From assembly GCF_000143415.4 (NCBI RefSeq), contig NW_003314278.1:1432831-1496830 (forward strand): DNA of 64,000 nucleotides, in the 5' to 3' direction. Source of the stretch: Selaginella moellendorffii (taxonomy: Eukaryota; Plantae; Lycopodiophyta). This document shows positions 1-64,000 of the stretch, piece after piece (positions within the stretch are counted from its first letter, which is position 1; every line of letters starts with the position of its first letter). Made by a program: the position numbers and the translations under genes. The notes below the pieces were generated by a model. The model searched no databases. It had not been told where the DNA came from and worked only from the letters and a program-made list of their open reading frames with translations.

Positions 1-573
1 CATATCAGCCAGGCCATGGAGACTTTCTATGCCATGCCCGAGAGGGACGTTGTAAGCTGGACGATCATGTTGCAAGCCTTCGCTCAAAACGGAGATCTGG
101 CCCGAGCAAGCTTTCTCTTCGAGGCAATGCCGATGAAGAACTCTGTGTCCTGGACTGCGATGGTGCAAGGCTACGCTTGCAGTGGCTTTGCGGCGTCAGC
201 ACTGGAAGCCTGCTCGAGGATGAAGATGGACGGCGAGCAACCGAATGAAATGACTTTCCTTGGAGCTCTGGCTGCGTGTTGTTACCTGGGGCTGCTGGAT
301 CAAGGCTGGAAGAACTTTGTGTCGCTGAAGCAGGACTTTGGAGTGGCTGCGAGTGCTCAGCACTTCAACAGCATGGTTGATCTCCTGGGCCGAGCTGGCA
401 GGGTGGAGGAGGCCGAGAGTTTGCTCAAAACCATGCCGTTTGATCCCGACCATGCTACATGGACGAGCTTGTTGGATGCGCGTAGAAGCCAGCGCGATGA
501 GCTCGAGCCACTTATCTTTCTCCACGAAAGCCAGACTCCTCGTTGTAAACTGACAGTGCGAGAAAAAACTTAG
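1..573 (+). CDS. PLS-class pentatricopeptide repeat protein, 3' part (5' end lies outside the window); truncated E domain, no DYW
   Basis: Repeats MPERDVVSWTIML.., MPMKNSVSWTAMV.., PNEMTFLGALAAC, HFNSMVDLLGRAGRVEEAE..MPFDPD..TWTSLL; the frame is open back to base 1. Confidence 0.85.
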   Translation, partial: HISQAMETFYAMPERDVVSWTIMLQAFAQNGDLARASFLFEAMPMKNSVSWTAMVQGYACSGFAASALEACSRMKMDGEQPNEMTFLGALAACCYLGLLDQGWKNFVSLKQDFGVAASAQHFNSMVDLLGRAGRVEEAESLLKTMPFDPDHATWTSLLDARRSQRDELEPLIFLHESQTPRCKLTVREKT

Positions 574-606
574 CTTTCGACACTTTGCTTTGAAGGATCC
601 ATAGAT

Positions 607-1337
607 TTACAGGCCTTTGATTTGTTCCGTGAGTCCGGTCAAACTCGTCCACTTTTCAAGCGCTGTCGCGGAGGTGAAAAACGCGACCTTGGCCGATTGT
701 CCATCCTTGTTTGAAACTTTGCGAAGCAACACAAAGGTGTTAGAAAGCTTGCGAGAATTTCTGAAAAAGTCTAGCGTTACCAGCAGTTTGGAGTGTTTGT
801 AGAGAAGAGGTGAAGATCTCCGCTTGGCCTTGTTGCTCGGAATTCTTGCTCACCTGCATTGAATATAAACACGTAAAGCTCGACTTGTGATCTTGTGTTC
901 TTCCGCAAACCTTGGAAAATGCCTCTTTAGTCTTGGACACCCAATCAGCAGCTCCAAGGATGTTGCTGGCTTCCACAAAATCGTCCTTCTCGATGGCTTG
1001 CCCAGCTTTGCTCATCTGGTATACAGCATTCTGGACATAGGCTACACATGAAACATATAAGAACATCTCCAAAACTCAAGAACAAGAAAAGAAACCCACC
1101 TGTTTCATCCTTGAGACCGATCAAAGTCTCTCGCTTCTCCAGCCGCTTCTGCCGATCCCCCTTGACCTTCTCCAGAAGCTCCTCGTCATCGTCGGCCTCG
1201 ATCAATGCCGCCGCCTTGCGCGAAAGAATTGCCTCAAGGAGCGGCAGCGAAAGCATTGCCGCCGAGGAGAATGCCGCTCGACGACTGATCACCAGGGCTG
1301 GATTCCTCTTATCGAGACTCGCATTGTGCGATGCCAT
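607..1337 (-). CDS. MPH2: Thylakoid lumenal 16.5 kDa protein (MPH2/TL16.5 family), 4 exons
   Basis: Twin-Arg transit (SRRAAF), AALIEADDDEELLEKVKGDRQKRLE, YVQNAVYQMSKAGQAIEKDD, C-terminal EKWTSLTGLTEQIKGL*; GT-AG introns of ~50 bp. Confidence 0.85.
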
Positions 1338-1516
1338 AGCTATGGTGATCTTGTGGCACCCTAATTTCCCTGGAGCTGGATTAGCGCGCGTGAGAGGGAG
1401 TGCGCCATGCCCAGCCACTACTCCCGCCATATCCAACTGTGCTTAGGGTTGAGCCTCGTTACCTTTAAACATTAACTATAATTATTGGCATAATTTACAT
1501 CTCTTCAGCATAAGAA

Positions 1517-1600
1517 CCGATCTTAGCTCAGTTGGTAGAGCGGAGGACTGTAGTGTACACTGATATCCTTAGGTCGCTGGTTCGATTCCGGCAGATCGGA
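1517..1600 (+). tRNA. trnY-GUA: tRNA-Tyr(GTA) with 11-nt intron (1554-1564)
   Basis: CCGATCTTAGCTCAGTTGGTAGAGCGGAGGACTGTAG[tgtacactgat]ATCCTTAGGTCGCTGGTTCGATTCCGGCAGATCGGA; acceptor stem pairs; oligo-T Pol III terminator at ~1610. Confidence 0.95.
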
Positions 1601-1892
1601 TGCTAATAGTTTTTTTAAACGGGAAGATAAGACGGTCTATATTTTAACCATTTCTTTGTGTACGTCATAAAATAAACTGGAATATTCCTCCCTGGGTCTT
1701 CACTATCTTCTAAGTTATCGGAGAAGAACGCGCGCGCCTCGGGAGAGAGAGAGAGGGTTTCTTTCTCCAGCGCGTCCACCGAATGCTCTCGCGAGGTATG
1801 AGATTTTCCAGGGGGATGGAGCCGCGGCAGCGGCAGCGGCAGCTAGGGTTGACGATGACGACGACGAATTCCCCCGCCAAGCACAAGAATCC

Positions 1893-3457
1893 ATGGCCGC
1901 GATGCTGAAAGGCGTCAAGGAGGAGGCAGCTCGAGCTGTTGTTCGCGATGCCGCGCAGCGCGGCCACACCTGCATCGAGCTCCGCCGCGACGGCAAGCGC
2001 CCGATCTTCTTCTGCCTCGTCTGCGGCACTCGCAGCTACAACGACGATTCCTTGTGGAATCACCTCAAGGGAAATCTCCACGCGCGGCATTTGGCTGGGA
2101 GTGGCCTCGTGTCGCCAAAGCCCGACGATGAGAGGCAAGGCAGCGAGGCAGGCAGCATTGTGGGCGCTCAAAAGAGGATCTATGGGACCAAGAACCACCG
2201 GCATTCTTCCAAGATGGAAGTGGACAGCCCCAGCTCTAACACCTCTTCCTCTCTGGTGGCTCCATTAAATCTGGTTGCTCTGCCGGAGCTTCCACTCCAG
2301 CTGGTCGATCAAGGGCAGATGTTCGTCAAGGTCCGGCCTGGTGCTCAGTTCGTGGAGGCTTGCTGGCTGGAGAAGCGAGTGCTTGTGAAGCAGCAGCAAA
2401 GCGGCCAGGCCGAGTATGGACTCGTCGTGTTTCCATACAGCGAAGGACTCGGCAAAGGCGTGGTGCTGTGTTCTTCCGCCAAAGAAGAGACTGGGGAGAA
2501 CAATAGCGGCAGTGCTCCTCGAGCTATGGCGATTGTCGAGCAGCAGGCAAAGAAAGGGACGAGGGGCCGGAAGCGCACGAAGCAAACCGAGAGGATTTGC
2601 TTCATCTGCCGGCAAAAGATGGTCGCTGGGAAGGATGTTGCCACGCTTCTCAACATGAGCAACAGGCAAATGATGTGTCACAGTCGAAACTGGCTCGGGG
2701 TATGTTCTTTCTTCCTTGTTCTTGTTTGTCATCCCACTTTCGTGATTTCTATGGTGTTCTTGGGTTTAACTTCTCTAGTTTTTTGGTTGCAGGCTTTCCA
2801 CGTCTATCACACTTACTGTCTCATCAACTGGATCTTGTTGTTTGACGCTAAGTTCTGGATGGGACACTCGCTGCACTTCAGCCGGAACTTCCGCAAGAGC
2901 CTCCAGAGTGTCGGGCAGCAGCACCTCAATCACCAGGACAAGCCGATCTTCTGTCCGGAGTGTCAAGGGACAGGATTTCGATTCAATGGTGGACATCTCG
3001 AACCTCCTCGATATCGATTAGCTCAGGTAGAGTCTTTTTCCTTGTCCCGCGTTCCTTAGTTCTGTGGCTTGTTTGCAAAACAGATATTTGACTGGGTCCT
3101 GGAACTAGTTCAAGCGAGAAAGGTTTGGATAGACCGTCTCGGTCAAGAAATTACAGGACTGATGTTCCACGCCTCATCAAAGGTGAATAAATCGAAGTTG
3201 CGTGCTTTTCTTTTTGTCCTGATGAAGCGTGTCGCTGGTGTTTGGTTGAAGGGGATAGGCCATCCACGGGATTTCGAAAGCTCACTGGTTCTCCCTAGGG
3301 GAATGTTACGATTCTTTTACTCACAGCCTGACAGGTAAAAGGTTTATTTTTTCTTGTTGTAAGATCGTGGTACTGATAGAAATCTCTCTTTCTCAGCAAG
3401 CTTGATGTTCTCCGGATAGACAACGATGGGACCGCAAGTATGGAAGTTGACGTCTAG
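1893..3457 (+). CDS. Conserved plant protein with N-terminal C2H2-like zinc finger and RING-like Cys/His domain, 5 exons
   Basis: ELRRDGKRPIFFCLVC..HLKGNLH; CFICRQKM..MCHSRN..AFHVYHTYCLINW..FCPECQG; exons ~1893-2699, 2793-3026, 3084-3182, 3252-3333, 3398-3457. Confidence 0.7.
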
Positions 3458-3570
3458 TTTTCGCTCGATCCAAAAGTATGTATATGTATATATATATCTT
3501 TTACACTCGCAGTCGCAGTTCAGACAGCAAACCGCAAACTTCTCTCTCAATCTCTTGTCGACGATCGCCA

Positions 3571-4428
3571 TCACCGCTTACAGGCAAGCTCGATCGTGCT
3601 CTCCTCTGAAAGTGTGGGATTTAAGCAGAGCTTCCTGGCATCGTTGTAGCCAATCAGCGCGTTCTCAAAGTCGGCATTCTCCAGATTGGCTCCTTGGAAA
3701 GTGGAGCCGGACAGGACGGTGTTCCGGAAAACGGCACCTTTCATATCGGCCTTGTCGAAGACAACCCGGTCAAGGACAGCGTTGGTGAAATCAGTTCCTG
3801 CGATTCAAAGTTTTGAGAAGCCAGCGCCAGGGAAGAAAACGATCACCTTTGAAGCTGCCCCCGACGGCGTAGGCTTTGGACATGACCACCTCGGTCATGT
3901 CCGCGCCATCGAACTTGGCGTCGGCCATGAGAGCTGCGGACAGCGTCTTGCCTTTGAGCCCCTCCTTGTTATCCGTGAAGTCGCAGAAGCGAAGATCCAG
4001 GAGCTTGTCCGCGACGCCGTTGGCCTGGCCGATGGTGTTGCCCACGAAGGCGCGCTCGCAGCGCCTGGGATCATTCGAGAGTGGTGGTAGCCTCACCTGG
4101 AAAGGAAAGAAACTTACAAACTTTCAAGAACTCGCGGGAAGAACCGGAAGTACTCTCTCACCTCGGCAATGGAAGAAAACGCTGTTGTAGCGATCGCGAA
4201 TCCAGCGCAGAGGCCGCAGGCTAGAGCTCCGAGAGTGCTCCTTCTGGAGCCATCTTGTTCTCCCGCTGCTGCGAATCACAGCGCAGCGGAGAGAAATTTG
4301 GATCTCTGGAGGAATGCGCGTTACTCACCAGCGCAGCACCGAACGAGCACTGCCCGCCGCGAGCGATTTAAGCAAGAGCGGGCGCTTGGAGCCGAGAAGC
4401 TTGGATGTTGCCGCAAAGAAGCCGCCAT
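3571..4428 (-). CDS. TL17: Thylakoid lumenal 17.4 kDa pentapeptide-repeat protein
   Basis: RLPPLSNDPRRCERAFVGNTIGQANGV.DK.LDLRFC, SAALMADAKFDGADMTEVVMSKAYAVG, TDFTNAVLDRV.., ends IELACKR*. Confidence 0.9.
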
Positions 4429-4450
4429 AGCTTGAGAGGAAGACGCCGTC

Positions 4451-4477
4451 CACGTGGAGGATCAAGCGCTGACGTGG
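4451..4477. promoter_or_regulatory. G-box (CACGTG) and ACGT-core element (TGACGTGG) just upstream of TL17
   Basis: Motifs seen directly, 23-50 bp upstream of the ATG; function inferred. Confidence 0.35.
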
Positions 4478-4973
4478 CCCTAAAATCGCGACACTTTGCC
4501 CTAAAATCTACCTAGATTTTAGTTGGAGAGCTAGAGTGCAGTGGAATGGATAGGCAGAATGATCACGATTCCTTTCCAAGCTAGGAAACCGATGGCCAAC
4601 CGGCGATCCGACGGCCAGCGTGCGGCCCGGGGTGCGCATCCGACGGCCCAGCGCCGCTTGCTTCGTACAGCACCCAAAAGAAGAGAAGGGAATGGATGGA
4701 AATGCCAAAGTTTGGTGATTTGGCGCGCTTCTCGGCTGGTGGAATTGTTGTTCTGTCTTTGTGCTCCGACTACTCTCTCTCTCTTGCTTGCCTTGGTCCT
4801 CAAGTGTGTGTGGCCACGCAGTTTGTTGGCTGTTCTTGTCTGCTGGAAACCTTGGCCCCGGGTATAAATGGCTGCCATCGTCACTCCGGAATTTCCATCG
4901 CCGGGATCGCAGCTCGGGAGTTCTCAGCTCGAGCTCTTCATTCGTTTGCTTCGTCTTTGCTCGGGAAGAGGCA

Positions 4974-6970
4974 ATGCACTCCACCATGCTGCTGCTCGCC
5001 ATCGGCATTGTTCTTGCGCTCGCACAGGGAGTCCAAGCCGGAGTTACCAGGCACTACAACTTCACGGTGAGTAGAATGGGTCTTTCTTCTCCAGAGTGGA
5101 TGGATGAAACTCGCGGCCTTGTTTGCTAGATCCAATCGCACAAAGTGAGCAAGCTCTGCAGCACCAAGCACATAATCTCAGTGAACCGAAAGTTTCCAGG
5201 ACCAACGATTCACCTCGACGAGGGCGATCGCGTTGTCGTCAAAGTCACGAACCGAGTCCCACACAACATGACCATACACTGGTAAGTCCTGAAGCAAAGA
5301 AGAAAATTAAAGAGAGATGATTGAATTCTCGAGAGTTTATACCAGGCATGGAGTGAGGCAACTGCGATCCGCCTGGTTTGATGGACCCGCCTACATCACC
5401 CAGTGCCCGATCCAGCCAAACCAGACGTTCACGTACAACTTCACGGTCACCGAGCAGCGAGGAACTCTGTGGTGGCACGCGCACATCAACTGGCTGAGAG
5501 CAACCGTGCATGGAGCCTTCATCATCCATCCAAAGCCCGGCCTCGGCTACCCCTTTCCAAAGCCCGAGAAGGAAGTTCCACTCGTCTTCAGTAAGAGACC
5601 GCACTAGAAACCCGATGAGCTTGTCTAACTTTGAGAGTTTTCCGTCCAGGCGAGTGGTGGAAGAGCGACGTTTTCAAAGTCGTCAAGCAAGCGCTTGGAA
5701 CCGGCGGCGGTCCAAACATCTCGGATGCCTTCACCATCAATGGAAAACCCGGGCCTCTCTACAATTGCTCCTCCCAAGGTGCGCTGATCGTTTCCAGACC
5801 TCCTTTCTGGACAGCTAACGAGTTTATATCGCAGATGTCTTCGTCCTCAATGCTCTTCCTGGGAAAACTTATCTCCTCCGGCTCGTGAACGCTGTCCTCA
5901 ACACGGAGCTCTTCTTCGCCATAGCCAACCACACTCTAACCGTGGTGGAAGCGGACGCTGGCTACGTCAAGCCTTTCAACACCAACGTCGTGGTGATTGC
6001 TCCAGGGCAGACCATGAACCTGTTGGTGACTGCCAACCAAGCTCCAGGACGCTACTTCATGGCTGCTCACTCGTACGAGTCGGGCCAAAACGTAACCTTT
6101 GACAACACCACCGTCACCGCCATTTTCCAGTACCAGCAAGCTTCTTCTTCGTCCCCCCCAGTTCTCCCGCCTCTCCCGTTTTTCAACGACACCAAACCAG
6201 TCACGGCCTTCAACAATAAGCTGAGGAAGCTCGCAACTCCTGAGGATCCCATCGCGGTTCCACAGACTGTCGACCAGCACCTCTTCTTCACGGTTGGCCT
6301 GGCCGTCGAGAACTGTCCACCGGGAGCCTCAAACAAAACTTGTCAGGGACCTAACGGCGGAAGGTTTGCTGCTTCTGTCAACAACATCACCTTCACGGTG
6401 CCAACAACGGCCATTCTTCAAGCTCACTACTTCAACACCCCCGGCGTCTACAGCACTGATTTCCCCTTCTCGCCTTTGGTGAAGTTCAACTACACGGGCC
6501 CGTCACTCAAGAACCTCAACTCCATCAATGGAACCCGGACGAAAGTAGCGGTCCTTCCTTACGGAGCCAATGTCGAGCTCATTTTGCAAGATACCAGCAT
6601 CGTCACGACTGAAAGCCATCCGATCCACTTGCATGGCTACAACTTCTACGTCGTTGGAACGGGGTTTGGAAACTACAACTCTTCCCTGGCGTCCACATTC
6701 AACCTCGTTGATCCACCGGAGAGGAACACTATCGGAGTACCCGTTGGAGGATGGGCCGCACTGAGATTCAAGACAGACAATCCCGGTTAGTAGTTTCGCT
6801 GAAGCAAAGAAAACTTACTTTGTTCCTTCTCTTTCGCAGGGGCTTGGTTCATGCATTGCCACTTGGAAATCCACCAATCTTGGGGACTGGATACAGCCTT
6901 TATCGTCAACAATGGAAAGGGTCCTTCGCAATCACTACAGCCACCACCGGCAGATCTTCCCAAGTGCTAA
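4974..6970 (+). CDS. LAC: Laccase (multicopper oxidase), 6 exons, signal peptide
   Basis: Copper ligands [27 protein letters not shown]; GPAYITQCP; PPERNT; ends PPPADLPKC*; TATAAAT at 4863. Confidence 0.95.
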
Positions 6971-7080
6971 AAGCAGTAAAATCGCTGCAAAAGAGTATGT
7001 TTTGTTTTGCTTGAATCTTTTTTTGTAACATCCAAGATGTGAGAAAATAAAGAACCAACTTGAGATTACCTCGGCTCCCC

Positions 7081-7935
7081 TCAAGTACATAGAAACGGAA
7101 AGGGACAAACTATCAAGCTTAGCACTAGAGCTGAAACACCAGCAATTATATGCTTTGAGCTTGGAGGCTTTACTCCATCAGCGTGAGGAGCAACAGGCCC
7201 GCCTTGGAGAAAAACGTCGCTGAAGTTAAGCCAAGTAGAGCAATAGAAACACCATCCAATCAAGACCACCACTGAAAAATAAAAAAAAACAACCTTTTTC
7301 CCCCAGAGTGCTTGATTGCATTTATCAGCAAGCCAGAGCACGCTGAGAGAATTACTGGATTAATGGATATGGTGGAAAGAGCATCACCAAGTAAGAACTT
7401 CGCTGCATCAGTCGTTAGTCCATCACAACGTAATATCAAAGCCGATTTACCTGAGTCTTGAACGATTGATGAACTGAGAAGAAGCCCGTCTCCTTGTTCG
7501 GGTGTCAACAAGCGCCCAACAAACAACAATGATTGCCAGCAAGAAAACTGCACCGGTGACAAGATAACTCCACGAGCTCTAATCTGTTTTTCAGCACCGT
7601 GATTCCACCGAATGACCCGAAAACAAGAGATCAAAGAAAAAGTTCTCGAGTACCTGCCAGCTCGGAATACGATGCTTGCTCTAATTCACTTCGCAGCAAC
7701 GTAGTGGCCCATTGTGTGCAAGGAGAACTGGCGCTCTCGGCACAGCTGTTCGAAGATAAGACTTCAAGAAGCATGTTTAGAACTCCCGCAGTATTTTAAG
7801 CTCCAACAGCCAGCTCATAGTAAGCGAGAACGTATCGAAGCCGAAAACCTGGTTATGAATCGTTTCCAGGTCCTCTTTCGGGATTTTGATGCTTTCGAGT
7901 GGTGCCTTTCAAGATCAAAATCGTCTCTAGAAAAA
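7081..7935 (-). pseudogene. Deleted duplicate of the 3' two-thirds of EGY2
   Basis: Colinear with 10254-11860 (STISINPVILSA, GPVAPHAD..PPSSKHI, CPFPFL), with many internal deletions and frameshifts. Confidence 0.85.
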
Positions 7936-8199
7936 GAAGGAGCTCTTCGTTGCTAAAGCTATATCACCTTATCTATTCAATGATGTTCAAGATTTTGATG
8001 GTTTGGTGGGCGCTACATGTCTCGATTAAGGGCGTCGTGGGTTCGAGCTATCAAACTAAGAGTTATCAAAATTTGTGTTGTCCAGCACTACAGCTTCCTC
8101 ACTCTAAATCAACATAAGTCTGGACCTTGCAAAAAAAAGTCATGTCTTCCAAGCTTTTCCAGTGGATCACTCCACGCATAAGGCGTCCTGCTCAAAGCG

Positions 8200-9900
8200 G
8201 CTCAGCCAACCAACATTCACAAGCAAATACCAGAAAACTCACACGCACGCAGTTGGAGTAGTTTCCACGTCCGTGTCAGTCGTCCGCCTTCGCTTGCGGA
8301 TACAGCACTCTGGCATATTATTGCCTGATTTCTGCAAAATAAAAAAAATGTCAAGAATGTTGATATGCACAGAAGTGTTTACCGCCATCAGTTTCAAGCT
8401 CTCATCAATGCCGCCCCTGTACTCCTGCAGCTTTTCCAGGTTCTCCATGTTGCTCTCGAGCACCTTAAACTTCACCTTGTACTGAGGAAGATTGGGCAGC
8501 ATCAGCTCATCTCTTCCAGGTCTGGTAGCCGAAGTGAGTATAGCTGGTCTCCGATGTCATAAAATACAGCCCCACAACTCCTATGCTGTTTTGACGTAGG
8601 AAGCCTACCAGCATGTAAACTGGGTGCCAGACAACAGTCCTACGTGTCTTGGCCAGAGTCGACTGCAGGAGGAACGTAACTTGCCGCTTGAAGTCGATGA
8701 AAACGCTGTCTACGACAGCCTCCGTCTGCAACCTTGGGCCAGAAATAAGCTGCCTTCACACCTTTGTCCAGGCAATCTATGATCTTCTCCTCCAAATCCT
8801 CAAAACTGGAGTAGAAATACACGTGAAGATCCTGCACTGGCACGATGCGCTTGTATGCTACAAGACGCGGCGAGGTCCCGTGGCGGATTTCAGAGGAGAG
8901 ATCATGGAACTGCTGATTCATCTCACGTTTCCAAAGTTCCTCGCTGACTGTGAGCAGATCCTGCCCCGGACCATGCCCGCTCGAGCTTCAGGCAACGTCC
9001 AAAAGCTGGTGGTCGATGAGCAGGAGGCACGTAAGTTTCAAAAGCTGTTCCATTATAAACTTCAGGCCAATCTTCGTGTAACCTTCAGCCCAATAAGATC
9101 CTCTGTCCAGGAGGACAGCGAAATCCGGGAACTCCTTGTCCAGATAATAGGGAACCACAGAGATCACGGAGAGCAGTGATTTTTCGCGTTCGGTTTCAGC
9201 CTTCAGCTCTTTGAGAACAGGAAGGAACCGCCGTGGTTTCTGGAACGTAAGCCTTGGAACAAAACCAGCATAGTAAACGTGCCGCTGCACATCGCCCCAA
9301 TCTAGTTCCCCCCTAAACACAAGTTTGCAGCTCTTGTTCACGTTCATGACCACAACGAGAACTTATGCAATCTTCAAAGAGAAGAAGCTTTATTTTGTGG
9401 GGGATAGAGCTAAAGTTGGTGGGTACTTGAGTGCCCGATGATCTTCATAAGCGACGGTTGTGCTTTTGAGGGGCTCGGTTTCATAGCAGCCAACACGCTG
9501 CTGATTGCGGATCCTGATTAGCTTTTTCAAGTCGAGAGACGGTTACGATGTTTTTTACGGACGATTGTGAAATGACGAGGAGCTCAAGGAGTGCCACAAG
9601 CCAATCATCGTTTTTCCAGTCCCCCGAGTGCCCTGCAAAACGGGATAGCTGCCCCTCGTACCTCTTCCTGCTCACTCCCTTCCTTTCTTCCTGCTCACTC
9701 TCTTCCTCCGCACTCTCTTCTCTCTCGCGAAGCTCAAGCTCCGATTCCTTAAACAGCTCCACACATTCCTGACGAACATACGGGGTAGTCAAGCCTCAGC
9801 TTGAAGAGGCAGCCTGCTTCTGGCTCGTCCGCCTGGGCGGCACTCCACAAACCGCGAGTTGTAATAGCTCCCAAACACCTCGAACAAAACTGGAACAAAC
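8200..9900 (-). pseudogene. Fragmented coding-like sequence of unknown family between the duplicated blocks
   Basis: Chain of short same-strand ORFs (9481-9792, 8988-9353, 8640-8921, 8507-8731, 8239-8502) in shifting frames; no motif recognised. Confidence 0.4.
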
Positions 9901-9971
9901 ATCAGGTGGAAGAAGCCAGGGAGCTCAAGAACCCTAAAGCAACGTGAAGTCTTTCATGTCCTAACTTTATA

Positions 9972-10250
9972 AACAACATCACCTTCACGGTGCCAACGAC
10001 GGCTTCTTCAAGCTCACTGGCCCGGCACCCAAGAACCTCACCGACGAGAGTAGCATCCTTCCCTACGGAGCTCATTTTGCATGAAACCAGCATCATCACC
10101 GAAAGCCATTCCATCCACTTGCCCAAACTTGGGGACTGGATGCAGTCTTCCCAAATGCTAAGCGCAGTAAAATCGCGCACGTAAAAGAGTATATTTTGTT
10201 TTGCTTGAATTTTTTGAACATCAAAGATGTGAGAAATAACTTGAGTTAAC
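9972..10250 (+). pseudogene. Deleted remnant of the laccase 3' end and 3' UTR
   Basis: aacaacatcaccttcacggtgccaac... matches 6381 onward; ...cttcccaaatgctaa and the UTR match 6956-7070. Confidence 0.9.
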
Positions 10251-10253
10251 CCT

Positions 10254-12332
10254 TCAAGCAAATAGAAAGGGAAAGGGGCAGCAGACTAGCAAGCTTAGAA
10301 GTAGAGCTGAAACACCAGCAACTATATGCTTTGAGCTTGGAGGCGTTACCTCATCCGCGAGGGGAGCAATAGGCCCGCGTTGGAGAAAAACAACCAGGAC
10401 GACCCAGTAGAGCGCAACGTCGCTGAAAATTCCAGTTAAGCCAAGTAGAGCAATTGAGACACCAGTGAATCGAGACCACCCCTGAAAAAGAAAAGAAAAG
10501 ATACAAAAACAAGCTTTGAGTACGTAGCACTCAACTATAGAAGTTTACCTTCCTCCCCCAGAGTGCTTGAGCGATTCGTCCACCGTCAATCTCACCAATT
10601 GGAATGCAGTTGATTGCGTTTATCAGCAAGCCAGACCACGCTGAGAGGATCACTGGATTAATGGATATGGTGGAACCCTCCTTGAGAGCATCGCCAAGTA
10701 AGAGCTTCGCTGCATGCACAAGTCACAGTCGTTAGTCCATCACAACATAATATCAAAAGCCGATCTACCAATTCCTCCGACAAGAAGGGAGTCGTGGAAG
10801 ATTGATGAACTGACAAGAAGCCCGTCTCCTTTTTCGGGTGTCAACAAGAGCCCCACAACAATGATTGCCAGCGCGAGAACCGCGCCAGTGAGAGGACCCG
10901 ACGCAGCAATTTCCGCGAGCTCTGATCTGTTTTTCAGCACGCTTGTCACTCTGGTGATTCCACCAAATGACCCCAGCTGCAAATGAAAGCGAACAATAGA
11001 TCACAGAAAAAGTTCTCGAGTCCATCCATACCTGCCAGCTCGGAATGAAGTACGGCAACCCGATGCTTGCTCCATTTCTCTTGGCAGCAACGTAGTGGCC
11101 CGCTTCGTGCGCAAGGAGAACTGATAGAGTGACTAGCGCTCTCGGCACAGCATCCAATACCTGTTCGAAAGTAAAACTTCCTGTCCTGCAATGTTTTTTC
11201 ACACCACAGTATCAGTTTCAAGAAGTAGAGAAAATGTGAGAGCGAAAAAAAGGACAGGATAAAAAAGAAATCGAGGAGTTACAAGAGGCTCAGCTGCAGG
11301 GCAGGGGAGTTTCGAAGAAAAATGGTGACAAGTGAGACGAGCCCAAAGGCGCTAACTGTAAACCAGTCGGGTATAGCTGTGGAACCAAGCAAGCTTCTTA
11401 AGAATCGACACGAATTACCAACCGAGACCATTACCTCCTGGCTCAGTTTGCAAGGAGGTGTTTCTGACTATGGCCGCGAGAGGCTTGTCTCCCTCTGGAT
11501 CGGAGATGAAGAAAAGCTGGTACTCGTCTCCAAACTTTTCCTGGATGTTGGCAATCGTAAAAGCTTTTTTTTTGCGGAACACAAGCGATATCACGTACCT
11601 GTAGTCTGCTGCTTAGCTTGGCATGGCTTGCCGCAGGCTCCCCACGCATGTTTCCACGGAAGATAACTCCCGCCTGCATTGCAATGTCCTGAGCTCGAAC
11701 AGCAAACTAAACTCTAGCTTGTTACCTCATAGTACTCCTGGCTCGTAGCAAAGAACGTATCAAAGCCGAAAATCTGGTTACGAATGGTTTCCAGGACCTC
11801 CTTCGGGATTTTGATGCTTTCGAGCGGCGCCTTTCAAGAACAAAACCGTCGTAGTTAGAAGGAAACTCTTTGGTGCCAAAGTTACCTTGACTCCTGGAAG
11901 AGGAGACCCACTGATCACTTTAGAAGGCTCCTGTGAGCTAAAGACGAGAATTAAAACAAAAGGAACCAAGCAAAGAACGCGAGGAACGTACCGATACTTC
12001 AGCGGGAGGATCACTTCCTCCAGTCTCCACTCCCTAAGAAAAAAAAAAAAAAAAAAACGAAAGAACAGTCGCTTGTCAAGTGCTAGAACATTTCGATCTT
12101 AAATTCCAATGCCTTGTCCTCTTTGCTGCTCTCTTCCTTGTCGTCGGGCGACGCACGACAAGGTGCAATCAGGGGCCGAGGAGAGGGCCTCCATTTTCTA
12201 GAGACAAGAGATCAATCACCGAAAAGAGAACTCGATCGATCGAGACGCTACCTTGCGACAGCGCAACGCCTTCGAATCCTCAAATCGATGCCGCCGTATG
12301 ATCGATGCCGAGGGAACAATGGAGGGCGCCAT
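10254..12332 (-). CDS. EGY2: Chloroplast site-2 (M50) zinc metalloprotease EGY2, multi-exon
   Basis: HEAGH, LPYFIPSWQLGSFGGITR, SGPLTG, NCIPIGEIDGGR, FFQRGPIAPLADEV, QIFGLDTFFATSQEYYE.GVIFRGNMRG. Confidence 0.88.
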
Positions 12333-12442
12333 AGCCAGCTAGCAATCGCAGCCGCCATACCCAAAACCACGTCATGACACACGTAGGATCAAGCTAGCTC
12401 CACGCTGGCGTTTACTTTAGATTAAGTGGAGGATTTGCGTAA

Positions 12443-12491
12443 GCCGGCCTAGCTCAGTTGGTAGAGCGCAAGGCTCTTCCCACGGCCGGCG
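12443..12491 (+). pseudogene. tRNA-Lys(CTT) with internal deletion
   Basis: GCCGGCCTAGCTCAGTTGGTAGAGCGCAAGGCTCTT is joined directly to CCCACGGCCGGCG; ~24 nt including the B-box are missing. Confidence 0.8.
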
Positions 12492-12562
12492 CAAAATCGC
12501 AATTTTACCTTTAACCTTTAATGTTAACATTCCATCGATGAATTCATGGATGAAGATCGTTC

Positions 12563-13807
12563 ATGGCTGATTTTTTCCGGAGCCCAGAGTTTAGGCGGTG
12601 CTCGCAGCTCATCCGTTCGTGCCGAAGCCTGGCCGACGCGAGGAGACTCCACGAACAGGTAACCGGAGGGATCCAGCAGCGCTGCAAGAGCAGATTTCTT
12701 GCAAATCTCATCGTCGAGATGTATGGGCGATGCGGCAGCGCTGGCGACGCGCGGAGTGTCTACGATTCCATCGAGAAGCCAAACTTGTTCTCGACTCACA
12801 TCATGATCCACGCGTATGCCCAGAACGGGCATATGGATCTCGCCCGCCACCTCTTCCTCCAAATGCCCGCCCGGAACGATGTCTCGTGGAACACCATCGT
12901 CGCCGCAAGCGTTATCAACGGGCTTCTCTCGGAAGCGCGAACTATCCTGGACAAGATGCCCGAGCTCGGCCATGTTCCGTGCACTGCGGTGATGCGAGGT
13001 TTCGCCCAGGCGCTGGAGCTCGACCGAGCGATGGAAATCTTCCACCAGATGCTGCACCGCGACTTGGTGTCCTGGACGGTGCTGCTCGATGGCTACACCC
13101 AGACCGGGAATGTCAAGAAAGCCGTGGAGATCTTCGAGAGAATGCCCGAGAGAGATAGCATCTGCTGGACAGTCCTGTGCCAGGCCTATGCCGTCCTCGG
13201 CGATCTCATCCACGCCGAGGAACTCTTCCACCAAATACCCGAGAAGACACTGGTGTCCTGGACTGCGATCATCTACGCTTATGCCCAGAATGGGCATCCG
13301 ATGGAAGCTCTAGAGCTCTTCTGGGGCATGGATCTCGAGGGTGTGGAACCCGACGAGATTACTTTCATTGGAGTCCTCACCGCTTGCAGCCATGCCGGGC
13401 GCGTAGAGCAAGCATGGGACTACTTCAACTCGTTGCCTGATGATCGCGGCCTTGCGCAGCTACCGGAGCACTACCACTGTGTGATCGACGCGCTGGGACG
13501 ATCCGGACAGCTTAGCGAGGCCCAAAAGTTTGTGAGGGAGCTCCCGCGCAAGGAACTGGCCGTGGCGTGGACATCGCTGCTGGATGCCTGCAGGGTCCAT
13601 GGCGATGTGGAGCGAGGGGCCGTGGCCGCCAAGCAGCTCATCGACATGGAACAGGATCCCGAGGCCCGGAAAACAGCGCCTTATCTTTTGCTGTCCAACA
13701 TCTATGCTGCTGCTCAGAGGCCTGAGGATGTGATCCGGATCCGGCAAGCCATGAAGGCTGATTGTCTGAGGAGCAATAGAACTGGGCTTAGTCGATTGGA
13801 ACATTGA
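12563..13807 (+). CDS. PLS-E class PPR protein (414 aa, intronless), probable organellar RNA-editing factor
   Basis: Tandem P/L/S repeats; PDEITFIGVLTACSHAG, HYHCVIDALGRSG, AWTSLLDACRVHGD, PYLLLSNIYA; no DYW. Confidence 0.92.
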   Translation: MADFFRSPEFRRCSQLIRSCRSLADARRLHEQVTGGIQQRCKSRFLANLIVEMYGRCGSAGDARSVYDSIEKPNLFSTHIMIHAYAQNGHMDLARHLFLQMPARNDVSWNTIVAASVINGLLSEARTILDKMPELGHVPCTAVMRGFAQALELDRAMEIFHQMLHRDLVSWTVLLDGYTQTGNVKKAVEIFERMPERDSICWTVLCQAYAVLGDLIHAEELFHQIPEKTLVSWTAIIYAYAQNGHPMEALELFWGMDLEGVEPDEITFIGVLTACSHAGRVEQAWDYFNSLPDDRGLAQLPEHYHCVIDALGRSGQLSEAQKFVRELPRKELAVAWTSLLDACRVHGDVERGAVAAKQLIDMEQDPEARKTAPYLLLSNIYAAAQRPEDVIRIRQAMKADCLRSNRTGLSRLEH

Positions 13808-13899
13808 AGATTTACATATTCTTGGCTAGATGCCATGTCTTGAAGCTGTTATTGGACAAGCTTATGACCAGGAAAGCAGAAGGAAGATTTTAAAGCGAA

Positions 13900-15130
13900 C
13901 TTTTGATTTTTTTTAAAAAAAAGTTTAACCTTTAAATTCTTCTATTAGATGCCTAAATTAGCTATTTATAGTCAAGGGTAAAAGTCTTTATATTAGATCT
14001 ATTCTTATCAAAATAGTGTCACCCTAACTTCACAAAATATTCTAGAATATTTTAGAAGCATATTAATTTATATTAATATATATTTTGTATTAATTGTTTA
14101 TTTAAATAAAAACTAAAATTATAAAATATTTTATAATATTTTAAGATATAATATTGAGGTTTAATATTAAAAAACTTAATTAAAGTGTGCTCATGTTTAT
14201 ACCATCCTTGAAATGATCATAGTTTCCAATCATACCATCCTATAATTTCATATTTTGCAAAACCTTCAAATACTATAATTTCATAATCTTCCCAATTAAT
14301 TGTAAAATTTATATCTTCTAATAAGATTTGGATTATTTATAAGTTTAAATTTGTTAGAAGACATAAAAATAAATATATTAAGATCTCCACCATGTTTAAA
14401 TCTAAAATACATTTCATAAGTACATCATATTAATCAGAATTACAATTAAATTTTAGATTATAACAATAATATAAATAAATTAGTACAAGAGAAATTACAA
14501 GAGAAAATTTCTTATAAAACATTTTAGAATATTACAAATTTTAATGTAAAAATTAATCACTACATCTATCATAGTGTAATTGAAAGCTTATATTGTGAGG
14601 TTCAATATGCACATTTTTGTATTCTATTTTCAAATTCCATGCACTCACAATATTAAATTTATAAAATCTTATAGCTATCTTATTTTATATCTACATAAAT
14701 GGAGGTAATAAAAGCTCTTCAACCCTTTATTGGAGCTAATTTATTACAAAATTTTCTTTTTCCAACTATCATATACAAAAGTCTAATAAAACAGTCAATC
14801 ATAAAAATGGCTAACAAAACATTGGCAATATAAAAAAACAATTTTCTAATATATTAACTTTATAAGAAAAATTTAGCCATCATTAATTTTTTCTTACCCT
14901 ACCACACTTTAATGTAAAAGCAAGGTGGATTAATGAGGGCTTTCAAATGGTATGACTCCCAACACCATCAAAGCTGCCTCAGGGCTTTTACAGATACTTG
15001 TTTTCAACCAATTAACTTTTCATGTTCCTAACCACTTCACATGTTCTAATCAAGTGTCCTTTGTTATTTTGGCTTGATGTTAATGAAAAGATGCTTCCAT
15101 TGTGCAAAGTTTTAAGAGGGAGACTAGAAT
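13900..15130 (-). mobile_element. Very degraded AT-rich retroelement relic
   Basis: AT-rich, no ORF, only faint integrase/chromodomain-like traces. Confidence 0.3.
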
Positions 15131-15134
15131 GACT

Positions 15135-15515
15135 TCATGGCTGATTGCCCAGAGTTTAGGTGTGCTCACAGCTCATCTGGTTGTGTTAGAGCTTGGTCAC
15201 AATTCCATTGAGAAACCAAACTTGTTCTCGACTCACATGTGATCCACACGTATGTCCAGACTGGGCATATGGATCTTGCATGCTACCTCTTCCTCCAAAT
15301 GCCCAGCCAGAATGATGTCTCATGGAATACTATTACCACCACAAGCATTACACAATATATCTTGGACAAGATGCATGAGGGTCCCATGCACTGCGGTGAT
15401 GCAAGGTTTGCCCAGGCATTGGAGCTTGACCAAGTGATGGAAATCTTCCACCAGATGCCACACTAAGACTTCTCAATGGGCTACACCCAATCCAAATGTC
15501 AAGAAAGCCATCTAA
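15135..15515 (+). pseudogene. Degenerate copy of the 5' half of the PPR gene at 12563
   Basis: tcatggctgatt..cccagagtttagg, gagaaaccaaacttgttctcgactcaca, gaaatcttccaccagatg are shared; many C>T/G>A changes and deletions. Confidence 0.85.
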
Positions 15516-16086
15516 GAGTGGCAGAGGTGTTGTAATTTTGGGTAAGCATTCCTTGCTCCACCTTATGTTCCAATTGCCTCTTTTGTAGCAGATGCTATAG
15601 CCATACCACAAGCAATTATAGGTTGTTTATTGCTACTCAAACTATAAATCCATACATTCTGAAACACTATCTTGTTTTAGATTTCTTAATGTCTTTATTA
15701 GCCTTGGGAGAATATTAATACTAGCTTCCTAAATGGCTTATTTTATATTTCTTTAGGTAACTCCTGAGGCCTCATGTCACCACATAAGATGTATTGACTA
15801 GTGTATGAGTTGTGTATTTCAAGCTTGCATCAAAGTACTCATCACAATTTCCTTCTTAAAATATTTATCTGTAAACAAGGATATCAACTATGAATGCTGT
15901 GTATGTGGATGATTTCATCATTGGAGCAAAAGGAAAGTTTTCAAAAGAAGTTAAATCAGTTTAAAATGACAGTAGGATACATGAAAATGAAAATAAAATT
16001 ACATTTAAAAATGTTTAATTACATTACATTTTTGGGGTTTAATTTACTTCTATTTCAAAAGAGCTCAACTATGTTAAAAGTGCTCT

Positions 16087-16124
<38 letters not shown>

Positions 16125-16138
16125 CACAGACATGTGTA

Positions 16139-16206
<68 letters not shown>

Positions 16207-16278
16207 CATATATACATATATATATATATACATACACATATGTATATACATATACACATGTATATACATATACACATG

Positions 16279-16362
<84 letters not shown>

Positions 16363-16378
16363 TATAATGTGTGTGTAT
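16087..16378. repeat. Compound (CA)n/(TA)n microsatellite
   Basis: Seen directly. Confidence 0.95.
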
Positions 16379-18203
16379 TTAAATAAAACATAATTTATAA
16401 AAATTTAAAAGTAAATATAAAAATATAATGCTAATAGAATCTATTAGCAAATAAATTTAAACTGTAAAAGTTTAATTTTTAATAGAATAATATAAAAATA
16501 AATAAAAAGATAATTTTACTATTTAAAAGAGTGAGAATCTGTAAAGATACTATGCCACCACAAGCATTTAAAAGTTTAAATGATCAAATGATGTTACAAA
16601 ATAAGAAATTTTACTAATTAATTTATTAAAGTATATATACTTAATGTTTTACTATTTTTAACATATATAAATAATTATAAAGACTTTATTTTATTGCTAG
16701 CAAAAAGTTCATCTGGCCAGGTGTTGTTTCAAAGAAACTCTCAACATTCAATCAAATCAAAGTAATATAGCCATATATAAAATATTCATATACAAATTAA
16801 AATATATTATTTAATAAATTTTTTAATATTGTAATTATAATATGAATTAGATATTTTGTAACATAAGAAATGCTTAAGTAATAAAAGTTTTGTAGGAGTA
16901 CTATGACAAAATATAATTTTTTTATTGATAATTTTTCTGAATATATGGTTTGTTAGAGCAAATGCTAAAACATTGATTCAGATATTTATGGCAGATAAAT
17001 ATATATTTCTTTTTTAAATTATTTTTTCTAAAGTAAAATTTACTTTTAATTTTTAATATTTATGTGTTAATTTTTAGTTATATACTATTAGATTATAAAA
17101 TTTACAATTTATGCTATAATTCAAAATAAATATAAAAATACGTTCCAAGGCTTATTTTTACCGATCAAAAATAGTTTTGTACTACTCCGAGCAATCCGAA
17201 GAAAAAGATCAATAGTAAAAGATAATTATTTTGCATATCCATCTTTATTAAATGCCACTTTTATTTATAACATTAATGAATATTATACATAACTTAGAAA
17301 TAATGTTAAATTATATATATATTAAAAAATATATTATGGTGCCTGAGGGTGGATTCCTTTGAGGTTGCAACTCACTCCTTTGATGGAACGGTCAATTTGT
17401 GGGAGTTTAATGATAATACACATGACTATGTTATAAATAAATTTCAAGCTAGATTGCAATATTTAATTATTGAGATTAATTAAATTTTATTTATTTGTAT
17501 TGTTGAAAAAGTAATTACTTTAAGAATAGAAAATAATCTTACTCTACATCTAAATTTATGCATACCAAAACTTTATTAGTAAACATTAATGCAAAAAGTA
17601 CATATGAATTGTACATTAGGCTTAGATTAATTAAATGTAATGATAATAGTAAAGAAATATCGATATTCCAACAAATATTTTGCATTTTCCAAAAATTTAA
17701 TATATTTATGTAATTTAATATATATGATCATTTTAAGTTTACTAAGTTATATTAAGTTATTACTAAATTATACTAAGTTTAGTTTTAATGTATTTACATT
17801 TTTGTTAATTTTTATAAAGGTATTCTGAGATTATATAATATATATTTATTAATTAGACTACCTGATTTATTATCTTTTCTTTTTTTCCATAAACTAATGT
17901 GATATTTTTTTACTAAGTCCACATATACATAAAAATTAGAAATTCACTGTCAACTAAGCAATGTACAAAGAGAATCTAATATTTAACATGGTTTCTTAAC
18001 CTTATGGTGACCTCTTTACACTCACGTGCACCTACCGAGCTCACCAAGCCTTCATGCATGGCTGCGCAAAAAAATATCTATCTTATTCTGGCAGTGGAAT
18101 CCCACAAGAAAATCACCACTTGGAAACAACGCTCTTGGTGTGTTCTGTCGCTCTTTTTGCTTTCCATGAAATTCCAATCTTACAGTCTGGAAAGAAGAAA
18201 GAA

Positions 18204-19648
18204 TCACGCGGCAGCGCCGTTGCACGCACCGTTCACCGCCCGCGACGGACGCTCCACCGCCGCCGCCGCCACCTCCCCGAGCTCCTCGTCTGTGTCGCAC
18301 GGCACGGTCTTGGACACCGGCGTCATGTCCATGGGATAGCTCCCGAGCACCCGGAGGAAGCTCGCAAACTCCTGGAGTTGGCCCAGCGCGTTCTGTGCCC
18401 GCGGATCCGCCATGGACGCCTCGAGATCGATGTAGAAGAGATACTCAAAGTACTTGGCGGTGCCGTGGTTGCTATCGTCCACCACGCGCAGCGGCCGCTT
18501 CCTCTGCGGCCGGCTCTCGATCTTGGTGAGGTTGATGCCGCGCAGCGCAAACGCGGACAGCGCCTTGAACAGCGAGCCGGCGGACTCCTCCTCGAGCCCA
18601 AACACGACGCTCGTCTTGAACGGGCGGTCCGTCCGCGGTATGATGGGCTCGCGCGCCAGCATGAGGAACCGCGTCATGTTGCCCTCCTCGTCCTGGATGT
18701 CCTCCTCGAGCACGTCCAGCCCGTACAGCTCGGCGGCGCGGGAGGAGGCCACCGCCCCGGTGTCGCGCATCGCCAGCGGGTTCTGGGCGATGAGCTGCGC
18801 GGCACCGGCGGTATCCTCCACGGACTCCCGCGCCACGCCCAGCCGGGTAAGCGTGTTCTCGCACTGAGCCAGCGCCTGGGGGTGGCTGATCACGCGGTGG
18901 AGCTCCTCCTTCCGTACGCCCGGTACCGCCAGCAGGCAGTGGTGTACCGCCAGCTGCACCTCCCCCACGATGTGCAGCCGGTGACGCAGCAGGAGGTCGT
19001 AGTTCCGGTGGATGCTACCGCCCAAGGAGTTCTCAATGGGCAGTACCGCGCGGTCCGCGATCCAGAGCTCCACGGCCTGGAACGCCGCCTCGAATTGCTC
19101 GCAGGGGACGGGGTCGCAGCCCGGGTAGGCCTTGGATGCCGCGGACTCGCTGTACGCCCCCGGGACGCCCTGGTACGCGACGCGCAGCTGGGAGCCGTGC
19201 GCCGGCGGCATGGCTAGATCCTGGATGGACAGCGGCCGCGGGAGCGTGACCAGATCCTTGAACGTCTCGCGGAATGCGGATCCGCGCCGCGCGTCCTGGA
19301 TGGTGATGAGGAGGAGGAGGAGGGGGTGCTGCTGGGCGTGGCCGATTTGCGGCTGTGCCCACTGTCAGTGCTGCCATTGCTGCTCGATTCCTTCTCGATC
19401 TGCGCCGCCCACTGGCTGGACACCACCGCGCAAGCGCTCTGCCATTGCGCGCCCGAGGAGTTGGTGATCGGCTTGGACGAGGCCATACCGTTTGGCGACG
19501 CTGCCGCTGTGACGATGAGGTTCTTCTTCGCCTCGCCAAGGATCGAGGAGCAATTGGAAGGAGAGGAACTCACATTCTCTGGATCCAGCGAGCGCTTGAT
19601 GAACGCGCTCTCGATCGACGACATCCCCAAGGAGGCTCGGGCAGCCAT
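18204..19648 (-). CDS. ADT: Arogenate/prephenate dehydratase, intronless; transit-peptide frame and catalytic frame are offset by 1 nt near 19267
   Basis: [61 protein letters not shown] (ACT domain), LRVLGSYP; N-terminal WQSACA motif in the upstream frame. Confidence 0.92.
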
Positions 19649-19760
19649 GTCTTCGAGCTTAAAGATGCTCCTTGGGTGCTGGAGAATATGCTCCAGATTT
19701 AGGTCTAGAAAGCATTTGCCGCGCTGGCGAGCGAAATGCCGAGCTTTGCCAGTCCGAGCT

Positions 19761-19877
19761 GGTAGGGCTTTATAGCACGACGCGCACAGCTGCCAATGGC
19801 GACACGCCACGTCTGCGTTAGTTGACTGAGAGGTGTGGGGGCATCCGACGGTCACGATGCCTCCTGGAGTAGGTGAG
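19761..19877 (-). promoter_or_regulatory. ADT promoter: TATA-like box and AC/MYB-type elements
   Basis: Minus strand: CTCACCTAC (19869-19877), TCAACTAAC (~19817-19825), CTATAAA (~19769-19775), CCTACC (19761-19766). Confidence 0.4.
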
Positions 19878-20488
19878 CAGCGCGCTGGTCATTCTCAAAC
19901 GTGGCCCATTTCGCTTACGTACATCTCAGTGGCCAGAGATGGTCCAAGACGCGCCAGTACGTCATCTCTGCGTGTGAGAATTGCGACCACTGGGGGGGTA
20001 CTCTCTCTTTTGATGACTAATTCCGGGCAGGAATGTCATCCCTTGGACCATTTCGCCGCGCAATGGAATGGCCACTTGGTGTATTCCAACAAATGCAAAG
20101 GTGATGTGTCTGCGTACGATCGGCGCAAAGAATGGTACAGTGTCAAAAACGTTTATACCATGAGGATTTCTTAATCCGTGCTTCCAGGACGTAGCTATGT
20201 TCAAATCTTGTCTGCTGATGGCGACCACTAGGAAATATGCACAGTCGCAGAATTCAAATACCGTGATTTTTTATTGTCAACTGTTGCGGCAAATGGTTCT
20301 CAGAAATGTGTAAGTAATTGAGGCAACCGGACTTTGTCTCGTCGAACATCAAGATTAATGCAAATGCCTCTGAAGTCCGGGATGCTGAAGATCATCTCTT
20401 GGACAGAGATCGTTGACGCGTAGACAAGGTCAGGGGATCTCTCTTAATAATGCCCGGAAACATGCCCGTACTTCTATTTCTCACGATC

Positions 20489-20600
20489 GCTCGAAAGGAG
20501 GACGTAAGAATCCAATGAGCTCGATGGTCAGAGCTCTTGAATTGACACGAGGCCGGGCAGCGTCGTCCAGGCGATTTCCTGAAGATGAAACGATATCCTG
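20489..20600 (-). pseudogene. Short deleted copy of the PPR E-domain found at 24520-24670
   Basis: gctcgaaaggaggacgtaag, ggtcagag.tcttgaat.gacacgagg and gcagcgtcgtccaggcgat are shared. Confidence 0.75.
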
Positions 20601-22399
20601 TAAATATTTTTAATTCTATGGAGCTAAGGAGCCCATGATGGCGTCAATGCTGGCAGAGCGGCCACGGCAGGGAAGCTGACGCCGATGCGGCAATGCTCAG
20701 CCACGGCATTCGGTCAGGGCGGGATCTCGAGGCAATGCTGATCTAGGGCAGGCGGTAGCGTAATGGCGAGGTGCCGGCTTTCTGGAACGTGTGCTCGTTC
20801 TCGCAGGAGGGAGGCAAGATGTTAAATTCTAGCCAGCGTTTTGCTTCAATCTGATTGCTTGATTTCCTCAGTGTCAAGAAACTTGCTTGTCAACTTTGTA
20901 TGTCTTTTTTTCTTTGTGTAAACTTAAGCTTCTATTGACAGTCAACTCTTTTCTCAAATGCATCAACAATGTTAGAATTGAACCAGGACCAGCACATTAC
21001 AGTGGGACTACGTGTGCACTCACAAAAGAACCAAAGATTAAATACAAACCAAAAGACTGTTATATATTGAAGAGCTGAGAGTTCTAAGAAATTGTTCTAT
21101 TATAAGATAATGAAAATTCTAGAGGAATTATTAAATTATAAAACATCTAACTATCTCAGCAGAGTTGGGATCCTTGCTAATACTCAGACTAAAATGGCTT
21201 GCTTAAGGCACCTCTCCTCATCGGCTGTGAGTTGAGGACAATCACAAAAGAACACCTCTAAATTTACAAGAACACCAAAATTAACAGTAGTCAATCAAGG
21301 TAAATTCTTGAAGATGCTTTCTCAGTATCTTTCTTTTGACATGTAAATTCACTAGGAATACAAGGATGCAAACTAAGTCAGATAAGATAGTCTAAAGTAA
21401 TTATGTCTTGTTTAACACTAACAAACAATTGTGTGATCAAGTAAGTGTGGGTTGGTCCTCTATCAAGTGATAGAATTGTCATGGCAGCATGAATAGAGGG
21501 TGCAAGCAAGCATTACTCAGAAACAACTGGTATAATTTTGGATTGAGGTCCTAAGTGTGACAGCAAGTGTGAAATTTGTGGAAGGTATACAATACATTAC
21601 AAAGTTCTTTCAATTGATATATATATCTTTGTTATAGCATGAAGATTGCACTTAAAGAAAAGATGATTGTTTCCAAGTGGAAATAGATTTCTATGACTGG
21701 GTGTATATCTTGTTCAACATTTCCATGATAGAATTGTACTTTAAAAGTGGAAGATGACCATGGGATGCCAATACCATTGATTTATAGTTAAAAAGTAAAT
21801 TCATAAAAGTTTTGTAACATCCTTTATAAATCTGGCAACATACTTTAAAGAGAACTCCAAAATGTAATATAAATTTATAAAGATGTATTATGTTATTCCC
21901 TTTGTCTTTCTCTAAAAACTCTCTTTCTTCTTGGGTATGTAATTTTTGTCATTTATCTTCTTAGAATTTTTACCACTCAAAGCCCTAAATGATGATTGCC
22001 AAAGATGCAAAGAAGTGATTGTTATTGGTTAAAATTAACTCATAAGTCTTAGTTTCACTACTTACTTAATTCTGCTCTATCAAAGGGATAAAGTTTGAGG
22101 AATTGCCAAACTTGTCCCTCGTATTTGTGAATTATTTTATCAAATCACAATCTCTCTCAAAAACATATATAAACTCTTGGATTTGGACTTCCAAGAAGTC
22201 ATTCAGTGTAGTATTATTTAAATTCAAGGATGCTTAATTTTAAATATCCTAATATTATACTTTTGTTCATAGGCCTTTTCCCTTTATATTTAAACTTGGT
22301 TAGATCATTTTTTGAGTCGTTCTTTTTGGTTTCATAGAAGATTCTTACAATACTTTTATGCTATTTAAACAAACCTTTTTACTAAGTTTATTATTTAAA

Positions 22400-23400
22400 A
22401 GAAGTATAGTGGAAAGTAGAAATCAATATAAATGCAAAGACCTCTTAAGGATGTAAGAAGTATTGACGCAAACTATAAGATTATTCTAAGAATATTTTAT
22501 GGCTTATGGGATTTAAGGCAAAAATAAAGTTGGTCTAAACATGTTCTTTTTGGGGATGGTGGAGGAGTGGGATATAAATTTTGATGAGGAATATGGTGTT
22601 AGTGATGATAGCCATAATAAGAAGGACAAAACTCTTAATGATGTTGTCGTGCAACAAAAATGCCAGATTACTAAGGTTCAAAGTGATATTAAAGAAGTTA
22701 AGGATTCCATCAATCTCATTAAAGATTTCATATTTCACAAATGGTTGAATTAATCTTGTGTCTATGATTATCATTGGTGTGTTAAAAAGTGTTGAAAATT
22801 ATTATAAACAAACTTAGTAGAAGGAAAAAGATTTCAAGCATGCTAAGAATTATAATATCATCAAATGGAAGTCATCACCAAATGTTTATGATAACTAAAA
22901 GGTTGATTGTTGGTTGGAATTATGAAAAAGTTGTTAGTCTTTTAACCCTTTTAAGGATAAAGTGAAAATTGATCTTTTTGTGATGAAGATTTTCCAAAGT
23001 TGATCTAAAGTTATTCATGGGAAGGTTAGATATTGGCATGATAAAGATTAGTATTGTTGAGAAGGTGTGGTTGTCCTCTTGAAACTGAAATATTACAGGA
23101 TTTTATTTTGAAAGTTATTATGTTAACCCCTATTAGGTGTTAAAGCAAAGTGGTGATATATCTTAAGATTTTCCTTTGGAGATGTCAAGTGTCCATAATG
23201 TATTTTCTGCCAAATTATTACTACTATACTCTATAAATGTTGCATGCTAAGAGAAGATTCATCTAGTTGTAGACAATGAATCTGAATATGAAGTTAAATC
23301 TATCTTAGATTCTTGATTTCATCAAAGGGCTCATATAAAGCTATATCTCATTAATGCTATAGAAGGGTATAATAGGGATAATGGTTGGAACCATTGTTAT
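22400..23400 (+). mobile_element. Degenerate chromovirus-type Ty3/gypsy relic
   Basis: Chromodomain-like VDNESEYEVKSILDS at ~23270-23315; otherwise full of stops. Confidence 0.45.
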
Positions 23401-24487
23401 TCTTTTTTGCTATATTTAGCTTTAGCCTAAGCCTAATCTTATATTATTTGCTAAAATTATGCCAAACTTTGTTTGACATTGCAAGGGTTAAATATAAAGA
23501 GTTGATGCAATTCAAATGTAAGAAAGCTGTGGATTTTGGAAATTTAGTAAAACTTAACAAGTCAGGACTAAAGTTAATGATAGAGAGGCCTTTACATATA
23601 TTATGGAGATATATAGACCATTTTCAGGAGCAATGTCTTTGTTTTATGTTTGCCCTCATGCTCAGTTTCAAAAAACAAGAACATTTAGCTAAGTAACTTA
23701 TCTTCTTTTCATTATAATGGCTTTATCTTTTATCACATTTTAAGTGACTAGTGCCAATGCAAACTTTATTGACTAAAAGTTTACTTTCTCGTAACACACA
23801 TGAATTTGGAGTTAAACTCCAAAACTTTTGCATTATGGATAGAAATAAAGCCAGCTTTGTCAAGTGGTCAACCTCAGCAAAGGCCAAGTCAAGCTCATGA
23901 GGTGGTGTGAGCATTCCTTCCCCCAGAAACAGAGCCCTAGCATTCCTCTGTGTGCATCATCAGTAACTTTGGAAACTTCTGCCTGTGAATATTTTGTCCC
24001 AGACGAGGATGAGCAATGCCCTCTGCCACCCTTTGCATTTGATCACTGGGATGTATGTGACCCTGGCAATGAATTTGACGTGCATTGTGGTAGCAAAGCC
24101 TTGCGAATACAATGTGAGCAGCAGCAGCAGACGAAATGCCATCACCACTGACAACACAGCCTGTGTATAAATTGTTACCCTGGATGCTTTTGAATTGTAC
24201 CAGTTATGCACACCAATTAGATCCTCCTCTGTGACTCCAAAGCTCTTAACGGTAGCACTAACCTGATCTACAAGTTTATATTCGTAGTCAAGCGGCTGAA
24301 GGCTTCTCCCTCTCGAAAACGCAATCCCCTTGAAATGCCGCTCATTGTCCCGCTTGTCTGTGTTTGACGGAATAACAGGTGATCCAGTATGATGGAAAAT
24401 TTCGTGACAGCCTTAGATCGAAGAGGCAGCCTTCAAAGAGCAAACCTTTAGACTTCTAAGTCAACCAGCTGTGAGTTAACGGTGGTC

Positions 24488-26253
24488 CTATTTCTCTTGA
24501 TCGATTCGGCCAGTGATGACGCTCGAAAGGAGGACGTAAGCCGCTGGGCTTCTCGAATCCAATCCCATTAAGCTCGGACCTTCCCCATCTTTCTGGTCAG
24601 AGTTCTTGAATCGACACGAGGCGCCGAGCAGCGTCGTCCAGGCGATCTCCTTGGGATGGAACGGCATCGTGTGGATGAGCTCCTCGGCCTCCTCTAGCAT
24701 CCCGGATCGCCCAAAAACATCGATCATGCAGTAGTAATGCTCCACGATCGGGGCGAGCCACAAGTCTCCACGCATTGACACGAAGTAGGCTCGCGATTTG
24801 GCGAGGAGCCCCAGCTGCATGAGATGAGGATTCCAGTGAATGTGATCTGGTCGGGAGCCATTCCTTCCAACACCATGTCCTGGTAGAGGATCAAAGCGTG
24901 GAAGAAATTCCCAGTGAGAGTGTAGGCCTGGATCATCGCTGTCCATGCGACAACGTTGTGGCGCTCGGGCATTCGATCGAACATCGCCCGCGCGGCGTGT
25001 GCGTCGTTTTGAGCATAGGCCCGATCATCGCAGTCCAGCAGATGGAATCGCGCACTGGAATTCGGGTGAAGAGGATCTGGGCTTCCTCGACCTGGCTGTT
25101 GGAAACGTAGCCGTGGATCATGGAAGTCCACGCAACCTCGTTTTGCTGTGGGAGATTGTCCAAGAAGAATCGAGCCTCCTCGAGCTTGGAGCTGTTCGAT
25201 GATCATCGAGAACCATGATGGGAGATCCCACCCGGGCATTCCGTCGAACATAACCTTCGCTTCTCTGAGCTTGGATCCCTGCGCATACGCCAGAAGCATG
25301 AGATTCCAGGACACCATGTTCCTCACCGGCATCGATTCAAACAATCGCTTGGCTTCGTCCAGATTCCCAGGCTTGGTATTTGCTGAGATGAGCGGATTCC
25401 ACGAGACGAATCATTGCTGGCATTTTCGAAATTTCTTTTTCACTTCACGAGTAAAACCCTTCTCTGTATATGCAGCGATTAGAGCATTGCAGCTAAAGTG
25501 ATCCCAGACGGGCATCTTGTCAAAGACAATCCTCGACTTCAAAAAATGCCAAATTTGGGCAAATGCTGTGATCATTGCATTCCATGCCACTATGTTTTGC
25601 TCGGGCATTTCTTCGAAAACAACTTTAGCAATTTAAAAATCTCCGTTTTATGAGTGCGTTGATAGCATTCCGGTTCATGTAATAATGGTTCTCTCGGGCA
25701 TCTTGTCAAACGCAATCTTTGCCTCGACAAGATGCCGCTTTCCGGTATATGCTGCTATGAGAGTGTTGTATGAGATTAGAGTTCTAGTTTCCATTTCATG
25801 GAAGATATCTTTGAATCGCTTGGTCTCGCCGCTCGCGGCATAGGCCGTGATCATTGAATTTCCAGTGACTTCGTCTCTCTCCGGCATCAGATCAAAGATC
25901 CCGCTCTGCGAATGCACAGCGATCATGGCGTTGAAGGAGACGATGTTACGCGCCGGCATTCGATCGAACGCGCTCCTCGCTTCTTCCAGATGCCCGCTGC
26001 GCAGGAAGCTCTTGATGACGATGTTCCAAGAGAAAAGATTGGGATTTTCCATGGCGTGGAAGACGGCGATGGCGTCGTCCAGGCTGCCGCATCGCGTGTA
26101 CATGTAAATGCGGGCGTGGATCCTCCTCGCGACTGCCAGATCCACGCATCCTCTCACGGCGTCGGCGATCTCTTCGCGATACGTGGCTGGAAATCTGCCC
26201 AGGGAATGGCATGGGCGATGCACAAGCATACACACAAAATTTCTCCAATCCAA
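24488..26253 (-). pseudogene. Frameshifted PLS-class PPR gene
   Basis: PPR repeats are spread over five or more ORFs in different frames (MYTRCGSLDDA.., MPEQNIVAWN.., MPVRNMVSWN.., HYYCMIDVFGRSG..AYVLLS). Confidence 0.85.
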
Positions 26254-26278
26254 GAGCGAGGTTTAGGGTTTTTAGGCC

Positions 26279-27017
26279 ATGGCGATGGCGATGTTCCTGG
26301 CGAGGAAGAAGGCCGCCTCCATTGTCTTGCAGAGGGATCCGCTGCCTGGATCGACGCGGTGCCTGGTGAAATCCGTCAAGCATGGAGGTAAGGGGAAGAA
26401 GAATCCGGATTTCAAGCGCCGGGATCCTCCATCGCCACGGCCTGGCGATGGAAGCAAGCTCTCCGCGGGGCCTCGCAAGAACTTGTTTGATATCCTGGCA
26501 GGACTGCCTGACTGGGGAATGGGGATGAAGTTCCAGAAGAAAACTTGGAGGAGGGATCGCTACTTTGTTCTCACTAGGATCAATCTCTACAAGGTAAGCT
26601 CTAGAAGGAATCGACCAATGTAGCTTCTCTGACGAGTATTTCTGTGTGTTCTTCTTCCATCCAGAGCTTGAACCACGGGAAAGCTTGGGGGATGTTTCAC
26701 GAGAACGGTATGCACAAGCCCTGGCTTTCCTTAATCTAAGTCTTCTTTTTACAGGAGTTTTAAAGACTGGAGTGATGAGGATGAGTGGCTCGAACAAGCG
26801 AAACTGGAGAGTGATCGAAAAGCCTCCACCGGAACGAGTACCTTGGAAGAAACTCGTCAAGGAGCCCACTACCCGAGACTTGAAGAAGAAGAAGGGAGCT
26901 CTAGCGAAGTACAAGTTAAGAAGGGCCGCGGCAGTAGCAGCAAAGAAGAAAGAACCAGAAACACAGGACGAGCCTGGGCAAGAAGGAAGCGATCCGCCAC
27001 CACCGGTCACAGCTTGA
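26279..27017 (+). CDS. MRPS34: Mitochondrial ribosomal protein mS34-like, 3 exons (26279-26593, 26665-26707, 26755-27017)
   Basis: KNLFDILAGLPDWGMG..W..YFVLTRINLYK-SLNHGKAWG..MSGSNKRNW matches the plant mS34 pattern as recalled; telo-box TAGGGTTT just upstream. Confidence 0.8.
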
Positions 27018-27128
27018 AAGTTCCCGATGGAAGTCTCGAGCAGCGACACACAAGGCAAGTTTTGTAGACATTGTTTTGATTGTGCTCGGAGTTTTCTTCC
27101 AGACTTGTCTAAACATCTTCTCTGTAGA

Positions 27129-28841
27129 TCATAAGAGCGCCTCCACTTGTCTCTGCGCGTACGCTTTGAGGAGCAGCAAATGCGGTGCGCTGCTCGCTGC
27201 CGTGCCAAGTTTGTCCGCTGCTCGGGTGGCAACATCGAGGTCCGAGTGAACTCTCGAAGTTCCAAGCAGAATCGTCCACGCAACGTCGTCCGGCACGAAA
27301 GGCATGGTATGGACGAGCTCCTCGGCCTCTTCCAGTCTCCCGGCTCGGCCCAGGATATCCAGGATGCAGTGGTAGTGCTTGAGAGCCGGCAGTATTCCGT
27401 GGTCTTGGATCATCGACAGGAACCGGCTCCTTCCTTCCTCGGGCCGACCGACGTAGCTGCAAGCCGTGAGAACTCCCAGGAATGTGACGTCGTCGGGCGG
27501 TATACCATCGCAGTTCATGGCCTTGAAGATCTCCAGCGCCTCCTGCCATGCAGCGGTGTGCGCACAGCCGACGAGGAGTGTCGTCCATGCGACTGTGTTC
27601 TCTGCCGGCATTCTCACAAAGTTTGTCCTTGCCTGTTCTAGATTCCCTGTCTGAGCATATGCTCCCACCATGCACGTAGAGCTAAAGACATTGTGCTCGG
27701 GCATCTTTGCGTAGACGCTCTCCAACTTGTCAAGATGCCCATTCTGGGCATAGGCCATCAGCAAGAGATTCCAGGGCAGGATATCCCGCGTTTGCATCCC
27801 GTCAAACAAGCCCTTTGCGGCGCTGACTTTTGTTGACTGTGCGTGAGCGGTCAATGCCGCCGTCAAAGATATGACGCATCTCTGCGGCATCTTTAAGAGG
27901 ATTAGATCTACCTCGTGGAGATTCCCTTGTCGGGCATATGCCGATAACAGGCTGGTCCATAGTACCGAATCTCTCTGCGGGAAGTCAATAAAACTCTTCC
28001 TGGCAGCGTTCGTATGACCGTTTTGGGCGTATGCATCGAAGATGGAGGCGTATGTACAAACGTCCCATGCCGGCATCTTTTCATATAGGAATATAGCGCA
28101 GTCCAGATTCCCGGTTGCGGCATATCCCGCGATCACATTGTTGCTAGTGACGAGGTCTCTCTCCGGCATGCTTTGAAATAATTCGCTGGCTTCATCCATT
28201 TTCCTGTGCTGCACAAACACAGCGATCATCGCCCCCCACGAAACAATGCTCCAAAGCGGCATCGCATCAAACATCTGCTTTGATTCATCCAAATGCCCCT
28301 GCTGGGCATTTGCTTGAAACATGATAGTCCACACCCAAACATCTCTTTCCGGCATCTCGGCAAAGAGGGCGCTGGCTCGACCGAGTTCCCCGGATCTCTG
28401 GAGCGCTGCCAGCACAGTGGTGAAAGATATAACGTTCCTTGACGGCATTCTCTCGAAGAAAAGCATCGAAGCATCCAAGTGCCGGCTGTGGGTGAGTGAC
28501 TGCAGCATCGCGGTCCACGACACGATCCACCGCGCGGGCATTCGATCGAAGACGTGCTTGGCCTCGGCGTGATGCCCATTGCGAGCGTAAGCGTGGAAGA
28601 GGATGCCCCAGGAGAACTTGTCTGGATTGGCGATCCCATCAAACACTGACTGCGCTGCTTCCACTCTCCCGCATTGGACGTATGCCTCGATGAGGTGATT
28701 GCCTAGGAGCCCATTGCTGCGGTGCTCGCTCTCCACGATCCATTTGTGGAGTTTCTTGCACTTGGTAGCATCCCTGGATCGAGAGGCGGCTTTCAAGGCT
28801 TGGACGTAGTCTGCTACTGTTACCAAAGCTCTATCTCTCAT
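27129..28841 (-). CDS. PLS-class PPR protein (570 aa, intronless), short E domain, no DYW
   Basis: Long run of S-type repeats (MPERD.., MPAWD..), PDDVTFLGVLTACS, HYHCILDILGRAGRLEEAE. Confidence 0.92.
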   Translation of the reverse strand: MRDRALVTVADYVQALKAASRSRDATKCKKLHKWIVESEHRSNGLLGNHLIEAYVQCGRVEAAQSVFDGIANPDKFSWGILFHAYARNGHHAEAKHVFDRMPARWIVSWTAMLQSLTHSRHLDASMLFFERMPSRNVISFTTVLAALQRSGELGRASALFAEMPERDVWVWTIMFQANAQQGHLDESKQMFDAMPLWSIVSWGAMIAVFVQHRKMDEASELFQSMPERDLVTSNNVIAGYAATGNLDCAIFLYEKMPAWDVCTYASIFDAYAQNGHTNAARKSFIDFPQRDSVLWTSLLSAYARQGNLHEVDLILLKMPQRCVISLTAALTAHAQSTKVSAAKGLFDGMQTRDILPWNLLLMAYAQNGHLDKLESVYAKMPEHNVFSSTCMVGAYAQTGNLEQARTNFVRMPAENTVAWTTLLVGCAHTAAWQEALEIFKAMNCDGIPPDDVTFLGVLTACSYVGRPEEGRSRFLSMIQDHGILPALKHYHCILDILGRAGRLEEAEELVHTMPFVPDDVAWTILLGTSRVHSDLDVATRAADKLGTAASSAPHLLLLKAYAQRQVEALL

Positions 28842-28925
28842 ACAACCTTGGTTTTGATCTCATGAAATTCGCTAGAAGAGAAACAAGGAAATTCCAAAAC
28901 CATATGACAACATTACCTTGGCCTC

Positions 28926-31900
28926 CTAGAAAACGTCAGCGTAGTTCTCATCTTTCGTGGCCGCTGGTTCTGCGTTTTTGTCAATGAATTGGATTGGAGT
29001 GTCGAGCTCTGGCGCCGGCTATAGAATCAAACCCAGTTAGTTCTTCGTCGATTTTTCAAGGAGAAGGAAGAAACGAACCATGCAGCGTATGAGAGGCCAG
29101 TTGATACCGGTGAAGAAAGGATGTCGCTTGATTTCGTATGCTCCGTTTAAACCTCCTAGTCTCTTGGAGGGATCACGTTGGAGCAGCGATCGTATGAGTT
29201 GCTTCGCTTGTAGACTAACCTGCATAGAGAAGACTTTGTGCTTTCTAGAGAAAAAACTTGGAAAAGAAAACACACGCACGGGTTTACTGCTCGGAAAGAC
29301 GAGATCCTTTTGTAACACGTTCTCGAAAGTTTTTTGCCTGTTCTTTCCCCGGAATGGTGTTCGTCCAAATAACATCTCGTACACTAGTATGCCTTAGAAA
29401 ACAGGGAAGTCAGAAAGAAGCTATAACAAACGAGAGAAAATGCTGCTTTACCGAAAGCCCACCAATCTACGGCACTTCCATGGCCTGAGCCTTTGATGAT
29501 TTCCTGGGACAGGAACGAAATATAAAAACTAACCAGTCAAGACAGGAAAATTACAGTTCTTACAGGGGCAATATACTCCTCTGTTCCCACAAAAGAGTTG
29601 GATCGTGCTAAAGGCTCGGCTACAAACGCTGGCGGCGGCGGTATCTTTGGCTTCCTTTTCCCCGACGGAAGCACTGGACGTATCAGCTGGAAACAACGCT
29701 GAGGTGAAAAGGATTGTAGAGAAAACACCACCAGACCTGTGGTTTTGTTGTAGATAGCAAAGAAAGATCAAAGTCCGTCAAACACAAATGTCCGTTCGCT
29801 TGGACTAGAACGTTTTCCGGTTTGAGATCTCGATAGACAACGCCTGCACTATCAACGAATTTAGTAAGTATGCAGCATGGCAGCACGGATTATAAACACA
29901 CCCAGGCAATGAAGATACTCCAGGGCAACCAAGACTTCTGCGGCATAAAATCTGCTCCAAAAAAGTGAAAAGGAGTGAAAAAATGAACAAAAGGAAAACG
30001 TTCAGCTGCCACCTTACTACTTCCTCTGCAAAACATTTTAGTGGTTGTTTCTCCATTTGAAGAAAGAGTTCCCCTCCAGGACAAAAGTCTGTCACTAAGC
30101 AAACATGAGTCGCAGTCTGCAGGGAAAAAGTCAATTTAGAAAGCAAGATGCTGAGTGTTCAAAACTCAGAAAGCACTGGCAAACCTGAAAAGAAGCATAT
30201 AATGTCGGGAGGAACGGATGGTCCATCAATCCAAGAATCTCTCTTTCGGCACATGCACGATGAACCTGTTCAAAAGATCAGTGCGAGTTTTCAAAGTTCA
30301 CAGAGATATCACCTTGTTTCTGTTTATCATCACGCTCTTGTCCATGCTCTTCATGGCAAAATACTGGCTGGAACCTTTCAACTCTACTAAATGTACACTG
30401 CCATCACAAAAAGGTTTTTTTAATCCCATATATATGAAACAACTATGTAAAAACTCACCTTCCCGTGTCACCAAACCCAAGAGATTTGACGGGCCGAAAA
30501 TGGTGGAGTCCCAGTTTCTCGCCACTAGTTCGAATCTGCGTTTAAAAACAAGCAAGAAAACTGGAGAGTTCGTGGGACTAAACATAAGCTTAAATGAACC
30601 TTTTTAATGGCATCCCAAGCGGGGGTGTTGACTTTATGGGGCTTTGGATAGACGACTTTAGAGTGTTTAGCCCAAAGGTCGTCGGGTGTCTGGACACGAA
30701 AATAAGAAACAAATTCTCGTTGGCATCGAGAGACAAACAAGAAATTAATCATGTGTTAGAAGGAACCTGACTTGGTTTGCATCAGGAAGCTCTCGAACAG
30801 CTTCATCAACATTGGCAGCAGTCGCACGAACCTTGGAAAGTAAATTAGTGTTAGAATTGTGCAGCAAAAACTATATATGTCGGCGACACACTAACCACTT
30901 TGGCACCTTCTTGTTCCGTTCTCTCCGAGAGTCTCTGACGAATGGGTTCTATGTACTCACTCCCATCAAGTTGCACACCTATAAAGTATTGCAACTCTCC
31001 CTGGAAAGTTTTCAGTACATCAGAGACATATATTAAAAAAAAAAAAAAAACTTTAAAACTCGCCTTGTTGTCTTTCATTGCCTGCAAGTGGAAGAGGTTC
31101 CAGAATGGTTTGCCTGTTGGCATAACTCAGCAATTGAAGAACACGTTTTTCTCGTTATAACATACCACTCTTTGTGTAGTTAAGCAGCTGAACTGTGATA
31201 TCGCGCTGTTCTCTGATAGCATCACGAATTTTCTTCACTGTTTCTACGTCAGTTCCAGCTCCTTGCAGAAACCTTCCAGCGACAACCAGAGATAAATGAA
31301 AAGCCAGTAAAGATGAAAGTAAATACCTGCAATTTCGTCCAAGGATTTCTTCCCGAGTGTACTCCGTCAGTTCTAGAAAAGAGTCCGACGCGAATATCTA
31401 AACAGAAAAACCTTAACATGCATGTCATTTCTCTCATGCTTACGATTGGGTTGTCTGGCAAGCGTGGATCAGTAATGACGAAATTCTTCTCGATACGTTC
31501 AAGAGTTGTTGCCAGATCAAACCCTTTACGTATTTCTTCTGCACGATCTATATCAAGACTCTCTAGAGTCTCTTCTTCTTCAATAGTTGATGTGATAAGC
31601 TCGGGCTCGGAAATGTCCATTGTCTGCTCGTGAGGATGGTCACTTTTCGAGAATCTGCTTTAACAAAGGCATGAAAGATATGTAGCAAATATTTAAGAGC
31701 CGAGAACGTACCTCAAGAGATTGAAAAAGCCTGATGATCGTCTCTTCGATTTACCAGTTTTCCCTATTACCTCTGAAACATCTGGAAGACTGTGCCTTCT
31801 CGGAATTGAATTGTTTCGTTCTGAACCAGAAATAGATGCCGCGGGACCACGCTCAGCGACGGGTTCAATGAGAGGATGAGGCCTCTTTACAGCTTCAACC

Positions 31901-33193
31901 AGCTCTGTGACAGAATGGACTGCCTTGTCCTTCTGGCGAGCTGCGATAAGAGGTTTTAGATCCACAGCTCATGGCATGCAAACAGCATACACTACCATCG
32001 TAACGAATAAGCGACTCGGGGAGTCCGTTTGGACGTAAAGCACTTTCCTTCTTGCCTTCGGTGGACTTGCTTACTTCGACTTGCATTCTAAAGAGAAAAA
32101 CACTCCGAATCAGATTAACCTGCAAACTGTGTATAAAAACGCTTACCCAATGTACTTCAATATCTTGCCATTTTCATCTTTGATTGGAGCGATTGTGAGC
32201 AGGTTCCAGAAAGGAGTTCCATCTTTTTTGTAGTTGAGCAGCCGGCCACAAAAGCTCTGTCCTTCTCTTAAGGCGTCGCGAATTTTAGAAACATCGATCG
32301 GATCCGTTCCAGAGCCTTGGAGAAATCGACTGTGAGAGAGAAACAGTGCCATCAGCTGGTGCCGCAAGAAAAAAAAAAGGGAGAAGAAGCACTCACCAGT
32401 TACGACCAATCACCTCTTTCGATGTGTATCCCGTCATGTTATAAAATCCCGCACTGGCATATAATATCGGATAATCAGCTTTGGTCGCATCAGAAACCAC
32501 GAATGTCTGCTGAAATGTGGACAGAGCTTCCCTGAGCTCTTTCGAGACCCGAGGAACTGAAGTAGAATCCGTCCTGCCTTCATGTTCCTCCGAAGTCCTT
32601 CCTGACATATCCGAGTTCCTTCGCGAGCGCTTCTCTTCGGCAGACGTCCGAGCCTTGACACCATGAACTTTACCTGAATTCATGTCCGCTTTCACCGTCA
32701 GCCCCCATTCTGCCGCCCTCTCGGCAATTACAGCATCCGTCAAGATCTCAGGCTCCGTCCCGGGGGCAACTTTCGAATCCTTTCCGTGTAGTTCAGCAGC
32801 ACCGTCGTTCCAATGCTGTGCCTCTTCTTCACCTATATCACCTTTAGGAGGCTTATCCACCTGAGAGCTTGCTAGCCATGCTTGAAGGAAATCATTTTGT
32901 TTCTCTGTGAGAGTCCACCCGGAAGAAGAAAGAGGCTCGGCTGTACTTGTTGTGCCTTTCACGCTCTGGCTCTCCAGAAGGCTCTTTTTCGGAGTCAAAT
33001 TCAGCTCCTGTATCCTGTCCTGGACATATCCCCGAGGAACCACAGAAGCAGAGTAACCTTGTGGATTGAAAACTTCGAGTGAGCCACGAGAATCCCTCGG
33101 AAGTTGAGCCAGAGAATCCCGCACAGGCTTGGGCATGCTGGAAGACCGCTGCGAGAAGTAATGGTCCTGCTTGCTACCGGAAGTGGACTCCAT
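28926..33193 (-). CDS. PHOT: Phototropin (LOV1-LOV2-AGC kinase blue-light receptor), about 20 exons
   Basis: [94 protein letters not shown]. Confidence 0.97.
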
Positions 33194-34287
33194 AAAAAAT
33201 TGAAACTTGGCCGAGGTACCTCACAGCTGCGAGAACGAAAGCGGTACTGCCATGCTAGGATGGTATCAAAGACTGTAGTACAGGATAAGATACACTCCTG
33301 AAGAGAGCAAGAAGGGAGTTAAGGAAACTAGAAAGGCAGTTCACACATTACCGTGGCGAAAACTCCCCAATTGTCGAAAGCCGTCATGTTGTTGCTCGAA
33401 CGTACTCCACGTAAGCAAGCTCCGTAAAGTCGTGTTTCTCCGAGAAGGCGACAATCCATTCCTGTACACAACCGACTTCTTAAAATCTCCGCGGATAAAT
33501 CTACGAAGCTAACTTCTCTTAAAGCAGCAAGGGATGGAAACGAAAGAAGGAAAAAAGGAGAGACGAGAAACGACTGGCTGGAGGAGAGCTTGAGCCCACA
33601 ATCCAATCGAACTTAGACTTACGGTGGTCCAGCTAGAGGGACAAGATGGAGCTAGAATGACTGGCACTGGCTACCTAGAGCTTACAAAACGATGACGTGA
33701 CTTCCACTCCTCTCTAAGATCTAGCGCTAAGAAATCGAGAAACTTAGAACAAAGCACCTACTTTTTGCCAAGATGCTGGTCTCCTACCTGAGGACGAATA
33801 TTGCGCTTAAGTCGCCGACGCGCCCGCTGGAAAAGCTTTTTGACGATCGACGTCGAGAGCCACGTGAGCAACGTCGACGTGTGCGCAGAGGGGCCGCCAG
33901 AGGGAAAATGTGGTCCTGCCCCCATTTCTAGGGTTTAGGGAGCATTGGAGGGAAATCGTCAAAGAAAGTGTTTGATCCTGCCATCTTACCGCCCTCCTAG
34001 TTACATACCGATTCGCAAAATCTCACAAATTCTCCAGATTCCTCACACACTTTTGGGCCCTCCATCTCATGTGTGCTGGTAAGCTCTTTTCTACATCCAA
34101 GTTTCTTCTTGAAAAAAGGGTAAGCTCCCATTTTATGATTCTTTTAAAGTTGGAAACAGCAAATACAATACTTTTATGAAATTTATAATGGAGGCCATTT
34201 CTAGGGTTTAGGGCTCTTTGAAAAGAGCATATAAATTTAAATTGTGTAGACTTTCTTACCCTTCAATTACATACCAGTAATAAATCA

Positions 34288-34930
34288 TGATGTGAAGTCC
34301 AAATGTATGATTATGATGCTATATATTAATATTAACATAATGGGATTTTAGTAACTATCGAATTAGTTTAAATTTGGACCACTATAAACTAGGGTTTTTG
34401 GGCTAATTAATATGTATATTTTATATATTCCCTTTCTATATTCTATACATTCATGGAGTAGAGAGGCATTTTTGATTGTCCCTAAGTGCTTGAATTTGGG
34501 ATTTTAATTTAAATTTAGCTTTTGTATCATTTAGATTTAGTTTTTTCCATTTCCTTTTTTTTTTCTTTCTTTCTGGGATTTTGGTTTAGATTTAGTTTTT
34601 ACATTGTCTAAATTTCCCTTTCCTTTTAGCTTTTTTCATTTCTTTTGCTCTTCCCTTTTCATTCAACTTCATAGTAAAGGAAAATAGTAATTGATGTAAT
34701 TGCTTAATGTTATGTGATTGTAGTTAAAGAATCAAACTCAATTAATGGTGACATTTATGGCGCATGGTACAACTCCTCTTGTTCTTAGTGCCAATCCTCA
34801 CATTAGCTGGAGTTCTTTCATTGGAATCCTAAAGATGATGTGTACCACTGATTCAATCATTTCATAGTGATTGCTACATATCATTCTTGGGATGATACTT
34901 GACGTTTGTGTGAGTTTCCCACATGTCTCC
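34288..34930 (+). mobile_element. Ty3/gypsy 5' LTR plus degenerate gag start
   Basis: TGATGTGAAGTCC..ttggaccactataa matches the LTR at 55213; gag-like NPKDDVYH*FNHFIVIATYHSWDDT*RLCEFP at ~34820-34925. Confidence 0.6.
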
Positions 34931-34942
34931 GAGGGACGATAC

Positions 34943-35679
34943 TGTAGTGGTACAATAGTTTAAGTGCAGCTACTCGTGAAGATTAAAGTATTCTCCCGAA
35001 TATCTTTAAACATGCATTTGGACATGCCAATAGTAGCGCACCTAAATTTGGAGTTAAATTCCAAGCCTATTGCACTACAAAACGAGGGTCTGGTACAATC
35101 CCACGAGCACCAGCTCCCTATATCCAACACCTGTATGCAAAATGGTGTCAGACAGAGTTTGGGTGGCCTAACACGAGGAGGAGGGTACCCCACCGACTAG
35201 AGCAGCATGGAGCTTGAGCTTATTCCCAAGCCGAACACAGAATAAAGAACGACATAGCAAGAGCTAAACTAATATCTTAAGTGGTCAAACATGCATTTCA
35301 ACCACTATCCTTATTATACATTTGGAACCCTCTATAACCCTAAGGGACGGTGTTGTAGTGGTACAATAGTTTAAGTGCAGCCACTCGTGAGGATTAAAGT
35401 ATTCTCCCGGATATCTTCAAACGTGCATTTGAACATGCCAATTATAGTGCACTTGAATTTGGAGCTAAACTCCAAGCCCATTGCACTACGAAATGAGGGT
35501 CCGGTACAATCCCACGAGCACCAGCTCCCCATATCCAGCATTTGCATGCAAAATGGTGTCAGACAGAGTCTGGCACAATTTTGGCATACCAGTGGCCTAA
35601 GGCGAAAAGGAGGGTACCCCACCGACTAGAGCAGTGTGGAGCTTGAGCTTATACCCAAGCTGGACACAGAACAAAGAAC
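34943..35679 (+). repeat. Two tandem ~410-bp LTR-like units (TRIM-like); unit 2 is interrupted at 35679 and resumes at 43727-43830
   Basis: tgtagtggtacaatagtttaagtgcag at 34943 and 35354, each preceded by purine-rich AGGGACG; the unit tail reappears after 43726. Confidence 0.75.
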
Positions 35680-35909
35680 TGTGAGACACAAAATCCCTAG
35701 GCCCCAAAGTGGAGCCGGAAGGGTGCCACGTGGTAGTGGCTGAAGCGAAAGCCAAACGAGCGTAACACGTTTGGACTAACAGCTCTGACTTGAAAAGTCA
35801 AGAGCGGGAGTGGAACTCCCAACAAAGTGCTCGAGGAACAAGCATGAAGCGAGCAATAAGCGAGGCTCAAAAAAGGGACCCAAAAGGACCAACACATGAC
35901 ACGTGGAAG

Positions 35910-36556
35910 TGTCCGAGATGGAGTCCAAGATGGACCCAAGTTGGAGTCCGAGATGGAGTCTGAGATGGACCCGAGTTGGAGTCCGAGATGGAGTCCGAGA
36001 TGGACCAAGACGGAGTCCGAGATGAAGTCCAAGGTGGAGTCCGAGATGGAGTCCGAGATGGAGTCCGAGATGGAGTCCGAGGTGGAGTCCGAGGTGGAGT
36101 CCGAGATGGAGTCCGAGATGGACCGAGACAGAGTCCGAGATGGAGTCTGAGGTGGGGTACGAGATGGAGTCCGAAGTGGAGTCCGAGACGGAGTCCGAGA
36201 TGGACCGAGACGGAGTCCGAGATGGAGTCCAAGATGGACTAAGACGGAGTCCGAGATGGAGTCCGAGATGGACTGAGACGGAGTCCGAGATGGAGTCTGA
36301 GATGGACCCGAGATGGAATCCAAGATGGAGTCCGAGAAGGACCCGAGATGGAGTCCGAGGTCGAGACCGAGACCGCGACCGAGACTGGGACCAAGACCGG
36401 GACCGAGACTGAGACCGCGACCGAGATTGAGGCGGAGGCCAAGATCGAGCCCGAGTCCGAGTCCGAGTCCGAGTTCGAGTCCGAGTCCGAGTCCGAGTCC
36501 GAATCCGAGTCCGAGTCCAAGTCCGAGTCCGAGTCCGAGTCCGAGTTCAAGTCTGA
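35910..36556 (+). repeat. Satellite-like array in the 5' LTR: (GAGATGGAGTCC)n grading into (GAGACC)n and (GAGTCC)n
   Basis: Seen directly. Confidence 0.92.
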
Positions 36557-37888
36557 GAGGGTGAAAGCCCAAAGTGTTCGTCTCCCAGACCCTGGGGGGT
36601 TTGGTGAGCTCCAAAAGTATAGTAAGGGGGAGGACTGCAGTGAAGCCAGTTTGGCCAGGAAAGGCGAGTTTGGCCCAGGAAGACTGTACCCAGTGTTGGG
36701 TGATGAGCTGCCCACTAGGAAGTCCAAGACTAAAGTGAACACAGACCGACAAGCGGGGTAGCTTGGTGAAGTGTTCAAGAGCCGGCTCTAGTTCCCCCAG
36801 GAGATCAACTGGCCGATGCTCCCAGTCCAAGTGTGGGTGGCACTACCTACTTGGATACCAGGTGTGGCTCAACGAAACCTCGCTCTAAGCCCATGGCTAA
36901 AGCACCCAAAGGCGGAAGGCGGGGAGAGTACCCAGGTGGCTCGCATAAGGCCACAGTGTTTCGAAGTGTTGTCCCCAAGTCCCAGACTGTGGAAAGGAAA
37001 AGGAGCAATCCTTTGGTGTGATAGCCAAGGATACGGTCACGTGGTGAGGAAGTCCCAGAGGACCATGGGACTTAGTGGTCAGGCCTGTGGGCCTTGATCC
37101 AGTGGCAGTGTTGGCAAACACGGCCAAGGGCAAAAAGAGACTTAGTGGGGACTGACAGAGGGATATTGGGGAAGGCTGTTCCCCTTGTCGGTGGGCATCC
37201 TAAGGATGCTAAGGAGTGGATCTAGGATGACCACTCACGGATGGTTGGCCCAGTCTTGGAGAGACAAGATTGTGTTGCAAGTGGTATTGGACTATCAGTG
37301 CGGCAAAAGTGATTGGGCATGGCCTTAGCGTAACAGGCTACTATGTCGGTGGTACCTTTGAGTGTCGGTCATGGGATTGGACACGTGGAGCACTTGGACC
37401 AGGTGCAAGGGTTGAGTGGCATGGATGCCATTCTTGGGGCTAGCAAGTCCCAAGTCCTGAAATGGGACTTATGGAGGTTGTGAATGAGACTCCTCCAAGT
37501 GGTCGGAGTTGTGGTTAAGTGACTAAAGTAGAATGGAAAAATTAGTCGGTTACAACTTGGTATCAGAGTTGTTCCTTAGTCCAACTTTTATTGGTGCTGA
37601 AGTATATCACCACTAGTGTTGGCATCGGAAGGTCCTAGGAGTGGGCTTGTCCTTGAAGAGTAGCAAGTTGGGAAGACATGGCTCTCCACTTTAGTTCACA
37701 TGTGAACTTGTAGGGAAGGTGGTGGATAGAAAAGGGCTAATAAGGGAACGACTTTGGGATCTTGGGAACAGTATAAAGGTTTCCTCAGAAAGTTGAGGAT
37801 GTGATCCAGATGAGCATTTGACGTAGCAAACTGTAAACTCCTGAGTTTGGACTTCCCAGGAGGTCACCCAGCCCAGTACTATGCAAAC

Positions 37889-38483
37889 TGTAAACTCCTG
37901 AGTTTGGACTTCCCAGGAGGTCACCCAGCCCAGTACTATTCAAACCCAAGGACGCTTAACTCCAACTATCCCAAGACCCTTAACCGATTGGAAAAGGGGG
38001 TGCACTCTTGTTCATGGGCCCTTTCCCTCTATATTTGAACCCCTATGGATCGTCTCTCAAGTCGTTCCCTTTGGTTGCTCACAATCCACCACGCTTCCCT
38101 GCAAGTTCACGCCCTCGTGAACGGAAGTTGAGAGCCACAGCTCTCCCGAGAGCCCCGCTCTCTTGACACCCTACCCCTCGGGTCGAGCCCAGCGGGAGCA
38201 AACTGGACCAGCCAGATGTCAGTCAACATGTGGTGCGATTCCCTTAGCCAACCAACAGAGTCAGACCCGAGACCGCTCTGATACCAAATGTAAACTCCTG
38301 AGTTTGGACTTCCCAGGAGGTCACCCAGCCCAGTACTATTCAAACCCAAGGACGCTTAACTCCAACTATCCCAAGACCCTTAACCGATTGGAAAAGGGGG
38401 TGCACTCTTGTTCATGGGCCCTTTCCCTCTATATTTGAACCCCTATGGATCGTCTCTCAAGTCGTTCCCTTTGGTTGCTCACA
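37889..38483 (-). mobile_element. Cassandra-type TRIM with 5S rRNA-derived LTR segment; 195-bp identical LTRs (37889-38083, 38289-38483)
   Basis: TSD CAAAC; PBS TGGTATCAGAGC; PPT AGGGAAGCGTGGTGGA; LTR minus strand reads AGTTAAGCGTCCTTGGG..TAGTACTGGGCTGGGTGACCTCCTGGGAAGTCC (5S A, IE and C boxes). Confidence 0.93.
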
Positions 38484-41400
38484 CAAACGGGCTAATATAG
38501 TTGTGGTAAACAACTATAGTTGGGATCACGAAAAAGATGCAGACTCCAAAACAATAAAGGAGTCACAAGATTACCCTCATATAGTTGAGGCTGATGCTCA
38601 TAACTTTGAGACCAGAATTGATGACCATGAGAGGTCAAATACAGAAGAGGACACAAGTCCTCGAAATGGTAGCCGAGGCTACCCTTGATAAATGCTGGAA
38701 CAACCCAAGGAGTTGGGGATGTACTTAGAGGATGAGTGGTATTCTCATCACATGGACAAGTAGTCCTAAGGGGCAAAAGTTGCCCCTAGAGAACAAAATC
38801 AAGTGTCAGAGTAACACTTGTGAAAATAGTCCTTGTGAGTAGGACATAAATGCAAGAAGTTGTATTCCAGTGAGTTGGTGCCTCACAAATAGGACCTTAC
38901 GGGTCTGTGGATTAACCAAGTCCAAAACTGCTGGATGACTCAAATAGAGTCAAGGAATCATCCTAAAGGATTGATGGAAGCATTTGGACTGAGGTGTGTT
39001 GTACCCCACAAAGGATGGAGGGGGGATCATAGGATTTAAGGATGAGAACAGAGGGTATCTCATCGGTGGCAGAATGTGCCATACTAAAGTCGTGGGAAAG
39101 GTGTTCCCCAAAAAGAAAGCAACTTTGGCATAGAGTTGTGTGTGCACTATGGTGCAGTGCTAACGGATGGTTGGCATGAGAAAGAGTGGTATTAGTCTTA
39201 GCAAAGACTTAGACACAAAGAAGAAGTGTCATAGAGGTAGGCTCGTGGAGCCAATGGTGTGGAGACACCAAATGTGCCAACGTGTGATACCTTGAGGTTA
39301 TGATGGTGGGTTCATAAGAACCCCTTGCCAAGGGAATACCAATAGAAGCGGGAATGGCATGGCCTAAGTTGGAAGGCATGCGGTTAGAGTGTGGTGACCC
39401 AGATAATGATGGAGGTGTGGAAGCACCAAGCAATGAATTGTAAGACTTGACAACTATGGGGCAACTAAGCAAGAGGTGTAAAGATAATTGGTTAAACGGG
39501 TAGAAGGTAGCTACCCAAGACTTTTAAATGGCATAAGGAAGTTAGATATACCCTTACAGGGGATAAATTGCTTATGCTGCGATATAGTGAGTCAATGTCG
39601 TAAAAGGAAATGCTCATTGTTAAGGAGACCATCATTGGGACACCCAAACACTCTGGAACACCAGGAGGTGGTGTTTAGTGTCGCAAGGGCAATAGATAAG
39701 GCCCAAAGGACTAAGTCCCTTGCGAATGATGGATAGAAGGTGCTATCCAAATGTCCAAGGTTGCAGAGACGGGAGAAAACTGTCTACCTGAATTGGACAA
39801 AGCCAAAAATGGAATTTTGGCAAGGCTAGTGATGGGCATGTAAGGGCCCATAAGCAATAACATTAATCCCGGTGTGTGGGATTATAAGATGAGCATACCT
39901 GGATTGAGGAACCACTCCCTAGGCTGTCGGGTAGGTTCATCCCCAAAAATACTTGCTAAAGCATGGTAGAAAGTGCAAAGCTATCCTCCTAGTTTGGAGG
40001 CAAATAACCGAAGGAAAGGTGTGAAGCCAAAAAGCAAGTAGTAAGGGGATAAAACCGAACCATAGGAATTGAAGGGCATAACCAAGGTTGGTTATGCCAG
40101 CTGGGAGTGGACAATCAAGTGGGGGCTCGAGGGTGTTGTTGCTAGCAACCGTGATGCCATGGAGAGTCTAAAATATGGAGTTGTCCATATTAGACTATAT
40201 GGCAACTAGAAAGCTTGCGTAAAGGGAGGCCTTAGCAAGCTAAGGGATAGAGTTCCTTCAAAGTTCCCAAAGACGATTCTAGGTAGCTTAGTACATAAAA
40301 AGGCCAAGTGTAAATGGTTCATGAAACGCGCAAAACTAGAGTGGCGCAGCAAAAGCGTGGTCTTAAAGCTTGCCAGGAGGCAAGGCTATCAAGGTTAAGA
40401 AAGTAGTTCCCGAGTGTTCAAAAAAAGGGCTTTGAATGAAAGTCTATGGTCAAGGACTTTCACGCTTATGCAAGAACCATGTTACGGTGGTCGAAGGACT
40501 TGCCAAGCGAGATTGGCAAGTCGGGGGAACAAATACCCTAGTTGAAGGTGATAACTTCATAAAGGGGGGCCATGGGGCCAAGCGTGGAGGAGTCCATGCA
40601 TGATCATAAACGTGTCAAGTGAGAAGACTTGGCAGTGTGGAGGAACTAGGTTCCTAAGCTGTGATCTATAACGTGCTTTAAGTATAAGTTGGTGCATCGG
40701 CATGGGGAGTCACGCCAGGCATCCGGTGTGATGCCGTCCATAGATGCATATACGGAGGTTGGGTTCGAGTCCCAACCCTCTAGTGCTTGGGTTTGAGTCC
40801 CAAATCACTAGGGCATGGTGATGGTTTGGAATATGAGGACATTCATATTTCGGTGGTCATGGACTCTCAATGAGGAGACTGGCTTGGGCACACCGCCAAG
40901 CAGGGGATGCTCCGGAGTCGTGATGCACAATTAGATTGCTTAAAGTGAAAGCTCGGCATATCTCATTTGAACACTTTGGTGCAAAGGGCACCAAGGACGT
41001 AGTGAATGAGATGGGGACACCCAGTCTTAGTTGTTATGGATCCTTGGCCAGAAGGGCTAGCTTGGGCACACCACCAAGTGTGGGGGATGCCCCTGGGGTC
41101 ATAGTCAACAACTTAGAAGGGTCTGAAAGACCTAGTTCCTATAGGTAAACCTATTAAGGGGTCAAGATGAGATCACTAAGTGATCTTGTGGCTAAACAAG
41201 GACAAGGTCTTTGTTTGGGTTAAGGGATACGGTTCCTAGTTTAAAGTGTTGATTTGAACTATTGATAATGGTGTGGCTTGGTCAAGGTGACCAAGTGGGA
41301 AGAGCACCTATGGGAAATGAGCTGTGTCACTGTTATGGCATAGTAAGTCTGAAGAAAGTAGTCTCTATAAGAAATCCAAGGGAGGGTCTTAAGAGTTGGG

Positions 41401-42119
41401 CCATGGATAGAGCCCACAGTAGGAAATATTAAAGAGACGTACTAGGGGTGAACACCCTCTAGACTTGGCAAAAAGCAAAGTGTTTGCTAATGGAACTGAA
41501 AGAAAACCTCGAAAATGGAGGTAACGATCTTATGTTGCTGGATGCAACAATCAAGGATAGGAGCAAAAGACTAGTGGCTAAGAAAAAAACCATGGGAATC
41601 ATGGGAAATAATCCAAATAGCAAAGTTAAGCTGAGAATACCAATGTGTTGGGTGCTAACAGATTGTGGGAAAGGCAATGTTTCCCCAAGGATGGATTCCC
41701 AACTGCTCCGATTTGGCGAAGGTGGATGCTCCAAAGGGGGGAGCAGTAAGGTAGCCAAATAATAGGGCCATGGGCAGCCCTAGCACCAATTATGATAACT
41801 GGAACTTAGTGCCAAAGGTGGCACGATATCGAAGAGAGGATGATGGTACCCTCAAGTAAAGAACTTCCTAGGATGGGGAAGCGGAGTTGCACAAAAGGTG
41901 CAAAGCAAGGTGTTGGAGACACCTAGGAAATTGACTCCAAAAAGTCAACATTTCCATCCTTGGCACCTAGCCAATATTTGTCTATGGTTTGACCCCAAAG
42001 GCTCACCATGCTTTGTCCATCCTCTAAGGAGTATAGTCTTTCCAACATGGAGACAACGAAGCGAGCAATAAGCGAGGCTCCAAAAAGGGACCCAAAAGGA
42101 CCAACACATGACATGTGGA

Positions 42120-42727
42120 AGTGTCTGAGGTGGAGTCCGAGATGGACCCGAGTTGGAGTCCGAGATGGAGTCCGAGATGGACCAAGACGAAGTCCGAGAT
42201 GAAGTCTGAGATGGAGTCCGAGGTGGAGTCCGAGATGGAGTCTGAGATGGAGTCCGAGGTGGAGTCCGAGGTGGAGTCCGAGATGGAGTCCGAGATGGAC
42301 CGAGAAGGAGTCCGAGATGGAGTCCGAGGTGGGGTCCGAGATGGAGTCCGAGATGAAGTCCGAAGTGGAGTCCGAGATGGAGTCCAAGATGGACCGAGAC
42401 GGAGTCCGAGATGGAGTCCGAGATGGACCGAGACGGAGTCTGAGATGGAGTCCGAGATGGACCCGAGATGGAATCCAAGATGGAGTCCGAGAAGGACCCG
42501 AGATGGAGTCCGGGTCAAGACTGAGACCGGGACCAAGACCGAGACCGAGACCGAGACCGGGACCGGGACCGAGACCGAGGCGGAGGCCGAGACCGAGCCC
42601 GAGTCCGAGTCTGAGTCCGAGTCCGAGTCCGAGTCCGAGTCCGAGTCCGAGTCCGAGTCCGAGTCTGAATCCGAGTCCGAGTCCGACTCCGAGTCCGACT
42701 CCAAGTCCGAGTCCAAGTTCGAGTCTA
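42120..42727 (+). repeat. Satellite-like array in the 3' LTR (same 12-mer and 6-mer units)
   Basis: Seen directly. Confidence 0.92.
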
Positions 42728-44035
42728 AGAGGGTGAAAGCCCAAAGCGTTCATCTCCCAGACCCTGGGGGGTTTAGTGAGCTCCAAAAGTATAGTAAGGG
42801 GGAGGACTACAGTGAAGCCAGTTTGGCCAGGAAAGGCCAGTTTGGCCCAGGAAGGCTGTACCCAGTGTTGGGTAATGAGCTGCCCACTGGGAAGTCCAAG
42901 ACTAAAGTGAACACAGACCGACAAGCGGGGTAGCTTGGTGAAGTGTTCAAGAGCCGGCTCTAGTTCCCTCGGGAGATCAACTGGTCGATGCTTCCAGTCC
43001 AAGTGTGGGTGGCACTACCTACTTGGATACCAGGCGTGGCTCAATGGAACCTCGCTCTAAGCCCATGGCTAAAGCACCCAAAGGCAAAAGGCGGGGAGAG
43101 TACCCAGGTGGCTCGCGTAAGGCCATAGTGTTCCGAAGTGTTATTCCCAAGTCCCAGACTGTGGAAAGGAAAAGGACCAGTCCTTTGGTGTGGTGGCCAA
43201 GGATACGGTCACGTGGTGAGGAAGTCCCAGAGGACCATGGGACTTAGTGGTCAGGCCTGTGGGCCTTGATCTAGTGGCAATGTTGGCAAACACAGCCAAG
43301 GGCAAAAAGAGACTTAGTGGGGACTGACAGAGGGATATTGGGGAAGGCTGTTCCCCTTGTCGGTGGGCATCCTAAGGATGCTAAGGAGTGGATCTAGGAT
43401 GACCACTCACGGATGGTTAGCCCAGTCTTGGAGAGACAAGATTGTGTTGCAAGTGGTATTGGACTACCAGTGCGGCAAAGGTGATTAGGCATGGCCTTAG
43501 CGTAACAGGCTACTATGTTGGTGGTACCTTTGAGTGTCGGTCATGGGATCGGACACGTGGAGCACTTGGACCAGGTGCAAGGGTTGAGTGGCATGGATGC
43601 CATTCTTGGGGCTAACAAGTCCCAAGTCCTGAAATGGGACTTATGGAGGTTGTGAATGAGACTCCTCCAAGTGGTCGGAGTTGTGGTTAAGTGACTAAAG
43701 TAGAATGGAAAAATTAATCGGTTACAAGAACAACACAGCCCAGCAAGAGCCAAACTAATGTTTCAAGTGGTCGGATATGCATTTCAACCACTATCCCTAC
43801 TATATATTTGAAACCCCCTATAGCCCCATCCCCCGCCCCCCCTTAAGGAACACACATTTTGGGCTTTCACCCTAAGCCTCCTTTAGTACCAGGAACAAGC
43901 TCAAAACTTACTAAATATGGAATGTCCTTAGATTGTGAATTTGGACATGGAATAAACATCATTGTGTTCGGGCTAATCTCTACATTCTATAGATATGCCA
44001 AATGAGTGAATCTAAACACTTTCCATAAATAGCAT

Positions 44036-45640
44036 TTGGACAACAAAAGAACCAAAGAGCATGCATCCAAATCTTTGGCACAACAACAGCATCAACTTCT
44101 CAAACAAGATCAAGATCAAGACCAAGCTCAAGCTCCAGCTCAAGCTCAAGATCTCCTGGAAGATCACACTCATGCTTCCCAGGAGGAGCAGCATCTCAAG
44201 CAAGAGCAGCAAGACACTTCCAAGTCCAAGTCTGGTGGTGGCGAGGAGGCATCCTTTGGTATGTGGCAAGCCGCTTCATGTCTCATACCATCTCAGGGGC
44301 AGCAAGAGAAGAGTTCCAAGCTCCAAAGATCATCCACAGGTAACCATAGCAAGGCTCGCAACTTAGCAGCAGCTTTGGATGGATCGGGTGATCCCGAGTG
44401 CTCGCAAGGCATGGCTGAGTTCGTAGCGAGCATGGCGACGGTCAAGAACTGGGTGAACGCAAGCCTCAAGCCCAAGGACAAGGAGGCCATCTCAAGCGCG
44501 TCAAGGTCATGCAGCTTTTGCGGACTCAAGGGCCATTCGGTCATGGATTGCTCCGAGACGCTCGAGTGCGAACTTAAAGAGCTGGAGAGGCGAGCGCTCA
44601 TTCTCGAGGACATGAGTAGCGAGGTCCTTGACTTCCCTTGCTTGAGGTGCTTGGGGATGGACACTTGGGAGCTCAGTGTCGATTCTCGGTCACCGAGGTG
44701 GCGTCTCGAGCTCGAGAGAACAGTGAGATGAGGAACTGGAGATTCATGAGGAGGAACTCTAGCAACGTCTCAAGCCATCCGTGACCAGCGTAACAGTACC
44801 TGCGAATCCAAGTCTTGTGCTCGTGGATCACGCAAAAGCTATTCCCGCTGCCAGCATTCCTCCGGTTGTATGGACTCAAAGCACCAGCCTCGTTCCACAA
44901 TCGGGTAACTTGTCTATAGCTCTGCTTCACGAGCCCGATCACAAGGTTGCGAGAGCCAAAGATCAAAGAAAGAACGAGGAGAGTCCCAAGGGCAACACTC
45001 ACAAGAAAGTTGGCCTCCAAAGGACTGGAACTCCGGCTAAGAAAGCAGCAGCTCCGCAAACCAGTGAAACACTTCCCAGCGTTCCCAAAGACATGCTTGC
45101 TGCTATCGAGTCCGTGAGGCTGTCAAGGTCCGAGCTATGGAGGTAGTGCTGTCTCTCAAACACGTCTATGTCTTGCTTTCTAACATAGATCTCTCGGGTG
45201 TAGATGGATGGATTCTCCAGACTTCAACACAAATGTGCGAGGGTTCTTCTTGCGGCTAAGGTTTGGAAGATGGGAGAAAGATCTTGGTGGAACCGGCTAC
45301 AGGATGGCACGAATACGAGGTACTAAAGCTCTCGCAACGTTTCACCGAAGTTTGTAAAGGTCTCCCCAAATAAACAGGAGCCATCCGGAAGCTAGGTGGT
45401 GACGACAAGAACATGTCCGTCTCCGTGGATCTTGGAGACATGGAGTGCACAGTGGACAGTCAGTACGTCTCGAATCACTCCTTCACAGAGGTAAGAGAAA
45501 GTTCCATGGATGGATCGATCGATAAGCTTGGTCTCTAGGCGGAGCTTGTGGAATGGTGGAGGGGACGATGGAAGGCTGGCAAGCGACTCATCCCCGAGGC
45601 CGAGCTACAGGCGAAGCTCGCGCAGCATCACAACTGGTAG
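44036..45640 (+). pseudogene. Unknown, probably disrupted gene with Q-rich region and CCHC zinc knuckle
   Basis: CSFCGLKGHSVMDC (CX2CX4HX4C); further exon-like segments with GT-AG introns at ~45143-45203 and ~45492-45538; internal stops. Confidence 0.45.
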
Positions 45641-45672
45641 GATTTTGTATAGCGCTTATATAAATCTTCCAA

Positions 45673-47379
45673 AGGATCGAGTTTAGTCTAGATTTTGGAA
45701 CAACTTGCGCTGGTTTTGGTTCTCTTCATTGACTGGCCTGGCAAGACCCTCTTCTATGTTCCAGGGGAGCAAGGATCTTTCAAGCTTGTGGATTGTGCTT
45801 TGTAGCGGCTTCGAAGGGTGGCTTGGCTCAAAGAAGACCTCACTCCCCCTGCACAGGAGGAGATCGAGCAAAAGGTTAGTGTGTTTGAGACGGGTTCCAA
45901 GCTGCTGCGCCGAAGAAGGAAGCGAGGAGGAGGAGAGGCTGGTCGTGGATTACGTGAGATCTATTTTCCAATTTATCATCCACCATCTGCAGTGGACGTG
46001 CAGTGGTGTCTTACAGTCCCGGCGATTTGGAGCGACCAGGCCAAGGGCAGCATGCAAGTCTATGCTGAGAGGGCCAATCGTGGTGCCAAGAACGATACAG
46101 TGTCGGAGAGGGAGGCCGTCACACGCACCTTCGTTCCTCTAAACAAGAGCGATATCATCATGGGCATTAGCTTGCTCGGCTCCAGCAAGTCGCGGGTAAG
46201 TTTTGCAGCGTCCCCGATGCGAGCATCTATCCCCTGAGGATCATCCTGGAGCCGGAGGCAGCTTCTTTTTCGTGCCATAGGCAGCTCCGAGGTGTTCTCG
46301 AGAAGTTCCTAGTGGCGGATGTCGGTGGAATCATTGATATCATCGTGCATGAGAAGGAGAGCGCGCAGGATTGGATCATTCACAAGGTCCATGAAGCTTG
46401 TGCTAGCTCCGGTGCACTTGGAGGTGGGACTTACGTCGACTCCAACTTTCTGGAGTTTCTCAGGAAGAAGATCGGCTGCTTCGACACTTTCAAGCAGCAG
46501 GAGCCGGATGTGGTGCACAGGATCTTGAGCTGGTGGCTCGGACCCAAGGGCAAGTGCACGTTCGACGGAAGCGGCTCCAAGTTTTTGGAAATCCCTGCAA
46601 AGTTGTCCAAGGCATGGAAGAAGCACGACAAGGCGGAGCTGGGATTCCCAGAGAGCAGTGACTACTACGACGAGATCGAGATCAGGTGTGAGCAGATGAA
46701 GGCGATCTTTGACACCGAAGCCGACAAGACCATCAAGCTGATCGACGAGAAACTTCGCAAAGTTGACAACGTCAAGTACATCCTTCTGGTGGGAGGCTTC
46801 TCCGAGAGTCGCTACCTGTTCAACAGGATCAGGTTCGAAGACTTGGTCTCGCCCCCGAATCCCGGTTCCGCAGTGTGCCGGGGCGCAGTGGCTCTTGGAG
46901 TTGGAACAGGCGTGGTTCTCTCCAGGATCTCCAAAAACTCTTTATGGCATTGCGACGAGTCGCTATGCACGGTAGGACGATCCACCAGCATCCAAGTCTA
47001 TCGACAACTATGGAATCGAGAGATGCAGCGTCTTTAGCCTCTACGTCAAGAAGGACGAGTCAGTCTCGGAGAACCAGGAGATCACGCACTCGTTCTTTCC
47101 CATATACACTGACCAGAAAGCCTTGAGGATCGACTTACTCATCTCGAGCAGCAGCAATATTCCAGAGTACACGATCGACAAAGGATGCTCGACAGCTACA
47201 GCATGGACATAAATGAGGATCTAGAGCTGGGGACGAGTCGCCAGGTGGCCGTGACAATGTACTTTGGACGGAGCAACATCGAGGTGTCTGCACAGCGCGT
47301 CAACTTTGGGATGAACCGTGGGCTTGAGAGGCTCTACTCGGTGGAATTTGATGCGGCTCAAACTTATGTCAACAAGTAG
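45673..47379 (+). pseudogene. HSPA12-like atypical Hsp70/actin-fold ATPase, frameshifted
   Basis: LDFGTTCAGF, WCLTVPAIWSDQAKGSM, ILEPEAAS, FLVADVGG, GGTYVDSNF, ILLVGGFSESRYL, AVCRGAV; reading frame broken several times. Confidence 0.78.
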
Positions 47380-47499
47380 AGTCTAGCGAGTGTCAAGTTC
47401 TTCTCCGTGTTTTTTGTCTTAGTAGAAAGATCTGACTAAACCTAAGGCCATATCCCGAGAATATCGAGCGTACCTCGAGCATAGGGTTTTGTTTAAGCT

Positions 47500-49215
47500 A
47501 GCTAGTTATGGCTTCTGCAATCTCCTTTACCGTGCATAGCTCCGATCCACAGGATGTCCATCTTTTCACCGACTAGCCTGGAGCTCATACTACGGTGATG
47601 TGGCATACTCGAGTGTGGCAACGTGGGGAGCAAGCGAGGCTATCTGGTCAGTAGCCAGTGAGTACAGTGTGCCCCACATTGTGGGCAAGAGTGGATTTGC
47701 AACGTAAGACAGTTACAAGTCCAACTAGAACCTGAACTCATACTCCAAGAGCTGTGTAGGAAGTACTAGGAACAAAAGTTTCTATTCCTTCAACAATTCA
47801 GCCAAGACTTCAACTAATAGCAAAACCCCTTGCCCACAATGTAGTCACACTTCAAATAGCCTCATTTTCTCTGCACATCACCACACTTGAATACACCACA
47901 TCACCACATCAACTCTATACTGTGTTCCATCTCTGGCTCACACTAAGCTCCACTATTTTCCTCTCGCTTCCCCTTCTTTCGAATATTCTCTGGAATCTGA
48001 AGACTTCATTAGAACAACAAAAAAAATGCAAACTTTTATCACCAAGAAGGCTGAGCTTATGAGAGGTAACTTTTGTGAACTGTTTACCCTCCGAGGATCA
48101 TCTTGGAGCTGGAGGTGACGTCATTCTACTGTGGTAGTGTCTCCCTTTCTCGAGGGGACAAGTTCTTGGTGGCGGACATTGAACTATTGATATTGTTGTG
48201 CACAAGAAGGAGAATTGCATCACCCACAGGGTCCATGAGGCTCGTGCTAGCTCCGGAGCACTTGGAGGTGGTACTTACGTCGACTCTAACTTTCTGGAGT
48301 TTCTCACCAAGAAGATTGGATGCTTCAACACTTTCAAGCAGCAGGAACCGGATGTGGTCCACAGGATCCTGAGCTGGTGGCTCGGACCCAAGGGCAAGTG
48401 CACGTTTGTCCAAATTCATGAAAGTTCCACCAAAGCTGCCGAAGGCATGGAAAGAGCATGACAGGGAGTTTGATACAGGAAACTGGGATTTGCTCCAGAG
48501 AGATGATGAGTGCTACCATGAGATTGAGATTGACTGCGAGGAGATGTGCGCAATCTTTGACACAGAAATCAACAAAACCATCCAGCTAATCGAGGAGAAT
48601 TTTGACAAAGTTGACGGTATCAAGTACATATATCTGGTTGGAGGCTTCTCCGAGAGTCCGTACGTGGTGAAAAGGATCAAGGTGCAATTCGAAGAAGCAG
48701 TGGAAGCTGTGCATTGTCCTTTTAATCCCACCGCTGCGATCTGCCGAGGTGCCGTGGCTCTCGGCACTGGAACAGGCGTTGTGCTCTCGAGAATCTCCAG
48801 AAAGTCTTACGGTATCTCCACAAGCCATATCTTTCGCTGGGACGTCGATCCACCAGAGTACAAGTTCTTGGACTTCTTTGAGATCGAGAGGTATCAAAAT
48901 GTTTTCTTCAAGGTGTTTGTCAAGAAGGACGAGCCAGTGACGGAGGATCAGTTGGTAACGCACTCGTTCTTCCCGGTATATAGGCGATAGAGATTACTTG
49001 TTCAGCTACACCACCTAAACAGGTTGTGAGAAGCTCAATCACTATAGCTTCGACATTGACGAGGATCTACATCTCGACACTGACCCCGAGGTGGCCGTGA
49101 CAATTTTCTCTGGGAGGAGCAGCATTGAAGTGTCTGCCCGGCGCATCAACTTTGGGAGTAACTGCGAGTCGAGAGGCTCAATTGGACGCTTCTCAAAAGT
49201 ATGTCAACAAGTAAA
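47500..49215 (+). pseudogene. Second tandem HSPA12-like copy, more degraded
   Basis: 48090-49215 is colinear with 46230-47379 (GGTYVDSNFLEFL, LVGGFSESPY, AICRGAVALG, SRISRKSYG). Confidence 0.78.
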
Positions 49216-49573
49216 CAAGGTTTATACGGTACTACATTCCGAATACACATCTGATTTAACATTAAAACAGACCATTGTACACCTTTGGTCACGTAAAAGA
49301 AGTAGCTGGCCTGTCAAGGTTCGCCGGCGTGATTCGTCGGTCAGATCGTTCGTCATGTTCAGCTATTCACGTCGCGTGCTTGGTCGAAATCAAAAGATTC
49401 GCAATGTTTTCTAAGATAGATTGGTATTGATTCTGTCCACAAGCCGCCATGATCTACAGAATGATTGCTGAACCAAAATGCACATAGACAGCTGGACGGA
49501 CATGGCACGTCATATAATAACCCCATCAAACATGCATATGTAAGAAGTTCCAGATTCCTCCTCCCACAGCATC

Positions 49574-51668
49574 ATGTCTAGTGTGCAGGATCTTGAGTTG
49601 CAGCAGCAGCCAAGTGATAATCTTAGCGACCAAAGTGACTCTAATGCTCCCCATGAATCTTCTTCTTCTTCTTCTTCTCCGTCCAGTTCTCCTTCATCAT
49701 CCACTTCTTTGTCAGCCGCTCCTCAAGCATCTCCATGGGGAAAGCTAATCTGGCACACAATCATTTGCCTCCTTGTCTCAGCACACATGGCTACATTTGT
49801 GAATTACCTCGGTTACAGGTTCTATGTCTACTCCAAGCATCCCGGCGAGTTTGTGAGAAGGCCGTGGCTGATAATTCTGACGATCTGCGAGGTGATATAC
49901 TTTCTGAATAGCGTTATTGGAGCTGTGGATCTGGTGTTACCACCTCGAATATGGAGGCCCCGTCAGAGTTTGTCGTTGAATTGGGAAGATCTTCCGACGG
50001 TTGACATATTTCTTCCCTGCTGCAAAGAGCCCACTGACGTTCCAGAGGATTCGATTCAGGCTGCCCTGGCTATGGATTATCCCAAGCACCAGTTTCGAGT
50101 TTTGGTCCTGGATGATGGAGGGGACGATCAGCTGAAACAATACTGTGAGGTATTGGAGCATGTCGAGCCTCCGAGTGCTTCGGTCCGATATCTTCGTCGA
50201 GTAAAGGTCAGCTTTTAACTTTTCTAACAGTTCTTTTTACATGACCATTTGTTACAGATTCCAGGAGTTCCACACAACTTCAAATGCGGTAACCTTAACT
50301 ACGGCCTGGAGCATTCGGACGCAGAGTTCGTGGTGATGATGGACGCAGACATGATACTTCACCCATCGTTCCTGAAGACTTTACTTCCTCATATCGTGAA
50401 AGACCCCAAAGTGTCATTCGTACAGATACCTCAGTCGTTTTACAACCTTCCGGTGGGAGATCCTCTAAACGATGCTTGCGGATTTTGCTACGAGCGTCTC
50501 ATGATTCACAGGGACACATTTGGGGCCGCACCGTGCGTTGGAACTGGAGCAATCTTCCGAAGGAAACATCTGGACGAGATTGGAGGCTTCCAGCCAATGT
50601 CAATCACAGAAGACACCACGACCGCATTCAAGCTCTTCAACCAGGGCTTCAAGTCCGTCTACCTCAACCGCAACCTTCAGGTCTGCTGTTGCTCAAAACA
50701 CGGTGACTTTTGTTGACTCCACCTTTGATTGTTAGATTGGTCTTATACCGTGGACGTTTGAAGGATATATCAAGCAGCGGCAGCGGTGGTGCCAGGGAGC
50801 TATACAACAATTCTCTGCGACATGGAGAGAGATGCTTGGGCCAAAGAGCAAACTCTCCTTGGTTCTCAAAGTGAGTTTCTTCTGGCACACGGGATACTAC
50901 TTCATCGCAATCGTCAACCTTGTTATGCTTCTCCTCTTCATCGTTTGTCTTGCACTTCACTTGGACCTCATGATCGGCACCTCCCATGAGGCGTGGCGTG
51001 TTATCATACAGCTCGCCATCTTCCTCATTTTCTGGCGCCTTTCTTGGATGTCAGTCTGGCTCAGTCTTCCACAATCCATCCGGAGTCGTAACCGGGACGA
51101 GTCACATTTCTGGTGGATGACACCCTTCTTCCTCCAAACCATATATAAGTCCATCTTTTCGTACTCTTCCACTTTCACATTCACTCCAACAAGCAGCATC
51201 GATCGAGTTGCAGCACAGGCCAAGCTCACCAAGCAGCCAGCCTTGATCAAAATTTTCCTTGTCAAGCTCAAACATGTAAAGGTTCACATCATCTATATAC
51301 TCCTGGTCTTGGCAGTGGTGGCCTACAGAATTTCCTGGGTAGCGAAGCAAAGAGGCCGAAATTGCAGCCATGATTTTTACGTGATCGCAATGTCCTTCTT
51401 TCTTCTTTCAACTTGGACACACATGCTTGTACCAATTGTGTACATTTTGTGTCCGCCCAGCTACAAGCCTGGGCAGCGCAAGGGGCTGCTTCACTACAGG
51501 GAAAAGGTTCCACATTTCGTGGAGGGAGACCATCTCCCAAAGTGGCACTGGTCAGCCATGTTTTACGAGGCCATAGCTAACGTGGTTGTGGTGATTTTCT
51601 GGGTGGCAGCACTTGTTATTGCTGTCACTAAGGCAGTTTGCCAATGGTGTAAAACTGGTGCTATATAA
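49574..51668 (+). CDS. Processive GT2 glucan synthase of bacterial BcsA/fungal type, 662 aa; exons 49574-50206, 50258-50680, 50736-51668
   Basis: VDIFLPCCKEP, VLDDG, HNFKCGNLN, DAD, VQIPQSF, CVGTGAIFRR, SITED, QRQRW; 2 N-terminal and several C-terminal hydrophobic segments; both introns are phase 0 GT-AG. Confidence 0.9.
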
Positions 51669-52079
51669 AAGCTTACATAAAGTCTTGTTTAAAGGAATGC
51701 GCCAGTGGACTTTTGTCACGCCATCTGCTAGCACAGGTACTTTTACTACGTCCAGCCTGATGTTGCCTGGACAAGCTGTACCACACCATCAAACGTATGA
51801 AAGACGATGGCACGATGTATAACGTTCAGGGCTTTCTGCTCATCAGCATGATGAGCATGAAGGACTTGTTTGAGGGGCGATTTGGTGATGGACAATTGTG
51901 TGCTATCCAAGACTATCAGCTGTCATTCTGGTTGGAAGACTTGCTTCGACAGGTTAACTACAAGGCTTAATGTCCGGATATAATAAAAGTCTACTTGGCA
52001 TTTTTCACTTGGGACGCTATTAATTATTTAGACATAAACCTTGACAGCATACATCTCCACAACTTCAACACATTCAACT

Positions 52080-55000
52080 TGGTTGGGTGAATACTAATTC
52101 AAGGTGGTGTCAAATTAAATTTTTAACTTCATCCTTGGTATAGATTGGTTACAATGTAATCATGCCAAATGTGACTTTAAAGCTTATCCCTTTTGTTTCA
52201 TACTTTTTTATATTTCATTCATTCCTTTCACTTCTATACTTTTTCATCCCTTTACTTCTACCTTTGCTTTTATTACTTTTATCTCTCTATTGTTTCCTTC
52301 TATGTTTCTATCTTATTCCGCTCTTTTCTTTTTGGATCCCTTTGACGGTCTTTGTGTTGTAGTGGTTGACTGGCTTATGAAGGAGTATGCCAATCTCTTT
52401 AAATTTGACCTATCGTCTAGGGCCAAGATTGCCACACGTTATCCAATTTCAACTGGGGATGCTTGTCCAATCAAGGTTTTTATTCATCGTCGGTCACCCA
52501 AAGAGATCAATATTTTACATGCAAACATTTTAAAAAGGGTGTTATTCAAAAGTCGTGAAGTCTTTGGGCATGTGAACCTTATCTTCTGATGAAGCCTGAT
52601 AAAAGTATTTGCCTTTGCATTTACTATCATTCATTAAATGAAGTGACAATCCCAAATGCATACCCTCTTCCTCACATTGTTAATTGCTTGGATCGTTTGG
52701 GGAGAAGTCATTGGTTCATCAAGTTCGATTTTGCTTTTGGGTACTAACAAATACTAATAGCCGAAGAAGAAATTCCTAAGACTACTTTTTATACACCATT
52801 TGGTTTGTACAAGTTCTTTGTGATGCCATTTAGTTGAAACAATGCTTTAGCAACTTTCCAGTGGATGATGGACAAGGTTCTTTGTGATATGCCGAAGGTA
52901 ATTACTGACTTTATTGATGAGTCTTGATTCAATTGGAAGGGATCTGGGAAGAACATGTCTATAATATTCGTAAAGTGTTATATTGGTTTAAAATTGAAGT
53001 AGTCAAAGTGTGTGTTTGGGTCCAAGAACATGATTTATCTTGGATACCATATTTCTCATGAGGGTTTGCAAGTTGATTCTGACAAACTTGTGGTTGTTTT
53101 AAAGTTTCTTACTTTAAAGTGTGTGAATAATGTGCAATGCTTTCTAGGCAAAATGCAATATTTTAGTCATTTTATAAATCATTTTTTTGATTGCATTGCA
53201 CCATTGCAAGCTTTGCTAACGTCATCAATATCATCTTTTATTCGGTTTACAGATTGGAGCGGGCATTCATGGATCTCAAAGAGTTATTGACAACCCCTTT
53301 AGATTTGGCATATCCTAACTACACTCAACCTTTCATTTTGCACGTGGATATTTTTGATATTGGTTTTAGAGGTGTGTTGATGAAAGAGAGCTCAAGTGTT
53401 CCTGGTCAGTGCCATCCTATTACATACATCAGCTGTACATTACAACTAATGGACGTGAACTACTCCACAATAGAGAAGAAGTGTTTAGTAGCAATTTAGG
53501 GTTTCAAGAAACTTCATGCATATCTATATGATTCTCGAATGTTACTAAAAGGTGATCATGCTGCCGTTACTTCATTATTGAAGAGGAAGAACTTAGTTGA
53601 TCGTATTGGTTGGTGGGTTTTGAAACTTCAGATATATGATTTTGATGTTATTCATTACTCGGGAAATTTTATAACTGATGTTAATGCCTTTTCTTGAGCT
53701 TTTCTTCTTTGCTCTCTTCTCATGTTTCTGACAAGCCTATTGTTCCAGCATCTATATCTTTTCTAGACGAGGATTTTTTGCTCTTGATGGTTTCTATACT
53801 TGACGTTCAGTATCCACAAAGTGTAGAGCAAGATTTACTTTCTTTTGTTGAGGTTTTCAAGGCTCAAAAGATTGAGCTATGGATTCAAAAGTTTCGAGAT
53901 GGGTTTGAGAATCCTGTATAATAACCTGTCATTTTAACATTTAAATTCTCAATATCACCTTGAAGACAACTTTCTTTATTTTGTAGGAACAGATCTTAAT
54001 GATCATTTATGGATAGTGGTGCCTTCAATCTTTATTTTACGATTTTTCCATGCCTACCATGATTCTCTTATTCTAAGTGGGCATATAGAATATCATCATA
54101 TGACTGAGAATCTACATAAGTCTTTTTATTGGCCGGAGATGCAACGTGATGTTATTTAGTATGTGCGTAGTTGTGTTTAGTGCCAAACTTATAACACTCC
54201 CCCTCATGCTACAGAAGGACAGTTGGAGTCAATTGTAATTTCCCGTTCATTTAAGTTGGTGGTGTTTGATCTAATGGGACCTTTTCCATGATTAACTATT
54301 GGCAATGAGTATGTTATTATTGCTTCTGACTACTTGACTTACTGAGTGAAAGTTGGTGCTCTTACTAGTGCCTTTGCAATTGCTGTTAGATACTTCCTTT
54401 TCAATCGAATAGTGTTCTAGCATTTTTATCCAAACTAGATTCTTTTGGATAATGGTCCCATATTTATAGTTGAGGCATTTCATGTTTTGACATCTTGGTT
54501 GGGGATACTTTCACAAGTGTTTATCATCCACAGTTAAATGATTTAATGAAATAGCTCATTTGGACCTTCAAAAAGATGATTGCAAAGTACGTAAACTTTC
54601 AACATTCGGAATGGATGGTTATTTGCCATCTGTTCAGTATGCATATGTCATAGGGGTGTAGAGTTCTATTGGTGCTTCACCATATAAACTCCTATATGGT
54701 TATGATCCAATATTATCAACGGAGTTGGGTTTACTTTTGTGATTGCCATGAGCTGCTGATGCTAAGTTATGGGATTAATATTTGACAAGCATTTTTTCAC
54801 TTGTCTGAGCAAAGTCTGCTAAACATCTAGGTCATGTATAAGTGGGACACCAACAATGGTACAACTCCCATTATCATCCACCTGTGGAGTACAAAGTGGA
54901 TTATTTGGTGTTAGTCTATTTTTCCCATCTTACAGTATGTGATTTATTTAAAAAGCTCTTTGCTCAGTGGAAAGGACTGTATCGGGTGTTGTGGCAAGTT

Positions 55001-55340
55001 GGACCACAAGTTCATGAGGTTCAACATGATGTCTAGCAAACCGATCCCCTAAAAATTATGCATGTGCAACGGTTGAAACAATTTGTACAAAGGGATCAAG
55101 AACAATTGATACCATCTATAGATCCACTAATACCTCCTTTTGATGTTCCTCTAGATCCCGGCCCATTTACAAAAGAACCCTGATAGCCTTCCATTATTCC
55201 GAGAGGAGGGAATGATGTGAGGTCTAAGTATACAATTACGATGCCATATATTAATATTAGCATAGTGGGATTTTAGTAGCCGTTAAATTAGTTTCAATTT
55301 GGACCATTATAATCCATAAAATGTCATTATAGCAAACTTT
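52080..55340 (+). mobile_element. Degenerate Ty3/gypsy pol (PR-RT-RH-INT) with PPT and 3' LTR starting at 55213
   Basis: ILGIDWL, PFGLYKFFVMPF, YLGYHIS..GLQVD, LAYPNYTQPFILHVD, NYSTIEKKCLVAI, FYWPEM, DNGP; PPT GAGAGGAGGGAA followed by TG. Confidence 0.88.
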
Positions 55341-55360
55341 TATTTATATATTTTCTCACT

Positions 55361-55500
55361 TGTAAACTTTTGAATTTAGACTTCTTGGGATATGACCTAG
55401 CCCAGTACTACTTAAACCCAAAAACACAAATACCTTAAAATCTTTAATGGGTGCATTCTTCTATATTTAAACCCCAATGGATCGTCTTTGATTGATTACA
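55361..55500 (-). mobile_element. Old, deleted Cassandra solo LTR
   Basis: tgtaaactttTgaattTagacttc..gcccagtacta..aaaccca..gggtgca..ctatattt.aacccc.atggatcgtct..ttaca. Confidence 0.65.
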
Positions 55501-57182
55501 CTATTATATTAATTTAGATTGATGACCTTTATGCTCATCCAATACTATTTATAAGAGGTTAAACTTAGTTTTTTTTTCTCCACATCCTCCTTATCCCCCC
55601 TTCTTAAAGAAAAAATAGTTTTAAAGCATTAACTCTATTTAGATTTATTGCATTTATCCTCACTCTACCATCTTTGTTTAGCCTCACTTCAATATCACAT
55701 TTATTTAGCGTTATTATATTGAGGTTAAATATTCTGTTCAACCTCTTTATACCCATCTTCATTCCATAATTTATGTAATTTATCTTTGCTCCACTATTAT
55801 ATTTGCTCATCCTCATTTCATCATTAGGGTTAACTTCCCATCCATCTTTTTTACCTCCTCCTCCAAAAAAGAAAAATAGTTAAAGCATTGAGGCAAAAAG
55901 GAAAAAGTGAGAAAAATTGAGAAAGAAACATAATAGAAGAAAAAAGAGTGGATAAAGAAGTATTAAAAGTAGATTTTTTAGCAATTTTCAAGGAAGAAAT
56001 AAGGAAATAAAAAATATATATATATTCAAAACTTGGATAATAAGGGACCTCTTTTTAGAAGAGACTCCAGAAACAAAAATGCTAGATAATAAAAGATATC
56101 CTATTATAAAATGTATGAGCCAAAACTAAATAAGTAAGAAACAACCTTTTTAATACACTTGAGATAAGAAAATTAAAGGAGAATTCCAACTCTTAAGAGA
56201 ATGAAAGAATTTCTTAGTAATAATAGTTAGGCAAATACTCTTAATGGCACTCATAACTAGTGAAACAAATTCAATCAAACTTATAACAAAAATGACTCAA
56301 CCCTTGGAACATAGAAACTAATTAAAGACTTTGTAAATAAAATAAAAAAAAGATTTTCCACTTCATGCACATACTCAATATCTAGATTAGTATGAAGATA
56401 GAAAACACTCAATTCAATACTAGATAAAAAATGAGAATCATATGAGTCACAAATAATTGACGTGCCAAGAGAAGGATTAGAAAAAAACACTAAAAGTCTA
56501 AAGACGTGGCAAAAGTTAGAAAATAAGAAAAACTTGAGAATAAGTATAAAGTAAAAAGAAAGGATCAAAATGCATATTGAAAGATTAACACCTATCTTAT
56601 AGAATGTATGATTTATCTTTATAATTATCTCCAAAACAATTGATTTTCTTGTCAATATCAAAAATTCACTTGAACTTGTATAGATCATATTCTTATAAGC
56701 TTGATCCTTGATTTAAAAACTAGACTCTAACTCTCTAATTAATGTCACAATTATATTTCACATCAATGGGGGATAGTAGGACACCAAGAACAAGAAACAC
56801 TATGTAATTATATCTTATAGAAATTGGTAATAGCAACATATTAAAGATGCACACAACATAAGTATGAGCATTCCCCATAGTACTAAAAACTTGATCCAAT
56901 AGAGCAATATCAATAGCCTCAAGTGACATGATGATAGTATGGTATTGTGGAAGAAAAGGATGTAATGGCAATTGAAAACGGAAATATAAATTTGATATCT
57001 ACAATTTTAAATTTAGAAAAAAGTAACATAGATTAAATCTAAAAGAGAACAAAGGAATAAAAACAAAAGCATGATTTAAACCAGTAGAGTTTAAACCCCT
57101 GTTTATAATATAGAAATGGATAGACTCCAAAAAACTGTTCTATATATTATGCTTTTAAAATTCATATATTACCTAATGAAGG

Positions 57183-57300
<118 letters not shown>

Positions 57301-57376
57301 CCACTAATGTAAATTAAAGTCTTCTAGACATTTTTAAACATGCATTTGGATATGCTAACCATTATGACTATATCTT

Positions 57377-57969
57377 TGTAAGCTCCTGAGTTTGGACTTC
57401 CCGGGAGGTCACCCAGCCCAGTACTATTCTAACCCAAGGACGCTTAACCTTAAATATCCCAAGACCCTTAACCGATTGGAAAAAAGGGTGCACTCTTGTT
57501 CATGGGCCCTTTCCCTCTATATTTGAACCCCATAGATCGTCTCTCAAGTCGTTCCCTTTGGTTGCTTTCAATCCACCACGCTTCCCTGCAAGTTCACGCC
57601 CTCGTGAACGGAAGCTGAGAGCCGCAACTCTCCTGAGAGCCCCGCTCTCTTGACACCCTACCCCTCGGGTCGAGCCCAACGGGAACAAACTGGACCAGCC
57701 AGATGTCAATCAACATGTGGTGTGATTCCCTTAGCCAACCAACAGAGTCGGACCCGAGACCTCTCTGATACCAAATGTAAGCTCCTGAATTTGGACTTCC
57801 CGGGAGGTCACCCAGCCCAGTACTATTCAAACCCAAAGACGCTTAACCTCAAATATCCCAAGACCCTTAACCGATTAGAAAAGGGGGTGCACTCTTGTTC
57901 ATGGGCCCTTTCCCTCTATATTTGAACCTCATGGATCGTTTCTCAAGTCGTTCCCTTTGGTTGCTTACA
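57377..57969 (-). mobile_element. Second complete Cassandra TRIM (LTRs 57377-57570, 57776-57969)
   Basis: TSD ATCTT (57372-76 and 57970-74); same PBS, PPT and 5S segment; the LTRs differ at several sites. Confidence 0.93.
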
Positions 57970-58033
57970 ATCTTCTAGCAATTGCATTGTCTTTATCAAG
58001 GGTCATTTGAGATTTGGATCTTCTGTATATGTC

Positions 58034-58483
58034 NNNNNNNNNNNNNNNNNNNNNNNNNNNNNNNNNNNNNNNNNNNNNNNNNNNNNNNNNNNNNNNNNNN
58101 NNNNNNNNNNNNNNNNNNNNNNNNNNNNNNNNNNNNNNNNNNNNNNNNNNNNNNNNNNNNNNNNNNNNNNNNNNNNNNNNNNNNNNNNNNNNNNNNNNNN
58201 NNNNNNNNNNNNNNNNNNNNNNNNNNNNNNNNNNNNNNNNNNNNNNNNNNNNNNNNNNNNNNNNNNNNNNNNNNNNNNNNNNNNNNNNNNNNNNNNNNNN
58301 NNNNNNNNNNNNNNNNNNNNNNNNNNNNNNNNNNNNNNNNNNNNNNNNNNNNNNNNNNNNNNNNNNNNNNNNNNNNNNNNNNNNNNNNNNNNNNNNNNNN
58401 NNNNNNNNNNNNNNNNNNNNNNNNNNNNNNNNNNNNNNNNNNNNNNNNNNNNNNNNNNNNNNNNNNNNNNNNNNNNNNNNNNN
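58034..58483. other. Assembly gap (N run)
   Basis: Ns. Confidence 1.
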
Positions 58484-61400
58484 TTGAGACTTGAATAGTT
58501 TCCTTGCTTTCAGGCTTGCTAGGAACTACCGTGTTTGCAATTTTATGCTACTAGTGCAATTATATCAAGTATGACTTTGAGGATTCTCCCTTTTGTCTTC
58601 TACTCCCTTATATAATTTCCATTCCATTTCATCCCTTTAGTTTTACATTTAAAGATCTCTCTATTACTTTTTATCTTATTTCCTTTTTATTTTTTTATTC
58701 CTTCTCCAAATCAGGCTTTGTGTTACAGCTTTAAAAGTATATTAATCTCTTCAATTTTAACCTAGAGTCAAGATTAAAACTTTTCATCCTATTCCATTTA
58801 AAGATGCCACCACCACCATCACTATTACTACCACCACCTCCACCTTTACTCTTCACAGTTTGACTATCAGTAAAAATTCTTGAAGTTAGGCAATCTAATG
58901 GTGTTTATGATAAAGAACTTGACAAATAGCAAAAGTTGCAAACATTCCTAATAATGTGGTGGAAAAGTGCTTCTAGAATACTAATATGTGAATAAAGGGA
59001 AAAATAGTTCACCAAAATTTTGAGATGCTCAAATAGCCAAAACCTAGTGACTTAATTAGTGAAATTCTTCTTTGTCATTTGTAGCAGATGAACATTGTGT
59101 GCACAGCATTTAGGTATATTAACCTGAACATATTCAAATATAATGGCCTTTCAACAAATATTGATATTTTTTTGTTTTATTTTGCAAGTTAAGAACAACA
59201 AAAATTGTTACTATCATACTTGAGATCACATTTGAGATCACACTCAACTTGGAGGAGGAAGTCCTTTAAATTTGATAACATGTTTATCAGCCATTTTAAA
59301 ATTTAATAGTTTGTTGTTCTAAATTATTGAAGGTAGGTTTAGATGAATTGATTTTCACAATAATTCTTTTTACCATATCAACGTTCTAATCAACTATATT
59401 TATGCGAGAGGACCTTTGGATGTTAACAGACTTCTCTTGGCTTGCCAAAAGATTAATGTGTAAATTTATTAAAATTTCACCTTCAACTCCACTTTAACTT
59501 GCTTTATCATGTTTGAATGTAAATTTGGGTAGTTTTCTATTCAAAAGCAAAATTTTATCCATAACATTGAACAACTCCATTTTTTCACTCAAAATGATGA
59601 TACAACATGGTTTAACAACTCAATCAACTTTATACTTGTAATGTGGTGGAAGGTATATTTTTCCCTTTTACTTTATAAAAACCTCTTTTTATTGTTTTAG
59701 TTTCCAACCATTGGTGAAGGTTAAGCTTGGGGCACCTTTACTATATCCTCTAGATTTTTTGCAACAGTTTATTGTGATGCTTTGGATGCAAGTGTAGGTT
59801 TAGTTCTTTGTCAAAGAGATAACTTTATAGCTTTTGATAGCTAGTGTTTTTCAATATTGGAGTTTTGCCTCGTTTATGAGCAAAAGATACTTGCAATCAT
59901 CCACTATTTTAAAGTGGCAACATTATCTTTTGACTTGGCATTTCATTCTTTACATTGATCATTATAGTCTCAAGTTTATCTTAGAGCAACAACATCTCTC
60001 CAAGAAATAATAGTAGTGGATTGAGATTCTCCAAGTTTTGGACTTCACAATCAAATTTTTTCTAGGAAAAAGTAATATCCTTCCTGATGCTTTATCATGT
60101 TGCTTTGAGCGACCAAAAACATCCTTTTTATTTAACATTTCCATATAGGAAGTTGCATATATTAACAAAATGTAAGAAGGATATGAATCAAATCTAGACT
60201 TAGTAGTAATTTAGCATTCTTTCCATTCTAACAAGGACTACACTCATGATAAGTATATATATCATGACAACCTCTTTGTGGAGGAAAGGTGTGGCTGTTT
60301 TGAGTGCTTATCATGATCTCCACAAGAATATTTTTTAAGAATGCCACTCAAGTATTTTGGCTAGACATCTAGAAGTCAAAGGAATTACAATTGTTATTTG
60401 ACAATGGTTTTACTAAAAGGGCTTGCAAAGGGAGATCCAAAAATGGATTTAGGAATGAAGTTTATGAAATTATGAAGGTAGAAATTATAGCTATTCTAAG
60501 AATTATTTTGCCATTACCATTGGTTACAGCATTTTTTTGTAGCATTTCTATGGAATTTATTGTTGGCCTTCTACTAGTGCGAAGTTATGATTCCATCTTC
60601 GTGGTGGTAAACTATTCAACAAAGGTGCCCATTTTATTTTGACATTAACAACCACTTCAGCTTAACAAGTTGCTGAGGTGTTTTAGTTAGAAGTGGTTCA
60701 TCACCATGGACTTCCTCAAGATATTGTTTCTTACTAGTATATTAAGTTTATAAGTACATTTTGGATATTTACATTCTGTCACTTAGGTGTCTAGTTGAAT
60801 TTTTCTAGCGCCTATCACCCTCAGAGTGATGGTTAGATAAAGCACACTAATCAGACGTTAAAGGCTTTTTTTGGCAACTTTACCTTGGACAAATATTGTT
60901 CTTAGCTGTGGTGGCTACTTTTTGCTGGGTTTGTATATAACACAATTTCCATTTGGCTATCAGTATAGCTCATTTCATGGCGTTATATAGTTGCAAGTTT
61001 CCAGTTTTTAGTGAGACAATTCACACTTCAAATGTACTCCTCTATATTCATGAGATGGAGATTTTTCAGCAGTCATTACATTGTTGTTTGGAAGTGATTT
61101 GCCATGTTATAAAAGTTTCAGTTGACAAATTTTGTTCTTTCTGAGAATTCCAAGTTGGGGATTAGGTTTATATCAAGTTTCACTTAAAAAAACATATTTT
61201 GGGTTGTTGTGCTATTGTTAGGAGAGCTTAGAGTTGAGTGAGATTCCCTAGAATATTTTACTATTGGAATATTTTAGGGGTATGGGGTGCAGTGGTATAT
61301 TCTTTTTCTTCCTCATTTTCTATGTTCATATGAGAAATATGTTTGAGTAGAATTTTAAAGTATGACAGAGTATTCCCCCCACCATTGAGAGGCTTCCTTT
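58484..61400 (+). mobile_element. Degenerate Ty3/gypsy pol fragments
   Basis: 58560-58810 resembles 52170-52460; RH-like DASVGLVLCQ; INT-like SISMEFIVGL and AYHPQSDG..HTNQTL. Confidence 0.75.
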
Positions 61401-62965
61401 TCAACATTTGGCAACTCCATTAAAGAGGATTGCTTTCTAGTGAATCCTCCTTTTATTCTTTGGTTTTTCTTGGGGTTTTGGAGTATATTTTTGAGAAATT
61501 TGAGTTGTGGTGATGATGTTGAAATTGGAGAAATCTTAGAAGTAAGGAGGGATGTTATAAGCACCATGCTCAAATGCTAAAGATTTCTTGAGTTTTCTTT
61601 CTTTTTGGACAAGGTAAATTGGTTTTCTTTTCTTCATGGCTCATTAGGGAATTAATTCAAGAAATAGCAATCACAAGCTTGTAGATCTTGGTTTAATGGA
61701 TATAGTTTAATATCAAAAATTCTTGGATTTGGTGCAACAATCAGTACATTAACTTTCATTTCTTCACAACGTGCATAATAATAACTTTGGAAACTTAACA
61801 CAAGCTAGATACATCACCATTTCAATCTTTCTGAGGCACTTGTGATAGATTTATTCACAAAGTTTCTTTAAAGGGTTTGTATATGAGATTTGAGTTAGTT
61901 TGGAGTGATTTAGAGTAATTTTTCTCTCACACTTATTTATTTCGAGTGTGAGGAAAGATTTTTAGAGTTTCTTATTGTTTCTTGGGAGGAAAATTTTCAA
62001 TCTTTTCTACATAGAGTTATAAAGGAGATAGAGAGTTTTCTCCTAAACCCAAGAGCATGATTTTAGGAACTTTATGCTTTGAGATTTGTTATATTTTTCT
62101 CTTGAGATAAGTACTTGCCACAATTGAGATAATTAAATGAATTTCTTTGAGTTTTTCTTTACAAGTTTGAGTGTATTTTTTATTAAAGTGTTTTCTTGTT
62201 TAGGTTGTGAGGAAGGATTTTATTCTTTCTTTGATTTTGCCATAAGTCCTTTGTTATAAATTTTGTCTCAAAGCTAAATTTTTTTTTTATAAGTGAGTAC
62301 CCTTTGCAATTCATCAATTTCTCTTTTGTTTGAGTGGTATTTGGTCAAGAGGTCACTTTCATAAATTCTTAAGTATAAAACAAATGTTAAAAGGCATTTC
62401 TGGGCATTTTATTATGTGTTTTAGAGCATGTGGTAAGTGCATTACCCTCACAAATAGTTTATTTTTGCTTAGGGTTATCCCATGATCAAGAATTTGTTGC
62501 ATTTTACATATTTCATGCCTGTATATATGAGGAGTATAGGCATGTGATTGGTTCTTAGTTCTCTTTCAACTCCCCATGTATGAGAAAAGTTCTTCAAGCT
62601 TCAACAAGAGCTAAATTATCATTTTGCTTTGTTAGAGTAAGGATTTACCATCCAATACAAATATTATGTTAGAAAATTTATGTAGCACCTCTCCACCTTA
62701 GATTTTTCCTCAAGCTATAGATCCACCACTTCTAAAAAGGCCAAGAGATGTTCCTAGAGATCCTGAGTACCAACTAATAATTGCAAATCAACCAAGGATG
62801 GCATAATAACTTCCACCACCTCTATAGCATGGGTTTGAGTTTTCCTTTTTTGAGCCAAGGATAAGCATTTTAGTGGAGGATCACTTTGCAGCATCATCTT
62901 TTTATTGTGTTAACAATCGGATTACAAATAACATGACCAAGTGCGAAACATTCACTCAATTGATA

Positions 62966-63413
62966 TGTAACGCACCTTATCTCTCTCCCCTTAAGCCAAT
63001 TGGAAAAAGGGCAATTGCTTAATAAGAGAGCCCTTAGTGGTTATTTTATCCCCATTTATCCCCCAAGGTTCCAAAGATCCACAGTGACAATATATCCAAA
63101 TCTCATCCCATGATCACATACGCATAAATGCCCAATATGTACGATTTCAAATTTTAGGGGTAGAAATTCATCTTGCTCAAGGGTATATTATACTTTTAGG
63201 TAGCCACTAATCAATAGGAATCGAACCCGTGCCATTTGCTCCGATACCAATTGTAGCGCACTTTATCTCTCTCCCTTTAAACCAATTGGAAAAAAGGCAA
63301 TTGCTTGATGAAAGAGCCCTTAGTGGCTATTTTATCCCCATTTATCCCCCAAGGTTCCAAGGATCCACGGTGACAATATATCTAAATCTCATCCCATGAT
63401 CATATGCGCTACA
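62966..63413 (-). mobile_element. TRIM of a different family (~160-bp LTRs 62966-~63126 and 63252-63413)
   Basis: Direct repeats beginning TGTA, PBS TGGTATCGGAGC (complement of 63238-63249), ~125-bp internal domain; TSD ambiguous. Confidence 0.82.
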
Positions 63414-64000
63414 TCAATATATGAATATGCACAGCAATGAGTACTTGTGTTGGAGGCCAAGGAGAAGCAAGACTTTGATACTCTTTTCCAAATGTTTAGG
63501 AGCACATTCTTTCAGGAGGTTCCTCTACAAAAGTTTGTCCAAGACTTAAGCAACACCTTTTCTCCACCACTAGCATAGATCTTTTCAGAAGCTTCTCTAG
63601 GCTTGCCATATTACACTAGACTTCCCTAGCCATAGGATATTAGTTGTGGCATCACCCATAGTGATCATGGCATTTTTCTTGGTCATTGACTTCACTTGAC
63701 CATTGGATTCTTATGAGTGCTTTCAACTAAATTCACTACTTTGGAAACTCTTCCTTCCATGCTCTAAGGGCTCTATAAATCACCACACACCCAAGTTTCA
63801 AATTTTGTCATTGCAATATTGCTACTCACTTTAGGCTTACATGATATTACCATATTAGAGGGCAATAAGGCCAACTTTTGCAACATCTCCAACTTCCTTC
63901 AAAACTCTTTATGACTTCCTAGCATAGGCTTAATCATTGGAAGAAAGTTTTATGAACTTTTTTTTTTTTGTCTTTCTCTTTTCTTTCTTTTCACTTTCTT

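Follow-up and report, generated by a model that had tools for sequence, protein, structure and literature searches.

The window analysed here, a 64,000-nucleotide stretch of Selaginella moellendorffii DNA, carries on its forward strand, at 49574-51668, a gene with a single open frame of 662 amino acids (Table 1). Positions 49000-52300 were read and every GT-AG combination was tried, and one GT-AG model only was obtained, consisting of three exons, all in phase 0, with introns of 51 and 55 nt. Its translation matches, at all 662/662 residues (100% identity), the S. moellendorffii entry EFJ27254.1 (UniProt D8RKK5; P0186 in our set), whose database title is 'glycosyltransferase, CAZy family GT2 [Selaginella moellendorffii]'; the scaffold is 2.45 Mb long. 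Annotation of the gene dates back to the first S. moellendorffii genome release. A preliminary description of this DNA had proposed just such a three-exon, 662-aa frame, with a DDG, DAD, TED and QRQRW set and with KCG replacing KAG, and it was borne out by the exhaustive splice modelling, the identity to EFJ27254.1 and the motifs seen in the translation.

Table 1. Features of the GT2 gene, in window positions
Feature	Position	Strand	Residues	Content	Evidence
Exon 1	49574-50206	+	1-211	Start of GT-A domain; DDG	AF2 model; RNA contigs
DDG	50111-50119	+	180-182
Intron 1	50207-50257	+		51 nt, GT..AG; sole frame-preserving splice	RNA contigs, runs X1 and X6
Exon 2	50258-50680	+	212-352	Catalytic core: KCG, DAD, TED	Pfam GT2; BcsA and motif alignments
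KCG	50282-50290	+	220-222
DAD	50342-50350	+	240-242
Chimera crossover zone (approximate)	50372-50680	+	~250-352		Segment identities; sliding CDS identity
TED	50606-50614	+	328-330
Intron 2	50681-50735	+		55 nt, GT..AG	Joint in RNA contig, run X6
Exon 3	50736-51668	+	353-662 and stop	QRQRW interface helix; five C-terminal transmembrane helices; F-T-P-T-S-S	AF2 model; motif alignment; exact-match RNA contig 50821-51119
QRQRW	50775-50789	+	366-370
F-T-P-T-S-S	51180-51197	+		Gating-loop-like; lacks the Lys of FxVTxK

Predicted fold and mechanism

Exon 2 on its own matches the Pfam GT2 core (PF13641, 4.5e-19) and, among PDB entries, bacterial BcsA (2.5e-18). With the whole protein, Pfam returned GT2 core families only (PF13641 at 1.3e-28, PF13632 and PF00535) plus a weak Cellulose_synt match; neither a zinc finger nor PilZ was among the families listed at E <= 0.1. 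Alignment to BcsA shows the same motif spacing, with no large insertions, and the catalytic motif columns, which align to BcsA as well, are invariant in 52 family members. These two comparisons agree with the earlier view of a compact, BcsA-like protein lacking the zinc-binding domain, P-CR, CSR and PilZ. The hallmarks of plant CESA (an N-terminal RING-type zinc-binding domain and the P-CR and CSR insertions) are missing, and so are those of bacterial BcsA, namely a C-terminal PilZ domain and a BcsB partner; the C-terminus is a transmembrane helix, and neither a second GT2 gene nor a Bcs-type (BcsB) neighbour was found within the window. What the protein does possess is the D, D, D, QxxRW signature of processive GT2 enzymes, set in a GT-A domain.

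An AlphaFold2 (AF2) model made from a 52-sequence alignment (pLDDT 84.4, pTM 0.84) lays the protein out as a disordered Ser-rich tail (residues 1-50), N-terminal transmembrane helices at 54-88 and 97-121, a GT-A domain at about 140-355, a helix at 360-386 carrying QRQRW and then five long C-terminal helices, with a loop of low confidence at 495-520. In the model a GT-A domain is fused to a transmembrane channel with a QxxRW interface helix, the arrangement of processive GT2 enzymes, and Foldseek aligned it to BcsA at TM 0.61 over about 580 columns. The counterpart of the gating-loop motif FxVTxK is F501-T-P-T504-S-S506, of which the family keeps the F and the T, not the Lys.

BcsA was the best PDB match by Foldseek (E 1.4e-24), followed by soybean and cotton CESA at ~1e-14 and CslF6 at 1.4e-11. 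Among Swiss-Prot models BcsA again ranked highest, at ~1e-23 with 19-22% identity and an rmsd of about 4 A across some 560 residues, and the CslC and CslA proteins of Arabidopsis and rice scored 1e-18 to 1e-20 at 17-19% identity. By sequence, the search of solved structures gave 7.6e-39 for BcsA and 2.7e-07 or worse for plant CESA; CslF6 was absent from it at E <= 0.01.

From these motifs and the model, the enzyme is predicted to be a beta-glycan synthase embedded in the membrane, processive and inverting, with the architecture of BcsA. In the cytosolic GT-A domain, DDG and DAD would bind the UDP-sugar and the Asp of TED would act as catalytic base, while QRQRW on the interface helix would grip the acceptor end of the chain. 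The polymer would then be pushed out through the enzyme's own channel, a putative bundle of about seven transmembrane helices. Control by c-di-GMP through PilZ is unlikely because there is no PilZ domain.

Family membership and the likely product

A full HMMER scan with exon 2 returned 11 cluster representatives at <= 1e-30, from ferns, one liverwort, S. moellendorffii, charophytes and Allomyces. Plant relatives include the liverworts Calypogeia and Riccia, the mosses Physcomitrium, Ceratodon and Sphagnum, the lycophytes Selaginella and Diphasiastrum and the ferns Ceratopteris and Adiantum, and the range of the family also takes in charophytes and many ascomycetes; seed plants were not found among the best 120 of 226 matches. 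We computed a maximum likelihood tree with IQ-TREE (59 rows, 639 columns, LG+C20 by PMSF), from a sample that leaves out CESA, CslA and CslC and in which Zygnematophyceae CslO could not be identified. A land-plant clade of liverworts, mosses, lycophytes and ferns, supported at 100/99, holds both the window protein and P0190 (LOC112289633), the only family member found in Physcomitrium patens, which is 51% identical to it over 596 residues. The Tft1-clade protein of Aspergillus fumigatus in our sample, P0273, is 29% identical over 495 residues. It is very probably Tft1 itself, since A. fumigatus has a single such protein according to the Tft1 paper (PMC4344333), although the accession XP_748682 did not appear among those cluster members that were listed. 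The ascomycete sequences sit on a very long branch.

These results place the gene in the AGlcS/Tft1-type GT2 family of non-seed streptophytes, since named CslO. The preliminary description had suspected a group absent from seed plants and close to moss AGlcS and Aspergillus Tft1, and had called for a GT2 phylogeny. The tree supplies the grouping with the P. patens member and leaves the Tft1-type proteins more distant; the separation from CESA and CSL proteins comes instead from identity scores. Identity to CESA, CslA/CslC and CslF6 is 14-19%, with E-values weaker than those for BcsA (19-22%), and on these values and published trees (PMC3342304, PMC9915684) the protein is placed outside CESA/CslA/CslC, so that the nesting within an ordinary CSL clade which would have spoken against the proposal does not appear.

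Within the land-plant clade, one subclade (97/92) unites the Selaginella genes with liverworts and ferns, and another (97/95) the moss enzyme with other mosses and Diphasiastrum. By this topology the Selaginella genes are co-orthologues at best of moss AGlcS, not strict one-to-one orthologues, and because of this the product should not be taken for granted. According to Harholt 2012 (PMC3342304), P. patens has a single gene of this kind, named by Feng 2023 as Pp3c12_24670 (AGlcS) within the family CslO (PMC9915684).

Neither the gene, nor the family, nor the hypothesis that it makes the mixed-linkage glucan (MLG) of Selaginella is new; all three are already published. S. moellendorffii contains MLG in spite of lacking CslF/H (PMC3342304), and the same work, Harholt 2012, described Selaginella 'GT2A' genes that grouped with cyanobacterial and red-algal CESAs. 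Moss AGlcS makes an arabinoglucan, and homologues in lycophytes and ferns have been noted (Roberts 2018 as reported in PMC6482432 and PMC7997180); in A. fumigatus, MLG depends on Tft1 (PMC4344333). The family has since been proposed for Selaginella MLG (Chang 2023, PMC10374906; bioRxiv 10.1101/2024.08.27.609851), the preprint extending the proposal to ferns. For the making of MLG in Selaginella with no CslF/H/J, this GT2 family is the leading published candidate.

Going by the relatives of the enzyme, we lean slightly towards a product that is a linear (1,4)-beta-glucan broken by 1,3 links, either MLG or a moss-type arabinoglucan, with some other polymer as a lesser possibility. An older reading has the enzyme as a 'linear-complex' cellulose synthase making plain beta-1,4-glucan, unrelated to Selaginella MLG. 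In its favour, every one of the nearest matches among solved and reviewed structures is a bacterial cellulose synthase; it also accords with the grouping of Harholt 2012 with cyanobacterial and red-algal CESAs (PMC3342304) and with the term 'linear CesAs' used for such genes in the 2024 fern preprint (bioRxiv 10.1101/2024.08.27.609851). We nevertheless consider a plain glucan unlikely, as both characterised members of the closer family lead to mixed polymers, arabinoglucan for AGlcS and MLG for Tft1 (PMC7997180, PMC4344333), and identity is 51% to the moss protein and 29% to Tft1 against 20-22% to BcsA.

On the plant side, the only characterised member makes arabinoglucan, not MLG, and sits in a different subclade from the Selaginella genes.

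A chimeric gene at a duplicated locus

The gene is a natural chimera, its 5' half of GT2A1/GT2A3 type (A-type) and its 3' half of GT2A2/GT2A6 type (B-type). Sliding identity along the CDS is 90-97% to an A-type gene over the first ~750 nt and 97-98% to a B-type gene from ~900 nt on, where A and B differ from each other by 15-33%. The protein segments behave likewise: residues 1-250 are 96-99% identical to GT2A3, and residues 353-662 are 94-98% identical to GT2A2/GT2A6 but only 61-83% to A-type proteins. Upstream, the flank at 44970-49227 shows about 93% identity with sequence flanking the GT2A1-GT2A2 tandem pair on GL377689.1, where two genes stand in place of the window's one; tblastn finds a single copy within the window and no tandem partner. 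Such a chimera is what one would expect from unequal crossing-over or gene conversion within a duplicated tandem GT2A locus. A gene described as 'GT2A5/6, a fusion between two genes' appears in Harholt 2012 and is tabled there as XP_002971505 (PMC3342304), the only GT2A accession in that table far from the others. The window gene is probably this GT2A5/6, on the basis of its chimeric structure and the accession range rather than of a sequence match.

Transcription was followed in assembled RNA contigs, which are not quantitative and whose unspliced pieces could include DNA carry-over. Contigs of two studies carry both predicted joints as GT..AG skips, the 51-nt skip in runs X1 and X6 and the 55-nt skip in run X6. 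One spliced contig joins a 50080-50204 piece to exon 2 with zero differences, and another exact match, at 50821-51119, crosses position 50850. It is at this position that contigs of high depth (300-550) leave the window sequence, from which they differ by 2-3%; their overhang translates to LSFLLKV, present in the A-type paralogue P0172 and not in the window gene. The exact-match contigs have a depth of about 9-12, 30-50 times shallower. The window copy thus appears to be transcribed and correctly spliced but weakly expressed, and is possibly a minor contributor.

dN/dS against paralogues is 0.18-0.23 for the whole gene and, when each half is compared with its nearest partner, 0.19 and 0.32, at dS of 0.06-0.15. 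Since dN/dS is 0.18-0.32, the gene is under purifying selection. The surroundings are decayed, with two frame-broken Hsp70-like copies upstream and broken reverse-transcriptase/RNase H pieces downstream. The earlier picture of a gene kept by selection inside a block of transposable elements and pseudogenes therefore holds in both respects, and the assembled RNA contigs confirmed both introns.

It could be argued that the window copy is a young recombinant by-product of the GT2A arrays with little function, the real work being done by GT2A1/2/3/6. Its A-type/B-type structure at a duplicated locus would fit, as would its shallow exact-match contigs beside the far deeper paralogue-derived ones and the decay of its neighbourhood. 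We think this quite improbable: the combination of dS 0.06-0.15 with dN/dS 0.19-0.32 means that substitutions have gathered under constraint since the recombination, no catalytic residue and neither splice site has been lost, and a spliced RNA contig with zero differences exists. For expression tests, GT2A1/GT2A3-type copies are probably better first choices than a window copy that is chimeric and seemingly weakly expressed.

That the gene is an ordinary member of the CslA/CslC/CESA superfamily, or a contaminant of the assembly from a fungus or bacterium, can be dismissed as having next to no chance of being correct: CslA and CslC are likewise about as long and have no zinc finger, P-CR or CSR, and the family has fungal relatives, but the protein is 51% identical to the moss AGlcS-type protein and 17-19% to the CslC/CslA of Arabidopsis and rice, the introns are short, plant-like, GT-AG and spliced in Selaginella RNA, PPR genes and plant retroelements flank the gene on its contig, and a 93%-identical flank and paralogues lie elsewhere in the same genome. 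That the window as a whole comes from a fungus or another non-plant source is ruled out by the identity to the S. moellendorffii entry, together with those PPR genes and retroelements. The locus is a real, intact, transcribed nuclear gene of S. moellendorffii, and we put at roughly 0.85 the probability that its identity, family and enzyme class, as distinct from its product, are as set out above.

Virus-like relatives and known systems

The nearest relatives outside plants are nine metagenomic GT2 proteins (P0006, P0208-P0215), 37-40% identical to the Selaginella protein and sister to the land-plant clade in our tree (100/98). Their contigs, among them ERZ22147080 ctg80210l, ERR4193243_8535 and Ga0453725_0001682, are gene-dense, intron-free and rich in ORFans. 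One of 752 kb holds mostly ORFan genes along with TnpB-like, collagen-like, photolyase, RPE65 and rhodopsin genes. On another, the GT2 gene is separated by 4 kb from a family-B DNA polymerase that bears an intein, and adjoins an Rpb1-type RNA polymerase split into three ORFs with inteins; relatives of that DNA polymerase are all metagenomic, some of them on contigs of 0.4-0.7 Mb. Three contigs have a DUF2721 gene in common as a conserved neighbour. From this gene content we infer that the contigs come from giant-virus-like (Nucleocytoviricota-like) genomes. No capsid gene was seen on them, Pfam gave nothing useful for ten neighbouring ORFs, IMG/VR scans with a single virus-like GT2 protein and with an alignment found nothing, and BFVD held no close viral homologue, its best match being at 18% identity.

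An AU test, with groups named after the tree had been seen, rejected a union of land plants and sampled charophytes to the exclusion of the virus-like proteins (p = 0.0004) and did not reject one of land plants with ascomycetes (p = 0.06). That the land-plant AGlcS/CslO family shares its most recent ancestry with giant viruses, and not with fungi or the sampled charophytes, is offered as a tentative and somewhat doubtful possibility. Such a history could have run in either direction near the origin of land plants, by transfer from virus to plant or by viral capture of an early streptophyte gene. The KCG motif is common to every land-plant member examined, whereas the virus-like proteins have KAG, and because of this difference a recent viral capture from a crown land plant seems unlikely. 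The Ala-to-Cys change marking the land-plant members may also have a role in sugar choice. If true, giant-virus ancestry would revise the suggestion of Feng 2023 that CslO was transferred from fungi (PMC9915684), and a confirmed giant-virus sister group would bear on how early land plants got wall-building enzymes. Beyond the literature our additions are modest, consisting of the chimera structure, the KCG signature and the virus-like sister group.

Among known systems, P. patens AGlcS, which we take to be P0190, is alike in length, domain order and all catalytic motifs, including KCG. It differs in belonging to the other land-plant subclade, and in being a single gene in its genome where Selaginella has several paralogues, the window copy among them being chimeric. 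The ascomycete MLG synthases, Aspergillus fumigatus Tft1 and A. nidulans CelA, also combine a D,D,D,QxxRW core with about seven transmembrane helices and lack both PilZ and zinc finger, but these ascomycete proteins have KAG, ACPPQ for the VQxPQ box, AED for TED and a longer N-terminus; Tft1 has been placed as the fungal sister group of CslO (Feng 2023, PMC9915684). BcsA (PDB 4HG6/4P00/5EJ1, 9B8V) is the best match among solved structures in both sequence and fold and is alike in motif spacing, in the QxxRW interface helix and in the channel-forming helices, whereas the Selaginella protein lacks PilZ and the gating-loop Lys and is only about 21% identical. With grass CslF6 (PDB 8DQK), itself a producer of MLG, the GT2 fold and the catalytic motifs are common, at a fold E of 1.4e-11 and 14% identity, and CESA compares at a fold E of 1e-14 and 15% (14-16%) identity; unlike either, the Selaginella protein is without P-CR/CSR-type insertions. 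If it does make MLG, the origin of that activity would be separate from that of the grass enzymes.

Mosaic structure of the gene and its surroundings

Comparison of the window gene (49574-51668) with both members of the tandem GT2A1-GT2A2 locus (L002:5317-7395 and L002:8001-10066) shows that it is a mosaic of two paralogue types, the 5' half being of the GT2A1/GT2A3 type and the 3' half of the GT2A2/GT2A6 type, with the crossover in exon 2. The upstream flanks of the two loci are about 93% identical, and downstream, similarity to the paralogous loci stops at about 51695 (L002) and 51963 (L003). Pieces of a Ty3/gypsy-like element begin about 600 nt past the stop codon. Directly upstream lie two tandem Hsp70-like copies, which appear to be pseudogenes and which also occur at the GT2A1-GT2A2 locus (L002:1-4866); in the protein atlas this HSPA12-like type is associated mainly with ascomycetes, Mucoromycota and molluscs. 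Elsewhere in the window are two long ORFs with PPR repeats, one carrying an E motif; PPR proteins form a large gene family in plants.

RNA run X1 yielded a high-depth contig at 50356-50850 in which intron 2 is unspliced. Compared with the window it lacks 10 nt at 50677 and shows nine differences; it most likely stems from an A-type (GT2A1/GT2A3) paralogue whose intron was retained, or from DNA carry-over.

Features of the window and virus-like GT2 relatives
Feature	Location	Strand	Remark
HSPA12-like gene, divergent, two frame-broken copies	window 45705-47126, 48103-49230	+	
Reverse-transcriptase and RNase H pieces, broken	window 52290-53499	+	PF17919 at 5e-16
Long PPR-repeat ORF	window 12563-13807	+	
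Long PPR-repeat ORF	window 27129-28841	-	
Assembly gap	window 58034-58483		450 N
Virus-like GT2	L004:10001-11818		
Virus-like GT2	L005:10001-11839		= L008:16168-18006
Virus-like GT2	L007:4175-6088		

Relatives outside plants

Outside plants, the proteins nearest to the land-plant AGlcS/CslO clade are encoded on metagenome contigs (37-40% identity); in our tree they are sister to it (support 100/98). By gene content these contigs are giant-virus-like, with split, intein-bearing Rpb1 and PolB genes, numerous ORFans and a DUF2721 gene as conserved neighbour; a 752-kb contig among them has genes for TnpB, a rhodopsin, RPE65 and a photolyase.

The KCG motif

The preliminary description singled out KCG in place of KAG. 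The motif is present (50282-50290, residues 220-222) but is not peculiar to this gene. All virus-like, charophyte, Allomyces, ascomycete and E. coli sequences compared have Ala, whereas Cys occurs in 13/13 land-plant members inspected, spanning liverworts, mosses, lycophytes and ferns, the moss AGlcS-type protein sharing it with the window protein.
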